Of a DNA stretch of 44,507 nucleotides, positions 1 through 44,507 are shown in pieces (within the stretch, counting starts at the first letter, position 1; the number at the start of each line of letters is the position of its first letter). The stretch lies in IMG/VR virus record IMGVR_UViG_3300027887_000021, positions 1 through 44,507 of that record; one strand, given 5' to 3'. The stretch is from a virus (Duplodnaviria > Caudoviricetes). Under the pieces are notes generated by a model that was not told the DNA's origin, did not search any database, and saw nothing but the letters and a program-made list of their open reading frames with translations. The translations under genes and the position numbers were made by a program.

Positions 1-106
1 TTTCTGACAACTATCACAGGTTGGCAGGAGGTTGTACGCTTTACTTTGAGAATGGTGCGTGACATTCGGTTCACGCTTGAGAGATAACACATCTGAGGAC
101 TGAACC

Positions 107-523
107 ATGACTCTGCGTATTCCGAATGTTGGCGAAGGCAACATGTTGGAGATGATCGTTAATAAGACGGCTCCTGAGAACTTGATTCTCAAGCTGTTTA
201 CCTCTAACACTACCCCGGCAGATACTGATACTGCTTCTACGTATACCGAGGCTTCTTTTACCGGTTATACGGCTAAGACTCTTGCCGGTAGTAGCTGGAC
301 TGTTACTCCTGGGTCTCCTTCTGAAGCGGCGTATGCTCAACAGACATTTACCTCTACTGCTGGGTCTCAAAGTGCCAGTGTGTATGGCTACTATGTGATT
401 CAAACGACCAGTACAGAGCTGATGTGGTCTGAGCGATTCACTGATGGTCCCTATGTCATTGTGAACAACGGTGATGAGATCAGGATCACTCCGAAGCTGA
501 CTCTCCAAGACACCTTGGATTAA
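107..523 (+). CDS. virion structural / tail-associated protein
   Basis: GAGGA RBS; Thr/Ser-rich beta-type 138 aa protein (EASFTGYTAKTL...YGYYV) of a type usual in phage tail modules; context. Confidence 0.6.
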   Translation: MTLRIPNVGEGNMLEMIVNKTAPENLILKLFTSNTTPADTDTASTYTEASFTGYTAKTLAGSSWTVTPGSPSEAAYAQQTFTSTAGSQSASVYGYYVIQTTSTELMWSERFTDGPYVIVNNGDEIRITPKLTLQDTLD

Positions 524-540
524 TTAAGTACTGGAGTATA

Positions 541-578
541 GGAGGGGGGAGGTTACAAAAACCCCCCCTTCTTACTTT
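541..578 (+). terminator. possible intrinsic terminator hairpin
   Basis: G-run ... C-run stem (GGGGGG-N-CCCCCC) followed by TTCTTACTTT, between two ORFs. Confidence 0.45.
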
Positions 579-590
579 GCGGGGTGAAAC

Positions 591-1085
591 ATGGGATCTG
601 TTGCACCATATTACGACTCCTACAAATCGATTACCATTACTCTTACTAGTCTTTCTAATGGGGGGTATCGATGTAGCTTAGTCCAAGATAATTCAACCAA
701 TCAATATGTCGATGTTTTGCTTGGTGGGTCCATTCAAACAGGAACAGCCACCGGAGGATCAATAGACATCTACATCTATGCTAGCTATGACGGATACAAG
801 TACTCAGGTGGAGTCCCTGGTACAGATTCTCAAATTTCTTGGGGGTCTGGAGGTACATCCTATGATGGGGCATATCAATTAAAAGCAATTGCTAATATTG
901 CTGTTAACAGTTCTGATGATAATACAGACGTTATTTGGGGTCCATTAAGCGTAGCCCAACAATTTGGTGGAGTATTACCTAGATATTGGGGGGTTGTTGT
1001 TTGTAACAACACCGGGGGTTCTTTACATGCCACTGGAACAAACAACGCTATCCGATATATCGGCATAAAATACATGTATGCTTAA
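591..1085 (+). CDS. tail/appendage-associated hypothetical protein
   Basis: 164 aa, Gly/Ser/Thr/Tyr-rich; tail-module context. Confidence 0.55.
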   Translation: MGSVAPYYDSYKSITITLTSLSNGGYRCSLVQDNSTNQYVDVLLGGSIQTGTATGGSIDIYIYASYDGYKYSGGVPGTDSQISWGSGGTSYDGAYQLKAIANIAVNSSDDNTDVIWGPLSVAQQFGGVLPRYWGVVVCNNTGGSLHATGTNNAIRYIGIKYMYA

Positions 1086-1087
1086 AA

Positions 1088-2698
1088 ATGGCAGCCACCT
1101 ACAAAGCTTTAGGTACTACCAGTAAGTCTCTCACATCTCAAGACCTGACCATCAATCTACCGTCAGGAGTGAGTAACGGAGATTTAATAATTCTACATGT
1201 CTATGTAGACATTTACTCTGTCAGTGGGGTTACCTATCCTCAAGACCCTGGTAATGGGTGGACTAGGATTGACTACCCATATGCCTACTACACTTGGCAA
1301 CCTTCTGTATCAGCCTACTATTGTTTTTACGATTCTGGGAATCCACCGACAACAACCTATCCTGCCTCTAAGCTTACTTTTCCTGCCGTAATACACACTA
1401 CTGCTTGGACCGGTGTCAATATTTCATGCCCGATAGGTGGGCATAATAATCAAATATATTCTTATGATTCAACTCCTCCTGCTCCAAACTACATATCCTA
1501 TAGGTCTGGTGCAACTGTTTTGATGCAAAGCATCTACAATTATTGTAACAGTTCTAGCACTGCCTATCTCTCAAGTACTTTTGATGCAACCCATTATTCT
1601 GGTTCAACATCAGAAGTAACTTCTAATTATGTGTCAACTGGAACCTATCCCTATGGGATATCCACGGCTTTAGCCTATTCTCATGTTACCAATAGCGGGA
1701 CTATCCCCTACGATAAATCTCGCCCAACTTTTTCTGATCTTGGCAGCTACGATGAGGCAATGGTCCTCATCATCGAGTTGTTGGAGAGCGATAGTGCTTG
1801 CCCACCAAAAAGTAGTACTGGGTCTGGTGGGGTTAAGATCTTTGGTCATGGACAAAGTCAACCCTACCCATTTAACCCTACCGGTGGGGTCAAATTCATT
1901 AGCAATGACATTCCTGGCCCTTCTGAATCAACATACCCCAGGTATTACAAGACACACGATGCCTATACCTACGACACAGAAGGTAGTGGGTTACTGTTCA
2001 CTAAAATTCCAATGCCGGTTGTTTTAGAGCCTGCTGTAATAGTCCCTTCGAAAATCTCAGTAAAGACCGTTAAACACAGCAAAAAATTGGTTGGGAATCA
2101 TACTACTATACTTACTTTTTTCCTGAAGTCATTATCCTATTATGATAGTGGATTTGTTTATTACCTTAGAACAACCACAGGAGATTATGATCTACGTATC
2201 AATCTTTCTGCTGGAGTGTCTAAAATAACAGTTGGATTGCCAAATGGTAGTTACGTTCAATTTACGCCAGTACCCGGTAGCACGTTGTCATTAAATACGT
2301 GGTACTGCGTAGGCTATCTATCCTCAGGAGATGGGAGTATCACCCCTGTTAAACTGTATATAGGGGAATCCCCTACTACTATGACTGAGCTAACTGCAAC
2401 AAATTCTTATCAAAATTCTTTAGTACTACCTCCATATGCTAATTTTAGCCAGCTTGGTGCTAAAGATCCTTCCAGTTATGGTTGGGGTGACGCTGATGTA
2501 AACATTGGCTATGTTGCTTCTGTTGACAACCATCTATCCCTAGATGAGATAAAAACCATCGTAGAAAAAGGCCCACTTACGCTGCACAATTATGGTGGGC
2601 AAGTATTTAGGATGCTGATAGCCAATAGACGGGACTTTGTTACAAATACCCCTGCTATTACTGGTGTCTATGAATTCGGTGGTGGAGGAGGAGGGTAG
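1088..2698 (+). CDS. putative tail fibre / receptor-binding protein, possibly with a C-terminal LamG-like domain
   Basis: N-terminus resembles that of 6389..9772; two GGVK motifs; LSLNTWYCVG...VKLYIG...LSLDEI resembles a LamG/concanavalin pattern. Confidence 0.5.
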   Translation: MAATYKALGTTSKSLTSQDLTINLPSGVSNGDLIILHVYVDIYSVSGVTYPQDPGNGWTRIDYPYAYYTWQPSVSAYYCFYDSGNPPTTTYPASKLTFPAVIHTTAWTGVNISCPIGGHNNQIYSYDSTPPAPNYISYRSGATVLMQSIYNYCNSSSTAYLSSTFDATHYSGSTSEVTSNYVSTGTYPYGISTALAYSHVTNSGTIPYDKSRPTFSDLGSYDEAMVLIIELLESDSACPPKSSTGSGGVKIFGHGQSQPYPFNPTGGVKFISNDIPGPSESTYPRYYKTHDAYTYDTEGSGLLFTKIPMPVVLEPAVIVPSKISVKTVKHSKKLVGNHTTILTFFLKSLSYYDSGFVYYLRTTTGDYDLRINLSAGVSKITVGLPNGSYVQFTPVPGSTLSLNTWYCVGYLSSGDGSITPVKLYIGESPTTMTELTATNSYQNSLVLPPYANFSQLGAKDPSSYGWGDADVNIGYVASVDNHLSLDEIKTIVEKGPLTLHNYGGQVFRMLIANRRDFVTNTPAITGVYEFGGGGGG

Positions 2699-3267
2699 TG
2701 CCTAAAAATAACCCCTTCATACTAGGGGCTATTCATAGACCTATTTGGGTGCCTATCCACAAGCACCCAGTGTGGACGTTTTACGGTTCCTCTCCTGAAA
2801 GTGAAGGGCACACACCCGTTATTCTTGGTACTGCAGCAGTTACTTCAATACTAAAGAATGAACAATACCTTCATCCTTCTTCTGATAACACTGATGGAAC
2901 TTGGTTACCTAGTACTGGAACGGAGTTGTATTCCTGCGTAGATGAACTGATTGCGGATAGTTCAGATTACATCTACTCCACCTCGGGGGGAGCCTGTTCT
3001 CCTCTGGTGTTGAACATTGAGCCCCCAACTGAAGAACCCCTACTTGAAAGAGACAGCCATAGAATATTAGTGGAAGCATGGTCAGATGATCCAGGGGCAA
3101 CTTTTAAGGTCTCTGCTCTTAGCGACTCAACAGTAGTTGCTTATCGATATTTGACCAATGTACCTGAGACAAAAACAATTTATGAGTGGTTATTAACCAA
3201 CGAAGAAGCTTCTGACATATCCGATTACACTTCTTTGCAATTCAAAGTGGAAAAAGTGAATGTTTAG
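2698..3267 (+). CDS. tail-associated protein, paralog of the C-terminal domain of 5673..6392
   Basis: shared PxSDN..G.W......L.SCVD.....SDYIY...LTxxExSxIS motif. Confidence 0.55.
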   Translation: MPKNNPFILGAIHRPIWVPIHKHPVWTFYGSSPESEGHTPVILGTAAVTSILKNEQYLHPSSDNTDGTWLPSTGTELYSCVDELIADSSDYIYSTSGGACSPLVLNIEPPTEEPLLERDSHRILVEAWSDDPGATFKVSALSDSTVVAYRYLTNVPETKTIYEWLLTNEEASDISDYTSLQFKVEKVNV

Positions 3268-4096
3268 TAAAATGCATAACTATCAGGGGTACAAATATCG
3301 AGTATCCAATGGGTATGCTCCAACTACCACTAGCGGAACTGCTGTAACCTCTTCGTCTACTGCAAATCAATACGGAAGCTGGACTGAGGTTTTAGATACC
3401 TTAGATGCAAGTTCTCTTTGGGTCCATCTCAACATACATAACACTTTTGCATCAGGCACAGCCAGAAACAGTTATTTTGATATTGGTTATGGACAAAGCT
3501 CTAGTTCTGTGGTTGCAGTAGCTGAAAAATTAGCAGTTTGTAATACAGCCCCTATTGTTGGGTCCACATGGATGTTTCCTTTGTACATTCCTGCCGGGGA
3601 GAAAGTGTTTGTAAAGCACCAATGTTCAGTATCCAGCATCACAGGATACGTTCAAATTGGTTTAATTGGTGGAGGTATGCAAGGGTACGACTCTATCAAG
3701 GTGCAAAGAATAGAGCCGATTGGTTACACTTCTGGATCTACTACCGGAACTTCTATCACTATTGCCACTGGGGCACAGGGGTCATGGACGCAGCTTTCTT
3801 CTTCTACTCCAAGAAGATACATTGGTTTAATGAGTTCGCAATTACTCACCACTAGTACAAGCAGATCTCAATATTCAGTTAACACGATTCACATTGGGGT
3901 TGGCAATGGAAGCAGCACCCAATGCGTTGGCTACAGTGCAATGAGGGAGTATGTTGTAGAAGTAGATGAGAGGCTGTGTAGTATGCACATCCCGGTGTTT
4001 ACCATAGTTCCAGTGTCTTCTTATCTTTATGCGGCTGCACAAGGAATATCTGCTGATAGTAATATGTCTGTAATCTTATATGGGATGCGTGGATAA
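3260..4096 (+). CDS. tail-associated hypothetical protein
   Basis: 278 aa Ser/Thr-rich; similar to 4080..4949 (LNIH/VNIH, PLYIPAG/PITLPTG, VEVDER/VETDER). Confidence 0.55.
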   Translation: MFSKMHNYQGYKYRVSNGYAPTTTSGTAVTSSSTANQYGSWTEVLDTLDASSLWVHLNIHNTFASGTARNSYFDIGYGQSSSSVVAVAEKLAVCNTAPIVGSTWMFPLYIPAGEKVFVKHQCSVSSITGYVQIGLIGGGMQGYDSIKVQRIEPIGYTSGSTTGTSITIATGAQGSWTQLSSSTPRRYIGLMSSQLLTTSTSRSQYSVNTIHIGVGNGSSTQCVGYSAMREYVVEVDERLCSMHIPVFTIVPVSSYLYAAAQGISADSNMSVILYGMRG

Positions 4097-4097
4097 T

Positions 4098-4949
4098 ATG
4101 TTATTGCCAACTTCTCCAAAAGGTGGTCGTTCAACTACTAATGCAACCTACCCAAGTTCAAGTGCGGGTACTCTTGTTAATGTTGTAGGCACTCCTACAA
4201 CTTTACTTACCTACGGGTTTCCAACAAGCGGTGTTTTTGTAAATATCCATGGTGGTAGAGTAGATGGAGCAAACAACTCATCTGTTTTTGTCATAAGCTA
4301 TGCTGCTTACATCTCTTCTTATTTGCACCCTTTTATTAAAGGGGAGCTAACTGGAGGTGGAGATGGTATTGGTTGGTGTATCTACCTGCCAATAACTTTG
4401 CCTACTGGGTATTTGTTCGGTACTTTGTCTTCTGGTAATAGAGGATGCTACATGGAAGCCGTGGCTTACCATAGTACTGGTTTAATTTATGCCCTTTCTT
4501 ATGATAGGTATATGGATGGGTACACTTGGACAGGGGCTACCGTTGTTGGAACTTCTGATATAGGTACAAGTGGTAGTTACGGTAACTATGCCCAATCTGC
4601 AACATCCACAGGTATTACAAGTAGTCCTCATAGATGGCACTTGATGGCTCTAGCAAATCTTGGTATTGATGATGCAAGTAAAACGCAGCATCAAATAAAT
4701 TGTCAGAAATGGGCCGCCGGTTCTTCATCTAACGAGGTTGATGATCCGATACTCACTAATTGGAATTATTGTGTAGAAACAGATGAAAGGTCCCTATCCT
4801 TTAACTTTCCTGCCATGGCTTTCAAATATGGGTCAAATAATGAAAGCGGCAATGTATGGTATAAAAACGTGGCGTGTAGTGACGCTACTCCAGACGTAAA
4901 TGCTTCCAGCCAGCAAAATTGTTGGCACAATTTTAGAGTGTTGACCTAA
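4098..4949 (+). CDS. tail-associated hypothetical protein, paralog of 3260..4096
   Basis: shared motifs; start placed at the ATG directly after the upstream stop. Confidence 0.5.
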   Translation: MLLPTSPKGGRSTTNATYPSSSAGTLVNVVGTPTTLLTYGFPTSGVFVNIHGGRVDGANNSSVFVISYAAYISSYLHPFIKGELTGGGDGIGWCIYLPITLPTGYLFGTLSSGNRGCYMEAVAYHSTGLIYALSYDRYMDGYTWTGATVVGTSDIGTSGSYGNYAQSATSTGITSSPHRWHLMALANLGIDDASKTQHQINCQKWAAGSSSNEVDDPILTNWNYCVETDERSLSFNFPAMAFKYGSNNESGNVWYKNVACSDATPDVNASSQQNCWHNFRVLT

Positions 4950-5320
4950 TGTCATACATTGCTTCTTTAGCAGAAGGAACAACCTACCCTACTACTACAG
5001 CACAAAAGATAGGCAGTACCTATGACTACTCTGGGATTGTTCAGTTGTTTATCACTAGAGTCAATGGAACCACCAATGAACAAGGTGATATCTATGACTA
5101 TCAAGTATGGTTAAAAGAAAAGGTTACAGCTTCTGGGTCCCAAAGAGTGGTATGGAAAACTGTGGGGTATAAAAGCTCATGGCACGAAACTTATGCCAGA
5201 CCAGAAGTTGTAGTATCCCCCCCTATTATGGTTGCACATAGTTGGGACTTTTGGATTATCTCCCCTCAAAGTAACCCCTACTATTGTAACCTGCAGTACT
5301 CCATTAGAATTTTACGATAG
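4949..5320 (+). CDS. small tail-associated protein, paralog of 5329..5673
   Basis: shared LKEKV/LLEKV..G.Q.VV...SP.++.H.W.F...SIR pattern. Confidence 0.55.
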   Translation: MSYIASLAEGTTYPTTTAQKIGSTYDYSGIVQLFITRVNGTTNEQGDIYDYQVWLKEKVTASGSQRVVWKTVGYKSSWHETYARPEVVVSPPIMVAHSWDFWIISPQSNPYYCNLQYSIRILR

Positions 5321-5328
5321 AGGCAGAT

Positions 5329-5673
5329 ATGGCAATTTCAGAAATAGCTTCTGGTACAAGAACTACATCTCCTGTGGAGTCCTCATATACTGCTCTGTAT
5401 AGCTCTAGCACTACCACAGATGGGATTTTTTGTGTGGTAATGGATCTCACTAATATGGCAGTAGGAGACATTGTTGAAATACAACTGTTAGAAAAGGTTT
5501 TATCTACCGGAAACCAAAAAGTGGTTTTTCAGGCAATTTTTTACGACGTACAAGCTGACCCTGTATTTATATCCCCATCATTGCTACTAATGCATGGTTG
5601 GGCTTTTGGAGTGAGACAAACTGCTGGATCATCAAGATCATTGGACTGGTCTATTAGAGGGGTAACCGCGTAA
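5329..5673 (+). CDS. small tail-associated protein
   Basis: GAGG RBS; paralog of preceding gene. Confidence 0.55.
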   Translation: MAISEIASGTRTTSPVESSYTALYSSSTTTDGIFCVVMDLTNMAVGDIVEIQLLEKVLSTGNQKVVFQAIFYDVQADPVFISPSLLLMHGWAFGVRQTAGSSRSLDWSIRGVTA

Positions 5674-6392
5674 TGTTTGCTTATGCCTACAGTCCACTGC
5701 TACCGGCTGGGACGTTAGGCATATCTGTCTACTCATATGTCTCTTCTGGTGGTGCAAAGGCTGGGGGTGCTCCAGTCTACAACCCCTCTGGAACTATCTA
5801 CATATCTTGGGTGGAATTTCGATTCCCACTAATCCCTGCCAAAAAGGTAAGCGGTGAAGGTGGCATAAAAATTGGTGGGTCTCAGGCTCCCGGATTTACT
5901 CTTTCCAGGGAAGCCTCCGGTGGTATTGTTTTAGATGGAACTGCAACTACCAACTCTAAACAAATTTTGGTTGGAGGGGCAGCCCTTACCGCTTTCATTT
6001 CCTATGGATCGTTACTTCCTGTTTCTGACAATTCCGCAGGAAGCTGGGTGGCCTATCCAAACGGGTCTCTTTCTTCTTGCGTAGATGATACACCTCTAAT
6101 AGACCTATCCGACTACATCTACACTAAGACTACAGGTAGTTCTTGTAGTTTGAAGTTGGGTGCTCCAGAGCAGTCTCCTGCCTCTATGGACAATCATAAG
6201 ATTGTTTACATAGTACGTGGTAGAGGGGGATCTTGTACTATCAGAGTAAAAGAGAATACTACTTTGATTGCAAGTTGGACTGATAACAACCTCCCATTAG
6301 AAGATGTCACTTTGGAGCACACTCTTACTTCTCAAGAGGTGAGTAACATTTCAAATTGGAACAACTTGTATATTGAGCTGGAAGCAGCATGA
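5673..6392 (+). CDS. tail-associated protein with GGxxxGG repeats
   Basis: about four GGxxxGG-type units plus a domain shared with 2698..3267. Confidence 0.55.
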   Translation: MFAYAYSPLLPAGTLGISVYSYVSSGGAKAGGAPVYNPSGTIYISWVEFRFPLIPAKKVSGEGGIKIGGSQAPGFTLSREASGGIVLDGTATTNSKQILVGGAALTAFISYGSLLPVSDNSAGSWVAYPNGSLSSCVDDTPLIDLSDYIYTKTTGSSCSLKLGAPEQSPASMDNHKIVYIVRGRGGSCTIRVKENTTLIASWTDNNLPLEDVTLEHTLTSQEVSNISNWNNLYIELEAA

Positions 6393-9300
6393 CTATTAGC
6401 TACGGATCAATAACCACTACCCCTGCTACAGGGACAACGAGTTTATCGGTTGCGTATCCGAGCAGCATTTCTGCCGGTAATCTTTTATTGTTGGTTGTTG
6501 CTGTCCGGTATTCAGGCTCATCAGTAGATACTCCCTCAGGTTGGAATCTTGTATCTGGCAGTTCAGGGTGGGGGAGTGGTACAGATGGTGCCGATGCAGG
6601 TTATGCCGGTTGTTGGGTATTCTCAAAAGTAGCTACAGGTTCTGAGTCTGGAAGCTTATCTGTCTCTTGCCCCTCCAGTAATAGTTCCATAGGTGTAATT
6701 TTACGCTATACAAAGTCTACTGGTGGTACTTGGTTAATAGATGGTTCTTCTTCTGGGGATTCAACTCCAGACACGAGTTGGACTTCCTACTCTGGGACTG
6801 CGGATACGTCCCCTACCGGTAAGGTGTATGTCGTCTGCTCTGGCATAAACACGGACGCTACATCCTACACAAGCCATTCTTTAACAAAATCTGGTGTCAC
6901 CTTTGGCACTGGGGCAGAAAGACTTGACACGGTAAGTTCCACGGGCAGTGACTGTGGTTTGGTCATTTGGGAGCAAGAGGTTACCAGTGGCAATTTGACT
7001 AGTACTTTTATTCAGTACTCAGCCACTGCTAGTGCCACTAAGAACAACTACCCCGCTGGCACCGTAACTTTTGCAGGCTTGTTGGAAGCCTTGTACAAAG
7101 AAGTATCTGGTAGTGGTGGGGCAAAAACTGGAGGGTCGGCTACTACTGGTAAATTCACCCCGCCATTAGTTATGTCTGGCGGGGGTATTGGTGGTGGTTC
7201 AGCCACTACACAATATGCCCCACTACAAGTAATTGTTGCCTATGTTGCTTATCGATATCCGTCACAAACGTATTCGATAAAGACTTATATTGGTGCTGGT
7301 GGTCTTTTAGCAAGCGGCTCAGCAACCACTGAAAGAATTCAAGGACAGTTATCGATTGATATAACAGGTTCCGGCGGCATCGTTGCCGGTGGTGTAGCTT
7401 CTGCCAATGAGGTGGATGTCTATACCGTCCTCGGCGGGGCAAAAGCTGGGGGTAGTGCAACTACAAGCATTATCAAAATCTATGGCTATGTGGCTTCCGG
7501 TGGAGTGGTTAGTACTGGGACTGCTACTACTCTCAAGGCCAAAGTCTTTGCTGTAGCTGGTGGTGTGCTTTCCTCTGGCGTTGCTCTCACTACTAAGAGC
7601 AAAGCAGTCGAAGGGCTTGGTGGTCTCCTGGCTTCTGGGGCCGCACAAGTCAGTGCGACCAAAGCATGGACCGGGATTGGTGGGGTGCTCGGAGGGGGTC
7701 AGGCAACGACCCTGCTTTCTGTTACCCATGTATATTCTGTCTCTGGCGGCATCCTTTCAACGGGTGCCGTTCTTGTTTCCCAGTCAAAGAGTCCTGCCAG
7801 TAGTGGTGGTGCTGTTGGTGCCGGTGCGGCTACCACTGAGAGGACTTTTGCGTATTTGTCTACCGGTGGTGCCATTGCCGGTGGGACAGTTTCTGCTTCC
7901 AAAACCAAGGCAACTACCGGAGAGGGTGGTGCAATTGCTGGTGGGTCGGCCACAACCTCACTGGCTTTGTCTTACGTTTACCAAGCTTTGGGTGGGCTGG
8001 TTGGTTCTGGCACTGCTGGCCTAAGTGTAACCGTTGCAATTAATGCAACGGGTGGAGTGCTAGGGTCTGGTGCCGCAGACACCTCTACCATCGTTATTCA
8101 CTTCTACGATGGTTCCGGTGGGATCGTTGGTGGTGGGTCAGCCATCACTACACCAAAGATTGTACGCACCTACTCTTCTGCGGGAGGAGTGGTTGGTGGT
8201 GGTGCCAGTGAAATCAGTGTCACTCAGTCCCCGGTTGTATCTGGCGGGGCTGTTGGTGGTGGCTCTGCAATCACTGAGGCTCAGCGGGTCTACCCCTATG
8301 CCGCAACCGGAGGGTTGGTTGTTGGTGGTGCTGCCTCTTTCCAGTGGATCAATCTCACTGAGACCGTAGGTGGTGTGACCCTTGCTGGGTCTGCCACCAT
8401 TGGGTGGACTCGCATTAGAGAAGGGTCGGGTGGTGCGGTCCTCGGTGGCTATGCCCTGGTTGGCAATACGGCTCAGTACACCTACCCCGTATCCGGGGGG
8501 TTGTTAGTTGGTGGTGCTGCGGAAGTAGAAAAGACCCAGGACCTTGCTGCAACCGGAGGCTTGATCCTTGGTGGCTCTGCAGAGCACTCAAACACCAAGA
8601 GCTATAACGCTTCCGGTGGGTTGGTCGCTGGGGGCTCTAGCACAGTATCAACTTCTGTTTCGGGAACTTCCTCCGGTGGTTCGGTAATTTCCGGTACGGC
8701 AGACGTTGCCGGAACAAAAGCATACTCGGCCTTAGGCACGATCCTCTTAGGGACCTTAACGACCTTTGTCATAACGAAGTCCCCCACTACGTTAGGTGGG
8801 GGTGTGGTAGGAGGTGATGCACTCACTGAACTGGTCTCCTCTTCAAGTAACGTCTACTCGGGTGATGGTGGCAGCATTGTATCCGGCTCCGCAGAGAGGA
8901 GTTGGACGAAATCGAGTGCCGGTGATGGTGGTCTGGTCCTTTCTGGTTCGGCTGACCATGCTCACAACTTCCAATTCGTCGGCTTGGGTGGTTTACTTGT
9001 CAGCGGTAGTGCCGAGTATGCGGAGAGTAACGTCGCTGTTGCGGCGGGAGGGGTTACCCTCGGAGGTTCTGCAAACTCCTCTTTCTCCGTAGGCACTACC
9101 TCTTACGCATACACCGGTTCCGGAGGCATCCTTGCTTCCGGGCAAGCCACTACTTCTCTCGCCGCACATTACTCTCCTCTTGTCGAGGGAGGACTTCTGC
9201 TCTCTGGAGCGGCAATCTTCTCCCTTGACAGGAGCCCCCCGAGTGCGGGTGGGGTGGTGATCGGGGGTGCTGGTGCAATCAGCATCACTGCTGAGCCCCC

Positions 9301-9772
9301 CACAGACGGTGGTCTGGTCCTCGGTGGACAAGCTACTACTGTCTGGACAACACAAACAACCTACCTGGGTGATGGGCAGGCTCTTGTTGGTGGTGCGGCT
9401 CTAGTCCATCTGAGCAAGTCCCCGGATCTCTTCGGTGGCATGGTCCTGAGCGGGGAAAGTGAACTTAACTTCACTGTTCTCCCTGAAAGTATTGGTGGGG
9501 CATTGGTTGGTGGCTCAGCTATTACTGAGTCTGCCCAGGTTCTGATTTATGAATACCAGGGTGCCGGTGGTCTTCTGGTTGGTGGGGAAGCTGGGGAGTT
9601 CTACTTCTCCAATGGAGAGCGTGACACTCTATGGGTGACGGTTTCCTTCGGAATGTCCTTGCCTCTGGAGATGCTGATTGTCAAAGAGCTGCAAGAAAGT
9701 TTGTCAATCACTAGAGACCTTCCCATTGACAACAGGATCACTCAAACTTACCCCGTAGATTTGGAGCTGTAA
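6389..9772 (+). CDS. large Gly-rich repeat fibre-like protein (1127 aa)
   Basis: dozens of ~20-26 aa repeats [ST]GGxxxGGxAxx after an N-terminal globular domain. Confidence 0.65.
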   Translation: MTISYGSITTTPATGTTSLSVAYPSSISAGNLLLLVVAVRYSGSSVDTPSGWNLVSGSSGWGSGTDGADAGYAGCWVFSKVATGSESGSLSVSCPSSNSSIGVILRYTKSTGGTWLIDGSSSGDSTPDTSWTSYSGTADTSPTGKVYVVCSGINTDATSYTSHSLTKSGVTFGTGAERLDTVSSTGSDCGLVIWEQEVTSGNLTSTFIQYSATASATKNNYPAGTVTFAGLLEALYKEVSGSGGAKTGGSATTGKFTPPLVMSGGGIGGGSATTQYAPLQVIVAYVAYRYPSQTYSIKTYIGAGGLLASGSATTERIQGQLSIDITGSGGIVAGGVASANEVDVYTVLGGAKAGGSATTSIIKIYGYVASGGVVSTGTATTLKAKVFAVAGGVLSSGVALTTKSKAVEGLGGLLASGAAQVSATKAWTGIGGVLGGGQATTLLSVTHVYSVSGGILSTGAVLVSQSKSPASSGGAVGAGAATTERTFAYLSTGGAIAGGTVSASKTKATTGEGGAIAGGSATTSLALSYVYQALGGLVGSGTAGLSVTVAINATGGVLGSGAADTSTIVIHFYDGSGGIVGGGSAITTPKIVRTYSSAGGVVGGGASEISVTQSPVVSGGAVGGGSAITEAQRVYPYAATGGLVVGGAASFQWINLTETVGGVTLAGSATIGWTRIREGSGGAVLGGYALVGNTAQYTYPVSGGLLVGGAAEVEKTQDLAATGGLILGGSAEHSNTKSYNASGGLVAGGSSTVSTSVSGTSSGGSVISGTADVAGTKAYSALGTILLGTLTTFVITKSPTTLGGGVVGGDALTELVSSSSNVYSGDGGSIVSGSAERSWTKSSAGDGGLVLSGSADHAHNFQFVGLGGLLVSGSAEYAESNVAVAAGGVTLGGSANSSFSVGTTSYAYTGSGGILASGQATTSLAAHYSPLVEGGLLLSGAAIFSLDRSPPSAGGVVIGGAGAISITAEPPTDGGLVLGGQATTVWTTQTTYLGDGQALVGGAALVHLSKSPDLFGGMVLSGESELNFTVLPESIGGALVGGSAITESAQVLIYEYQGAGGLLVGGEAGEFYFSNGERDTLWVTVSFGMSLPLEMLIVKELQESLSITRDLPIDNRITQTYPVDLEL

Positions 9773-9774
9773 CT

Positions 9775-10119
9775 ATGGCAACCACAACGTCCTGCTCTAG
9801 AGAAATCCATGTGGGGGATGTTGGGACCCTCATCGAGGTTACCCTGTACGATTGCACTACAGTGGTAGACCTGACTGGAGCCACAGTAACGGAGCTTGTT
9901 TTTATGAAACCGTCTGGAACCAAGGTGACGGTAGATGCAGAATTCAAAACAGACGGAACGGATGGAGTCATTCAGTACATTGTTCCGGAAGCAGAGAAAG
10001 AAACTGACCCACCCTTCTTCGATGAAGCGGGGGCCTGGAAAATTCAGGGCAAGGTCACCTTGCCCACTGGGGTATGGAATTCTGACATCGCGAAATTCAA
10101 GGTGTACGACAACCTATGA
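9775..10119 (+). CDS. BppU-like baseplate/adaptor protein
   Basis: IHVGDVG...VDLTGAT...KPSGT...DGVIQY...AGAWKIQGKV pattern typical of BppU N-terminal domains. Confidence 0.65.
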   Translation: MATTTSCSREIHVGDVGTLIEVTLYDCTTVVDLTGATVTELVFMKPSGTKVTVDAEFKTDGTDGVIQYIVPEAEKETDPPFFDEAGAWKIQGKVTLPTGVWNSDIAKFKVYDNL

Positions 10120-10445
10120 CCACTGAAACTACTGCAAAGCCGAAGACCACTCGGGCTCATAAAGCCCCTGTTAAGCCTTCCATGGATCTACAGCGGATGT
10201 CTCCCTGGCTGCTGTGGACTTTGGTCATCATGGGATTCGTAGCTTGGAACCAGCCTCAGCAACTGGAGGTGGTCCTCTACAAAGCTGGACTGGTGACTGG
10301 GGCTGCGTGGCTTGGGTACTGGATTGATCGATCCTTGTTCACTCGATTCAGAGTCGAGGAAAAAAATGAGGACCTTGCTGTATCGATGATTCGCCGGGCG
10401 ATTGTGGTTGGATGCGTAGTTATTGGTATGACACTTGGTCTGTAA
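10116..10445 (+). CDS. putative holin (2/3-TM family)
   Basis: three hydrophobic segments, LYKxxLV...LGYWIDRSLF...RRAIVV motif; directly upstream of lysin. Confidence 0.8.
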   Translation: MTTETTAKPKTTRAHKAPVKPSMDLQRMSPWLLWTLVIMGFVAWNQPQQLEVVLYKAGLVTGAAWLGYWIDRSLFTRFRVEEKNEDLAVSMIRRAIVVGCVVIGMTLGL

Positions 10446-11323
10446 AACTCGCAGCCGTTATGGTTGGGGTTTTGTTTGCCATGCCGGTGCATGGCGACGT
10501 ACCTCGTGCCGCTCTGTTATACAGAAACGACCTGATCCGGGAAAGTCGAGCCGTGTGGGGACTGTCTTCTCCTGTTGCGACATTCGCGGGGCAGATCCAT
10601 CAAGAAAGTGGCTGGAACCCTTCCGCACGATCACCATTTGCTGCAGGACTGACGCAGTTTACTCCAGCGACTGCTGAGTGGATTGGCAGTGCGTATTCTG
10701 ATTACGTGGGCAAAGGTAACCCGCTAGAGCCTCAGTGGGCAATCCGCGCACTTGTTCAATACGATAGACACCTGTGGGATCGAGTGAGTGCTCGATACGA
10801 GTGTGACCGGATGGCTTTCACCTTGTCTGCTTACAATGGGGGAGCAGGGTGGGTAGCCAAGGACAAGAAAAAAGCAGCAGCTAATGGCTTGGATAGCGAG
10901 CTGTGGTTCGGCAATGTCGAATCGGTTAATGGTGGAAGAGCAGCTTGGGCTTTCAAGGAAAACCGGGACTACCCCCGAAAGATTTTGCTGAAGCATCAGC
11001 ACTTGTACGATTCATGGGGTCGTAAAACCCCTTGTGAGGCTACCAATGTTCGGACTCTTGAATCCGATAAGCATGGCTCAGAAGATAGCCGTAGCGGTGC
11101 TGGGGGTGCTGTTACTAGCGGGAGCAACCTACCATTTGACGAAGGTGACTTTGCTCAACAGACAAAACGCGAAGCTTGTAGCAACCGTCTCAGAGCAAGC
11201 GTCTCAGATTGCTCAACTCCAGTTTGCGAAACAATCCCTGGAACAGGCGAATCAAGCGTGGTCACAATCTGCAGACCGGCAAAATGCCCAGATCCAGTCG
11301 CTGTTAGCTGTTCAGAAGACTAG
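10412..11323 (+). CDS. endolysin, SLT lytic transglycosylase with signal-like N-terminus
   Basis: QIHQES, GLTQF and SAYNGG SLT motifs; the last ~95 codons overlap the i-spanin. Confidence 0.9.
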   Translation: MRSYWYDTWSVKLAAVMVGVLFAMPVHGDVPRAALLYRNDLIRESRAVWGLSSPVATFAGQIHQESGWNPSARSPFAAGLTQFTPATAEWIGSAYSDYVGKGNPLEPQWAIRALVQYDRHLWDRVSARYECDRMAFTLSAYNGGAGWVAKDKKKAAANGLDSELWFGNVESVNGGRAAWAFKENRDYPRKILLKHQHLYDSWGRKTPCEATNVRTLESDKHGSEDSRSGAGGAVTSGSNLPFDEGDFAQQTKREACSNRLRASVSDCSTPVCETIPGTGESSVVTICRPAKCPDPVAVSCSED

Positions 11324-11486
11324 CACCAAGCGCATGGCTAAAGAGATGGAACAGGCTAAAAAGAAGGCACAGCTCCATCAGGAAGAGGCGGCTCGCTGGA
11401 AGAAGCTCGCTCTATCTAAAGAGGGGGCTATGGAGAAAGAGCTGGAGAAGCGGTTCAACCAGTATCTGAAGGAGCGGCAGCAGTGA
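11046..11486 (+). CDS. i-spanin (Rz-like)
   Basis: N-terminal TM helix followed by coiled coil; follows lysin. Confidence 0.75.
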   Translation: MFGLLNPISMAQKIAVAVLGVLLLAGATYHLTKVTLLNRQNAKLVATVSEQASQIAQLQFAKQSLEQANQAWSQSADRQNAQIQSLLAVQKTSTKRMAKEMEQAKKKAQLHQEEAARWKKLALSKEGAMEKELEKRFNQYLKERQQ

Positions 11487-11752
11487 AACCAATATCACTC
11501 TCCCCCCTGCTGTTCTTGGCTGGCTGTGCATCTTGTCCAGAGCAAACCACTGTCTACGTACCCAAAGAGGTCATGGTCCCGGTCCCGATCTCGTGCCAAG
11601 CACCGGATGTGCAACGACCTGAGTACCTGCTGAACGACAAGCAGATAATTTCACTACCTCTCTTGTCGAAGTGCGCTGCCACCCTGAGTGAGGTGGAACA
11701 ACGAGAAGCCTACGAGCAACAACTGGAAGCCGCCTTGAAAGCGTGCAAGTGA
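11483..11752 (+). CDS. o-spanin (Rz1-like lipoprotein)
   Basis: lipobox LAGC, Pro-rich segment, ends ALKACK. Confidence 0.8.
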   Translation: MKPISLSPLLFLAGCASCPEQTTVYVPKEVMVPVPISCQAPDVQRPEYLLNDKQIISLPLLSKCAATLSEVEQREAYEQQLEAALKACK

Positions 11753-11759
11753 GATCACC

Positions 11760-11933
11760 ATGCCTTACAAGTCCAAAAAGCAGCGTCGATATTTTCTAGC
11801 GTGCGAACACGGCTACGAGCCTCCCGGCGGCAAGAAGTGCCCCCCGCAAAGCGTGATCGATGAATTCGAAGGCAAAAGGGTCGAGAAGGCGTGCAAGCGC
11901 AAGCGGATGAAAAAGATGCTGCCTCTGGATTGA
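11760..11933 (+). CDS. small basic protein, 57 aa (MPYKSKKQRRYF...), not in the ORF track
   Basis: read by hand; fills the gap; MP[FY]KSxxQRR start is common in phage small proteins. Confidence 0.6.
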   Translation: MPYKSKKQRRYFLACEHGYEPPGGKKCPPQSVIDEFEGKRVEKACKRKRMKKMLPLD

Positions 11934-11958
11934 CAACCAGCCCCTTCTAAGGTAATTT
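11930..11958 (+). promoter_or_regulatory. sigma70-type promoter
   Basis: TTGACA-17 bp-TAATTT, upstream of AGGAGG RBS of AAA gene. Confidence 0.55.
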
Positions 11959-11980
11959 CCTCTCCAGCCTAGGAGGGGTC

Positions 11981-13192
11981 ATGCTTTGGTTTGCTGTTCA
12001 TTCTCGGGTGCCGATCATCACGGCAACCACCTCCGACACCGTAAATATTGCCCATTACTTAATGGCATCGTTTGGTGTCTGCTATCCCTTTCAAGGCAAG
12101 ATCAATTCTGATCGTCTCTACTACTGCTTCGACAGTCCGCTGTTGAGTCAGACGAAAATAGCGGCTCCCTGGTCCAACTTTATCGAGCTATCCAGATCCC
12201 TGGAAGGTGAAGGGTCGTCTCTGCTCGTCATCAATCCAAGTAACTCCATTCAAGAAGCTTTCGACGTTGGCGAGGTAGTCTTTCAGCCGGAGTACATTCT
12301 TTCCACGCTGAAAAAAATGTTCCCCGACGTTTTTGAAGAGGAGGAGGATGCGAAATGGAAGTTCGCTGTGCGTGGATTGACTGCGAAGCAAGCCATCGAT
12401 ATTTTCAAGTTTGCTCGTCATTCGTACTCCCATCTTTCTGCGGTCTCGGCTTTTCGAAAAGCTCGCTCCAAAATAATTGGGCACCGGAAGGGACTTTTTG
12501 AGGTGCCTGTGGAGCAGGATTTCTACTACGTAGAACCGCACATCGAAGAGTGGATTGCGCTGAACAGACCTTTCTTCAAGCAGAAGGTCGATCATCGTTT
12601 AGTGCCACGGGGCTTGCTGTTTTCCGGACCTCCTGGAGTGGGAAAAAGCATGGCAGCAAAGCGCATCGCTGCTGAGATGGATGTGCCTTTGTACCGACTG
12701 GACCTTGCTGCTTCTCTGTCCAAGTGGCACGGAGAAAGCGAAGCCAACCTCGCCAAGTCTCTTGCTGTCATTGATCAGGAAGAGCCGTGCGTATTGCTCA
12801 TCGATGAGGTCGAGAAGATCTTCTCCTCGTCGGCAGATGAGGTGTCCTCGCGTTTGTTGTCACAGTTGTTGTGGTGGCTTCAGGAGCACGATAGTCGAGT
12901 GCTTACCGTGATGACGACCAACGATTTGGAGGCTCTGCCGAAGGAGATCTACCGCAAAGGTCGAGTGGATCGAACCATCTCGATCCAGGTCCTTGGGGAT
13001 GGAGAGGCTCAGCTTCTGGCTAGGACCCTGCTCGATACGTTCCCGATGGGTCAAGCGCAGAGGAAGAAGATTCTTGCTGCGGTTGAAAAGACTTTGGGCG
13101 ACAGTGCCTTAGGTCTTGCCCACGCCGACGTAGTGCAATTGGTTTATGAGCACATCAAAAAAGAGAAGTTTGACAAGCTGAAAAATCTGTAG
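11981..13192 (+). CDS. AAA+ ATPase (SpoVK/Ycf46-like)
   Basis: Walker A GPPGVGKS, Walker B LLIDE, TTN sensor, RKGRVD arginine finger. Confidence 0.85.
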   Translation: MLWFAVHSRVPIITATTSDTVNIAHYLMASFGVCYPFQGKINSDRLYYCFDSPLLSQTKIAAPWSNFIELSRSLEGEGSSLLVINPSNSIQEAFDVGEVVFQPEYILSTLKKMFPDVFEEEEDAKWKFAVRGLTAKQAIDIFKFARHSYSHLSAVSAFRKARSKIIGHRKGLFEVPVEQDFYYVEPHIEEWIALNRPFFKQKVDHRLVPRGLLFSGPPGVGKSMAAKRIAAEMDVPLYRLDLAASLSKWHGESEANLAKSLAVIDQEEPCVLLIDEVEKIFSSSADEVSSRLLSQLLWWLQEHDSRVLTVMTTNDLEALPKEIYRKGRVDRTISIQVLGDGEAQLLARTLLDTFPMGQAQRKKILAAVEKTLGDSALGLAHADVVQLVYEHIKKEKFDKLKNL

Positions 13193-13249
13193 TCGAATTC
13201 GTTTGCCACATCCGCCATACCGGCGTAATCTTTTCCCGAGGAGGGGACA

Positions 13250-13756
13250 ATGGAACTGCACACTGATTTCAATCTGAAGAAGATCAAGGGCACCAACCCT
13301 CACAACGAGTATTTCGTTATTACCCAGACCCCCGCTATGACGGTGGGTGTCCGTGCATTTTTGCAGCCATCCTTTGGAGGTGAGCTGGTGCTGGGGATGC
13401 GCGTCAGGGCTCTGACCAATTCTCCTGAGACTGCTGCCGAGGACACCGGTCTGGAGCTGATTCCCAAGTCAGACGAGCACGCCAGCCAGACCTTCGTGAT
13501 CCCGCTGGGTAACCTGTTCACCCTGGCGGCGGAAGCGGTGATTGCTCGCATCCAGGAAAACAACCTGGGTCAGGTGATGACCGACCACATCGTCGGTGCG
13601 CTGAAGAAGACCATTGGGGTCACCGAGCCAGAGTTCGTGGTCAGCGAGGCTCTGCAGGCTGTCATCGATGATGTGAAGATGCGAGCCGACGAGGATGAAG
13701 TTGATTTCACTGTTCACGCAGCCGAGAAGCTGTCGAAGAACGATTACGACGGCTGA
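13250..13756 (+). CDS. hypothetical protein
   Basis: strong GAGGAGG RBS, followed by terminator. Confidence 0.7.
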   Translation: MELHTDFNLKKIKGTNPHNEYFVITQTPAMTVGVRAFLQPSFGGELVLGMRVRALTNSPETAAEDTGLELIPKSDEHASQTFVIPLGNLFTLAAEAVIARIQENNLGQVMTDHIVGALKKTIGVTEPEFVVSEALQAVIDDVKMRADEDEVDFTVHAAEKLSKNDYDG

Positions 13757-13773
13757 TGCTTTTGCTCCCTTGT

Positions 13774-13801
13774 GCCCGCCTTAATCGGCGGGCTTTTTTT
13801 T
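13774..13801 (+). terminator. intrinsic terminator
   Basis: GCCCGCC-TTAATC-GGCGGGC plus T8. Confidence 0.85.
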
Positions 13802-13812
13802 GTGGAGGACCC

Positions 13813-14892
13813 ATGCTGGACTCAGACAGGCTGGAACTGGCTCTAGGACGCTCTGCGGCTCGATTGATCCGCCAGATCAGGTACTGGGGCAAACGCGGCG
13901 CAGGGAAGCTCGCAGGGGATCAGAGATGGGTCTACAACACGCAGGAGGAGTGGGCTAAGCAGGCAGCGGTGTCTGTGCGGTCCATCCGCTATGCCGTTGC
14001 TCGCCTGAGAAAGCTGGGCATCCTCCAGGTGGCTTACCTCAACAAGAGCCCCTTCGACAGGACCCAGTGGTTCTACCTCGATGAGGAGAAACTGGCAAAA
14101 ACCCTTGTCACTATCGATCCGGCAAACCTTGCCGCATCAGAACCGGCAAACCTTGCCGCATCAGAACCGGCACACTTTGCCGGTTGTTATGAACAAAGAA
14201 ATACTCAAGGAGATTACTTCAAGGAGATTAACGGCGAGCTATTCGCTCGCCCTAAAAACCCCCCAGGAGAATTTCCTCTCTCTGCAGGAGAAGAGAAGAA
14301 GAGAGAAAATAGAGGTATATCTATTTCCTCCTATGGAAAGTCAGAAAAGGATTCCGCGCGGGCAATTAATTTCACAGGTGGTGGTGAGATGAAGGTCAAC
14401 GAGCTGAAGGACAAGGCAACCGAGCGTATCCGCAACCCCAAGGTCCCGGAGGCTAAGGTTTACTCGCTGGCGCGTTACTGGGCAGAGACTGTGCCCCTGG
14501 TCTCTACGCAGCGGAAGGTGGTCGTTGGTGGCAAGGAGCGTGGGTTGATGAAGACCATGCTCAGGACTCTAGGAGATGATGCGCCCTCGATCCTGGCGAA
14601 GGTGGTCAATCATTGGGATGACTATCGTCGCCACCTCCGAGAGTATGAAGCCCTCTATGATTCCCCTATCGAACCTAACCTCCCGTATCTCATCGCACAT
14701 TTACAGAGTGCCTTGGATTTGACAGTCGGCACAAAAGCCAACAAACTCCCGGAAAAGAAAAAGCAGAGCGAATACGTTAACTACGAAGCCGCGTATTTGC
14801 CCTACTGGAAAACGCAGAAACCCATTCCATGGGTAGGGCTGGCTGGGAATGCAGATGAGCCAAGTACAGACGACGAAAAATCAGGTAATTGA
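13813..14892 (+). CDS. replication initiator (lambda O-like, N-terminal winged HTH)
   Basis: WVYNTQEEWA...SVRSIRYAVARLRKLG...FDRTQWF; internal iterons; upstream of loader and DnaB; start reassigned to ATG after GGAGG. Confidence 0.8.
   Translation: MLDSDRLELALGRSAARLIRQIRYWGKRGAGKLAGDQRWVYNTQEEWAKQAAVSVRSIRYAVARLRKLGILQVAYLNKSPFDRTQWFYLDEEKLAKTLVTIDPANLAASEPANLAASEPAHFAGCYEQRNTQGDYFKEINGELFARPKNPPGEFPLSAGEEKKRENRGISISSYGKSEKDSARAINFTGGGEMKVNELKDKATERIRNPKVPEAKVYSLARYWAETVPLVSTQRKVVVGGKERGLMKTMLRTLGDDAPSILAKVVNHWDDYRRHLREYEALYDSPIEPNLPYLIAHLQSALDLTVGTKANKLPEKKKQSEYVNYEAAYLPYWKTQKPIPWVGLAGNADEPSTDDEKSGN
14119..14183. repeat. 24-bp tandem iterons, putative replication origin
   Basis: CCGGCAAACCTTGCCGCATCAGAA twice plus a partial third; each holds the dyad CGGCAA..TTGCCG; A-rich tract follows. 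Confidence 0.75.
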
Positions 14893-15412
14893 TACGGTCT
14901 ACCATGCTCGTCTTCTGGAGAGCCTGCATGAGGTCGTTTCTGTTGCCGGAATTTCCAAGGATCAGATCTTCAAATCTGCCACGGAGATTTGTGGGCAGGA
15001 AGAGATCCAGTGGATTGTCGATTTTCGCAAGCACCGTTTTGCAGACCGTAGGGCTGGCCTTTGCTTTACTGGGGCTTACCATCGCATGGTGCCTCGCATG
15101 TCTGCTCTGGTTGCTGTCCTGCTTCGCAACTACATCGATGCGAGACTGGTCACTTTGAATCGTCTATTTGATGAGGAGGATTCTGCAGCGGAGGAAGCCT
15201 CTGCTCTGTTCGTTCCAAACTTCTATGTCTCTGCAGAGGGGAAGCCTCTTTCTGCGTGGCAATCTCAGATTGTTTTTGATCGTCTGACCAATCGGTTTTC
15301 CAGGTCGCAGATGTCCATTCTGTTTGTCCAGGACTTCGCAATGATGGGCAAGCATTATGGCTCTGCAATGCGGGACTTCATCCAAGAAGAATTCGATGTA
15401 CTGGGGGCGTAA
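14849..15412 (+). CDS. putative helicase loader (degenerate DnaC-like)
   Basis: position between initiator and DnaB; DnaC-like layout but no Walker A GKT. Confidence 0.45.
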   Translation: MQMSQVQTTKNQVIDTVYHARLLESLHEVVSVAGISKDQIFKSATEICGQEEIQWIVDFRKHRFADRRAGLCFTGAYHRMVPRMSALVAVLLRNYIDARLVTLNRLFDEEDSAAEEASALFVPNFYVSAEGKPLSAWQSQIVFDRLTNRFSRSQMSILFVQDFAMMGKHYGSAMRDFIQEEFDVLGA

Positions 15413-16681
15413 ATGGATGTTGGAGGTTTTGCGCTTTTGGCTCTGTGCCGGGAGCAAGATGTTGCTGCGTATGTTGCCGCGCATTTCACTGAGGATTATT
15501 TCCTTGATGAGGAAGAGGTCGAGCTATTTGCGAAGTGCCAGGACTTCGTTTCCAAATACCACAAGCTTCCTACCCTACAGACGTTGGAAGAGATCTTCGG
15601 CACTCTGCCCGAGTGTCCTGAGCCTCCTCCCTTCTACTGCGATTTAACGACTGAGCGATTTGTCCACCGGACCCTCAACTCCGGTCTGTATGAATGTAGT
15701 GGCTTTGTCAAATCGCAGGAGCTGGAAAAAGCGATACTGCGTTTGAAGGAAGTGCTGAATATCGTGACCGCTGCCATTTATCGGCAGACCATGGTGGAGT
15801 TCGCTGAAGACGCTCATGCTCTCATCCAGGAGGCGTATACCGCCAAGCTTCTGGGCACCGATGGTGGGGCGATTCTGACCGGCTGGGAGACCCTCGATCA
15901 CATGAGCGGAGGGATTGGAGCCGGGGACATCGTGTCCATCGTGGGCCGACCAGCCACGGGCAAATCTTGGAATTCGCTTTACATCGCGCACAACATTTGG
16001 TGGGAGCAGGAGCGTAGTGTGCTGTTCGTCTCGATGGAGATGGACACCCTGTCACTGACTCAACGTCTGGCAGCGATGCACACCCATTTGTCCATCTCCT
16101 CTCTCAAGGCTGCAAGCTTGGAGAACGCTCATCAGGCACATCTAGCCTCTTCCCTCGTTGCTATCAAGGACCATCCTTCCAAGCTCTGGATCGTGGATGG
16201 CAACTTGACGAGCACTCCTACCGATATCTTCTCCCTGGCTTCGCACCTTAACCCTGACATTGTCATCGTGGATGGTGCCTACTTGATGCGGCATGAAAAT
16301 CCAAAGCTGGATCGTTTCACCCGAGTAGCGGATAACGTCGAGCAGGTTAAGCGAGGTGCCTCTTCTCTCAAGATGCCGGTGATCTGTTCGTGGCAGTTCA
16401 ACCGTGAGGGTACGAAGAAAAAGAAGGGGAAGGATTACGAGGTCGGCATCGAGCACATCGCTTACTCCGACGCAATCGGTCAGGTGTCCTCGATCATCCT
16501 GGGCCTGCTGCAGACCGATTCAGTGGAGACGCTGCAGGCTCGCGAGATCCAGATCCTCAAGATGCGAGAGGGGCCGATTGGAGCCTTCAAAATCCGCTGG
16601 GACTTTAAGTCCATGGATTTCACTGAGATCCCGCTCACCGAAGGGGAAACAGTGCAATTTGAACAGCTCAGTCATACTTGA
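15413..16681 (+). CDS. dnaB: replicative helicase DnaB family
   Basis: TGWETLD...G, GRPATGKS, FVSMEM, IVDG, QFNRE, LKMREG. Confidence 0.93.
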   Translation: MDVGGFALLALCREQDVAAYVAAHFTEDYFLDEEEVELFAKCQDFVSKYHKLPTLQTLEEIFGTLPECPEPPPFYCDLTTERFVHRTLNSGLYECSGFVKSQELEKAILRLKEVLNIVTAAIYRQTMVEFAEDAHALIQEAYTAKLLGTDGGAILTGWETLDHMSGGIGAGDIVSIVGRPATGKSWNSLYIAHNIWWEQERSVLFVSMEMDTLSLTQRLAAMHTHLSISSLKAASLENAHQAHLASSLVAIKDHPSKLWIVDGNLTSTPTDIFSLASHLNPDIVIVDGAYLMRHENPKLDRFTRVADNVEQVKRGASSLKMPVICSWQFNREGTKKKKGKDYEVGIEHIAYSDAIGQVSSIILGLLQTDSVETLQAREIQILKMREGPIGAFKIRWDFKSMDFTEIPLTEGETVQFEQLSHT

Positions 16682-16713
16682 CATATCACAGGTTTGATAC
16701 TTAAATTTGTCTT

Positions 16714-16783
16714 GAAACCCCGGACCAGTGCCACAGGACCCCCTTCCCACCTGTCGGCCCCCTTCTGATCCGGGGTTTCTTTT
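16714..16783 (+). ncRNA. candidate ~70 nt small RNA or long terminator hairpin
   Basis: GAAACCCCGGA...TCCGGGGTTTC plus TTTT with nested stems, downstream of TTGACA(16678)-18 bp-TAAATT. Confidence 0.45.
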
Positions 16784-16793
16784 GCCTTCCTAG

Positions 16794-16859
16794 TTGACAA
16801 ACGCCCAGGTCTCGTGGGAATATACTCCTCACAGACACATGGCAGACAGGAGTGAGACC
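16794..16859 (+). promoter_or_regulatory. repeated promoter/RBS unit, copy 1
   Basis: TTGACA-21 bp-TATACT...ACATGGCAGACAGGAGTGAGACC-ATG. Confidence 0.6.
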
Positions 16860-17129
16860 ATGAAATCCAAGACCGCGCTGTTCGCCGCCCTCGCCGAGAT
16901 TACTGGCGACGCAACCTTCGTAACCGAGGGTCTGAGGCATCACCGAGTCAGCGACGAGACCTTCGGGCGCAAGAGTTTCATCTACCTCTTCGCCAAGAAG
17001 GACACTCGTAAGCAGCTCTATCGGGAGCTGGTCAATCGGGGCTTCAAGGCGACTCTCACGGATCACCGGGACGACTCTCCCATCGATGTTCAGGTCAGCT
17101 ACTTCAAGGGCTGGCACTGGGACGAGTGA
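16860..17129 (+). CDS. small hypothetical (early-type) protein
   Basis: AGGAG RBS, own promoter. Confidence 0.7.
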   Translation: MKSKTALFAALAEITGDATFVTEGLRHHRVSDETFGRKSFIYLFAKKDTRKQLYRELVNRGFKATLTDHRDDSPIDVQVSYFKGWHWDE

Positions 17130-17188
17130 TTGACAACCCTACAGGTCTATGAGACGATAATTGCACTACATGGAGACAGGAGTGGACC
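17130..17188 (+). promoter_or_regulatory. repeated promoter/RBS unit, copy 2
   Basis: TTGACA-20 bp-GATAAT...ACATGGAGACAGGAGTGGACC-ATG. Confidence 0.6.
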
Positions 17189-17386
17189 ATGAGGCTCAGC
17201 TACGAATCTCTCACCGGGCGGCTGGTTTCGTTGGAGATCACCTCCATCAGCCCCGTTAAGGACAAGTGGGGCAGGTTCATGTACCACCACATCTACCTGA
17301 AGGGTCGCAAGCAGTCGGTGCGCGTCGATGACGCTAACGTGTACCGGGGCTGGAACCTGATCGGCATCGAGCCGGAAATCCACTGA
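17189..17386 (+). CDS. small hypothetical protein
   Basis: AGGAG RBS, own promoter. Confidence 0.7.
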   Translation: MRLSYESLTGRLVSLEITSISPVKDKWGRFMYHHIYLKGRKQSVRVDDANVYRGWNLIGIEPEIH

Positions 17387-17409
17387 CACCTACAACTGGG
17401 GAGCAAACC

Positions 17410-17856
17410 ATGAGCACTATGAAGATCGTCTACAGCACCTCCTTCTACTCGCCCACTGGCTGGTCGGCGCAGATCAAGGTCGAGTGGCCGGAGTACTGGT
17501 GGTCCTCGCCGTTCGATGTCCATCTGCGCTCCGTCTATGATGCAGAGGCGAAGAAGTGGACCTACGACCTGAGCGGCGGCTGGGGCACGGGTGGCTGGCA
17601 GTCTGGGGTGCCCTTCAGTACCATTTGCGCCGCGATGGAGAAGATCATGTCCTTCGCGAAATACTTGGAGGGGCAGCTCGATCACAACCTTGTGACGCTG
17701 GGGCTGATCAACAACGAGAAGGCACTGCAGAAAGCCATCGAGCGGTCCATCCAGGACGCAGCGCACTTCTGCGCCAGGATCGAGGCCCAGGTGATGACCT
17801 TCCAGCAGTGGGCAGACCTGATTGCCGAAGAGCGTGCAGCGAAGAATGCAGCCTGA
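17410..17856 (+). CDS. hypothetical protein
   Basis: GGAG RBS, GC3-biased codons. Confidence 0.7.
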   Translation: MSTMKIVYSTSFYSPTGWSAQIKVEWPEYWWSSPFDVHLRSVYDAEAKKWTYDLSGGWGTGGWQSGVPFSTICAAMEKIMSFAKYLEGQLDHNLVTLGLINNEKALQKAIERSIQDAAHFCARIEAQVMTFQQWADLIAEERAAKNAA

Positions 17857-17861
17857 TTGAC

Positions 17862-17892
17862 AATCTTTCTCCCTTCGGGGAGGATTCTTTTT
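17862..17892 (+). terminator. UUCG hairpin, likely terminator overlapping a TTGACA promoter
   Basis: CTCCC-TTCG-GGGAG followed by GATTCTTTTT. Confidence 0.55.
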
Positions 17893-17908
17893 GTCTGGAG
17901 GAGGAAAC

Positions 17909-18319
17909 ATGGTTACAAAGACGAAGGCCAAACAGGCGACAGTCCAGGCCAATCTGATCCAGGAAGTGGTCGAGACCCTTGCTGATCTGAAGGAGAAGAT
18001 CAAGGAGCTGTCCGCACTGGAGGATCAGTACGACAAGCAGCGCAAGTTTCTGCTTAATCTGATTCCAGACAAGGTCCCCAAGGATCAGCCTTTTGTCTTT
18101 GAGGGGATCGAGCACAATGTCGAGTTTTCTCCTCAGAGCGAGAAGCGGAAAGTTACCGACATGAAGAGGCTGGCTGAGCTGATCGGCATCGATGTCTTTT
18201 TTGATATTTGTACGGTTCCCCTCAAGGAAGTTGACAAGTACCTCACCGAGCTTGAGGCTGAGCAGGTTGTCGAGACCAATCGTACCGGAGCACGGGTGAT
18301 GAAGGTGGTGGACAAATGA
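17909..18319 (+). CDS. hypothetical protein (N-terminal coiled coil)
   Basis: GGAGGAGG RBS before ATG 17909. Confidence 0.7.
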   Translation: MVTKTKAKQATVQANLIQEVVETLADLKEKIKELSALEDQYDKQRKFLLNLIPDKVPKDQPFVFEGIEHNVEFSPQSEKRKVTDMKRLAELIGIDVFFDICTVPLKEVDKYLTELEAEQVVETNRTGARVMKVVDK

Positions 18320-18510
18320 AGCTGATCGAGGACATCAGGAAGGTTCTGCGGAGTCGAGACAGTCTGTACCAGGAGATTGTCTCTCTGGAGAAGGAGAATC
18401 AGCGACTGCAGGTTGAGGTCCATAAGCTCAAGGAAGCATTCGCCGAGGTGACCACTGTTCTCTGCTACGTGCGAGACGTAACTACCACTGCGGCAAGTCG
18501 CAATGTCTGA
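18316..18510 (+). CDS. small coiled-coil protein
   Basis: ATGA coupling with upstream gene. Confidence 0.6.
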   Translation: MKLIEDIRKVLRSRDSLYQEIVSLEKENQRLQVEVHKLKEAFAEVTTVLCYVRDVTTTAASRNV

Positions 18511-18685
18511 TGCCCCTCTTCGTTACCGGTTCTGTTCGAACTGCCAAACGCACAAGCGAGAGGAAACCGGTGCTTGGAAGGTGAGCAACGGGGTCAGACG
18601 ATTCGTGTGCTTTTCGTGCCGACAGAAGAAGAACCAAAGTGGATTTGCATCAGGGCGAACAGTTTCTACTAGCTCTCGGAGCTGA
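18503..18685 (+). CDS. small Zn-ribbon protein
   Basis: CSNC...CFSC. Confidence 0.55.
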   Translation: MSDAPLRYRFCSNCQTHKREETGAWKVSNGVRRFVCFSCRQKKNQSGFASGRTVSTSSRS

Positions 18686-19592
18686 CTCCATCACTCAAGG
18701 TGGAGACTGGCTGCGATGCAGTTGTCCACTTGCTGCTTGGCGACATGCCGGGGGATCAGACTCCAACCCTAGCTTTGGTCTTCGTATCGATGTACAGAGC
18801 AGAGTCAATTGTTTTGCGTGCGGGTTTCATGGGGACGTAAAAGATCTTTTGATTGAGATACGTTACTGGGTACAGAGTACTGGTGTACCCGCAGGCATGG
18901 ATTTGGCGTTAGCTACTTCTATCGCTTACGAAGAGGTTGAACAGGGGTACATACAGCAGCAGAGCTGGAGTCTCAGCAAACTTTTTGAGCAGCCCAGACC
19001 CTGGCCCGAGAAGTGGATCAGTTCGTTTTTTTATGCCGACCTCGTGTCTGAGGCTAGCGAGTATCTTTCTGCCAGAGGCGTTACCAATGCAGTCTCCAGA
19101 TCTTTCGGTTTACGATGGGACCCCAAGCGTCATGCGATCCTTTTCCCTCTGCGTTCACACGCAGGGCAATTGGTCGGGGCACGGGGGCGATTGCTACAGG
19201 GCAGTCCCAAATACCTGGATTACAAATACCAGGGGCATAGCAATGCGAAGTTTTGTCTCTACAACCTGGAGCGCATCTCCTATCTCAAACCACTGGTGAT
19301 CACCGAAGGGACCTTCGATTGTCTCTCGGTTGCACGGGTGTATCCGAATGTGGTGTCCACTTTAGGGGTGGCATTAAGCAAACAGCGGTTGTCGTTGCTG
19401 AAGAACGCACCGGAGATCTGGTGTTTCTTCGATGACGACAAGGCTGGCAGGGACGCAGAAATACGAGTGAAGGAGTCACTCAAAACCAGTGTGGTCAGAC
19501 GGGTGCCGTACAAAGTTGCGGCAAAAGATCCCGGTGAAATGACCAAAGAGCAAATCCATGAGTGCTTACAAGGCACAGGAGTTTTGACATGA
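18639..19592 (+). CDS. dnaG: DNA primase (Zn-binding domain plus TOPRIM)
   Basis: CP...H...NPS...CFAC zinc domain; TEGTFD; FDDDKAG; KDPGE. Confidence 0.9.
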   Translation: MDLHQGEQFLLALGADSITQGGDWLRCSCPLAAWRHAGGSDSNPSFGLRIDVQSRVNCFACGFHGDVKDLLIEIRYWVQSTGVPAGMDLALATSIAYEEVEQGYIQQQSWSLSKLFEQPRPWPEKWISSFFYADLVSEASEYLSARGVTNAVSRSFGLRWDPKRHAILFPLRSHAGQLVGARGRLLQGSPKYLDYKYQGHSNAKFCLYNLERISYLKPLVITEGTFDCLSVARVYPNVVSTLGVALSKQRLSLLKNAPEIWCFFDDDKAGRDAEIRVKESLKTSVVRRVPYKVAAKDPGEMTKEQIHECLQGTGVLT

Positions 19593-20341
19593 GTTGGCTG
19601 AAGAAAGGCAATGAGTCTGCACAAGCAATGGCTCAGGACGAGCAGGAAATTTCTGCGCGTAAAAACCGTACCCGCAGATTTTGGGTGAAGGAGGGTGGTG
19701 AGGAGAAGCGCATCACCTTCGTTGACGGTAACCTGACGAAGGAAGGCAACCTCGACATTGTCACAACCTACGAGCATCAACTGCTGCGGAATGGACGCTG
19801 GGACAACTTCCACATCTGCACGATGAAAACGGACGGGGCTTGTCCGATCTGCGAGGACGGTGATACTCCGGCGTTTATCGGTGCTCTCACCATCATCAAT
19901 CACACTCCCTACACAGCAAAAAATGGCAAGATCTACAAGGATCAGCGTGAGCTGTTTGTGTGCAAGCGTGACACGATCAAGCTGCTCACTGCTATTGCCG
20001 TGAAGCGCGGCGGCTTAGCGGGCTGCACGTTTGATGTTGTGCGTGTGGGAGACAAGGCGGCAAGAGTTGGTTCGCAGTTCGACTTTGTCGAGAAGCTTCC
20101 TCTCGCTGCTCTGCGGGGCAAGTACACCTACAAGACCCAGGAGGGTAAGGTGCTTTCGCTCTTCACTCCGCTGAAGTACGAGGAGGAGCTGGCGTATCTC
20201 TCTCCCACTGAGTTGCGTGGGATGGGGTTCGGTACGAGCCCAGTAGTATTTCAGTCTGCCCAGGAAAAGTCGTTTGTCGAGACTGCTGATGAGCCTGACG
20301 ACGACTCCATTCCTTTTGAGACTGAAGAACTTCCCGAGTAA
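19589..20341 (+). CDS. single-stranded DNA-binding protein (gp32-like)
   Basis: H...C...CPIC zinc motif, acidic DDDSIPF tail, replication context. Confidence 0.7.
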   Translation: MSWLKKGNESAQAMAQDEQEISARKNRTRRFWVKEGGEEKRITFVDGNLTKEGNLDIVTTYEHQLLRNGRWDNFHICTMKTDGACPICEDGDTPAFIGALTIINHTPYTAKNGKIYKDQRELFVCKRDTIKLLTAIAVKRGGLAGCTFDVVRVGDKAARVGSQFDFVEKLPLAALRGKYTYKTQEGKVLSLFTPLKYEEELAYLSPTELRGMGFGTSPVVFQSAQEKSFVETADEPDDDSIPFETEELPE

Positions 20342-20371
20342 GGAGGCGGGGGGCGAAAGCCCCCCCTACCC

Positions 20372-21679
20372 ATGATTACTGATCTCCCTCCGCTGTTCGT
20401 GGATGCGTTGGCGTGGTTCCCTGACTCTCCGGCAATCCGTCGAAGGGCTAAGCATCTTTCGCGATTCGGTGAAGAGCTTAACCTGCTCGTGGAAAAAGAC
20501 GGGCTTGTTGGTCTACCGAGAGAAGAATGCTACCCGGCTCAGACGCTGGATGAAGACCACCGGTCTTTTGGATCGAAGACTACTTTTCTCGTTCGCAGTC
20601 CTCCGCGCAATCGAGAGCAAGAGCGAGTAATCGAGGAGTCCTATCGTCTGCTCAAGGAGGAGAAGAACCACATCTTTCGAGCGACCACTGGCTTCGGCAA
20701 AACCTATTGCGCTTTGGCGATTGCTGCTCGCCTGGGAACCACTGTACTGGTAGTGGTCACCAAAGAGGACTTGATGGAGCAGTGGCAGAAAGCGATCCTC
20801 AAACACACAACGCTGACTGAAGATGATATCGGATTTGTTCAGCAGGACCGATGCGACTATCGAGACAAAGCCATCGTTATCGGGATGGTTCAGTCTATCG
20901 CCAAGGACAAGTACGGAGACGACTACAAGTCCTACTTCGGGCTCGTCATTTTCGATGAGGTTCATCGCATGGGGGCTGACACCTTTTCGCTCTCGTGCCA
21001 ATTCTTCTCTGCGGTTTACCGGCTGGGGTTATCAGCAACCCCGTACCGGATCGATGGCAAAGACATGGTCTTCACCTCGCACATTGGACCTGTCCGAGTC
21101 CAGACGGCATTGGTCGCGGTGCCGCCAAAGGTGTACATGATCGAGACGGGGTGGAGACCCCGAGGGTACATCTACTACACCCCCGGCAAGATGATGGGGC
21201 TGATCAAGGCTCTGGCGGAAGACCGTGCGAGGAATGACCGTATTGTCAAACACATCTATCGAGCCTGGGAGGGAAAACGGGTCACCATTGTCTTTAGTGA
21301 TCTTAAGATCACTCACCTGAGGGTGCTGCATGATCTTGCGGTAGAGGCTGGCATCCCCGCCACCGAGATGGCTTATTACGTCGGTGGACTGACCGAGGCT
21401 CAGCGAGAGCTGGCGAAGACCAAGCGCATTATCCTGGCGACCTATGCGATGGTGGGCGAGGCTACTGATATCCCATGGCTCGATGTAGCAATCCTGGCAA
21501 CCCCACGAGCGAATGTGCAGCAAGCGGTGGGCAGAGTGCTACGTGAGGTGGAAGGGAAGCCTGTCCCGATCATCGTTGATTTCATGGACACAGCCATACC
21601 TGAGTTGAAGCAGTACGCTCACAAACGTCTGCGTACCTATGCAAGTTTGTCTGCAGTTGTAGAAACCCGTGGTCTCTAG
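20372..21679 (+). CDS. superfamily 2 helicase (XPB/Ssl2-like)
   Basis: ATTGFGKT, DEVH, LSAT, QAVGRVLR. Confidence 0.9.
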   Translation: MITDLPPLFVDALAWFPDSPAIRRRAKHLSRFGEELNLLVEKDGLVGLPREECYPAQTLDEDHRSFGSKTTFLVRSPPRNREQERVIEESYRLLKEEKNHIFRATTGFGKTYCALAIAARLGTTVLVVVTKEDLMEQWQKAILKHTTLTEDDIGFVQQDRCDYRDKAIVIGMVQSIAKDKYGDDYKSYFGLVIFDEVHRMGADTFSLSCQFFSAVYRLGLSATPYRIDGKDMVFTSHIGPVRVQTALVAVPPKVYMIETGWRPRGYIYYTPGKMMGLIKALAEDRARNDRIVKHIYRAWEGKRVTIVFSDLKITHLRVLHDLAVEAGIPATEMAYYVGGLTEAQRELAKTKRIILATYAMVGEATDIPWLDVAILATPRANVQQAVGRVLREVEGKPVPIIVDFMDTAIPELKQYAHKRLRTYASLSAVVETRGL

Positions 21680-21734
21680 TACAGTTGACAACCAGCCTTG
21701 GGAGGGGTTTGACATGAAGCTATAGGAGACTACT

Positions 21735-22217
21735 GTGGACAGTGAGAGCGCATCCAATTTCCAGCGTTGGTATGAGCGTAACAAGGAGGAATTCAACGCT
21801 AAGCGTCGGGCACGCTATCACCAGGATCAAACCTACAAGCAACGGGTGATGGAGTATTCGCGGATCTCACGGCAGAGAGCGAAGTCTCGACCTAAAGCTC
21901 CCAAGCGTGAATGGCTGCTCTCCGAAGTGTCGGCACTCGTCGGGGTATCAGTGACCACTCTGAGGTATTGGGAAGCCCGGAAGTACATACCAAAGCCGGA
22001 TGATGATCGGATCGTGCGACGGTATAACGTCCAACAAGTGTCTCTCCTACAGTATTTCGCATCACATTACAAAGACTATCGTGGGCTGAGGAAGGCAGGC
22101 GAGATGTCCTTCCATGATCTCAACGATAACCTGCAGAAGCTAGCCGAGTTTGTGCGGCGGGAGTGGAGCAATGCCAGTCAAAATCGTCAAGAAGGGTCAC
22201 AGCGGATCAGTCGTTGA
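21735..22217 (+). CDS. MerR-like HTH regulator
   Basis: LSEVSALVGVSVTTLRYWEARKYIPKP...RRY. Confidence 0.75.
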   Translation: MDSESASNFQRWYERNKEEFNAKRRARYHQDQTYKQRVMEYSRISRQRAKSRPKAPKREWLLSEVSALVGVSVTTLRYWEARKYIPKPDDDRIVRRYNVQQVSLLQYFASHYKDYRGLRKAGEMSFHDLNDNLQKLAEFVRREWSNASQNRQEGSQRISR

Positions 22218-22482
22218 AGAGGTGGTACACAAGGACAAAAGTACATCCAAGAAGGAGACCGAGCTGCCTTTCGAGCATGACGGTGATGGTGCAATGGCCG
22301 AGGTGGGTATCGTGTTGGGTCGCACCGTGAACCTGCAGAATTACGAGTCGGCCAGGGTCTCCGTCTCTATCAAGATGCCTTGCCCTCCAGAGGACCTGGA
22401 TGAGACCTTTGAAACCATTCAGTCTTGGGCGGATGAGCGTGTGGGGCAACTGTTGGACGAGATCATGGGATCAAAGCAGTGA
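22171..22482 (+). CDS. conserved phage hypothetical protein
   Basis: GGAG RBS; TVNLQNYESARV motif typical next to phage recombinases. Confidence 0.65.
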   Translation: MPVKIVKKGHSGSVVEEVVHKDKSTSKKETELPFEHDGDGAMAEVGIVLGRTVNLQNYESARVSVSIKMPCPPEDLDETFETIQSWADERVGQLLDEIMGSKQ

Positions 22483-23528
22483 AGGTCGCCCAGATCGTCA
22501 AGCAGGTTCAGAAGGAGCATGGGGAAAAGATTGGAGGCTTGGGGCACCAGTATCCTGAGGCTCCCAGGCTGCCTACAGGCATCTTTGAGCTGGACCTGAT
22601 GCTGGGGGGAGGCTTCCCCCGAAGTCGTCTCTCACAGCTCTACGGGGCCGAGTCGTCTGGTAAGACGATGCTGGCATATCTCCTCATCGCTGAGACGCAA
22701 CGTCGAGGTCTGGCAGCGGTGCTGCTCGATGTCGAGGGGACCTACGATGCAGCCTGGGCAAAAAAGTGCGGAGTCGATCCCGATGCCCTGGTGGTGTTGG
22801 AGCCCAACACGGTAGAGCAGTGTAGCGACATCGCTGAGGACTTTGCCTATGCCGATGATCTGGGGCTGCTCATCGTAGACTCGGTAGCGGCTCTTCTTAC
22901 TCAGAACGAGTTGGAGTCTGAGACAGGCAAGATGGCTGTGGGTGGCAGCGCACTGCTTGCTACTCGCATGATGAAGAAGATGATGACGGCACTGAAGAAG
23001 GCCCGGAGCAATGGTATCGATCCGGCTATCCTGCTCATCAATCAGATCCGCACGAAGGTGGGTGTGTTGTATGGCGACACCGAAAGTCTTCCCGGAGGCA
23101 ATGCCGCCAAATTTTTTCCCACGCTGAATGTGCGACTGCACGCAAAGAAGAAGGTTGACAAAGCGGTGCATCCTTCTCTCAATACGTGGGCAACTACGAC
23201 GGCTACCATTAAGAAGGCAAAGCTTCCGCACACCTCTTTATCCTGCGAGTTCGACCTCTGTCTGTATGAGCATGAGGGGTTGCAGGTAGGGCAGACTGAC
23301 TCGTGGAAGCTGGCGCACAACTTGATGCGAGGGCATGGCATCATTACGAAGGTCGGCACTACCTACGAATACGATGGCATGACGTTTCCTACTCTGTCTG
23401 CCCTCCGAGAGCTGTACCGCACTGATCCAGTGATGCGGGCAGGGATGCAAGACAAAGTGGTGGCAGCGGTCAAATCGAGTCCTCCTCCGAAAAATGCAGA
23501 GTCCGAAGCAGCAGAAGAAAGCGAGTGA
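22479..23528 (+). CDS. recA: RecA/UvsX-like recombinase
   Basis: PTGIFELDLMLGGGFP, GAESSGKT, IVDSVAAL, INQIR, PGGNA. Confidence 0.93.
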   Translation: MKVAQIVKQVQKEHGEKIGGLGHQYPEAPRLPTGIFELDLMLGGGFPRSRLSQLYGAESSGKTMLAYLLIAETQRRGLAAVLLDVEGTYDAAWAKKCGVDPDALVVLEPNTVEQCSDIAEDFAYADDLGLLIVDSVAALLTQNELESETGKMAVGGSALLATRMMKKMMTALKKARSNGIDPAILLINQIRTKVGVLYGDTESLPGGNAAKFFPTLNVRLHAKKKVDKAVHPSLNTWATTTATIKKAKLPHTSLSCEFDLCLYEHEGLQVGQTDSWKLAHNLMRGHGIITKVGTTYEYDGMTFPTLSALRELYRTDPVMRAGMQDKVVAAVKSSPPPKNAESEAAEESE

Positions 23529-23859
23529 AGGGTCAGGTAGTGCGGGCAGGAATAACGAGCGCATTAAGGCTCAGCGTCTTCGCGCTGTTCGTACTCCTGG
23601 TTCTGGTGTTTTTGCTGGAGCTAAGGGTGATATGCAGGTAGGAGATTTCCTCCTGGAGAACAAGAGCACGAAGAATCGCTCACTGGGAGTGAGCCTTGCG
23701 TGGCTGACCAAGATAGCGCACGAGGCAGCGATGAAGGGCAAGGTCCCCGCATTGTCTGTGTCGTTCACCACTGAGTCCGGTGTAGACGTTGATGATGGGT
23801 CTTGGGTGATGGTGCCTGAATGGTGGTTCAGAGATGCACTTGACAAAGAATCTGCCTAA
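23494..23859 (+). CDS. PD-(D/E)XK Holliday-junction-resolvase-like endonuclease
   Basis: E...RTPGSG...KGD...LLENK. Confidence 0.65.
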   Translation: MQSPKQQKKASEGSGSAGRNNERIKAQRLRAVRTPGSGVFAGAKGDMQVGDFLLENKSTKNRSLGVSLAWLTKIAHEAAMKGKVPALSVSFTTESGVDVDDGSWVMVPEWWFRDALDKESA

Positions 23860-24712
23860 GGCTTTTTCCCTGGTGGACATGCTGCACGGGGTGCTTGGCG
23901 GCAAAGTACCTGCCCGGCCTTACACCACTATTCGTGCGTCAGCAGTCACCAAGCAGGACCTCGCCTTTTGTCCGCGAGAAGTAGCCATCCTGGATTTGAA
24001 GAAGCAGAAGCCGAAGGACGAGTACATCGCTCCGGCTACCAAGGTGGCGTTTGAGCAGGGTGAATCACTGCATCATCTTGCTCGCAACAACTGGCTCAGG
24101 TCAGTTGCTATCGGGGATTGGAAGTGTCCGATGTGCGGGCACAAGCACTACTTCACTCTTGCTCCTAAAGCCGATTGTCCGAAGTGCGGGATGAAGGGCT
24201 CTGCCTTTCTCTACTCCGAAGTGGAGATAAAGAGCGAGCATTACATCTGGGGCAATCTGGATCTCATCATCGATGAAGGGCTGGACAAGCACTGCATGGT
24301 CGAGATCAAGACCATCGATAAGGACCAGTTCAAAGAACTCAAGATGCCTCTCGCAGAACACCGTCTTCGCACTAATTTGTACCTGGAGTTAATTCGTACT
24401 TCTACTCTTCCCGAGAAGGACCACATCAATCAGGACTACGCTCGCATCCTCTACATCTCGAAAGGCTACGGGGCTAAGAACGATGACGGCAAGGTGTCTC
24501 CCTTCCGCGAGTTCAAGGTGTCCTACGAGCTTAGCCTTCTGAAGCCGTACATCGAGAAGGCACAACTCGTGAAGCTGTTCCGTGAGACCGGCAAGATCCC
24601 CAAGCGCATTTGTCCATCTGCTATGGGTCCGCGAGTGAAAGCGTGTTCAGTCGGTGCCGACTGTTGGAGTGCCACGTATCCTGAGGGGGCAGTGTGCAAG
24701 TTCTCGGACTAG
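23834..24712 (+). CDS. Cas4-like PD-(D/E)XK exonuclease with Zn-finger insert
   Basis: CPR...G..LH, GNLD, VEIKT, three C-terminal Cys; CPMC/CPKC insert. Confidence 0.75.
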   Translation: MHLTKNLPKAFSLVDMLHGVLGGKVPARPYTTIRASAVTKQDLAFCPREVAILDLKKQKPKDEYIAPATKVAFEQGESLHHLARNNWLRSVAIGDWKCPMCGHKHYFTLAPKADCPKCGMKGSAFLYSEVEIKSEHYIWGNLDLIIDEGLDKHCMVEIKTIDKDQFKELKMPLAEHRLRTNLYLELIRTSTLPEKDHINQDYARILYISKGYGAKNDDGKVSPFREFKVSYELSLLKPYIEKAQLVKLFRETGKIPKRICPSAMGPRVKACSVGADCWSATYPEGAVCKFSD

Positions 24713-25212
24713 ATCCCAGTACCAAGACTGGCTGGGCAATTGTGAAGGTGGATACTGCGGGTGTCATCCAGCATGAGACGGGTGTCGAATCCTTTTTCGG
24801 TACTGGCATCCATCGTATGCGGCAGGTTGCTGATTGGGTGTCGGTGTTCCTTTATGACTACAACAGCAGTCCTTTCGATCTGGTGGTCATCGAGGGCTAC
24901 GCCTATTCCAACTTCCACACTCTAGCAACGCTTGTGGAGATCGGCACAGCTTTGCGCCTGGGTCTCGATCATGCAGACTATCCATACCTCGATGTTTCGC
25001 CGACTTCCCTGAAGAAGTTTGTGACCGGCAAAGGCAACGCGAAGAAGGATCTCGTGATGAAAGAGATCTACAAGCGATGGGGGACCGAGTTTGACACCAC
25101 CGATGAGGCTGATGCCTTCGGTCTTGCCATGGTGGGGGTAGCGGTCCTGGACAAATCTCCAGTTTTTTTTACAGCAGATCAGCGTAAACTCGCTAGATCG
25201 CTTGGGAAATGA
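24694..25212 (+). CDS. ruvC: RuvC-like Holliday junction resolvase
   Basis: LGLDPS, VIEG, LKKFVTGKGNAKK, DEADA. Confidence 0.9.
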   Translation: MQVLGLDPSTKTGWAIVKVDTAGVIQHETGVESFFGTGIHRMRQVADWVSVFLYDYNSSPFDLVVIEGYAYSNFHTLATLVEIGTALRLGLDHADYPYLDVSPTSLKKFVTGKGNAKKDLVMKEIYKRWGTEFDTTDEADAFGLAMVGVAVLDKSPVFFTADQRKLARSLGK

Positions 25213-25304
25213 AAAAAGAGAGTGACATCAATATCACTCTATGGTAGGCTTCGGTTCACGGGTGGGGTGGTCTCACCCCGGTTGACAACTCCTGAGGAGG
25301 GACA

Positions 25305-26078
25305 ATGGCGACGGCTACCGCGAAGAAGAAAGTGACAGAGGAAGAGGTGGACCTCCTGTTGGAGACGGCTCATTCCATCGAGACACTGTCGAAGGACAAG
25401 GCTCTCGCCATGGCTACGCACCTCGTGGAGGAGCGGGGCTTCGGTGATTTCAGGCTGGGGGGCCTGCTCACCGTTATCAATCAGAACGGCTGGTGGGAGC
25501 CCTACGAGAGCTACAAGGCATACCTGGGTGCTCACGGCATTCAGTACAGAAAGGCTTGCTATCTCTCCGACATCTACACAAAACTGGTAGAGGCGCAGAT
25601 CCCCTGGAGCGCAGTGAAGGATGTCGGCTGGACCAAGCTGAAGGAGATGGTCCGCATTCCTCTCACTCCCGACAATGTTGAGGAGTGGGCAGAGAAAGCC
25701 CAGAGCATGACTGTTGTGCAGTTGCTAGATGCAATCAAGAAGGCTAAGGGGCTGTCCTCGATCACCGGCACTGAGTCCTCTACGTCTCTCAGCACCATGA
25801 CGTTCAAGGTGCATGAGGATCAGAAGGACACCATCAGGCAGGCTCTCGACAAGATCCGGGAGGAGATGCCCACCGAGCACGATGCCGTTGCTCTGGAGGC
25901 TCTGGCGATTGCCTACATGGGTGGCGAGGTCGAGATCAAGACCGTGGCGACTGATCCGGTCTCGGTCCCGGAGGTGGTGTCCCTTGCTGCCCTGCTCAAG
26001 AAGGAAGGCTACGAGGCTGTGCTGTCGGCGTGGGAGGAAGCCTTCCCCGAGCTGGATTTGACCCTGTCAATGACCTGA
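25305..26078 (+). CDS. hypothetical, probably DNA-binding protein
   Basis: GAGGAGG RBS; YESYKAY...IQYRKA.YL...VGWTKL helical pattern. Confidence 0.6.
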   Translation: MATATAKKKVTEEEVDLLLETAHSIETLSKDKALAMATHLVEERGFGDFRLGGLLTVINQNGWWEPYESYKAYLGAHGIQYRKACYLSDIYTKLVEAQIPWSAVKDVGWTKLKEMVRIPLTPDNVEEWAEKAQSMTVVQLLDAIKKAKGLSSITGTESSTSLSTMTFKVHEDQKDTIRQALDKIREEMPTEHDAVALEALAIAYMGGEVEIKTVATDPVSVPEVVSLAALLKKEGYEAVLSAWEEAFPELDLTLSMT

Positions 26079-26102
26079 TTTGCTCCCAAGTGGTTGATAT
26101 TA

Positions 26103-26127
26103 GGGGGGTTTAAGACCCCCCTTTTTT
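26103..26127 (+). terminator. intrinsic terminator
   Basis: GGGGGGT-TTAAG-ACCCCCC plus T6. Confidence 0.8.
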
Positions 26128-26138
26128 CTGCCTGCTTG

Positions 26139-26194
26139 TTGACAAACGCACACCTCTCAGGCACCATACTCTTACATCGAGACAGGAGTGGACG
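26139..26194 (+). promoter_or_regulatory. repeated promoter/RBS unit, copy 3
   Basis: TTGACA-20 bp-CATACT...ACATCGAGACAGGAGTGGACG-ATG. Confidence 0.6.
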
Positions 26195-26374
26195 ATGAAC
26201 ACCAGCTACTACCATTCGGCCCGGTACGTTCTCACCAAGATCCTTGAGGAGAATGCGGCGGCTCTGGAGCGTTACCTCCGCAAGCACGCTGAGAGCTTGA
26301 CGCTAGAGGAGATTGAGAACCTGCGGAAGCGTCATGCGGAGACTCGGTCCTATCTCCTGCGGTCCAACATCTGA
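26195..26374 (+). CDS. small hypothetical protein, 59 aa (MNTSYYHSAR...), not in the ORF track
   Basis: read by hand; AGGAG RBS and promoter. Confidence 0.7.
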   Translation: MNTSYYHSARYVLTKILEENAAALERYLRKHAESLTLEEIENLRKRHAETRSYLLRSNI

Positions 26375-26384
26375 GGAGGATGCC

Positions 26385-26609
26385 ATGAAACTCAAGATCG
26401 AGGTCGAGGTCCTGGTTACTCATACCGAGGAGACTCTTGACGAGGCTCTGGAGCGGGCAAAGGAGCTGATCAACCTCCCCGGCTGCAACCGGGTCATCAT
26501 CGAGAAGCCCAACAAGAAGCACTCCATCTACGCCGAGTACGAGGTCCACGCTCTGAGTGCTGAGCGGGTCACCTGGATCGAGAAGTACGCTACTGACAAG
26601 GACTACTGA
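26385..26609 (+). CDS. small hypothetical protein
   Basis: GAGGAGG RBS. Confidence 0.7.
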   Translation: MKLKIEVEVLVTHTEETLDEALERAKELINLPGCNRVIIEKPNKKHSIYAEYEVHALSAERVTWIEKYATDKDY

Positions 26610-26619
26610 GGAGGGCATC

Positions 26620-26805
26620 GTGGAACTGGAGCGGCGAGCAGAGTACGTGCGGGAAGCCATCGAGGACGGCTACTCCCCGACTTCCGAGGATCTGGAGCTT
26701 CTGCTCTATGTCGAGGACCTGGAGCAGGAGTACTCCTGGTATCGCCAGCACCTCGACCAGCACCCCTGCGGTCTGGAAGACGCTGACAGGACCCCTCATC
26801 ATTGA
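26620..26805 (+). CDS. small acidic hypothetical protein
   Basis: GAGGAGG RBS before GTG. Confidence 0.6.
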   Translation: MELERRAEYVREAIEDGYSPTSEDLELLLYVEDLEQEYSWYRQHLDQHPCGLEDADRTPHH

Positions 26806-26808
26806 CGA

Positions 26809-26970
26809 ATGAATCACAAGCGTGGCAGACCAAAGAATCGGCGGGCAGGTTGTCTCATGTGCAAGCCCAACAAGATGAACGGCTGGAACAAGTCCAGGTA
26901 CGTTCATTTTGGCTTCGGTAAATTCCGCGCCTTCGATGGAACAGAGCATGAACTACGCAACCATTCTTAA
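26809..26970 (+). CDS. small basic protein, 53 aa (MNHKRGRPKNRRAGCLMCKP...), not in the ORF track
   Basis: read by hand; CxxC motif; fills the gap. Confidence 0.55.
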   Translation: MNHKRGRPKNRRAGCLMCKPNKMNGWNKSRYVHFGFGKFRAFDGTEHELRNHS

Positions 26971-27784
26971 GGCGGGCAAAGGCAATGATTGCCATAATCC
27001 CGCTGGCTCTCCCAACAGCACGGGCGGGCAGTTCTGCTCTTCGACCAGTGCTTCTATTGCTACCTCGCGCACTCGGCCTAAGGAGCAAGTGATTTTCGAG
27101 AAGCCCCTGGAAGGTCCTAATGGTGTGAAATTAGTTTCATACGTTTGGCAGTATGACTACGACACCTTCATTGACTCGCGGGGCGAGGAGCAGACCAAGC
27201 GGGTTTCCAATTGGGATGAGTCGGTCCCCTCTGCAATAACCAACCGGCAAATCGTTCACCAGTTCGGTATCGAGCGCAATGGTGTCGCTGAGCTAGTCTC
27301 TGCTGAGACTGCCGCCAAGCTGCTCACGGGTGGTGATGCTGAGATCAAAGCCAAGTTCAAGAGCGTTGCGTCTGCAGCGAAGACTCTCGCCAAGCAGCGC
27401 ATGAAGTTGATGGCTCTGCAGGCCGAGGCGCAGCAGATGGAAGTCGTTAGAGCCCAGGTCGATAAGCTGCCCGATCCTAAGATCACTGCACGCATGAGAG
27501 CAGAGGGAGACCCCAGCTATATCCCGCAGGGTTCGGTAATCATCGAGGCCAATGGCGAGCGGGTTACTTTCAAGCACCCTATGCGAGCGGTCAGCGATGA
27601 AGACAGGCTTAAGCATGTCCTCGATTGGAGTACGGTGGAGGACGCTAAGTTTCTCTGGAGAGAGGATCAGTACACTGCTCAAGGTGCGCCTTCTCATAAA
27701 TACGGCAAAGTGAAAGCGGATCTCTCTTATGCAGAGCGAGACGTTAAGCGCACCGAGAAGAAGATCAAGGGGCTCACCAAATGA
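26948..27784 (+). CDS. N-terminally tagged protein A
   Basis: starts MNYATILKAGKGNDCHNPAGSPNSTGGQFC. Confidence 0.75.
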   Translation: MNYATILKAGKGNDCHNPAGSPNSTGGQFCSSTSASIATSRTRPKEQVIFEKPLEGPNGVKLVSYVWQYDYDTFIDSRGEEQTKRVSNWDESVPSAITNRQIVHQFGIERNGVAELVSAETAAKLLTGGDAEIKAKFKSVASAAKTLAKQRMKLMALQAEAQQMEVVRAQVDKLPDPKITARMRAEGDPSYIPQGSVIIEANGERVTFKHPMRAVSDEDRLKHVLDWSTVEDAKFLWREDQYTAQGAPSHKYGKVKADLSYAERDVKRTEKKIKGLTK

Positions 27785-28476
27785 ACTATGCCAAGGTCCT
27801 AAAGGGCAACGATTGCCACGAGCCCAAAGGCTCATCGAAGGGTGGACAGTTCTGCAGGTCCCAGGCTCGTGTTGGTGGCGAGACGGCTGCTAGCAATGGC
27901 TACTTCTACAAAGGCGGGCAATTCCTTCCGAGCACCGAGGACCCACCCGGCACTTATCGTATTGGCAAGAAGCGGTACAAGGTAAGGCGAGAAGAGGTGG
28001 CCCCTGGAGAGTTTGCAGAGCAGCCTACTCCTACTTCTAGAGCCATCTATCCCCAGGTGGCTTTCTTTGCAAGGAGAGCTTCTTCTGGTGCCCTTGAGTT
28101 TATCCCTGGAGCTAAAGATGCTACTGGGGCTTCTCTAGATGTTGATAAAGAGGTGCGATTTGGCATCAAGGGTTTTCTTGGCAAGAACTCCGTGTCTCTG
28201 CGGACTCTTCTCGACAGATACAATCAAGGTGAGCGTTGGTTTGATATCGGAGAGTTAGAGGGCACTTCGTTACGAGAGCCCAAGTTGGATCGCTATGTAG
28301 AAGGCAAGGGTTACGCTCATGCCTCTAGCAATGAGGGCTGGAAGTTCTCTCGGGTAATGCGCCCAACAGGCTCCGATAGAGAGTGGATTGTGCAGGTAGA
28401 TGCCGAGGGTCACGAGCGGTATATCGGTTATGTGGGCGGCAAAGAAGTCATCCGTAGGAATAGGCCGAAGAGATGA
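27781..28476 (+). CDS. N-terminally tagged protein B
   Basis: starts MNYAKVLKGNDCHEPKGSSKGGQFC; ATGA-coupled. Confidence 0.75.
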   Translation: MNYAKVLKGNDCHEPKGSSKGGQFCRSQARVGGETAASNGYFYKGGQFLPSTEDPPGTYRIGKKRYKVRREEVAPGEFAEQPTPTSRAIYPQVAFFARRASSGALEFIPGAKDATGASLDVDKEVRFGIKGFLGKNSVSLRTLLDRYNQGERWFDIGELEGTSLREPKLDRYVEGKGYAHASSNEGWKFSRVMRPTGSDREWIVQVDAEGHERYIGYVGGKEVIRRNRPKR

Positions 28477-29123
28477 GCTACGCACGTATCCTCAAAGGCA
28501 ACGAGTGCCACGAGCCCCCTGGTAGTTCTAGAGGCGGGCAATTTTGTTCTAGTGGGACTTCAGCGACTTTGCCGCCTGATGTGGTGCAGACGTTTTTTGA
28601 GCTGGGTGACAGTCAACGTGGCAAGCCTGAGATTGCAATGACGAAGGCTCAGTTCGCTTTAGGAGGTGGAGTGCTGTCTGTTGCCATTGAGCATACGGGT
28701 GATCTTACGCACCGGATGACGGATCAATTGAAGTATGGTTCCGCTGGCTACGGCAACGTCAAATCCAAAGTGGACAAGGTCCTCAACTTGTTGCGGTCTG
28801 GTTATGGGTTCAGACGAGAGTACGTTGAGAACCTGGAGGACAACGCTGACTTTGCCAAGGTGCCTCGTGGTGAGTATATGGGCAAAGCGATTGCTGCTCT
28901 CGATGTCTATGCTAGAGAGCATTCGAAGCTCAGGGTGTATAACGAGGCACAATGGCACGCTCGTGAAGCAGCTATTGCGTTAGGAGGGAGGGACTTTTCC
29001 AAAGCAACGATGCATCTTTCTGCCCTTGAAAAGAAGTTGAAGACAAAGGAGGAGTGGACTGCTTATGCCACTCAGTTTGAGAGAGCTAGCGATGGCAAGC
29101 TAAAAGAATTTCGAGTTGACTAG
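28473..29123 (+). CDS. N-terminally tagged protein C
   Basis: starts MSYARILKGNECHEPPGSSRGGQFC; ATGA-coupled. Confidence 0.75.
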   Translation: MSYARILKGNECHEPPGSSRGGQFCSSGTSATLPPDVVQTFFELGDSQRGKPEIAMTKAQFALGGGVLSVAIEHTGDLTHRMTDQLKYGSAGYGNVKSKVDKVLNLLRSGYGFRREYVENLEDNADFAKVPRGEYMGKAIAALDVYAREHSKLRVYNEAQWHAREAAIALGGRDFSKATMHLSALEKKLKTKEEWTAYATQFERASDGKLKEFRVD

Positions 29124-29152
29124 CTCCTGTTCGCTGGCTAAGCTGCCTCCTT

Positions 29153-29476
29153 ATGGACGATCAATTCAAATTCCTTGGGCAGGATGAGATTGCCCGCGAG
29201 CTGAAGAAGCACCGGTCTCTGAAGCACGAGCAAGCGTATTGGCTGGCGTTTTCTCAGGTCCTCAACACGAGACGCACCTTCACCTCCGACACTATCCGAG
29301 AGATGCTGGAAGGCCGCATAGAGCCTTACAGTCCCTCCTGGTGGGGTGGCATGTTTCGCTGGATGCTCAACCGAGCCCTCAGTGCTGGGCTTATTGTCAA
29401 GATGAAACATCCCGTTGTGTCAAAGCGTCCAGTCGCCCATGGTCGCAAGCTGGCGCAGTACAAAGTTCTGCGGTGA
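29153..29476 (+). CDS. hypothetical protein, winged-helix-like
   Basis: FTSDTIR...WWGGMF...GLI...SKRPVAHGR pattern. Confidence 0.6.
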   Translation: MDDQFKFLGQDEIARELKKHRSLKHEQAYWLAFSQVLNTRRTFTSDTIREMLEGRIEPYSPSWWGGMFRWMLNRALSAGLIVKMKHPVVSKRPVAHGRKLAQYKVLR

Positions 29477-29688
29477 CCGAGGACCTGACAAATTTTGCGT
29501 GTACCCGGTGCGGCAAAGTCATGTCCTGCTATTCTGAGGTGGGCTATGACGGTCCTGCCGATGATCTCAATATCACTGATGAGTGCTGGTTAGCTGGAAT
29601 GGGTTGGGAGACGTTGTGTCATGCCTGTGCCAAAGACCGAGGTGGACCTGTTTGTACAGCAAGCTCGATTACTGCGGCAGGAAGTTGA
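29473..29688 (+). CDS. small Zn-finger protein
   Basis: CTRC...CHAC; GTGA coupling. Confidence 0.5.
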   Translation: MTEDLTNFACTRCGKVMSCYSEVGYDGPADDLNITDECWLAGMGWETLCHACAKDRGGPVCTASSITAAGS

Positions 29689-29735
29689 AACTCTCAGGCA
29701 CGCTTTTGATCGACTGCTGAAAGAGTTGAAGCAAC

Positions 29736-29954
29736 ATGGCATTTCTCTTCCCGACGATTCCAAAGATCACGGATGACGAAGTACACGATTTAATTGATAG
29801 ACTTACCCACAGCGCAAGGCGACAGAAAGACAGGAGAGTGTCTGCGCCTTGTCCGTGGTTGTTGATGGAGCAAGCAGCAATTGTCTTGGGGAGGTTGTTA
29901 GATGATAGACAAGATCTCAGATTCAAAATCAGTTCTTTGGGAAGAGATTCTTGA
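29736..29954 (+). CDS. small hypothetical protein
   Basis: ORF on the coding strand filling a gap. Confidence 0.45.
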   Translation: MAFLFPTIPKITDDEVHDLIDRLTHSARRQKDRRVSAPCPWLLMEQAAIVLGRLLDDRQDLRFKISSLGRDS

Positions 29955-30041
29955 AGTTCTGATCGGTGTAGTAGGCATAGTAGGTGCAATTTATTTGCTG
30001 TGGACTCTCACAGTGTTTCTCAGTCCTTAGGAGATATATCA

Positions 30042-30281
30042 ATGGCAACAGAAGACTCGCGCTATAACGTCCGCATTATTCTTGAGATCAAGGATGCTAC
30101 CACTGGGGCTGAGACTCCGTTTAGTAGAACTATTCAAGAATATTCTGATATGAATTACGAGTATATGCAGCAACTTCAAGCAGTGGCTATTCCTGCTTTG
30201 ATGAACACCCTACTTGGAATGGGAAACGCAGTATCTGATGAGATCAAGGGTAAGCGTTTGGCTAAGGGTCATAATAAGTAA
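30042..30281 (+). CDS. hypothetical protein
   Basis: AGGAG RBS; followed by hairpin. Confidence 0.65.
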   Translation: MATEDSRYNVRIILEIKDATTGAETPFSRTIQEYSDMNYEYMQQLQAVAIPALMNTLLGMGNAVSDEIKGKRLAKGHNK

Positions 30282-30290
30282 GTCAATATC

Positions 30291-30325
30291 GGCTAGGTCT
30301 TTCGGGGCCTAGCCAACCTTCTTTC
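30291..30325 (+). terminator. hairpin, possible terminator
   Basis: GGCTAGGTC...GGCCTAGCC around a TTCG loop; weak U tail. Confidence 0.5.
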
Positions 30326-30337
30326 TAGGGGAGTGTT

Positions 30338-31180
30338 ATGAGCAAAGAAACTCGACTGATCTGGGGCGGCATCTTTATCATTGTGGTGCTGCTGCTAGTG
30401 TTTACTTGCGGGGCAGCCCATGGCAGTCCTGGTGATGACGGCTGTGTGGGTAATTGTGATGGGGACAATGGAAACAACGGTGTCTCATCTATTGCTAATA
30501 CGGTTACTACTACTAGCAATCCAACCAATACGGTGAACAATACCAGTAACCCAACCAACCAAGTTTCTAATACTAATAATCCCACCAACACTGTAACTAC
30601 TACTGTCAGTCCAGTTACGTCAGTTAGTACTGTGATGTCTCCCACCAATACCGTGTCGGTGTCGAGTCCCAATACCAATACCAACAAGGTTTCCAATACC
30701 AATAGGAACACCAACAATTCCAGTGCGAATGCAACTGGAGGTATTGGCTATGGTGGAAATTCCACTGCCGGAGCTAATTCTATTAGTGGCGGGGGTTCTG
30801 CTGTTTCTAGTATTGGCCCTCAAACCACCAACGTGAGCGTAACGGAAAACAACCCAGGTAACATTCGATATGGGGGTTCCTATACGGTTAAGTCTGTTGG
30901 TGTGGCTCCTGACATTAGCACTTACAGTACTGCTCCCTGCCGTGTGGCTATTGGTGCTTCCGGGGGGTGGATTGGAGGCTCTGTTGGCTTCGCTGGCAGC
31001 GTTCTGGATGACGGTTGTGATGTCTGGAGAGATCATGTGAACCTGCGGGCTTCTGGGCACCTTGATGGTGCCAACATTCGACTGTGTGATAAGCCTGAGC
31101 TTGCCAAGGTCCTGGACTTCTGCAAGAAGGAGGGCAGAGATACTTCTGTAGCCGCTTCTACTTCTGGGTTCGTACACTGA
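30338..31180 (+). CDS. exported or membrane-anchored Thr/Asn-repeat protein
   Basis: hydrophobic N-terminus, (S/N)NPTNTV repeats, Cys-containing C-terminal domain. Confidence 0.7.
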   Translation: MSKETRLIWGGIFIIVVLLLVFTCGAAHGSPGDDGCVGNCDGDNGNNGVSSIANTVTTTSNPTNTVNNTSNPTNQVSNTNNPTNTVTTTVSPVTSVSTVMSPTNTVSVSSPNTNTNKVSNTNRNTNNSSANATGGIGYGGNSTAGANSISGGGSAVSSIGPQTTNVSVTENNPGNIRYGGSYTVKSVGVAPDISTYSTAPCRVAIGASGGWIGGSVGFAGSVLDDGCDVWRDHVNLRASGHLDGANIRLCDKPELAKVLDFCKKEGRDTSVAASTSGFVH

Positions 31181-31181
31181 T

Positions 31182-31274
31182 ATGGATACTCAGTATCTCA
31201 TTTTCATAGTGGCGTGGTTTTGCTTTTCAATCGGGTTCCTTATCGGTGCATGGTGGGGGGGCAAACCGCAGTGA
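31182..31274 (+). CDS. 30 aa membrane peptide (MDTQYLIFIVAWFCFSIGFLIGAWWGGKPQ)
   Basis: read by hand; single TM; GTGA-coupled to next gene. Confidence 0.5.
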   Translation: MDTQYLIFIVAWFCFSIGFLIGAWWGGKPQ

Positions 31275-31504
31275 ACCAAGACACTGAACGCTTCTTTTCA
31301 GATGTGTTGTTGTGGAGTTCTGTATTGCGGGATCGCTGTCATCAAGTCATCAATTCTGGCGAGCCAGAATTTCAAGGTCCGCTCAATCGAGTGTGGTCTG
31401 CATTGGATCTGCTCGATCTAGCGGTGCATTCAGCTAAAAACGATATGTTAACCAAGGAGAGCATCAATGATCCGCAAGTGCGCCGGGGTGGTACTCAAAC
31501 CTAG
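31271..31504 (+). CDS. hypothetical protein
   Basis: coupled ORF. Confidence 0.5.
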   Translation: MNQDTERFFSDVLLWSSVLRDRCHQVINSGEPEFQGPLNRVWSALDLLDLAVHSAKNDMLTKESINDPQVRRGGTQT

Positions 31505-31700
31505 AGCTAATAGTTACATCATGGAGGAGGTGTTTTGTGAGCATCGCTGGAAGTGTATGCGCTTTGTCCATACCACCAGCAATCCGCCGGGCGATTTCTT
31601 TTTCCCTAAGGAGGTATATCCTCAGTGTGAGGAGTACCTGGAGCTTCCTAGGGAGATGCAAGATGGCTATTCTCAGCATCAATTCGGTCAGCACGGCTAG
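31467..31700 (+). CDS. small four-Cys protein
   Basis: AAGGAG RBS; paralog of 31851..32042. Confidence 0.6.
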   Translation: MIRKCAGVVLKPRANSYIMEEVFCEHRWKCMRFVHTTSNPPGDFFFPKEVYPQCEEYLELPREMQDGYSQHQFGQHG

Positions 31701-31854
31701 AGACAAAGCAGCCAAATTCTTTGATGGGGTGTCCCCCTGGATCATCGTGGGTGGTGGGTTAGTTCTTGTTGTGGTGGGCAGTAAGCTGGTATCTATTGCG
31801 GGTGGGGCAGCGATCTTCTATGGCATTTACCTGTGGATCAGTCACAACGCATGA
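31663..31854 (+). CDS. small membrane protein
   Basis: two hydrophobic segments; GGAG RBS. Confidence 0.55.
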   Translation: MAILSINSVSTARDKAAKFFDGVSPWIIVGGGLVLVVVGSKLVSIAGGAAIFYGIYLWISHNA

Positions 31855-32042
31855 AGCACTGCCTAGGGTTCCTGCTGACTGCCAACCCACTGAAGAGTGA
31901 TGACCGGATGGCTTCTATCCCTTGTTGGTCAAGGGATACGTGTGGTCTGTTTCTCAATCCGATCCATTTGTCAACGACGTTTTTGTTCCCTACTTCGTTG
32001 TATCCTACCTGTCCCTACTACTCTGAACTAGACGAGCCATGA
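31851..32042 (+). CDS. small four-Cys protein
   Basis: CxG...CxxRxxC..F...FP...YPxCxxY shared with 31467..31700. Confidence 0.55.
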   Translation: MKHCLGFLLTANPLKSDDRMASIPCWSRDTCGLFLNPIHLSTTFLFPTSLYPTCPYYSELDEP

Positions 32043-32326
32043 GCAAAGTGCAGGTTACCGGATTGACTGTTACCACCCCTGATGGCTCGCACCTCTACCT
32101 GACAATGGAAGAGGCAAAGGAGCTGTTTGATTCGCTATCTCTGATATTTGGTCGGCCCCCCACTACCACTGTACCGGTCATCTATCCGATCTACACTGAA
32201 CGCTCACATCCGTACATCTATTGGTATGAGAACAGCGGGGGCCTTGACCAGCCTACCTATTGGGCCGGGCAGCAGACCTTCAATTCTGGTATGACGCTTT
32301 CATACAAGGCAGTAGAGTCCACTTAG
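32039..32326 (+). CDS. hypothetical protein
   Basis: LTMEEAKELFDSL motif; ATGA-coupled. Confidence 0.6.
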   Translation: MSKVQVTGLTVTTPDGSHLYLTMEEAKELFDSLSLIFGRPPTTTVPVIYPIYTERSHPYIYWYENSGGLDQPTYWAGQQTFNSGMTLSYKAVEST

Positions 32327-32407
32327 CCCTACGACCCAGGAAGGGTGCTCAAATCGAGGCAGACCGCATGAGGAGGGAGATAGCGGATCACCCTTCCTGG
32401 CGAGGGC
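32326..32407. ncRNA. candidate structured RNA (three-way junction)
   Basis: perfect 12-bp stem 32336-32347 / 32389-32400 enclosing two small hairpins; intergenic. Confidence 0.4.
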
Positions 32408-32477
32408 GGGCATTGACAATCTCTCTAGCGTATTGTTGACTATGCACTCGTTCTTCATGCCACCGAGTATCGAGTGT

Positions 32478-32801
32478 ATGATGAATGACCCTGTCATCAT
32501 GGAGTTGTGGGGCACAGACGATGCACTGGGCTATGCCAAGCTAGAGCCCAGCCATGTAAAGAAGGGACAGGTGTTCTTCAAGCCAGCCCAGGTGCATGTC
32601 TTCCCTATGGTGGGCACCGTTCAAAAACGCATCGTCACACATTTCCAGGTGATGAGTTCCGAGGGTGATATTCTGCTTAGCGGGCCTGCTGATGAGATCT
32701 TCACCACCCTGGTAGCTATCACTGGCGACATGGTGGCTGTGAAAGGTGCAGAGCCCAAAGAGACTTTGCATCTCACCAATCTGTCCTTTTCTCTAGCGTG
32801 A
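32478..32801 (+). CDS. hypothetical protein (start uncertain)
   Basis: ORF on coding strand. Confidence 0.5.
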   Translation: MMNDPVIMELWGTDDALGYAKLEPSHVKKGQVFFKPAQVHVFPMVGTVQKRIVTHFQVMSSEGDILLSGPADEIFTTLVAITGDMVAVKGAEPKETLHLTNLSFSLA

Positions 32802-32814
32802 AATCAATATCACT

Positions 32815-33129
32815 GTGAGCACCGATACCATCAAAAAGCTGGCAAGCGAGTCCCTTCCCATTTTCCAGGTACTCAAAGATCTACCCCCGAGCCCCTATCG
32901 CAATAAGCTCCTGCTCTTGACGGCAGAGCTAATCGACCAGGGTGAAGAGCGTCACGCCAAGATGCTGGTGGGCGATTTTCTGATAGCCGCCGGGATGATT
33001 CTAGGCTCCTATCCTAACGATGAGCCTGGATTCATGGAGGAGGTCCACAACATCCTGGACAACAGCAAGCGGGCCATGGAGGACCTCCTAGAGCGTACTC
33101 GCAAGCTTCGCAACAACTCCCTCAACTGA
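32815..33129 (+). CDS. hypothetical protein
   Basis: ORF on coding strand. Confidence 0.55.
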   Translation: MSTDTIKKLASESLPIFQVLKDLPPSPYRNKLLLLTAELIDQGEERHAKMLVGDFLIAAGMILGSYPNDEPGFMEEVHNILDNSKRAMEDLLERTRKLRNNSLN

Positions 33130-33136
33130 GGTAACC

Positions 33137-33310
33137 ATGGCCGAGGAATCAGGCAAGACCCTGCACGCACAAATCAAGTCCTGTACCTGCTACAACGAAG
33201 GCCAGGACCTTTTGCATGGTAAAGGCAAGCGAGTCTTCAATCCCTTCAAGATGAAGGATGGCAAGACCCTCAACTATCGCTGCACGGTGTGCGGCAAAGA
33301 GCAGGCATAA
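33137..33310 (+). CDS. small Zn-binding protein, 57 aa, not in the ORF track
   Basis: GAGGT RBS; CTC...QD..HGKG.RV.N...RCTVC. Confidence 0.65.
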   Translation: MAEESGKTLHAQIKSCTCYNEGQDLLHGKGKRVFNPFKMKDGKTLNYRCTVCGKEQA

Positions 33311-33312
33311 CC

Positions 33313-33492
33313 ATGGCAGCCTTTCTTTGCATGTGGTTTGAGGACCAGGATGGCAATTGGGATACCCAGTGCGGGCACAAGTTCACTTTCACTGATGGTG
33401 ATCCCGAAGCCAATGGCTTCGAATATTGTCCCTACTGTGGCAAGACCCTAGTGGAATCACCCCATGAGCCAGACGACAGACCTGACACCTAA
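33313..33492 (+). CDS. small Zn-ribbon protein
   Basis: WDTQCG...FEYCPYCG. Confidence 0.6.
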   Translation: MAAFLCMWFEDQDGNWDTQCGHKFTFTDGDPEANGFEYCPYCGKTLVESPHEPDDRPDT

Positions 33493-33922
33493 AACCTCGC
33501 TCTACCTTGAGCTGTGGGGGGCAAACTCTAATGGCGACCAATACCTAGCCCTCTCCTTCCCCTTCAAGTTCTACGCAACCCCCCAGGTAGTACCTCTCAT
33601 TGTCACTCAAGCCCTGCTTTTCCCGATGGTGCAAATCTGTCGGCAAGATACCGAAGACATTCTCTTCCTCACTAACCTCAACAATGTGGGCAAGGTAGTC
33701 ACTAAAGGTAGCGATGCAGAGGTTCTAATCCCCGTAGACGCTATCAAAGCGTACTACCTAACCCATCCCCCTATGCATTTCCCCCAGGTCCTGCCTACCT
33801 ACTACATCCCCCATGTGGGCATAACCCTAGATCTGCGCCCCTGCCTGTACAAATACAAAGGCACCCCCTTCCACTATCCGTACTACAACACCCCTCCCTA
33901 TACACACATTCCCTTAGAATAA
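33464..33922 (+). CDS. hypothetical protein
   Basis: 152 aa ORF in C-rich DNA. Confidence 0.45.
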   Translation: MSQTTDLTPKTSLYLELWGANSNGDQYLALSFPFKFYATPQVVPLIVTQALLFPMVQICRQDTEDILFLTNLNNVGKVVTKGSDAEVLIPVDAIKAYYLTHPPMHFPQVLPTYYIPHVGITLDLRPCLYKYKGTPFHYPYYNTPPYTHIPLE

Positions 33923-33979
33923 TTGTTAGACTATAATCCCTCACATTACATCACCCTCATTGTCAACGGAATCGCGGGC

Positions 33980-34870
33980 ATGAAGTTAGGCAAACGTCCC
34001 CCAGGCAGACCCAAGAAAGACTATCAGAAAGACATACAGAAGATTCAGCATATCTCTAATTTGCTCTCTTCTTCTAAGCCCACTCAGCCCACGAAGAAAG
34101 CACTCAAGTTCACTAAAGCACTCAAAGAGTATGCGGGCAAATCCGACACCGATCTTCTAAAACTCTCCGCGCCTATTGACGATACGCGAGAATTCGGCGA
34201 ACGCGCAGAAGTAGAATCACCCGATGCAAGACTCGTTTATATCCATAGAGCCCTACTCAGAAACGATACTCCCCAAGAGATAGCTAAAGCACTAAAGATC
34301 TCAGTCCCCCAGGTATACAAGTTCAGGCAGCAACTGCTCAGTGCAATTAGATGCACTGTGGATACCCTCGATCTACCCCTCACTATAGGAGAGACCCTGC
34401 ACTTCTACGAGCACTGTAAGTCTACAGCCCTCAGATACGCAGATCCCGATGCACTCACATCCCCCCGGCTCAAGCTAGAGGCAATCAGGACAGCACTATC
34501 AGCAGAGAAGGACAAGACTACATACATGCAATTAATTGGCATATACAACAACAACCTCAACCAGGACCTGTCTCTGTCGTTCTCTTCTCTTCACTCCAAA
34601 GCCGATATCATAGAACAGGCAGAGGCATCCCCTGACAACATACAGCTACTCGTTTCACATCTCAAAGAGATTGCCCAGCAACGGCAATCCCCCTCCCCAG
34701 TGACATCAAGTTCACTTATTCCAGAACATACCGATATTAATCCTCTTCAATACGACACTTCCGATGATATGCCACATCCTACCGAGGATATGCCCGCCCT
34801 CGACCCCCTCGATCCGGGCTATCCGGGTGATAATGAGATCACTTTCGAGCCCCCGCCAGACGAGATTTAG
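33980..34870 (+). CDS. putative terminase small subunit (HTH)
   Basis: GRPKK motif, HTH TPQEIAKALKISVPQVYK, acidic tail; upstream of terL; start uncertain. Confidence 0.55.
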   Translation: MKLGKRPPGRPKKDYQKDIQKIQHISNLLSSSKPTQPTKKALKFTKALKEYAGKSDTDLLKLSAPIDDTREFGERAEVESPDARLVYIHRALLRNDTPQEIAKALKISVPQVYKFRQQLLSAIRCTVDTLDLPLTIGETLHFYEHCKSTALRYADPDALTSPRLKLEAIRTALSAEKDKTTYMQLIGIYNNNLNQDLSLSFSSLHSKADIIEQAEASPDNIQLLVSHLKEIAQQRQSPSPVTSSSLIPEHTDINPLQYDTSDDMPHPTEDMPALDPLDPGYPGDNEITFEPPPDEI

Positions 34871-34902
34871 TATTACCCCAGTAATACTCGGCCCCTCCAG
34901 GC

Positions 34903-34930
34903 ATTTAACATAATAGCGATTATGCGTAAT
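34903..34930 (-). other. dif-like XerC/XerD recombination site
   Basis: minus strand reads ATTACGCATAA-TCGCTA-TTATGTTAAAT; XerD arm identical to E. coli dif, XerC arm 8/11. Confidence 0.85.
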
Positions 34931-35120
34931 TCTAAAAACGCTTATGAACCCACTGAATCAAGCACTTACAGAGCACTTCGAAAATTATTCAGCGTAATAC
35001 TGATCTATACAGTACGTAAGTTATTGATTCTTCGTAGCGCGACCTGGGCACTCTCCCCGGCTCGGCGTAACACCCAGCTCGGTCCCGGCTCGTTGCCTCT
35101 AACGCTGGGAGCCCAGGCCA

Positions 35121-35184
35121 GGGGGGAACCCAAATCAAAAAAGACCCCCCTGATGAGGGGGGTGCAATTATTTGGGACCCCCCC
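35121..35184. repeat. 64-bp imperfect palindrome
   Basis: G6..CCCAAAT..ACCCCCCT-GATG-AGGGGGGT..ATTTGGG..C6. Confidence 0.75.
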
Positions 35185-35214
35185 GCTGAGGCGAGTGAAA
35201 TTATTGAAGTGCTG

Positions 35215-35607
35215 ATGAGACAGGTATTAAAGGGTGGGGGGTGCTTTCGGGTCCCCAGTAAACATCTGCGGCTGGTGTGGCACTGGGATTACTATGACCA
35301 CCCCTTGAAGGGGTTGTGTCGGGTAAACGGGAGGTTAATGAGGTTTGAGAGAGCCTACGGTGCAGCGAAGTACCGGGTGTATGAGCTGAGTAGGTGGCAG
35401 AAGATCAGGGTCCTGGTACACAAGGCTATCTTTGAGGTGTGTGTCGGCAGGCATTGCAGTTACCCGGATCGGTTAGAGGGAGTGAGATTTCACTTGCGGG
35501 GTAGGACTCATTCTTTGTTGATGTGGGGGTACTACCGTGCCCGCCGACTCTTTCCTCAGGCGTTTCATCCTTTCCAGAGCTTTCCAATTGGAAAAGGGAA
35601 GAGATGA
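35215..35607 (+). CDS. hypothetical protein
   Basis: plausible protein composition (WHWDYYDHPLKGLC...FEVCVG.H.SYP); start uncertain. Confidence 0.55.
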   Translation: MRQVLKGGGCFRVPSKHLRLVWHWDYYDHPLKGLCRVNGRLMRFERAYGAAKYRVYELSRWQKIRVLVHKAIFEVCVGRHCSYPDRLEGVRFHLRGRTHSLLMWGYYRARRLFPQAFHPFQSFPIGKGKR

Positions 35608-35748
35608 AATGTGTTAGTGCAATTTTTTTTAGTGGGGTCTGGAGGATAAGTGATATTGATTGCCCAACTTTTCTTATCTGGCTCTATTCGGGCGATTTTC
35701 CCTGTTCCGGAACTTCACTTGACTTTTTCGATTCTGTACTGTCGGGAA

Positions 35749-35812
35749 TAACTTGGGGGGTAACCTGGGGGGTACTTGTGGGGTACTTGTGGGGTGTTGC
35801 CGGGGTACTTTG
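35749..35812 (+). repeat. 11-12 bp G-rich tandem repeat
   Basis: TAACTTGGGGGG, TAACCTGGGGGG, TACTTGTGGGG x2, TGTTGCCGGGG, TACTTTG. Confidence 0.8.
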
Positions 35813-36196
35813 CCGTCCGTAGGTACGTTGTTCCACGCTTTAACATAAGAATTTTTACTATATGTAACTCATTGATTTGCAAAGGAAAGCAGGGTGTGTA
35901 TGGGGGGAGTTGCGTGGAACTATGCCGAGGGTACACTAGAGGGTGGGTTGGTAAGTTATTGATTTATAAGGGAGTGTATTCTGGAGAGGTTTTGAGGTCT
36001 ACGCATTTAAGCTAAATAAAAAACACTTAATTATTGGTAATGAAATCAACGACTTACAGAGGTGGCGCGGGGTGTGGTGGAGATAACTCATTGATTTGTA
36101 ACGAGAAGTTTTTCCAGCCAAAGAATCCTATCCCCGTCAACCAAATTCTGCTGATGGGAATTTACGTCATTAATTGCACTGAGTGATACTAATATC

Positions 36197-38044
36197 ATGG
36201 ACATGGCTTCAATCTCTGCTGCGACGTTGACTCGACTCCGTGCCCACGCCAAGGCGCAGAAAGACCCACAACAGAAACAAGTGTGGTATCGGGCGATTGA
36301 CGAGTTTGACTCGGGGTTTGACACCAGGGAGTTGGTTTATCTCATTCAGGTGAAGGAGTACCCGGTTTCGTTTGAGGAGTTCATGTTCGGGGACAAGTTC
36401 CTTGCCCGCCCCAAGGATGAGATCTACCCAGCAGTGCTGGAAGAGCTAATCAAGATCAACAACCCAGGCGAGAAGCGGCTGTCGAATCCGTACACGGAGA
36501 TTGTTCTGACCGGAGGTATTGGTTCGGCGAAGACGACGACAGCTCTCTATACGCTTGCCTACCAGTTGTATGTCTTATCGATGTTTCCCTCTCCTCACTC
36601 GACCTTCGGCATGGACTCGACCTCCGAGATCCTGTTCGTGTTCCAGTCTCTCTCTGGGATACTCGCTAAATCTGTCGATTACGCTCGCTTCAAAGCGATC
36701 ATGGATCAGTCCGTGTACTTTCACCGGGAGTTTCCGTATCGGACAGACCTGGAGTCAGAGTTAAGGTTCCCGAATCGCATTATCGTAAAGCCCATCTCTT
36801 CTGATATCGGAGCGATTGGTCAGAACGTGATTGGTGGGCTAATAGACGAGGTCAACTTCATGTCGTTGGTCGAGAAGTCGGTCAAGAACGTGGACCGGGG
36901 TACGTATGATCAGGCTCTGCAGATCTACAACGGTATCGCGAGACGAAGGAAGAGTCGTTTTCTACAGCAAGGATCGATGCCGGGAGTGCTCTGTCTTGTC
37001 TCGTCCAAGAAGTACCCTGGCGAATTCACCGACATGAAGATTGCAGAGGCGCAGAAGGACCCGACGATCTACATCTACGACAAATGCGTATGGCAGATCA
37101 AGCCGCCCAATACGTTTTCAGGGAAGTGGTTCAAGGTGTTCGTGGGCGACATGTCCCGCAAGCCACGAATACTGGAGGACGGTGATCCTCTGTTAGTAGA
37201 GGACAAGCTGGTCAAGGACATTCCTATCGAGTACCGCAAGGAATTCACCAACGACATTATCGGTTCACTGCGGGATATCGCGGGTGTCTCCACTATGGCG
37301 AGGCACCCGTTTATTCTGGATGTGGATAGAGCATCGAAATGCTTTGGTACGCACAAGTCGATCTTTTCCCTGGAGGAGACGGATTTCCAGTCGTCTATTC
37401 TGCATCTGTTTCCGGGTAGGACGAAGGAGCATCAGTATCCACGGTGGGCACACGTTGACCTGGGCTTGACGAATGATAGCTGCGGTCTGGCGATTGGATA
37501 TTGCCCAGGTTTCAAGGCGCAAGAGTTTGAGGGCAATGAAGAGCTGATGCCCATCGTGCATATCGACGGTTTGCTGCGGATAACGCCACCTCCGAATGGC
37601 GAGATTTTGTTTCATAAGGTAAGAGAGATCCTGTACCAGTTGCGGAACAAGGGTATACCGATCCGGTGGGTGAGCTTCGACACATATCAGAGTGTGGACT
37701 CGGTGCAAACGCTGAAGCAGCGGGGATTCATGGCGGGCAACGTGACGCTGGATAAGACCACGGCTCCCTACGAGTTTCTGAAGATGGCTTTGTACGATCA
37801 ACGAGTGTTCGCGCCCACGCACGAGAAGTGCGTCGAGGAGCTGCTGTCTTTGGAGCGGGACCTGAAGCGGGGCAAGATCGATCACCCACCGAATGGCAGT
37901 AAGGACGTTGCCGATGCGTTGGCGGGAGTGGTGTATGGCATCACGATGCGTCGAGAGACTTGGCACCAGCACCGGGTGCAGATTTCGGTTGCGCTCACCA
38001 ACTACATCCGTAAAATCGAGCAGGCTAAGCGAACAGTCGCGTAG
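36197..38044 (+). CDS. terL: terminase large subunit
   Basis: Walker A GGIGSAKT, Walker B LIDE, nuclease HVDLG, FD.YQS, KIDHPPNGSKDVADA. Confidence 0.92.
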   Translation: MDMASISAATLTRLRAHAKAQKDPQQKQVWYRAIDEFDSGFDTRELVYLIQVKEYPVSFEEFMFGDKFLARPKDEIYPAVLEELIKINNPGEKRLSNPYTEIVLTGGIGSAKTTTALYTLAYQLYVLSMFPSPHSTFGMDSTSEILFVFQSLSGILAKSVDYARFKAIMDQSVYFHREFPYRTDLESELRFPNRIIVKPISSDIGAIGQNVIGGLIDEVNFMSLVEKSVKNVDRGTYDQALQIYNGIARRRKSRFLQQGSMPGVLCLVSSKKYPGEFTDMKIAEAQKDPTIYIYDKCVWQIKPPNTFSGKWFKVFVGDMSRKPRILEDGDPLLVEDKLVKDIPIEYRKEFTNDIIGSLRDIAGVSTMARHPFILDVDRASKCFGTHKSIFSLEETDFQSSILHLFPGRTKEHQYPRWAHVDLGLTNDSCGLAIGYCPGFKAQEFEGNEELMPIVHIDGLLRITPPPNGEILFHKVREILYQLRNKGIPIRWVSFDTYQSVDSVQTLKQRGFMAGNVTLDKTTAPYEFLKMALYDQRVFAPTHEKCVEELLSLERDLKRGKIDHPPNGSKDVADALAGVVYGITMRRETWHQHRVQISVALTNYIRKIEQAKRTVA

Positions 38045-38137
38045 CGGGCTTGCGCTGTGACCCTCCGTGGAGGGGCCGGACAACCGGGTATTCCACGGCT
38101 CGCCCAGCGGAAGGTGGTGGGCTCATAAACAACATCC

Positions 38138-38233
38138 GCAGCCGGGGCTCGGTTTCCCCAAGCATGGGCATCTTGATGAGCCTCTTGATGCGTGTGTCTC
38201 CTTACCGAGTGACCCGGCCCCCCTCGGGGGTTT
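38138..38233. ncRNA. candidate rod-like structured RNA
   Basis: GCCGGG-G-CTCGGT...ACCGAG-TGA-CCCGGC with inner GCATC/GATGC stem, then a C/G hairpin plus TTT. Confidence 0.35.
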
Positions 38234-38251
38234 CATCAACCAGGAGGATTT

Positions 38252-38536
38252 ATGGATACGCTGTGCAAGAATTGCGGTGCCTTCGATGCTTTTAATCCCG
38301 AGGACTCCAACTCGGTAGGGTTTTGCCGGATCAATCCGCCAGTACTCGTGATGACGAAGCGGTATGAAAAGGATAAGCCGCTTGACGAGGTCCCTATGGG
38401 ACTGTGGCCTATGGTGCATTGCGAGGAGTGGTGTGAGGCGTTTCATCCGAATGAGAAATTCCTCGCTGACCAAGAGAAGAAAGAGAACGAGTTGTTCGAC
38501 AAGATTTTGGCGACGGAGATCTTAGGGAAGATGTAG
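38252..38536 (+). CDS. Cys-rich hypothetical protein
   Basis: AGGAGG RBS; CKNC...CRINPP...WP.V...WC. Confidence 0.7.
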   Translation: MDTLCKNCGAFDAFNPEDSNSVGFCRINPPVLVMTKRYEKDKPLDEVPMGLWPMVHCEEWCEAFHPNEKFLADQEKKENELFDKILATEILGKM

Positions 38537-38538
38537 CC

Positions 38539-39132
38539 ATGTCTTTTGACGAGATCTATCTGCAGATCGTCGGCAAGACCCTGGTGTCGAGGGATCGTTG
38601 TCTTGCGTTGTACAACCTTGCTAAATCGTGTGCTCTGCTGCCAGGATGTTTTTACGAGTGCGGTGTCTACAAAGGTGGCACCGCATTTTTGTTGGCGCAG
38701 TTCGGCAAGACCCTGAAGCTGTTCGATTCGTTTGAAGGTCTTCCTGAGCCAAACGAGTACGACCTACACAAGAAGGGTGACTTCGCCGACACGAATGCCA
38801 AAGAGGTGGCTCGTTGGTTGTCGTTTCCCAACGTGGAGATACATCAGGGATGGTTGCCGTACACGTTTCCCGAGACCGATCTGATTGCCTTTGCCCATGT
38901 GGATGTGGACCTGTATCAGTCGGTGTGGGACTGCTGCGAGTTCATCGTGCCTCGACTGGCGCAGAGCGGAGTCATCGTGTTCGATGACTATGGTTTTCCT
39001 TCGTGCCCTGGTGCAAAGAAAGCGGTAGACGATTGGTTTGGAAACTACGAGGGCACTCCGGATAGAGTGCAACGGCTACCCACGGGTCAAGCGGTGTACA
39101 TCCAGTATCGAGAACCTCGCGATGACTACTAG
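38539..39132 (+). CDS. TylF/MycF-family O-methyltransferase
   Basis: ECGVYKGG, FDSFEGLP, HVDVDLY, FDDY. Confidence 0.88.
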   Translation: MSFDEIYLQIVGKTLVSRDRCLALYNLAKSCALLPGCFYECGVYKGGTAFLLAQFGKTLKLFDSFEGLPEPNEYDLHKKGDFADTNAKEVARWLSFPNVEIHQGWLPYTFPETDLIAFAHVDVDLYQSVWDCCEFIVPRLAQSGVIVFDDYGFPSCPGAKKAVDDWFGNYEGTPDRVQRLPTGQAVYIQYREPRDDY

Positions 39133-39304
39133 GGTCTTGTATCGAGTAGTGGGGACATTTCCTGATGGTAGTGAAAGATTTTTGGGGAGCTTTGTCACGC
39201 TAGAAAAGGCACAGACAAAGATCGCATTGCTGCGTCAAGGATGTTCACCCTGCGCTAAAAAAAGCTACGGAGAGCTAAAGGTTGTCGAAGTGGTTGTGCC
39301 ATGA
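39122..39304 (+). CDS. small hypothetical protein
   Basis: overlapping coupled ORF. Confidence 0.5.
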   Translation: MTTRVLYRVVGTFPDGSERFLGSFVTLEKAQTKIALLRQGCSPCAKKSYGELKVVEVVVP

Positions 39305-39720
39305 GGACCTGTGCAGGTTGCACGCTGTGCTGCAAAGTCATGGCTGTCGCCTCGATTCAAAAACCGGTGAAGCAATGGTGCGTGCATTGCGACACTTCTT
39401 CCGGATGCTTGATTTATGAGGATAGGCCCGCCGAGTGTCGCACGTTCAACTGTCTGTGGCTGGGTTCTGATAACGAATGGCAAAAGCTGTTAGCTGACTG
39501 TAAGCCAGACAAGGTGAAGTTCCTCTTGACCTGGGAGGAAGACATTCAATCTATCGTAGTGCATCCAGACCCTGGCTATCCGCACCAGTGGCTGGAGAAG
39601 CTCAGTGTGTTGGTGCCGATTGGTAATCAGCTTTCACTGGTGGTGGTATCTGGTAAAAAGGTCCTGGGGATAGGCAGCAAGTCGCAAGAGAAGTATGGTG
39701 TTGTCGATGAAAACTTGTGA
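39301..39720 (+). CDS. YkgJ-like Cys-cluster (Zn/Fe) protein
   Basis: CAGCTLCC...C.HC...GC.IYE.RP.ECR.F.C. Confidence 0.8.
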   Translation: MRTCAGCTLCCKVMAVASIQKPVKQWCVHCDTSSGCLIYEDRPAECRTFNCLWLGSDNEWQKLLADCKPDKVKFLLTWEEDIQSIVVHPDPGYPHQWLEKLSVLVPIGNQLSLVVVSGKKVLGIGSKSQEKYGVVDENL

Positions 39721-40096
39721 CGGCTGCATGGCTTGCTGTGTGGCTTTCGATATTCCGGAATTGGGGAAGAAGAAAGGGGAGCCCTGTCCCTGGCAACAGG
39801 AGGGGTGCAGTCATTACGAAGAGCGTCCCCAACGCTGTCGCATCTTCTCCTGCCTTTATCAGCAGGAGCAGTTGGGGTTTGGAGAGATGTTCCCTCCAAA
39901 GGTTGGATTCTTTGCTGGGTATAACGTCACTACGGAAACTCTGGATGTCTTTCCAGATCCGCAGCATCGATCTGTGTGGAAACGCTTTCTGCCTCGCCTT
40001 AGGAGGCTAGGGAAGACGTTTCCAATTATGGTAGTCTCTCCCGAGACAGTGCAGCCTCTGGGAGAGAAGGCTAAGATGATACGGATTGTCAGATGA
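39707..40096 (+). CDS. YkgJ-like Cys-cluster protein, paralog
   Basis: CDGCMACC...GCSHYEERPQRCRIFSC. Confidence 0.8.
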   Translation: MKTCDGCMACCVAFDIPELGKKKGEPCPWQQEGCSHYEERPQRCRIFSCLYQQEQLGFGEMFPPKVGFFAGYNVTTETLDVFPDPQHRSVWKRFLPRLRRLGKTFPIMVVSPETVQPLGEKAKMIRIVR

Positions 40097-40283
40097 AATC
40101 GATCCTCTTCTCTTCAAACATTCTGCGGTCTGCAAACTCCTGTTGCTTGCCTGGATTCCACTCGGTTACTGGACGATGATATCCCATGACACGGGACCAG
40201 ATTTCACAGCGGGTCCTTTCACTATTGTCTAGCTCAATCACCTTCTTCTGTACTGGGAGTGTAGCGGTGGTGGGTATGGTCAT
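40089..40283 (-). CDS. stand-alone NrdD C-terminal (glycyl-radical loop) mini-protein
   Basis: CEIWSRVMGYHRPVTEWNPGKQQEFADR; minus-strand GAGGA RBS. Confidence 0.8.
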   Translation of the reverse strand: MTIPTTATLPVQKKVIELDNSERTRCEIWSRVMGYHRPVTEWNPGKQQEFADRRMFEEKRIDFI

Positions 40284-40440
40284 GCCGTCGATCCTCAACA
40301 ATGAGTCGATTGAGAAGGTCCCTAGCCTGGAACCAACACGCAATCTCACCCGTGCGTAACAGGTGGCAGATATGTTCCAGGGCTCGATGAATTTCAAGGC
40401 TATTCACTGAACCAGTCTACACCTGCCTAAGGCTCTCTTC

Positions 40441-41421
40441 ATGGACCTCAAAGACTTCTCTACTAAACGACTTGCCGGTATCGTGATCCTCTGCACAGGT
40501 GGTCGAGGCGACCTCGTGAACACGGAACCTGCGCTTCGGTACTTCGTCAACAAGGCATTTCTGCACACTCCCGTGATCATCGTCTCTGAGCTGCCTGAGC
40601 TGTTTCGGCACCTGGAGAGCGAACGGGTTACTTCGGTGTCAAAGCAGGAAGCTAGGGAATCAGATGAGGATTGGGCTCATCACGGGATACTGTTCAACAA
40701 CAATCACCAGAAGGGGCTGGTACGAGGGCTCAATCAGCCACTGATGCATGGTGTCGATAACGCAGCGATCTACCTGTTGGGTTACACACTGCCCAATGCG
40801 GACAAACGAGTGAAGCTTCCTCCTCCTTCGCAGGAAGAGATCGAGTCGTTCAGAGACAAGCTGTCTCGCTATGCCTTGGTTCCCGAGGAGACCCTGCTCA
40901 TTCATGCAGGAGATACCTGGCAGACTCGCACAATCCCTGTTGAATGGTGGGACGAATTCATTGGTGCTTATCCTTACCCCGTCTGTCTGATCGGCATCTC
41001 CAATCCGACGAAGGAAGAAGAGGCTCGCTTCTGCAACAAGGGCAAACACGTTCGTGCCGTTCTACAGCTTCCCAAGGTAGCGTCCCTGGTCAATGAGCTG
41101 TCCATACGCGAGACCGTTGTTGCCGTCTCGCAGTGCTGGGGGCTCATCACCAATGATTCGCTACCCGTGCATATCGCGGGAGCGTTTACCAACTACCTGT
41201 TCACGGCTGCTACTTCGAAGCACTGGGACAACCTCAAGCCGTATGGTCACCGACGCTCATACAACTTCGGCAAAGAAGTCTTTGGGCCTTCGTGGCACTC
41301 CAAGATCGATGTGGTGTGGAGCTTCGAAGAGTTTCCCGAGGGCGTAGACAGTTTGTTGCCTTACCTTGATCCTCCCACCAAAGTGGCTGATCTCGTTGCT
41401 TCCAAATACGAGGGGTTGTGA
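40441..41421 (+). CDS. glycosyltransferase family 9 (heptosyltransferase-like)
   Basis: GGRGDLV, IHAG..W..R, LITNDSLPVHIAGA. Confidence 0.8.
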   Translation: MDLKDFSTKRLAGIVILCTGGRGDLVNTEPALRYFVNKAFLHTPVIIVSELPELFRHLESERVTSVSKQEARESDEDWAHHGILFNNNHQKGLVRGLNQPLMHGVDNAAIYLLGYTLPNADKRVKLPPPSQEEIESFRDKLSRYALVPEETLLIHAGDTWQTRTIPVEWWDEFIGAYPYPVCLIGISNPTKEEEARFCNKGKHVRAVLQLPKVASLVNELSIRETVVAVSQCWGLITNDSLPVHIAGAFTNYLFTAATSKHWDNLKPYGHRRSYNFGKEVFGPSWHSKIDVVWSFEEFPEGVDSLLPYLDPPTKVADLVASKYEGL

Positions 41422-42365
41422 TGCCTCCCAATCTGCTCATCCTGTGCCATGGAGGACGAGGCGACATCGTCAACTCGGAACCTCCGGTTCGCTACCTTGT
41501 CGAGAAAGTGTTTCATCAGTCGGAGAAGATCGCAATCTCTTCCGAGTTCACCGAGCCCTTTGAACATCTGCAGAGCGAGCAGGTATCGCTTTACCTCAAC
41601 GAGTACACTTACGAGCACATGGCTGAGGAGTTTCTTGGCTACACCGTGTTGTGTGCTTTCGAGCATGACAAGAGACCCGTGCATGGTCTCAATCAGCCGA
41701 TGATGCATGGGGTGGACTATGCTTCGCTGCATTTGTTGGGATACATGCCGCCGGAGAAATACCGAAGAGTGCGGCTGCTGCCTCCCAGCAAGGAAGAAGT
41801 GGAAGCCATGCAGCAGTCTTTCGCAGAGCTGGGCCTGGACCTCACTCGCACGCTACTCATTCATCCGGGGCAGACCTGGGAGACCAGAACGATACCTGCC
41901 GAATGGTGGAAGGTTTTTTTGGAAAGCTATCCCTATCCAGTCTGCGTCATTGGTAGCAGTGATCTGCGGGTGTGTGGGGACAATCAATTGGTCAGAGGGT
42001 TGTTACCTGCCACTGGAGTTCCTTCCATGGCGAACAAGCTTACGATCCGAGGCTCCATCGTTGCCATCTCGCAAGCCAAGGGTCTGCTTACCAACGACTC
42101 TTACCCGTTACACGTAGCAGGAGCTTTCGATAATTACCTCTTCTATTTCGCCACCACTAAAGACGAGGCTGCTCTCAAGCCATATGGGAGAAAGAGAGCC
42201 TACAACTTCTCCAAGAACGTGATCCCCGACGACTGGTATACGCATCTAGACATCAAGGTGGACTTCAACGTCTTTCCTCCCGGTGTCACCAGCTTGATGC
42301 CCTTTCTCATGCACCCGAAGGAAGCGGCACGTTTCATACAAGAGTGTTTCGACTTCGGAGGCTGA
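41418..42365 (+). CDS. glycosyltransferase family 9, paralog
   Basis: GGRGDIV, IHPG..W..R, LLTNDSYPLHVAGA. Confidence 0.8.
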   Translation: MMPPNLLILCHGGRGDIVNSEPPVRYLVEKVFHQSEKIAISSEFTEPFEHLQSEQVSLYLNEYTYEHMAEEFLGYTVLCAFEHDKRPVHGLNQPMMHGVDYASLHLLGYMPPEKYRRVRLLPPSKEEVEAMQQSFAELGLDLTRTLLIHPGQTWETRTIPAEWWKVFLESYPYPVCVIGSSDLRVCGDNQLVRGLLPATGVPSMANKLTIRGSIVAISQAKGLLTNDSYPLHVAGAFDNYLFYFATTKDEAALKPYGRKRAYNFSKNVIPDDWYTHLDIKVDFNVFPPGVTSLMPFLMHPKEAARFIQECFDFGG

Positions 42366-42366
42366 C

Positions 42367-42945
42367 ATGCTGGAGACATCGAAGACCATCATGCGTCGGT
42401 TGTCGGACAGTCGTTTTCTCTCGCGCTACTTCGTTGGCGAAGGCATAGACATTGGTGCGGGCAATGATCCGTTAGCCAGCTATGCACAACTGTTCCCGCT
42501 ATGTCGAGGAGTCCGGTCCTGGGATATCAAGGATGGTGATGCCCAATACATGCATGGAGTGGACAACAGCTCTTACGACTTCGTGCATTCCTCGCACTGC
42601 CTGGAGCACATGATCTCTCCCGAGCAAGCGTTGTGGTCCTGGTGGAACATCTTGCGCCCCAACGGACACTTGATTATCTTGGTGCCAGACGAAGACCTCT
42701 ACGAGCAAGGACAATGGCCGAGTCGATTCAATCCTGATCACAAGCACACGTTCACCATCTACAAGAAGAAGTCCTGGAGTCCCGTGAGCGTGAACGTCAT
42801 CTCTTTAATCGAGACACTGCAACGCTGTGAGACGATCAAGATAGAGCTGCTGGATGCTTCGTACCGTAGGTCCAACCAGCTAGTCGATCAGACTACGACG
42901 CCAATCGGTGAGTGTGCAATTGAGATCATTCTGAGGAAGCGATGA
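42367..42945 (+). CDS. class I SAM-dependent methyltransferase
   Basis: GIDIGAG, YDFVHSSHCLEH, LRPNG. Confidence 0.85.
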   Translation: MLETSKTIMRRLSDSRFLSRYFVGEGIDIGAGNDPLASYAQLFPLCRGVRSWDIKDGDAQYMHGVDNSSYDFVHSSHCLEHMISPEQALWSWWNILRPNGHLIILVPDEDLYEQGQWPSRFNPDHKHTFTIYKKKSWSPVSVNVISLIETLQRCETIKIELLDASYRRSNQLVDQTTTPIGECAIEIILRKR

Positions 42946-43379
42946 AGATCACTGACTTCGTTGGCATCGCTCAAGCGGTTGCTGCAAGGTCCAAGGACCA
43001 CTCGACCAAGGTGGGAGCCCTCATTATTGGTCCGGATTTCGAGATCCGGTCCACTGGCTGGAATGGCTTTCCGAGAGGAGTCATGGAATATGACTTCCGT
43101 ATCGACAATCGACAAACCAAGTACGCTTTTACTGCTCATGCTGAGCTGAATGCAGTGTGCAATGCTGCCCGAGTCGGGACCCCCACCAAAGATTGCGTGA
43201 TGCTAGTGACCTCGTTGCATCCCTGCCAGGAGTGCGCGAAAGCCATCGTGCAGGCTGGCATTAAGACCGTCTACGCGCCTAAGGATCGTGACGCGGAGGC
43301 GGCGATGCGTTGGGACCAGTCGGCGGGGGTTGCCGGGGAGATTCTGGAGGAAGCTGGCGTAAGCGTAATCTGGTATTGA
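42942..43379 (+). CDS. dCMP deaminase
   Basis: RSKD.STKVGA, GWNGFPRG, HAE, PCQEC. Confidence 0.92.
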   Translation: MKITDFVGIAQAVAARSKDHSTKVGALIIGPDFEIRSTGWNGFPRGVMEYDFRIDNRQTKYAFTAHAELNAVCNAARVGTPTKDCVMLVTSLHPCQECAKAIVQAGIKTVYAPKDRDAEAAMRWDQSAGVAGEILEEAGVSVIWY

Positions 43380-43404
43380 CAAACATGGATAACGGAGATA
43401 GCCT
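43376..43404 (+). promoter_or_regulatory. sigma70-type promoter
   Basis: TTGACA-17 bp-TAGCCT. Confidence 0.55.
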
Positions 43405-43410
43405 GAGCAC

Positions 43411-43556
43411 GCTGGAGGACTGCATCGAGGGCAGTTCGTAATTGAGACGTAGATTGAGGTGGGCACCATCCGTTAAATGGCTTCCGGCCCGGATAGGCAA
43501 GGACTCAGGTCCTGCGCTTGCATCAGTCACCTGAGCGACCTGGACAGTCCTCCAGC
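43411..43556 (+). ncRNA. candidate ~146 nt structured RNA or leader
   Basis: perfect 12-bp closing stem beginning at the predicted +1; internal hairpins. Confidence 0.5.
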
Positions 43557-43579
43557 CCAAACTAAGGAGTGGGGCAACT

Positions 43580-44164
43580 ATGAAATCTGTAGACAGTGAA
43601 TTTCCTCCGGAGATGTCGGACCTCGCTCTGGCAATCCGGGATCTGGAGTTCGAAGTTGCCAAGTGGCAAGCCAACCACCGAGAGACTCTTGTTCAGTTGG
43701 TCTCTGCTAACGAAGAGATCGAGCGTCTTCGAAAGCTAGTTGCAGAGAAAGACACTCAGCTCTCGCAGATACCTTGCCGTTACAATCGCTGCATCTCCTA
43801 CGCTGAAGCGCAGGCTGAAATCGAGAAGCTGAAGAAGGATGTTGTGCATTGGCGAGAAGCTCGTCGGTCCTGCATTGAAGCAGGCGACATGATGAAGGCG
43901 GAAATAGATCGACTGCGTGAAAACGAACGTCTTGCCATCCTGCAATTCCGAGAACAGGAAGCTGAGATCGAACGGCTACATGAAATAAGCCGCCCAGGTA
44001 GTTGCGAATGCAGCACTGAAGACGCTTGTCGATTTGCACGAGAGCGAGATGAAGCAAGAGCGTTGCTGAGAGAAGCACACCAAGCGTTGTCTTTGATGCC
44101 TAGGCCAACGAAGAAACTGCATGACCTTCGTAGTCGCATTCGTGAACAGATGGGAGAGGGGTGA
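43580..44164 (+). CDS. coiled-coil protein with EIERL repeats
   Basis: AAGGAG RBS; four EI[ED][RK]L units. Confidence 0.7.
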   Translation: MKSVDSEFPPEMSDLALAIRDLEFEVAKWQANHRETLVQLVSANEEIERLRKLVAEKDTQLSQIPCRYNRCISYAEAQAEIEKLKKDVVHWREARRSCIEAGDMMKAEIDRLRENERLAILQFREQEAEIERLHEISRPGSCECSTEDACRFARERDEARALLREAHQALSLMPRPTKKLHDLRSRIREQMGEG

Positions 44165-44349
44165 TGCTTCTCAGCACGTACAATCCAAATTCCATGGCTA
44201 CCTGTCCAACCTGCGGGTTGGTTAACTGCGTGATTACGGGTGGTAACCTAGCTTTCGCTCCAAGGTACTTGGACTTCTACCATGACAAGTGCGGATCGGG
44301 GTGGAGGGTGTATCTAGACAAGAAGCCGGAGACGACTCATGGCTGGTGA
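44161..44349 (+). CDS. small Zn-ribbon protein
   Basis: CPTC...HDKC. Confidence 0.5.
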   Translation: MMLLSTYNPNSMATCPTCGLVNCVITGGNLAFAPRYLDFYHDKCGSGWRVYLDKKPETTHGW

Positions 44350-44507
44350 AGATCTAGCTCTGGCTGATCAAGTCATCGAAGAGCAGCGAGCCGAGATAGA
44401 ACGGCTACAGATAGACGTAGCTACTTTGCGTGAAGTGGTGCAAGACCGGCAAGAGGCAACAGATCATTGTCGGCAATTGTGGCAAAAGGTTACTGATGAG
44501 AACGAGC
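44339..44507 (+). CDS. coiled-coil protein, truncated by window end
   Basis: GGAG RBS; MAGEDLALAD...AEIERL, open to the end. Confidence 0.55.
   Translation, partial: MAGEDLALADQVIEEQRAEIERLQIDVATLREVVQDRQEATDHCRQLWQKVTDENE

Follow-up and report, generated by a model that had tools for sequence, protein, structure and literature searches.

What does a recombination site of the host XerC/XerD type do between the terminase genes of a tailed phage? Filamentous and small ssDNA phages are known to exploit XerCD, which they use to integrate at dif. To our knowledge, circle formation after injection is poorly settled for many phage groups with short terminal repeats. The window analyzed here is the whole 44,507-nucleotide stretch of the IMG/VR record IMGVR_UViG_3300027887_000021 (Caudoviricetes). 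In an initial annotation, this phage was thought to borrow host XerCD to resolve circular dimers or to integrate at dif, and the position of the site in the presumed packaging locus was called unusual.

Results

Features of the window and its dif-like site

The site has an 11-6-11 architecture with inner CATAA/TTATG (Table 1). Compared with GGTGCGCATAA TGTATA TTATGTTAAAT, which is E. coli dif as quoted in the initial annotation and is present in loci L024, L051, and L067, it is identical at 11/11 positions of the XerD arm, 8/11 of the XerC arm, and 3/6 of the center. The pattern GCATAA-N6-TTATGTTAAAT had a single match in the whole window with up to three mismatches allowed (0.10 expected by chance at three mismatches), and CGYATAA-N6-TTATGTTAAAT was produced by none of 200 base shuffles of the window. 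The sequence and these chance counts bear out the earlier description of a near-canonical dif with an exact XerD arm, an imperfect XerC arm, and a differing center. Xer recombination sites are defined by two 11-bp arms, a 6-8-bp center, palindromic inner 5 bp, and a best-conserved XerD arm (bioRxiv 2024.04.05.588136); by sequence, the window 28-mer has the core of such a site. It is not a chromosomal dif by center type or by converging KOPS: convergence on the site was not seen in the window, where the nearest KOPS (34691) is directed away, or in the relatives L138, L143, and L157. A promoter reading of the site was rejected, its single weak 9/12 match being at chance level.

The site starts 32 bp past the stop of the ORF 33923/33980-34870 and about 1.27 kb ahead of terL. 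The window TerL resembles those of the Stenotrophomonas phages DLP5, DLP3, and Summit and the Vibrio phages PG28 and VHS1 (48-52% identity). The likely TerS, which is also encoded on a 100,504-bp contig, gave no PHROG match and a weak match to PF13384 (E 0.004); PHROGs, Pfam, protein search, and ESM Atlas yielded nothing beyond an HTH. Its homologues stand directly ahead of terL in L001 and L158, and a five-sequence profile of it matches the gene preceding terL in PG28 (E 5e-6) and VHS1 (E 5e-3), with no match to the corresponding gene of DLP5. The reported location just downstream of terS agrees with this likely terS, a gene assigned by position and HTH only.

Using the IHF consensus, seven boxes were found in the window against 1.09 expected, and six of these lie within 34956-36096, in the 1.3-kb terS-terL gap. 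From 33,400 to 35,000 the GC skew is strongly negative, and from 35,100 to 36,100 it is strongly positive, so that a C-rich to G-rich flip coincides with the inferred terminus motif. The presence of RecA and resolvases was confirmed by a RecA/UvsX and two Holliday-junction resolvases. As the initial annotation had stated for the integrase, PF00589 was not found in the window, nor were ParA (PF13614) and ParB (PF02195); the viral record is about 49% complete, and the window thus represents about half a genome.

Two further stretches were noted. The region after terL (38539-43379) encodes methyltransferases, two GT9-like glycosyltransferases, two CxxCxxCC-type proteins, and a dCMP deaminase, and may serve DNA or host-surface modification; the DNA of DLP5 is reported to be heavily modified (PMC5834331). 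A short stretch at 44409-44438 is common to another contig in four assemblies, which probably belongs to a co-occurring relative.

Table 1. Positions of the Xer-type site and associated features in the window.
Feature	Position	Strand	Remark
Xer core site	34903-34930	minus	34930->34903 reads ATTACGCATAA TCGCTA TTATGTTAAAT
XerC arm	34930-34920	minus	
Xer site center TCGCTA	34919-34914	minus	
XerD arm	34913-34903	minus	
Conserved ~124-bp module around site	34878-35000	minus	edges are inverted CAGTATTAC / GTAATACTG motifs
IHF-consensus box WATCAANNNNTTR	34956-34968	plus	25 bp from XerC arm; candidate accessory site
Second IHF-consensus box	35017-35029	minus	inverted relative to first
Four more IHF-consensus boxes	35865-36096		ahead of terL
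Inferred packaging/terminus motif	35091-35163	plus	CGTTGCCTCTA + G6 run + C6/G6 hairpin
CGTTGCCTCTA	35091-35101	plus	
G6 run	35121-35126	plus	
C6/G6 hairpin	35144-35163	plus	
Likely terS	33980-34870 (possible upstream start 33923)	plus	HTH protein, by synteny; family not confirmed
terL, DLP5/VHS1/PG28 type	36197-38044	plus	48-52% identity
RecA/UvsX-like recombinase	22479-23528	plus	PHROG match
Holliday-junction resolvases, two	23494-23859 and 24694-25212	plus	PHROG matches
RecA/UvsX, Holliday-junction resolvase, exonuclease, RuvC-like resolvase	22479-25212	plus	phrog_97, 2002, 2506, 159

Conservation in related phages

A metagenome scan for the exact 24-mer of the site returned nine loci. Two of them (L139 and L142) are the window's own sequence and one (L137) equals L011; these were left out of the counts. 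L138 and L143 are true relatives, with TerL proteins 71% and 69% identical to that of the window and TerS-like proteins 31% identical; L157 is a third relative (TerL 69%). Together with the window they form one TerL clade with support of 100/99. In all three, the site lies between the terS position and terL (28/28 identical in L138, 27/28 in L143, center TCTCTA in L157), so that its place is kept in the terS-terL gap of the closest relatives, as the initial annotation had proposed to check. An IHF-like box stands at the identical 25-bp spacing in 4/4 members of this lineage. The three relatives also show the skew flip of the window, and CGTTGCCTCTA occurs twice in each.

The orientation of the site in the three relatives is opposite to that in the window, and the module is 77% identical to that of L138 over 124 columns in inverted orientation. 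The segment inverted between window 34878-35000 and L138:3927-4049 lies between inverted CAGTATTAC motifs, and may have been inverted long ago or still be invertible; no inversion joint was found among the contigs of the six assemblies examined.

The site was not seen in the nine other loci of the TerL tree. In L158 (TerL 59%), L001, DLP5, DLP3, Summit, VHS1, and PG28, the gene preceding terL abuts terL and the gap is absent. The five cultured phages among these have no dif-like site genome-wide at two mismatches, apart from one weak, chance-like match in VHS1. Sequence comparison suggests that the module was probably gained once in the clade of the window, L138, L143, and L157, and selected on both arms. 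Conservation of the site in the relatives, with both arms under selection, makes it likely that host XerCD acts on it. To this extent the claim that the phage borrows host XerCD is supported; of the two uses proposed with it, integration at dif is disfavored, among other things by the differing center.

Sites in cultured phages and terminal repeats

Similar sites occur in the mapped terminal repeats of cultured phages. In Hena1, GGTGCGCATAA GGTGTA TTATGTTAAAT occupies 289-316 of the direct terminal repeat, annotated as 519 bp, and recurs in the right copy. The site lies inside a 458-bp exact terminal repeat at both ends of YN3, in two places inside the annotated 459-bp repeat of Gotham, and at both ends inside a 210-bp terminal repeat (98.6% identity) of the Ralstonia phage RpT1. 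The terminal-repeat location in these four cultured phages is a direct observation, as are the window site, its conservation, and its position. BASEL phage Bas58 has a YN3-type site within a 2.5-kb non-coding gap. The rV5-like phages are lytic. At E<=0.05, the Hena1 site matches 198 places in 187 phage records. By short BLAST queries, sites of this kind were located in Vequintavirinae, Ralstonia T7-like phages, and Barba phages, and also in microviruses and inoviruses; two of the BLAST matches, Burkholderia phage Maja and Vibrio phage K303, were not matched by the arm patterns. The rV5-like Vequintavirinae, under the records MN732867 (L146/L147), PV763136 (L155/L156), MT682716 (L166), and MZ501073 (L148), have an unannotated dif-like site in their direct terminal repeats.

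The sites of the Vequintavirinae (Hena1, Gotham, YN3, Bas58) and of the Ralstonia phages RpT1 and phiITL-1 resemble the window site in having the same core in non-coding DNA, at the ends where these are mapped, and their centers (GGTGTA, TGGGTA, TAACCA, TCACCA) are also of non-host type. They differ in that these phages are unrelated to the window phage. The exact IHF box was not found within the Hena1 or RpT1 repeats, and the stretches examined around the Vequintavirinae sites have no annotation of a terminase gene.

The TerL of phiM5 is 55% identical to the largest metagenomic TerL group; its annotated 357-bp terminal repeat covers the ORF preceding terL, ends 35 bp ahead of terL, and closes with a C-run/G-run motif similar to the motif at 35091-35163 of the window. 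A loose scan found no dif-like site in the phiM5 terminal repeat or in MW202879. In phage C72C1, the site lies between the annotated terS and the TerL match. The temperate Klebsiella phage RCIP0034 (cI, cro, and an integrase-like ORF) has a degenerate site between the first two head-module genes. The Barba2A site lies among small genes and not near the terminase. In the group of Vibrio phage K303 (L151; 82 Vibrio records), a near dif-like match lies where genes converge, with a ParA gene 1.7 kb away, and may be a phage-plasmid resolution site.

Distribution among viral loci

The exact 24-mer occurs in four viral contigs, each time within 1.2 kb of an unrelated terL; among the ten distinct non-self viral and metagenome loci, seven lie within this distance of terL. 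A center-free arm pattern was then applied to 8/64 parts of the viral collection and gave 120 loci, from which about 1000 are estimated overall. The 80 loci with 3-kb flanks were analyzed, and 107 ORFs of at least 290 aa were scanned for terL; left out were the 40 loci without long flanks (L096-L135) and L046, the other end of the L032 contig. A terL was found within 3 kb in 37 of the 80 flanked loci, namely in 37/62 with a non-TGTATA center and 0/18 with TGTATA. The 18 TGTATA loci comprise 15 with rolling-circle Rep, Zot-like, or pIV genes, one with a microvirus capsid gene, and two tailed-provirus ends. The position beside the terminase genes is thus not unusual for viral dif-like loci, and it is a clue to the function of the site.

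Almost all terL-linked sites (36/37) lie 11-1610 bp upstream of terL, with a median of 544. They have 27 different centers and both orientations (21 opposite, 16 same). These 37 loci are not independent and fall into 14 groups at 70% TerL identity; with seven further proteins, the 44 TerL sequences form 14 clusters at 35-50% identity. An exact IHF box lies within 100 bp in 16/37 of them, against a background of 0.011 per 200 bp in the same loci, and in 3/18 TGTATA loci. In a partly dereplicated set of 37 loci, a C5/G5 run follows within 155 bp downstream in the terL orientation in 31 and upstream in 5; the window itself misses this test, with its own G/C-run motif 194 or more bp away. KOPS polarity was rejected as support: it pointed toward the site 14 times and away 0 times in 37 loci, and at 4:0 after dereplication was no stronger than that of control octamers. 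Distances to contig ends were left unused, since assemblies tend to break at the site wherever words are shared.

A PF00589 integrase is present in 2/43 terL-adjacent records (mostly fragments) and in 1/4 of those at least 90% complete. Both integrase-bearing records, G013 and the provirus G032, carry the site inside the head module, away from the integrase. G032 (L071) has two direct Xer-like sites 3.9 kb apart (C1:3476-3499 and 7376-7399), the first directly ahead of terL. In L079, a second dif-like sequence with a longer center follows in tandem about 30-60 bp past the first.

Comparison with host genomes

Among 185,579 genomes, the exact 24-mer occurs in one, an Acinetobacter in which it is one of two paired pdif sites and the dif, with TGTATA, is separate. 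The arm pattern was found in 60/201 Pseudomonadota genomes, with TGTATA in 23 and AT-rich variants in most others; apart from the Acinetobacter seed genome, the center TCGCTA was not found in the 200 sampled. The comparison of centers and the search for prophage junctions, both proposed in the initial annotation, therefore went against integration at dif: TCGCTA is unlike host-type centers, and no junction appeared in the genome scan or the assembled contigs, in a genome collection from which the host may be missing. Loose contig ends around the window site match the relatives L143/L138. Co-occurring 31-mer copies were rejected as a host dif, since their flanks match L143 and resemble L138.

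Three tailed proviruses, G248, G249, and G250 (L067, L092, L129), carry a canonical dif with TGTATA close to one end of the record and 15-16 kb away from terL, and may be tailed phages inserted at or near dif. Tailed-phage integration at or near dif thus seems to exist but looks different from the terL-linked sites. As separate observations, the Acinetobacter genome (L136/G047) has 28 Xer-like matches at one mismatch, with TCGCTA in pdif-type sites, and seven Pseudomonadota genomes (G137, G153, G173, G097, G129, G085, G073) have two inverted dif-like sites about 60-95 bp apart, with centers that are mostly GATGTA.

Discussion

The explanation that we rank first, circularization via terminal redundancy, was not considered in the initial annotation. 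The site likely lies within DNA repeated at the virion ends, and recombination between its two copies by host XerC/XerD would circularize the injected genome; we give this an even chance. For the window phage, a terminal location of the site is predicted from the putative cut motif and from comparison with other phages. A terminase cut near 35,120-35,160 would place the site, 190-260 bp upstream, in a short terminal repeat or terminal redundancy. After injection, two identical copies would then be present as direct repeats, and the center would need to be identical only to itself. Because exchange of the site with itself makes no other demand, center and orientation can drift, and the flip between the window and its relatives is permitted. 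With its box 25 bp off the XerC arm, IHF would aid synapsis and replace FtsK/KOPS control. A XerC-first exchange could be completed by the phage resolvases (22479-25212 block) or by replication; at cer, a cellular resolvase completes the XerC-first junction (PMC5357621). Multimers of the circle could later be resolved by the same site. A private center would hinder exchange with the host dif and cost nothing in exchange between its own copies.

Several points speak against circularization. Phage RecA could circularize the genome via a terminal repeat without Xer. The control of cer/psi depends on supercoiled circles (bioRxiv 2024.04.05.588136), and by this analogy an injected linear genome is no comparable substrate. 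Some cultured sites, such as those of K303 (beside ParA) and Barba2A, are not near the terminase. Since phiM5, DLP5, DLP3, Summit, VHS1, and PG28 have no site, it is dispensable for such packaging. Contig depth was set aside as a sign of ends: among the longer nodes, those covering 34,900-35,127 have the greatest depth in X4 (19.4 vs 7.5-8.8) and likewise in X5, X6, and X7, and stand at 9.44 vs 7.06/7.74 in X6 and 8.59 vs 6.39/7.09 in X7 (X4-X7 being assemblies of two samples), with no excess in X1 or X2, and the depth of assembled contigs cannot show ends.

The dimer resolution of the initial annotation would make this a cer/psi-like site, at which host XerCD resolves dimers, either of a prophage in the plasmid state or of circles that replicate, with the IHF block as accessory sequence. 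The relative DLP5 is a phagemid (PMC5834331), phage RecA would generate dimers, and the near-matching site of Vibrio phage K303 stands beside a ParA gene. In cer/psi, too, accessory sequences adjoin the XerC arm and plasmid centers are unconserved (bioRxiv 2024.04.05.588136). Such a role could be filled from any position and leaves unexplained why the sites follow terminase loci and terminal repeats, as they do in the rV5-like phages too; DLP5 and DLP3 do without the site, and the half-genome window has no ParA or ParB match. We consider this role unlikely as the main one. By analogy with loxP, which keeps P1 monomeric (PMC2409434), dimer resolution and circularization would not be mutually exclusive. 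The other use named in the initial annotation, integration at the host dif via XerCD from an IMEX-type attP, fits the absence of PF00589 from the half-genome window and its scarcity in the terL-adjacent records, and a canonical dif does lie close to the record end in three tailed proviruses. Gokushoviruses integrate with variable spacers (PMC7062461) and the VGJ-phi attP has four center mismatches (PMC5357621), so integration is compatible with a non-matching center. This reading seems to us quite improbable, given the near absence of the 24-mer and of TCGCTA from the genomes searched, loose contig ends that lead to L143/L138 and not to a host junction, and centers that vary freely between phages. 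Insertion at the site would also break up the packaging locus, with terS and terL driven apart, G013 and G032 have the site within the head module although they own an integrase, and the three proviruses are of a different class (TGTATA, 15-16 kb from terL).

The placement of the site among IHF boxes and the inferred cut motif would also suit binding or nicking only, whereby XerC/XerD at the genome end aid repeat duplication, terminase assembly with IHF, or shielding, without full recombination; the free center and free orientation are compatible with this as well. We see little chance of it, since neither the 6-bp spacing nor either arm has changed, which is what catalysis requires, the center is nearly fixed within the lineage (TCGCTA in three, TCTCTA in one), and no precedent was found. 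That the site is a relic, or a neutral passenger acquired with the intergenic module, might be argued from the many kin that manage without it. The 28/28 and 27/28 site identity in spite of diverged flanks and 31% identical TerS-like proteins, and the repeated, polar placement across 14 TerL clusters, make this highly improbable.

Circularization via host XerCD, if it applies to the window phage, may extend further. The window site is one example of an apparently widespread and undescribed use of host-type dif sites at phage ends. Tentatively, at somewhat less than even chances, host XerCD may be an unrecognized, widely used circularizing factor for unrelated tailed phages, including the lytic rV5-like and the Ralstonia T7-like phages. 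On an equally tentative footing, a dif with a private center in a terminal repeat or beside pac might be the host-enzyme version of P1 Cre/loxP. No report on Xer/dif in connection with terminase, terminal repeats, phage-plasmids, Vequintavirinae, or Ralstonia T7-like phages was found in the accessible literature, in which subscription journals are thinly covered; the main text of the BASEL paper does not contain the terms "xer" and "dif site" (PMC8594841). If true, common lytic coliphages with a dif mimic in their terminal repeats would represent a second, non-integrative use of XerCD. A dif-like site could then mark the genome ends of metagenomic phages by sequence, and caution would be due in taking such a site as a sign of lysogeny. 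The rV5-like coliphages (BASEL Vequintavirinae) make the circularization claim directly testable in E. coli K-12.

Comparison with known systems

The chromosomal dif/XerCD/FtsK system shares with the window site the XerD arm and the inner seven bases of the XerC arm, which are identical to the E. coli-type site; the window site differs in its center TCGCTA, in a nearest KOPS that is directed away, and in a local skew that flips from C to G. The IMEX attP sites (CTX-phi, VGJ-phi, TLC-phi, gokushoviruses, and GGI) are likewise phage-borne dif mimics for which an integrase is not needed. In contrast to these, the window phage is a dsDNA tailed phage of about 100 kb, its site lies in the packaging locus with a center unlike host-type dif, and a junction with host dif was not found for it.

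The plasmid sites cer (ColE1) and psi (pSC101) and the Acinetobacter pdif have in common with the window site an 11-6-11 core, conserved arms, a free center, and a conserved block on the XerC side; near matches to the site were found in 413 Acinetobacter plasmid records. The window site differs from them in lying on a tailed phage at the packaging locus and in being single, not a pdif pair. The cer/psi block spans about 180-200 bp with ArgR/ArcA boxes, whereas the window block spans about 70 bp with an IHF-type box.

In P1, loxP lies near pac, and Cre circularizes the terminally redundant DNA; the likeness to the window is a tyrosine-recombinase site on a tailed phage. The loxP site also keeps the P1 circle monomeric (PMC2409434). 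Unlike loxP, the window site is of the host XerCD type with IHF-consensus boxes, a type that also occurs in short fixed terminal repeats, and the window record, about half a genome, holds no PF00589 recombinase to act as Cre does. By this analogy, the window site would work like loxP but is no Cre/lox system.
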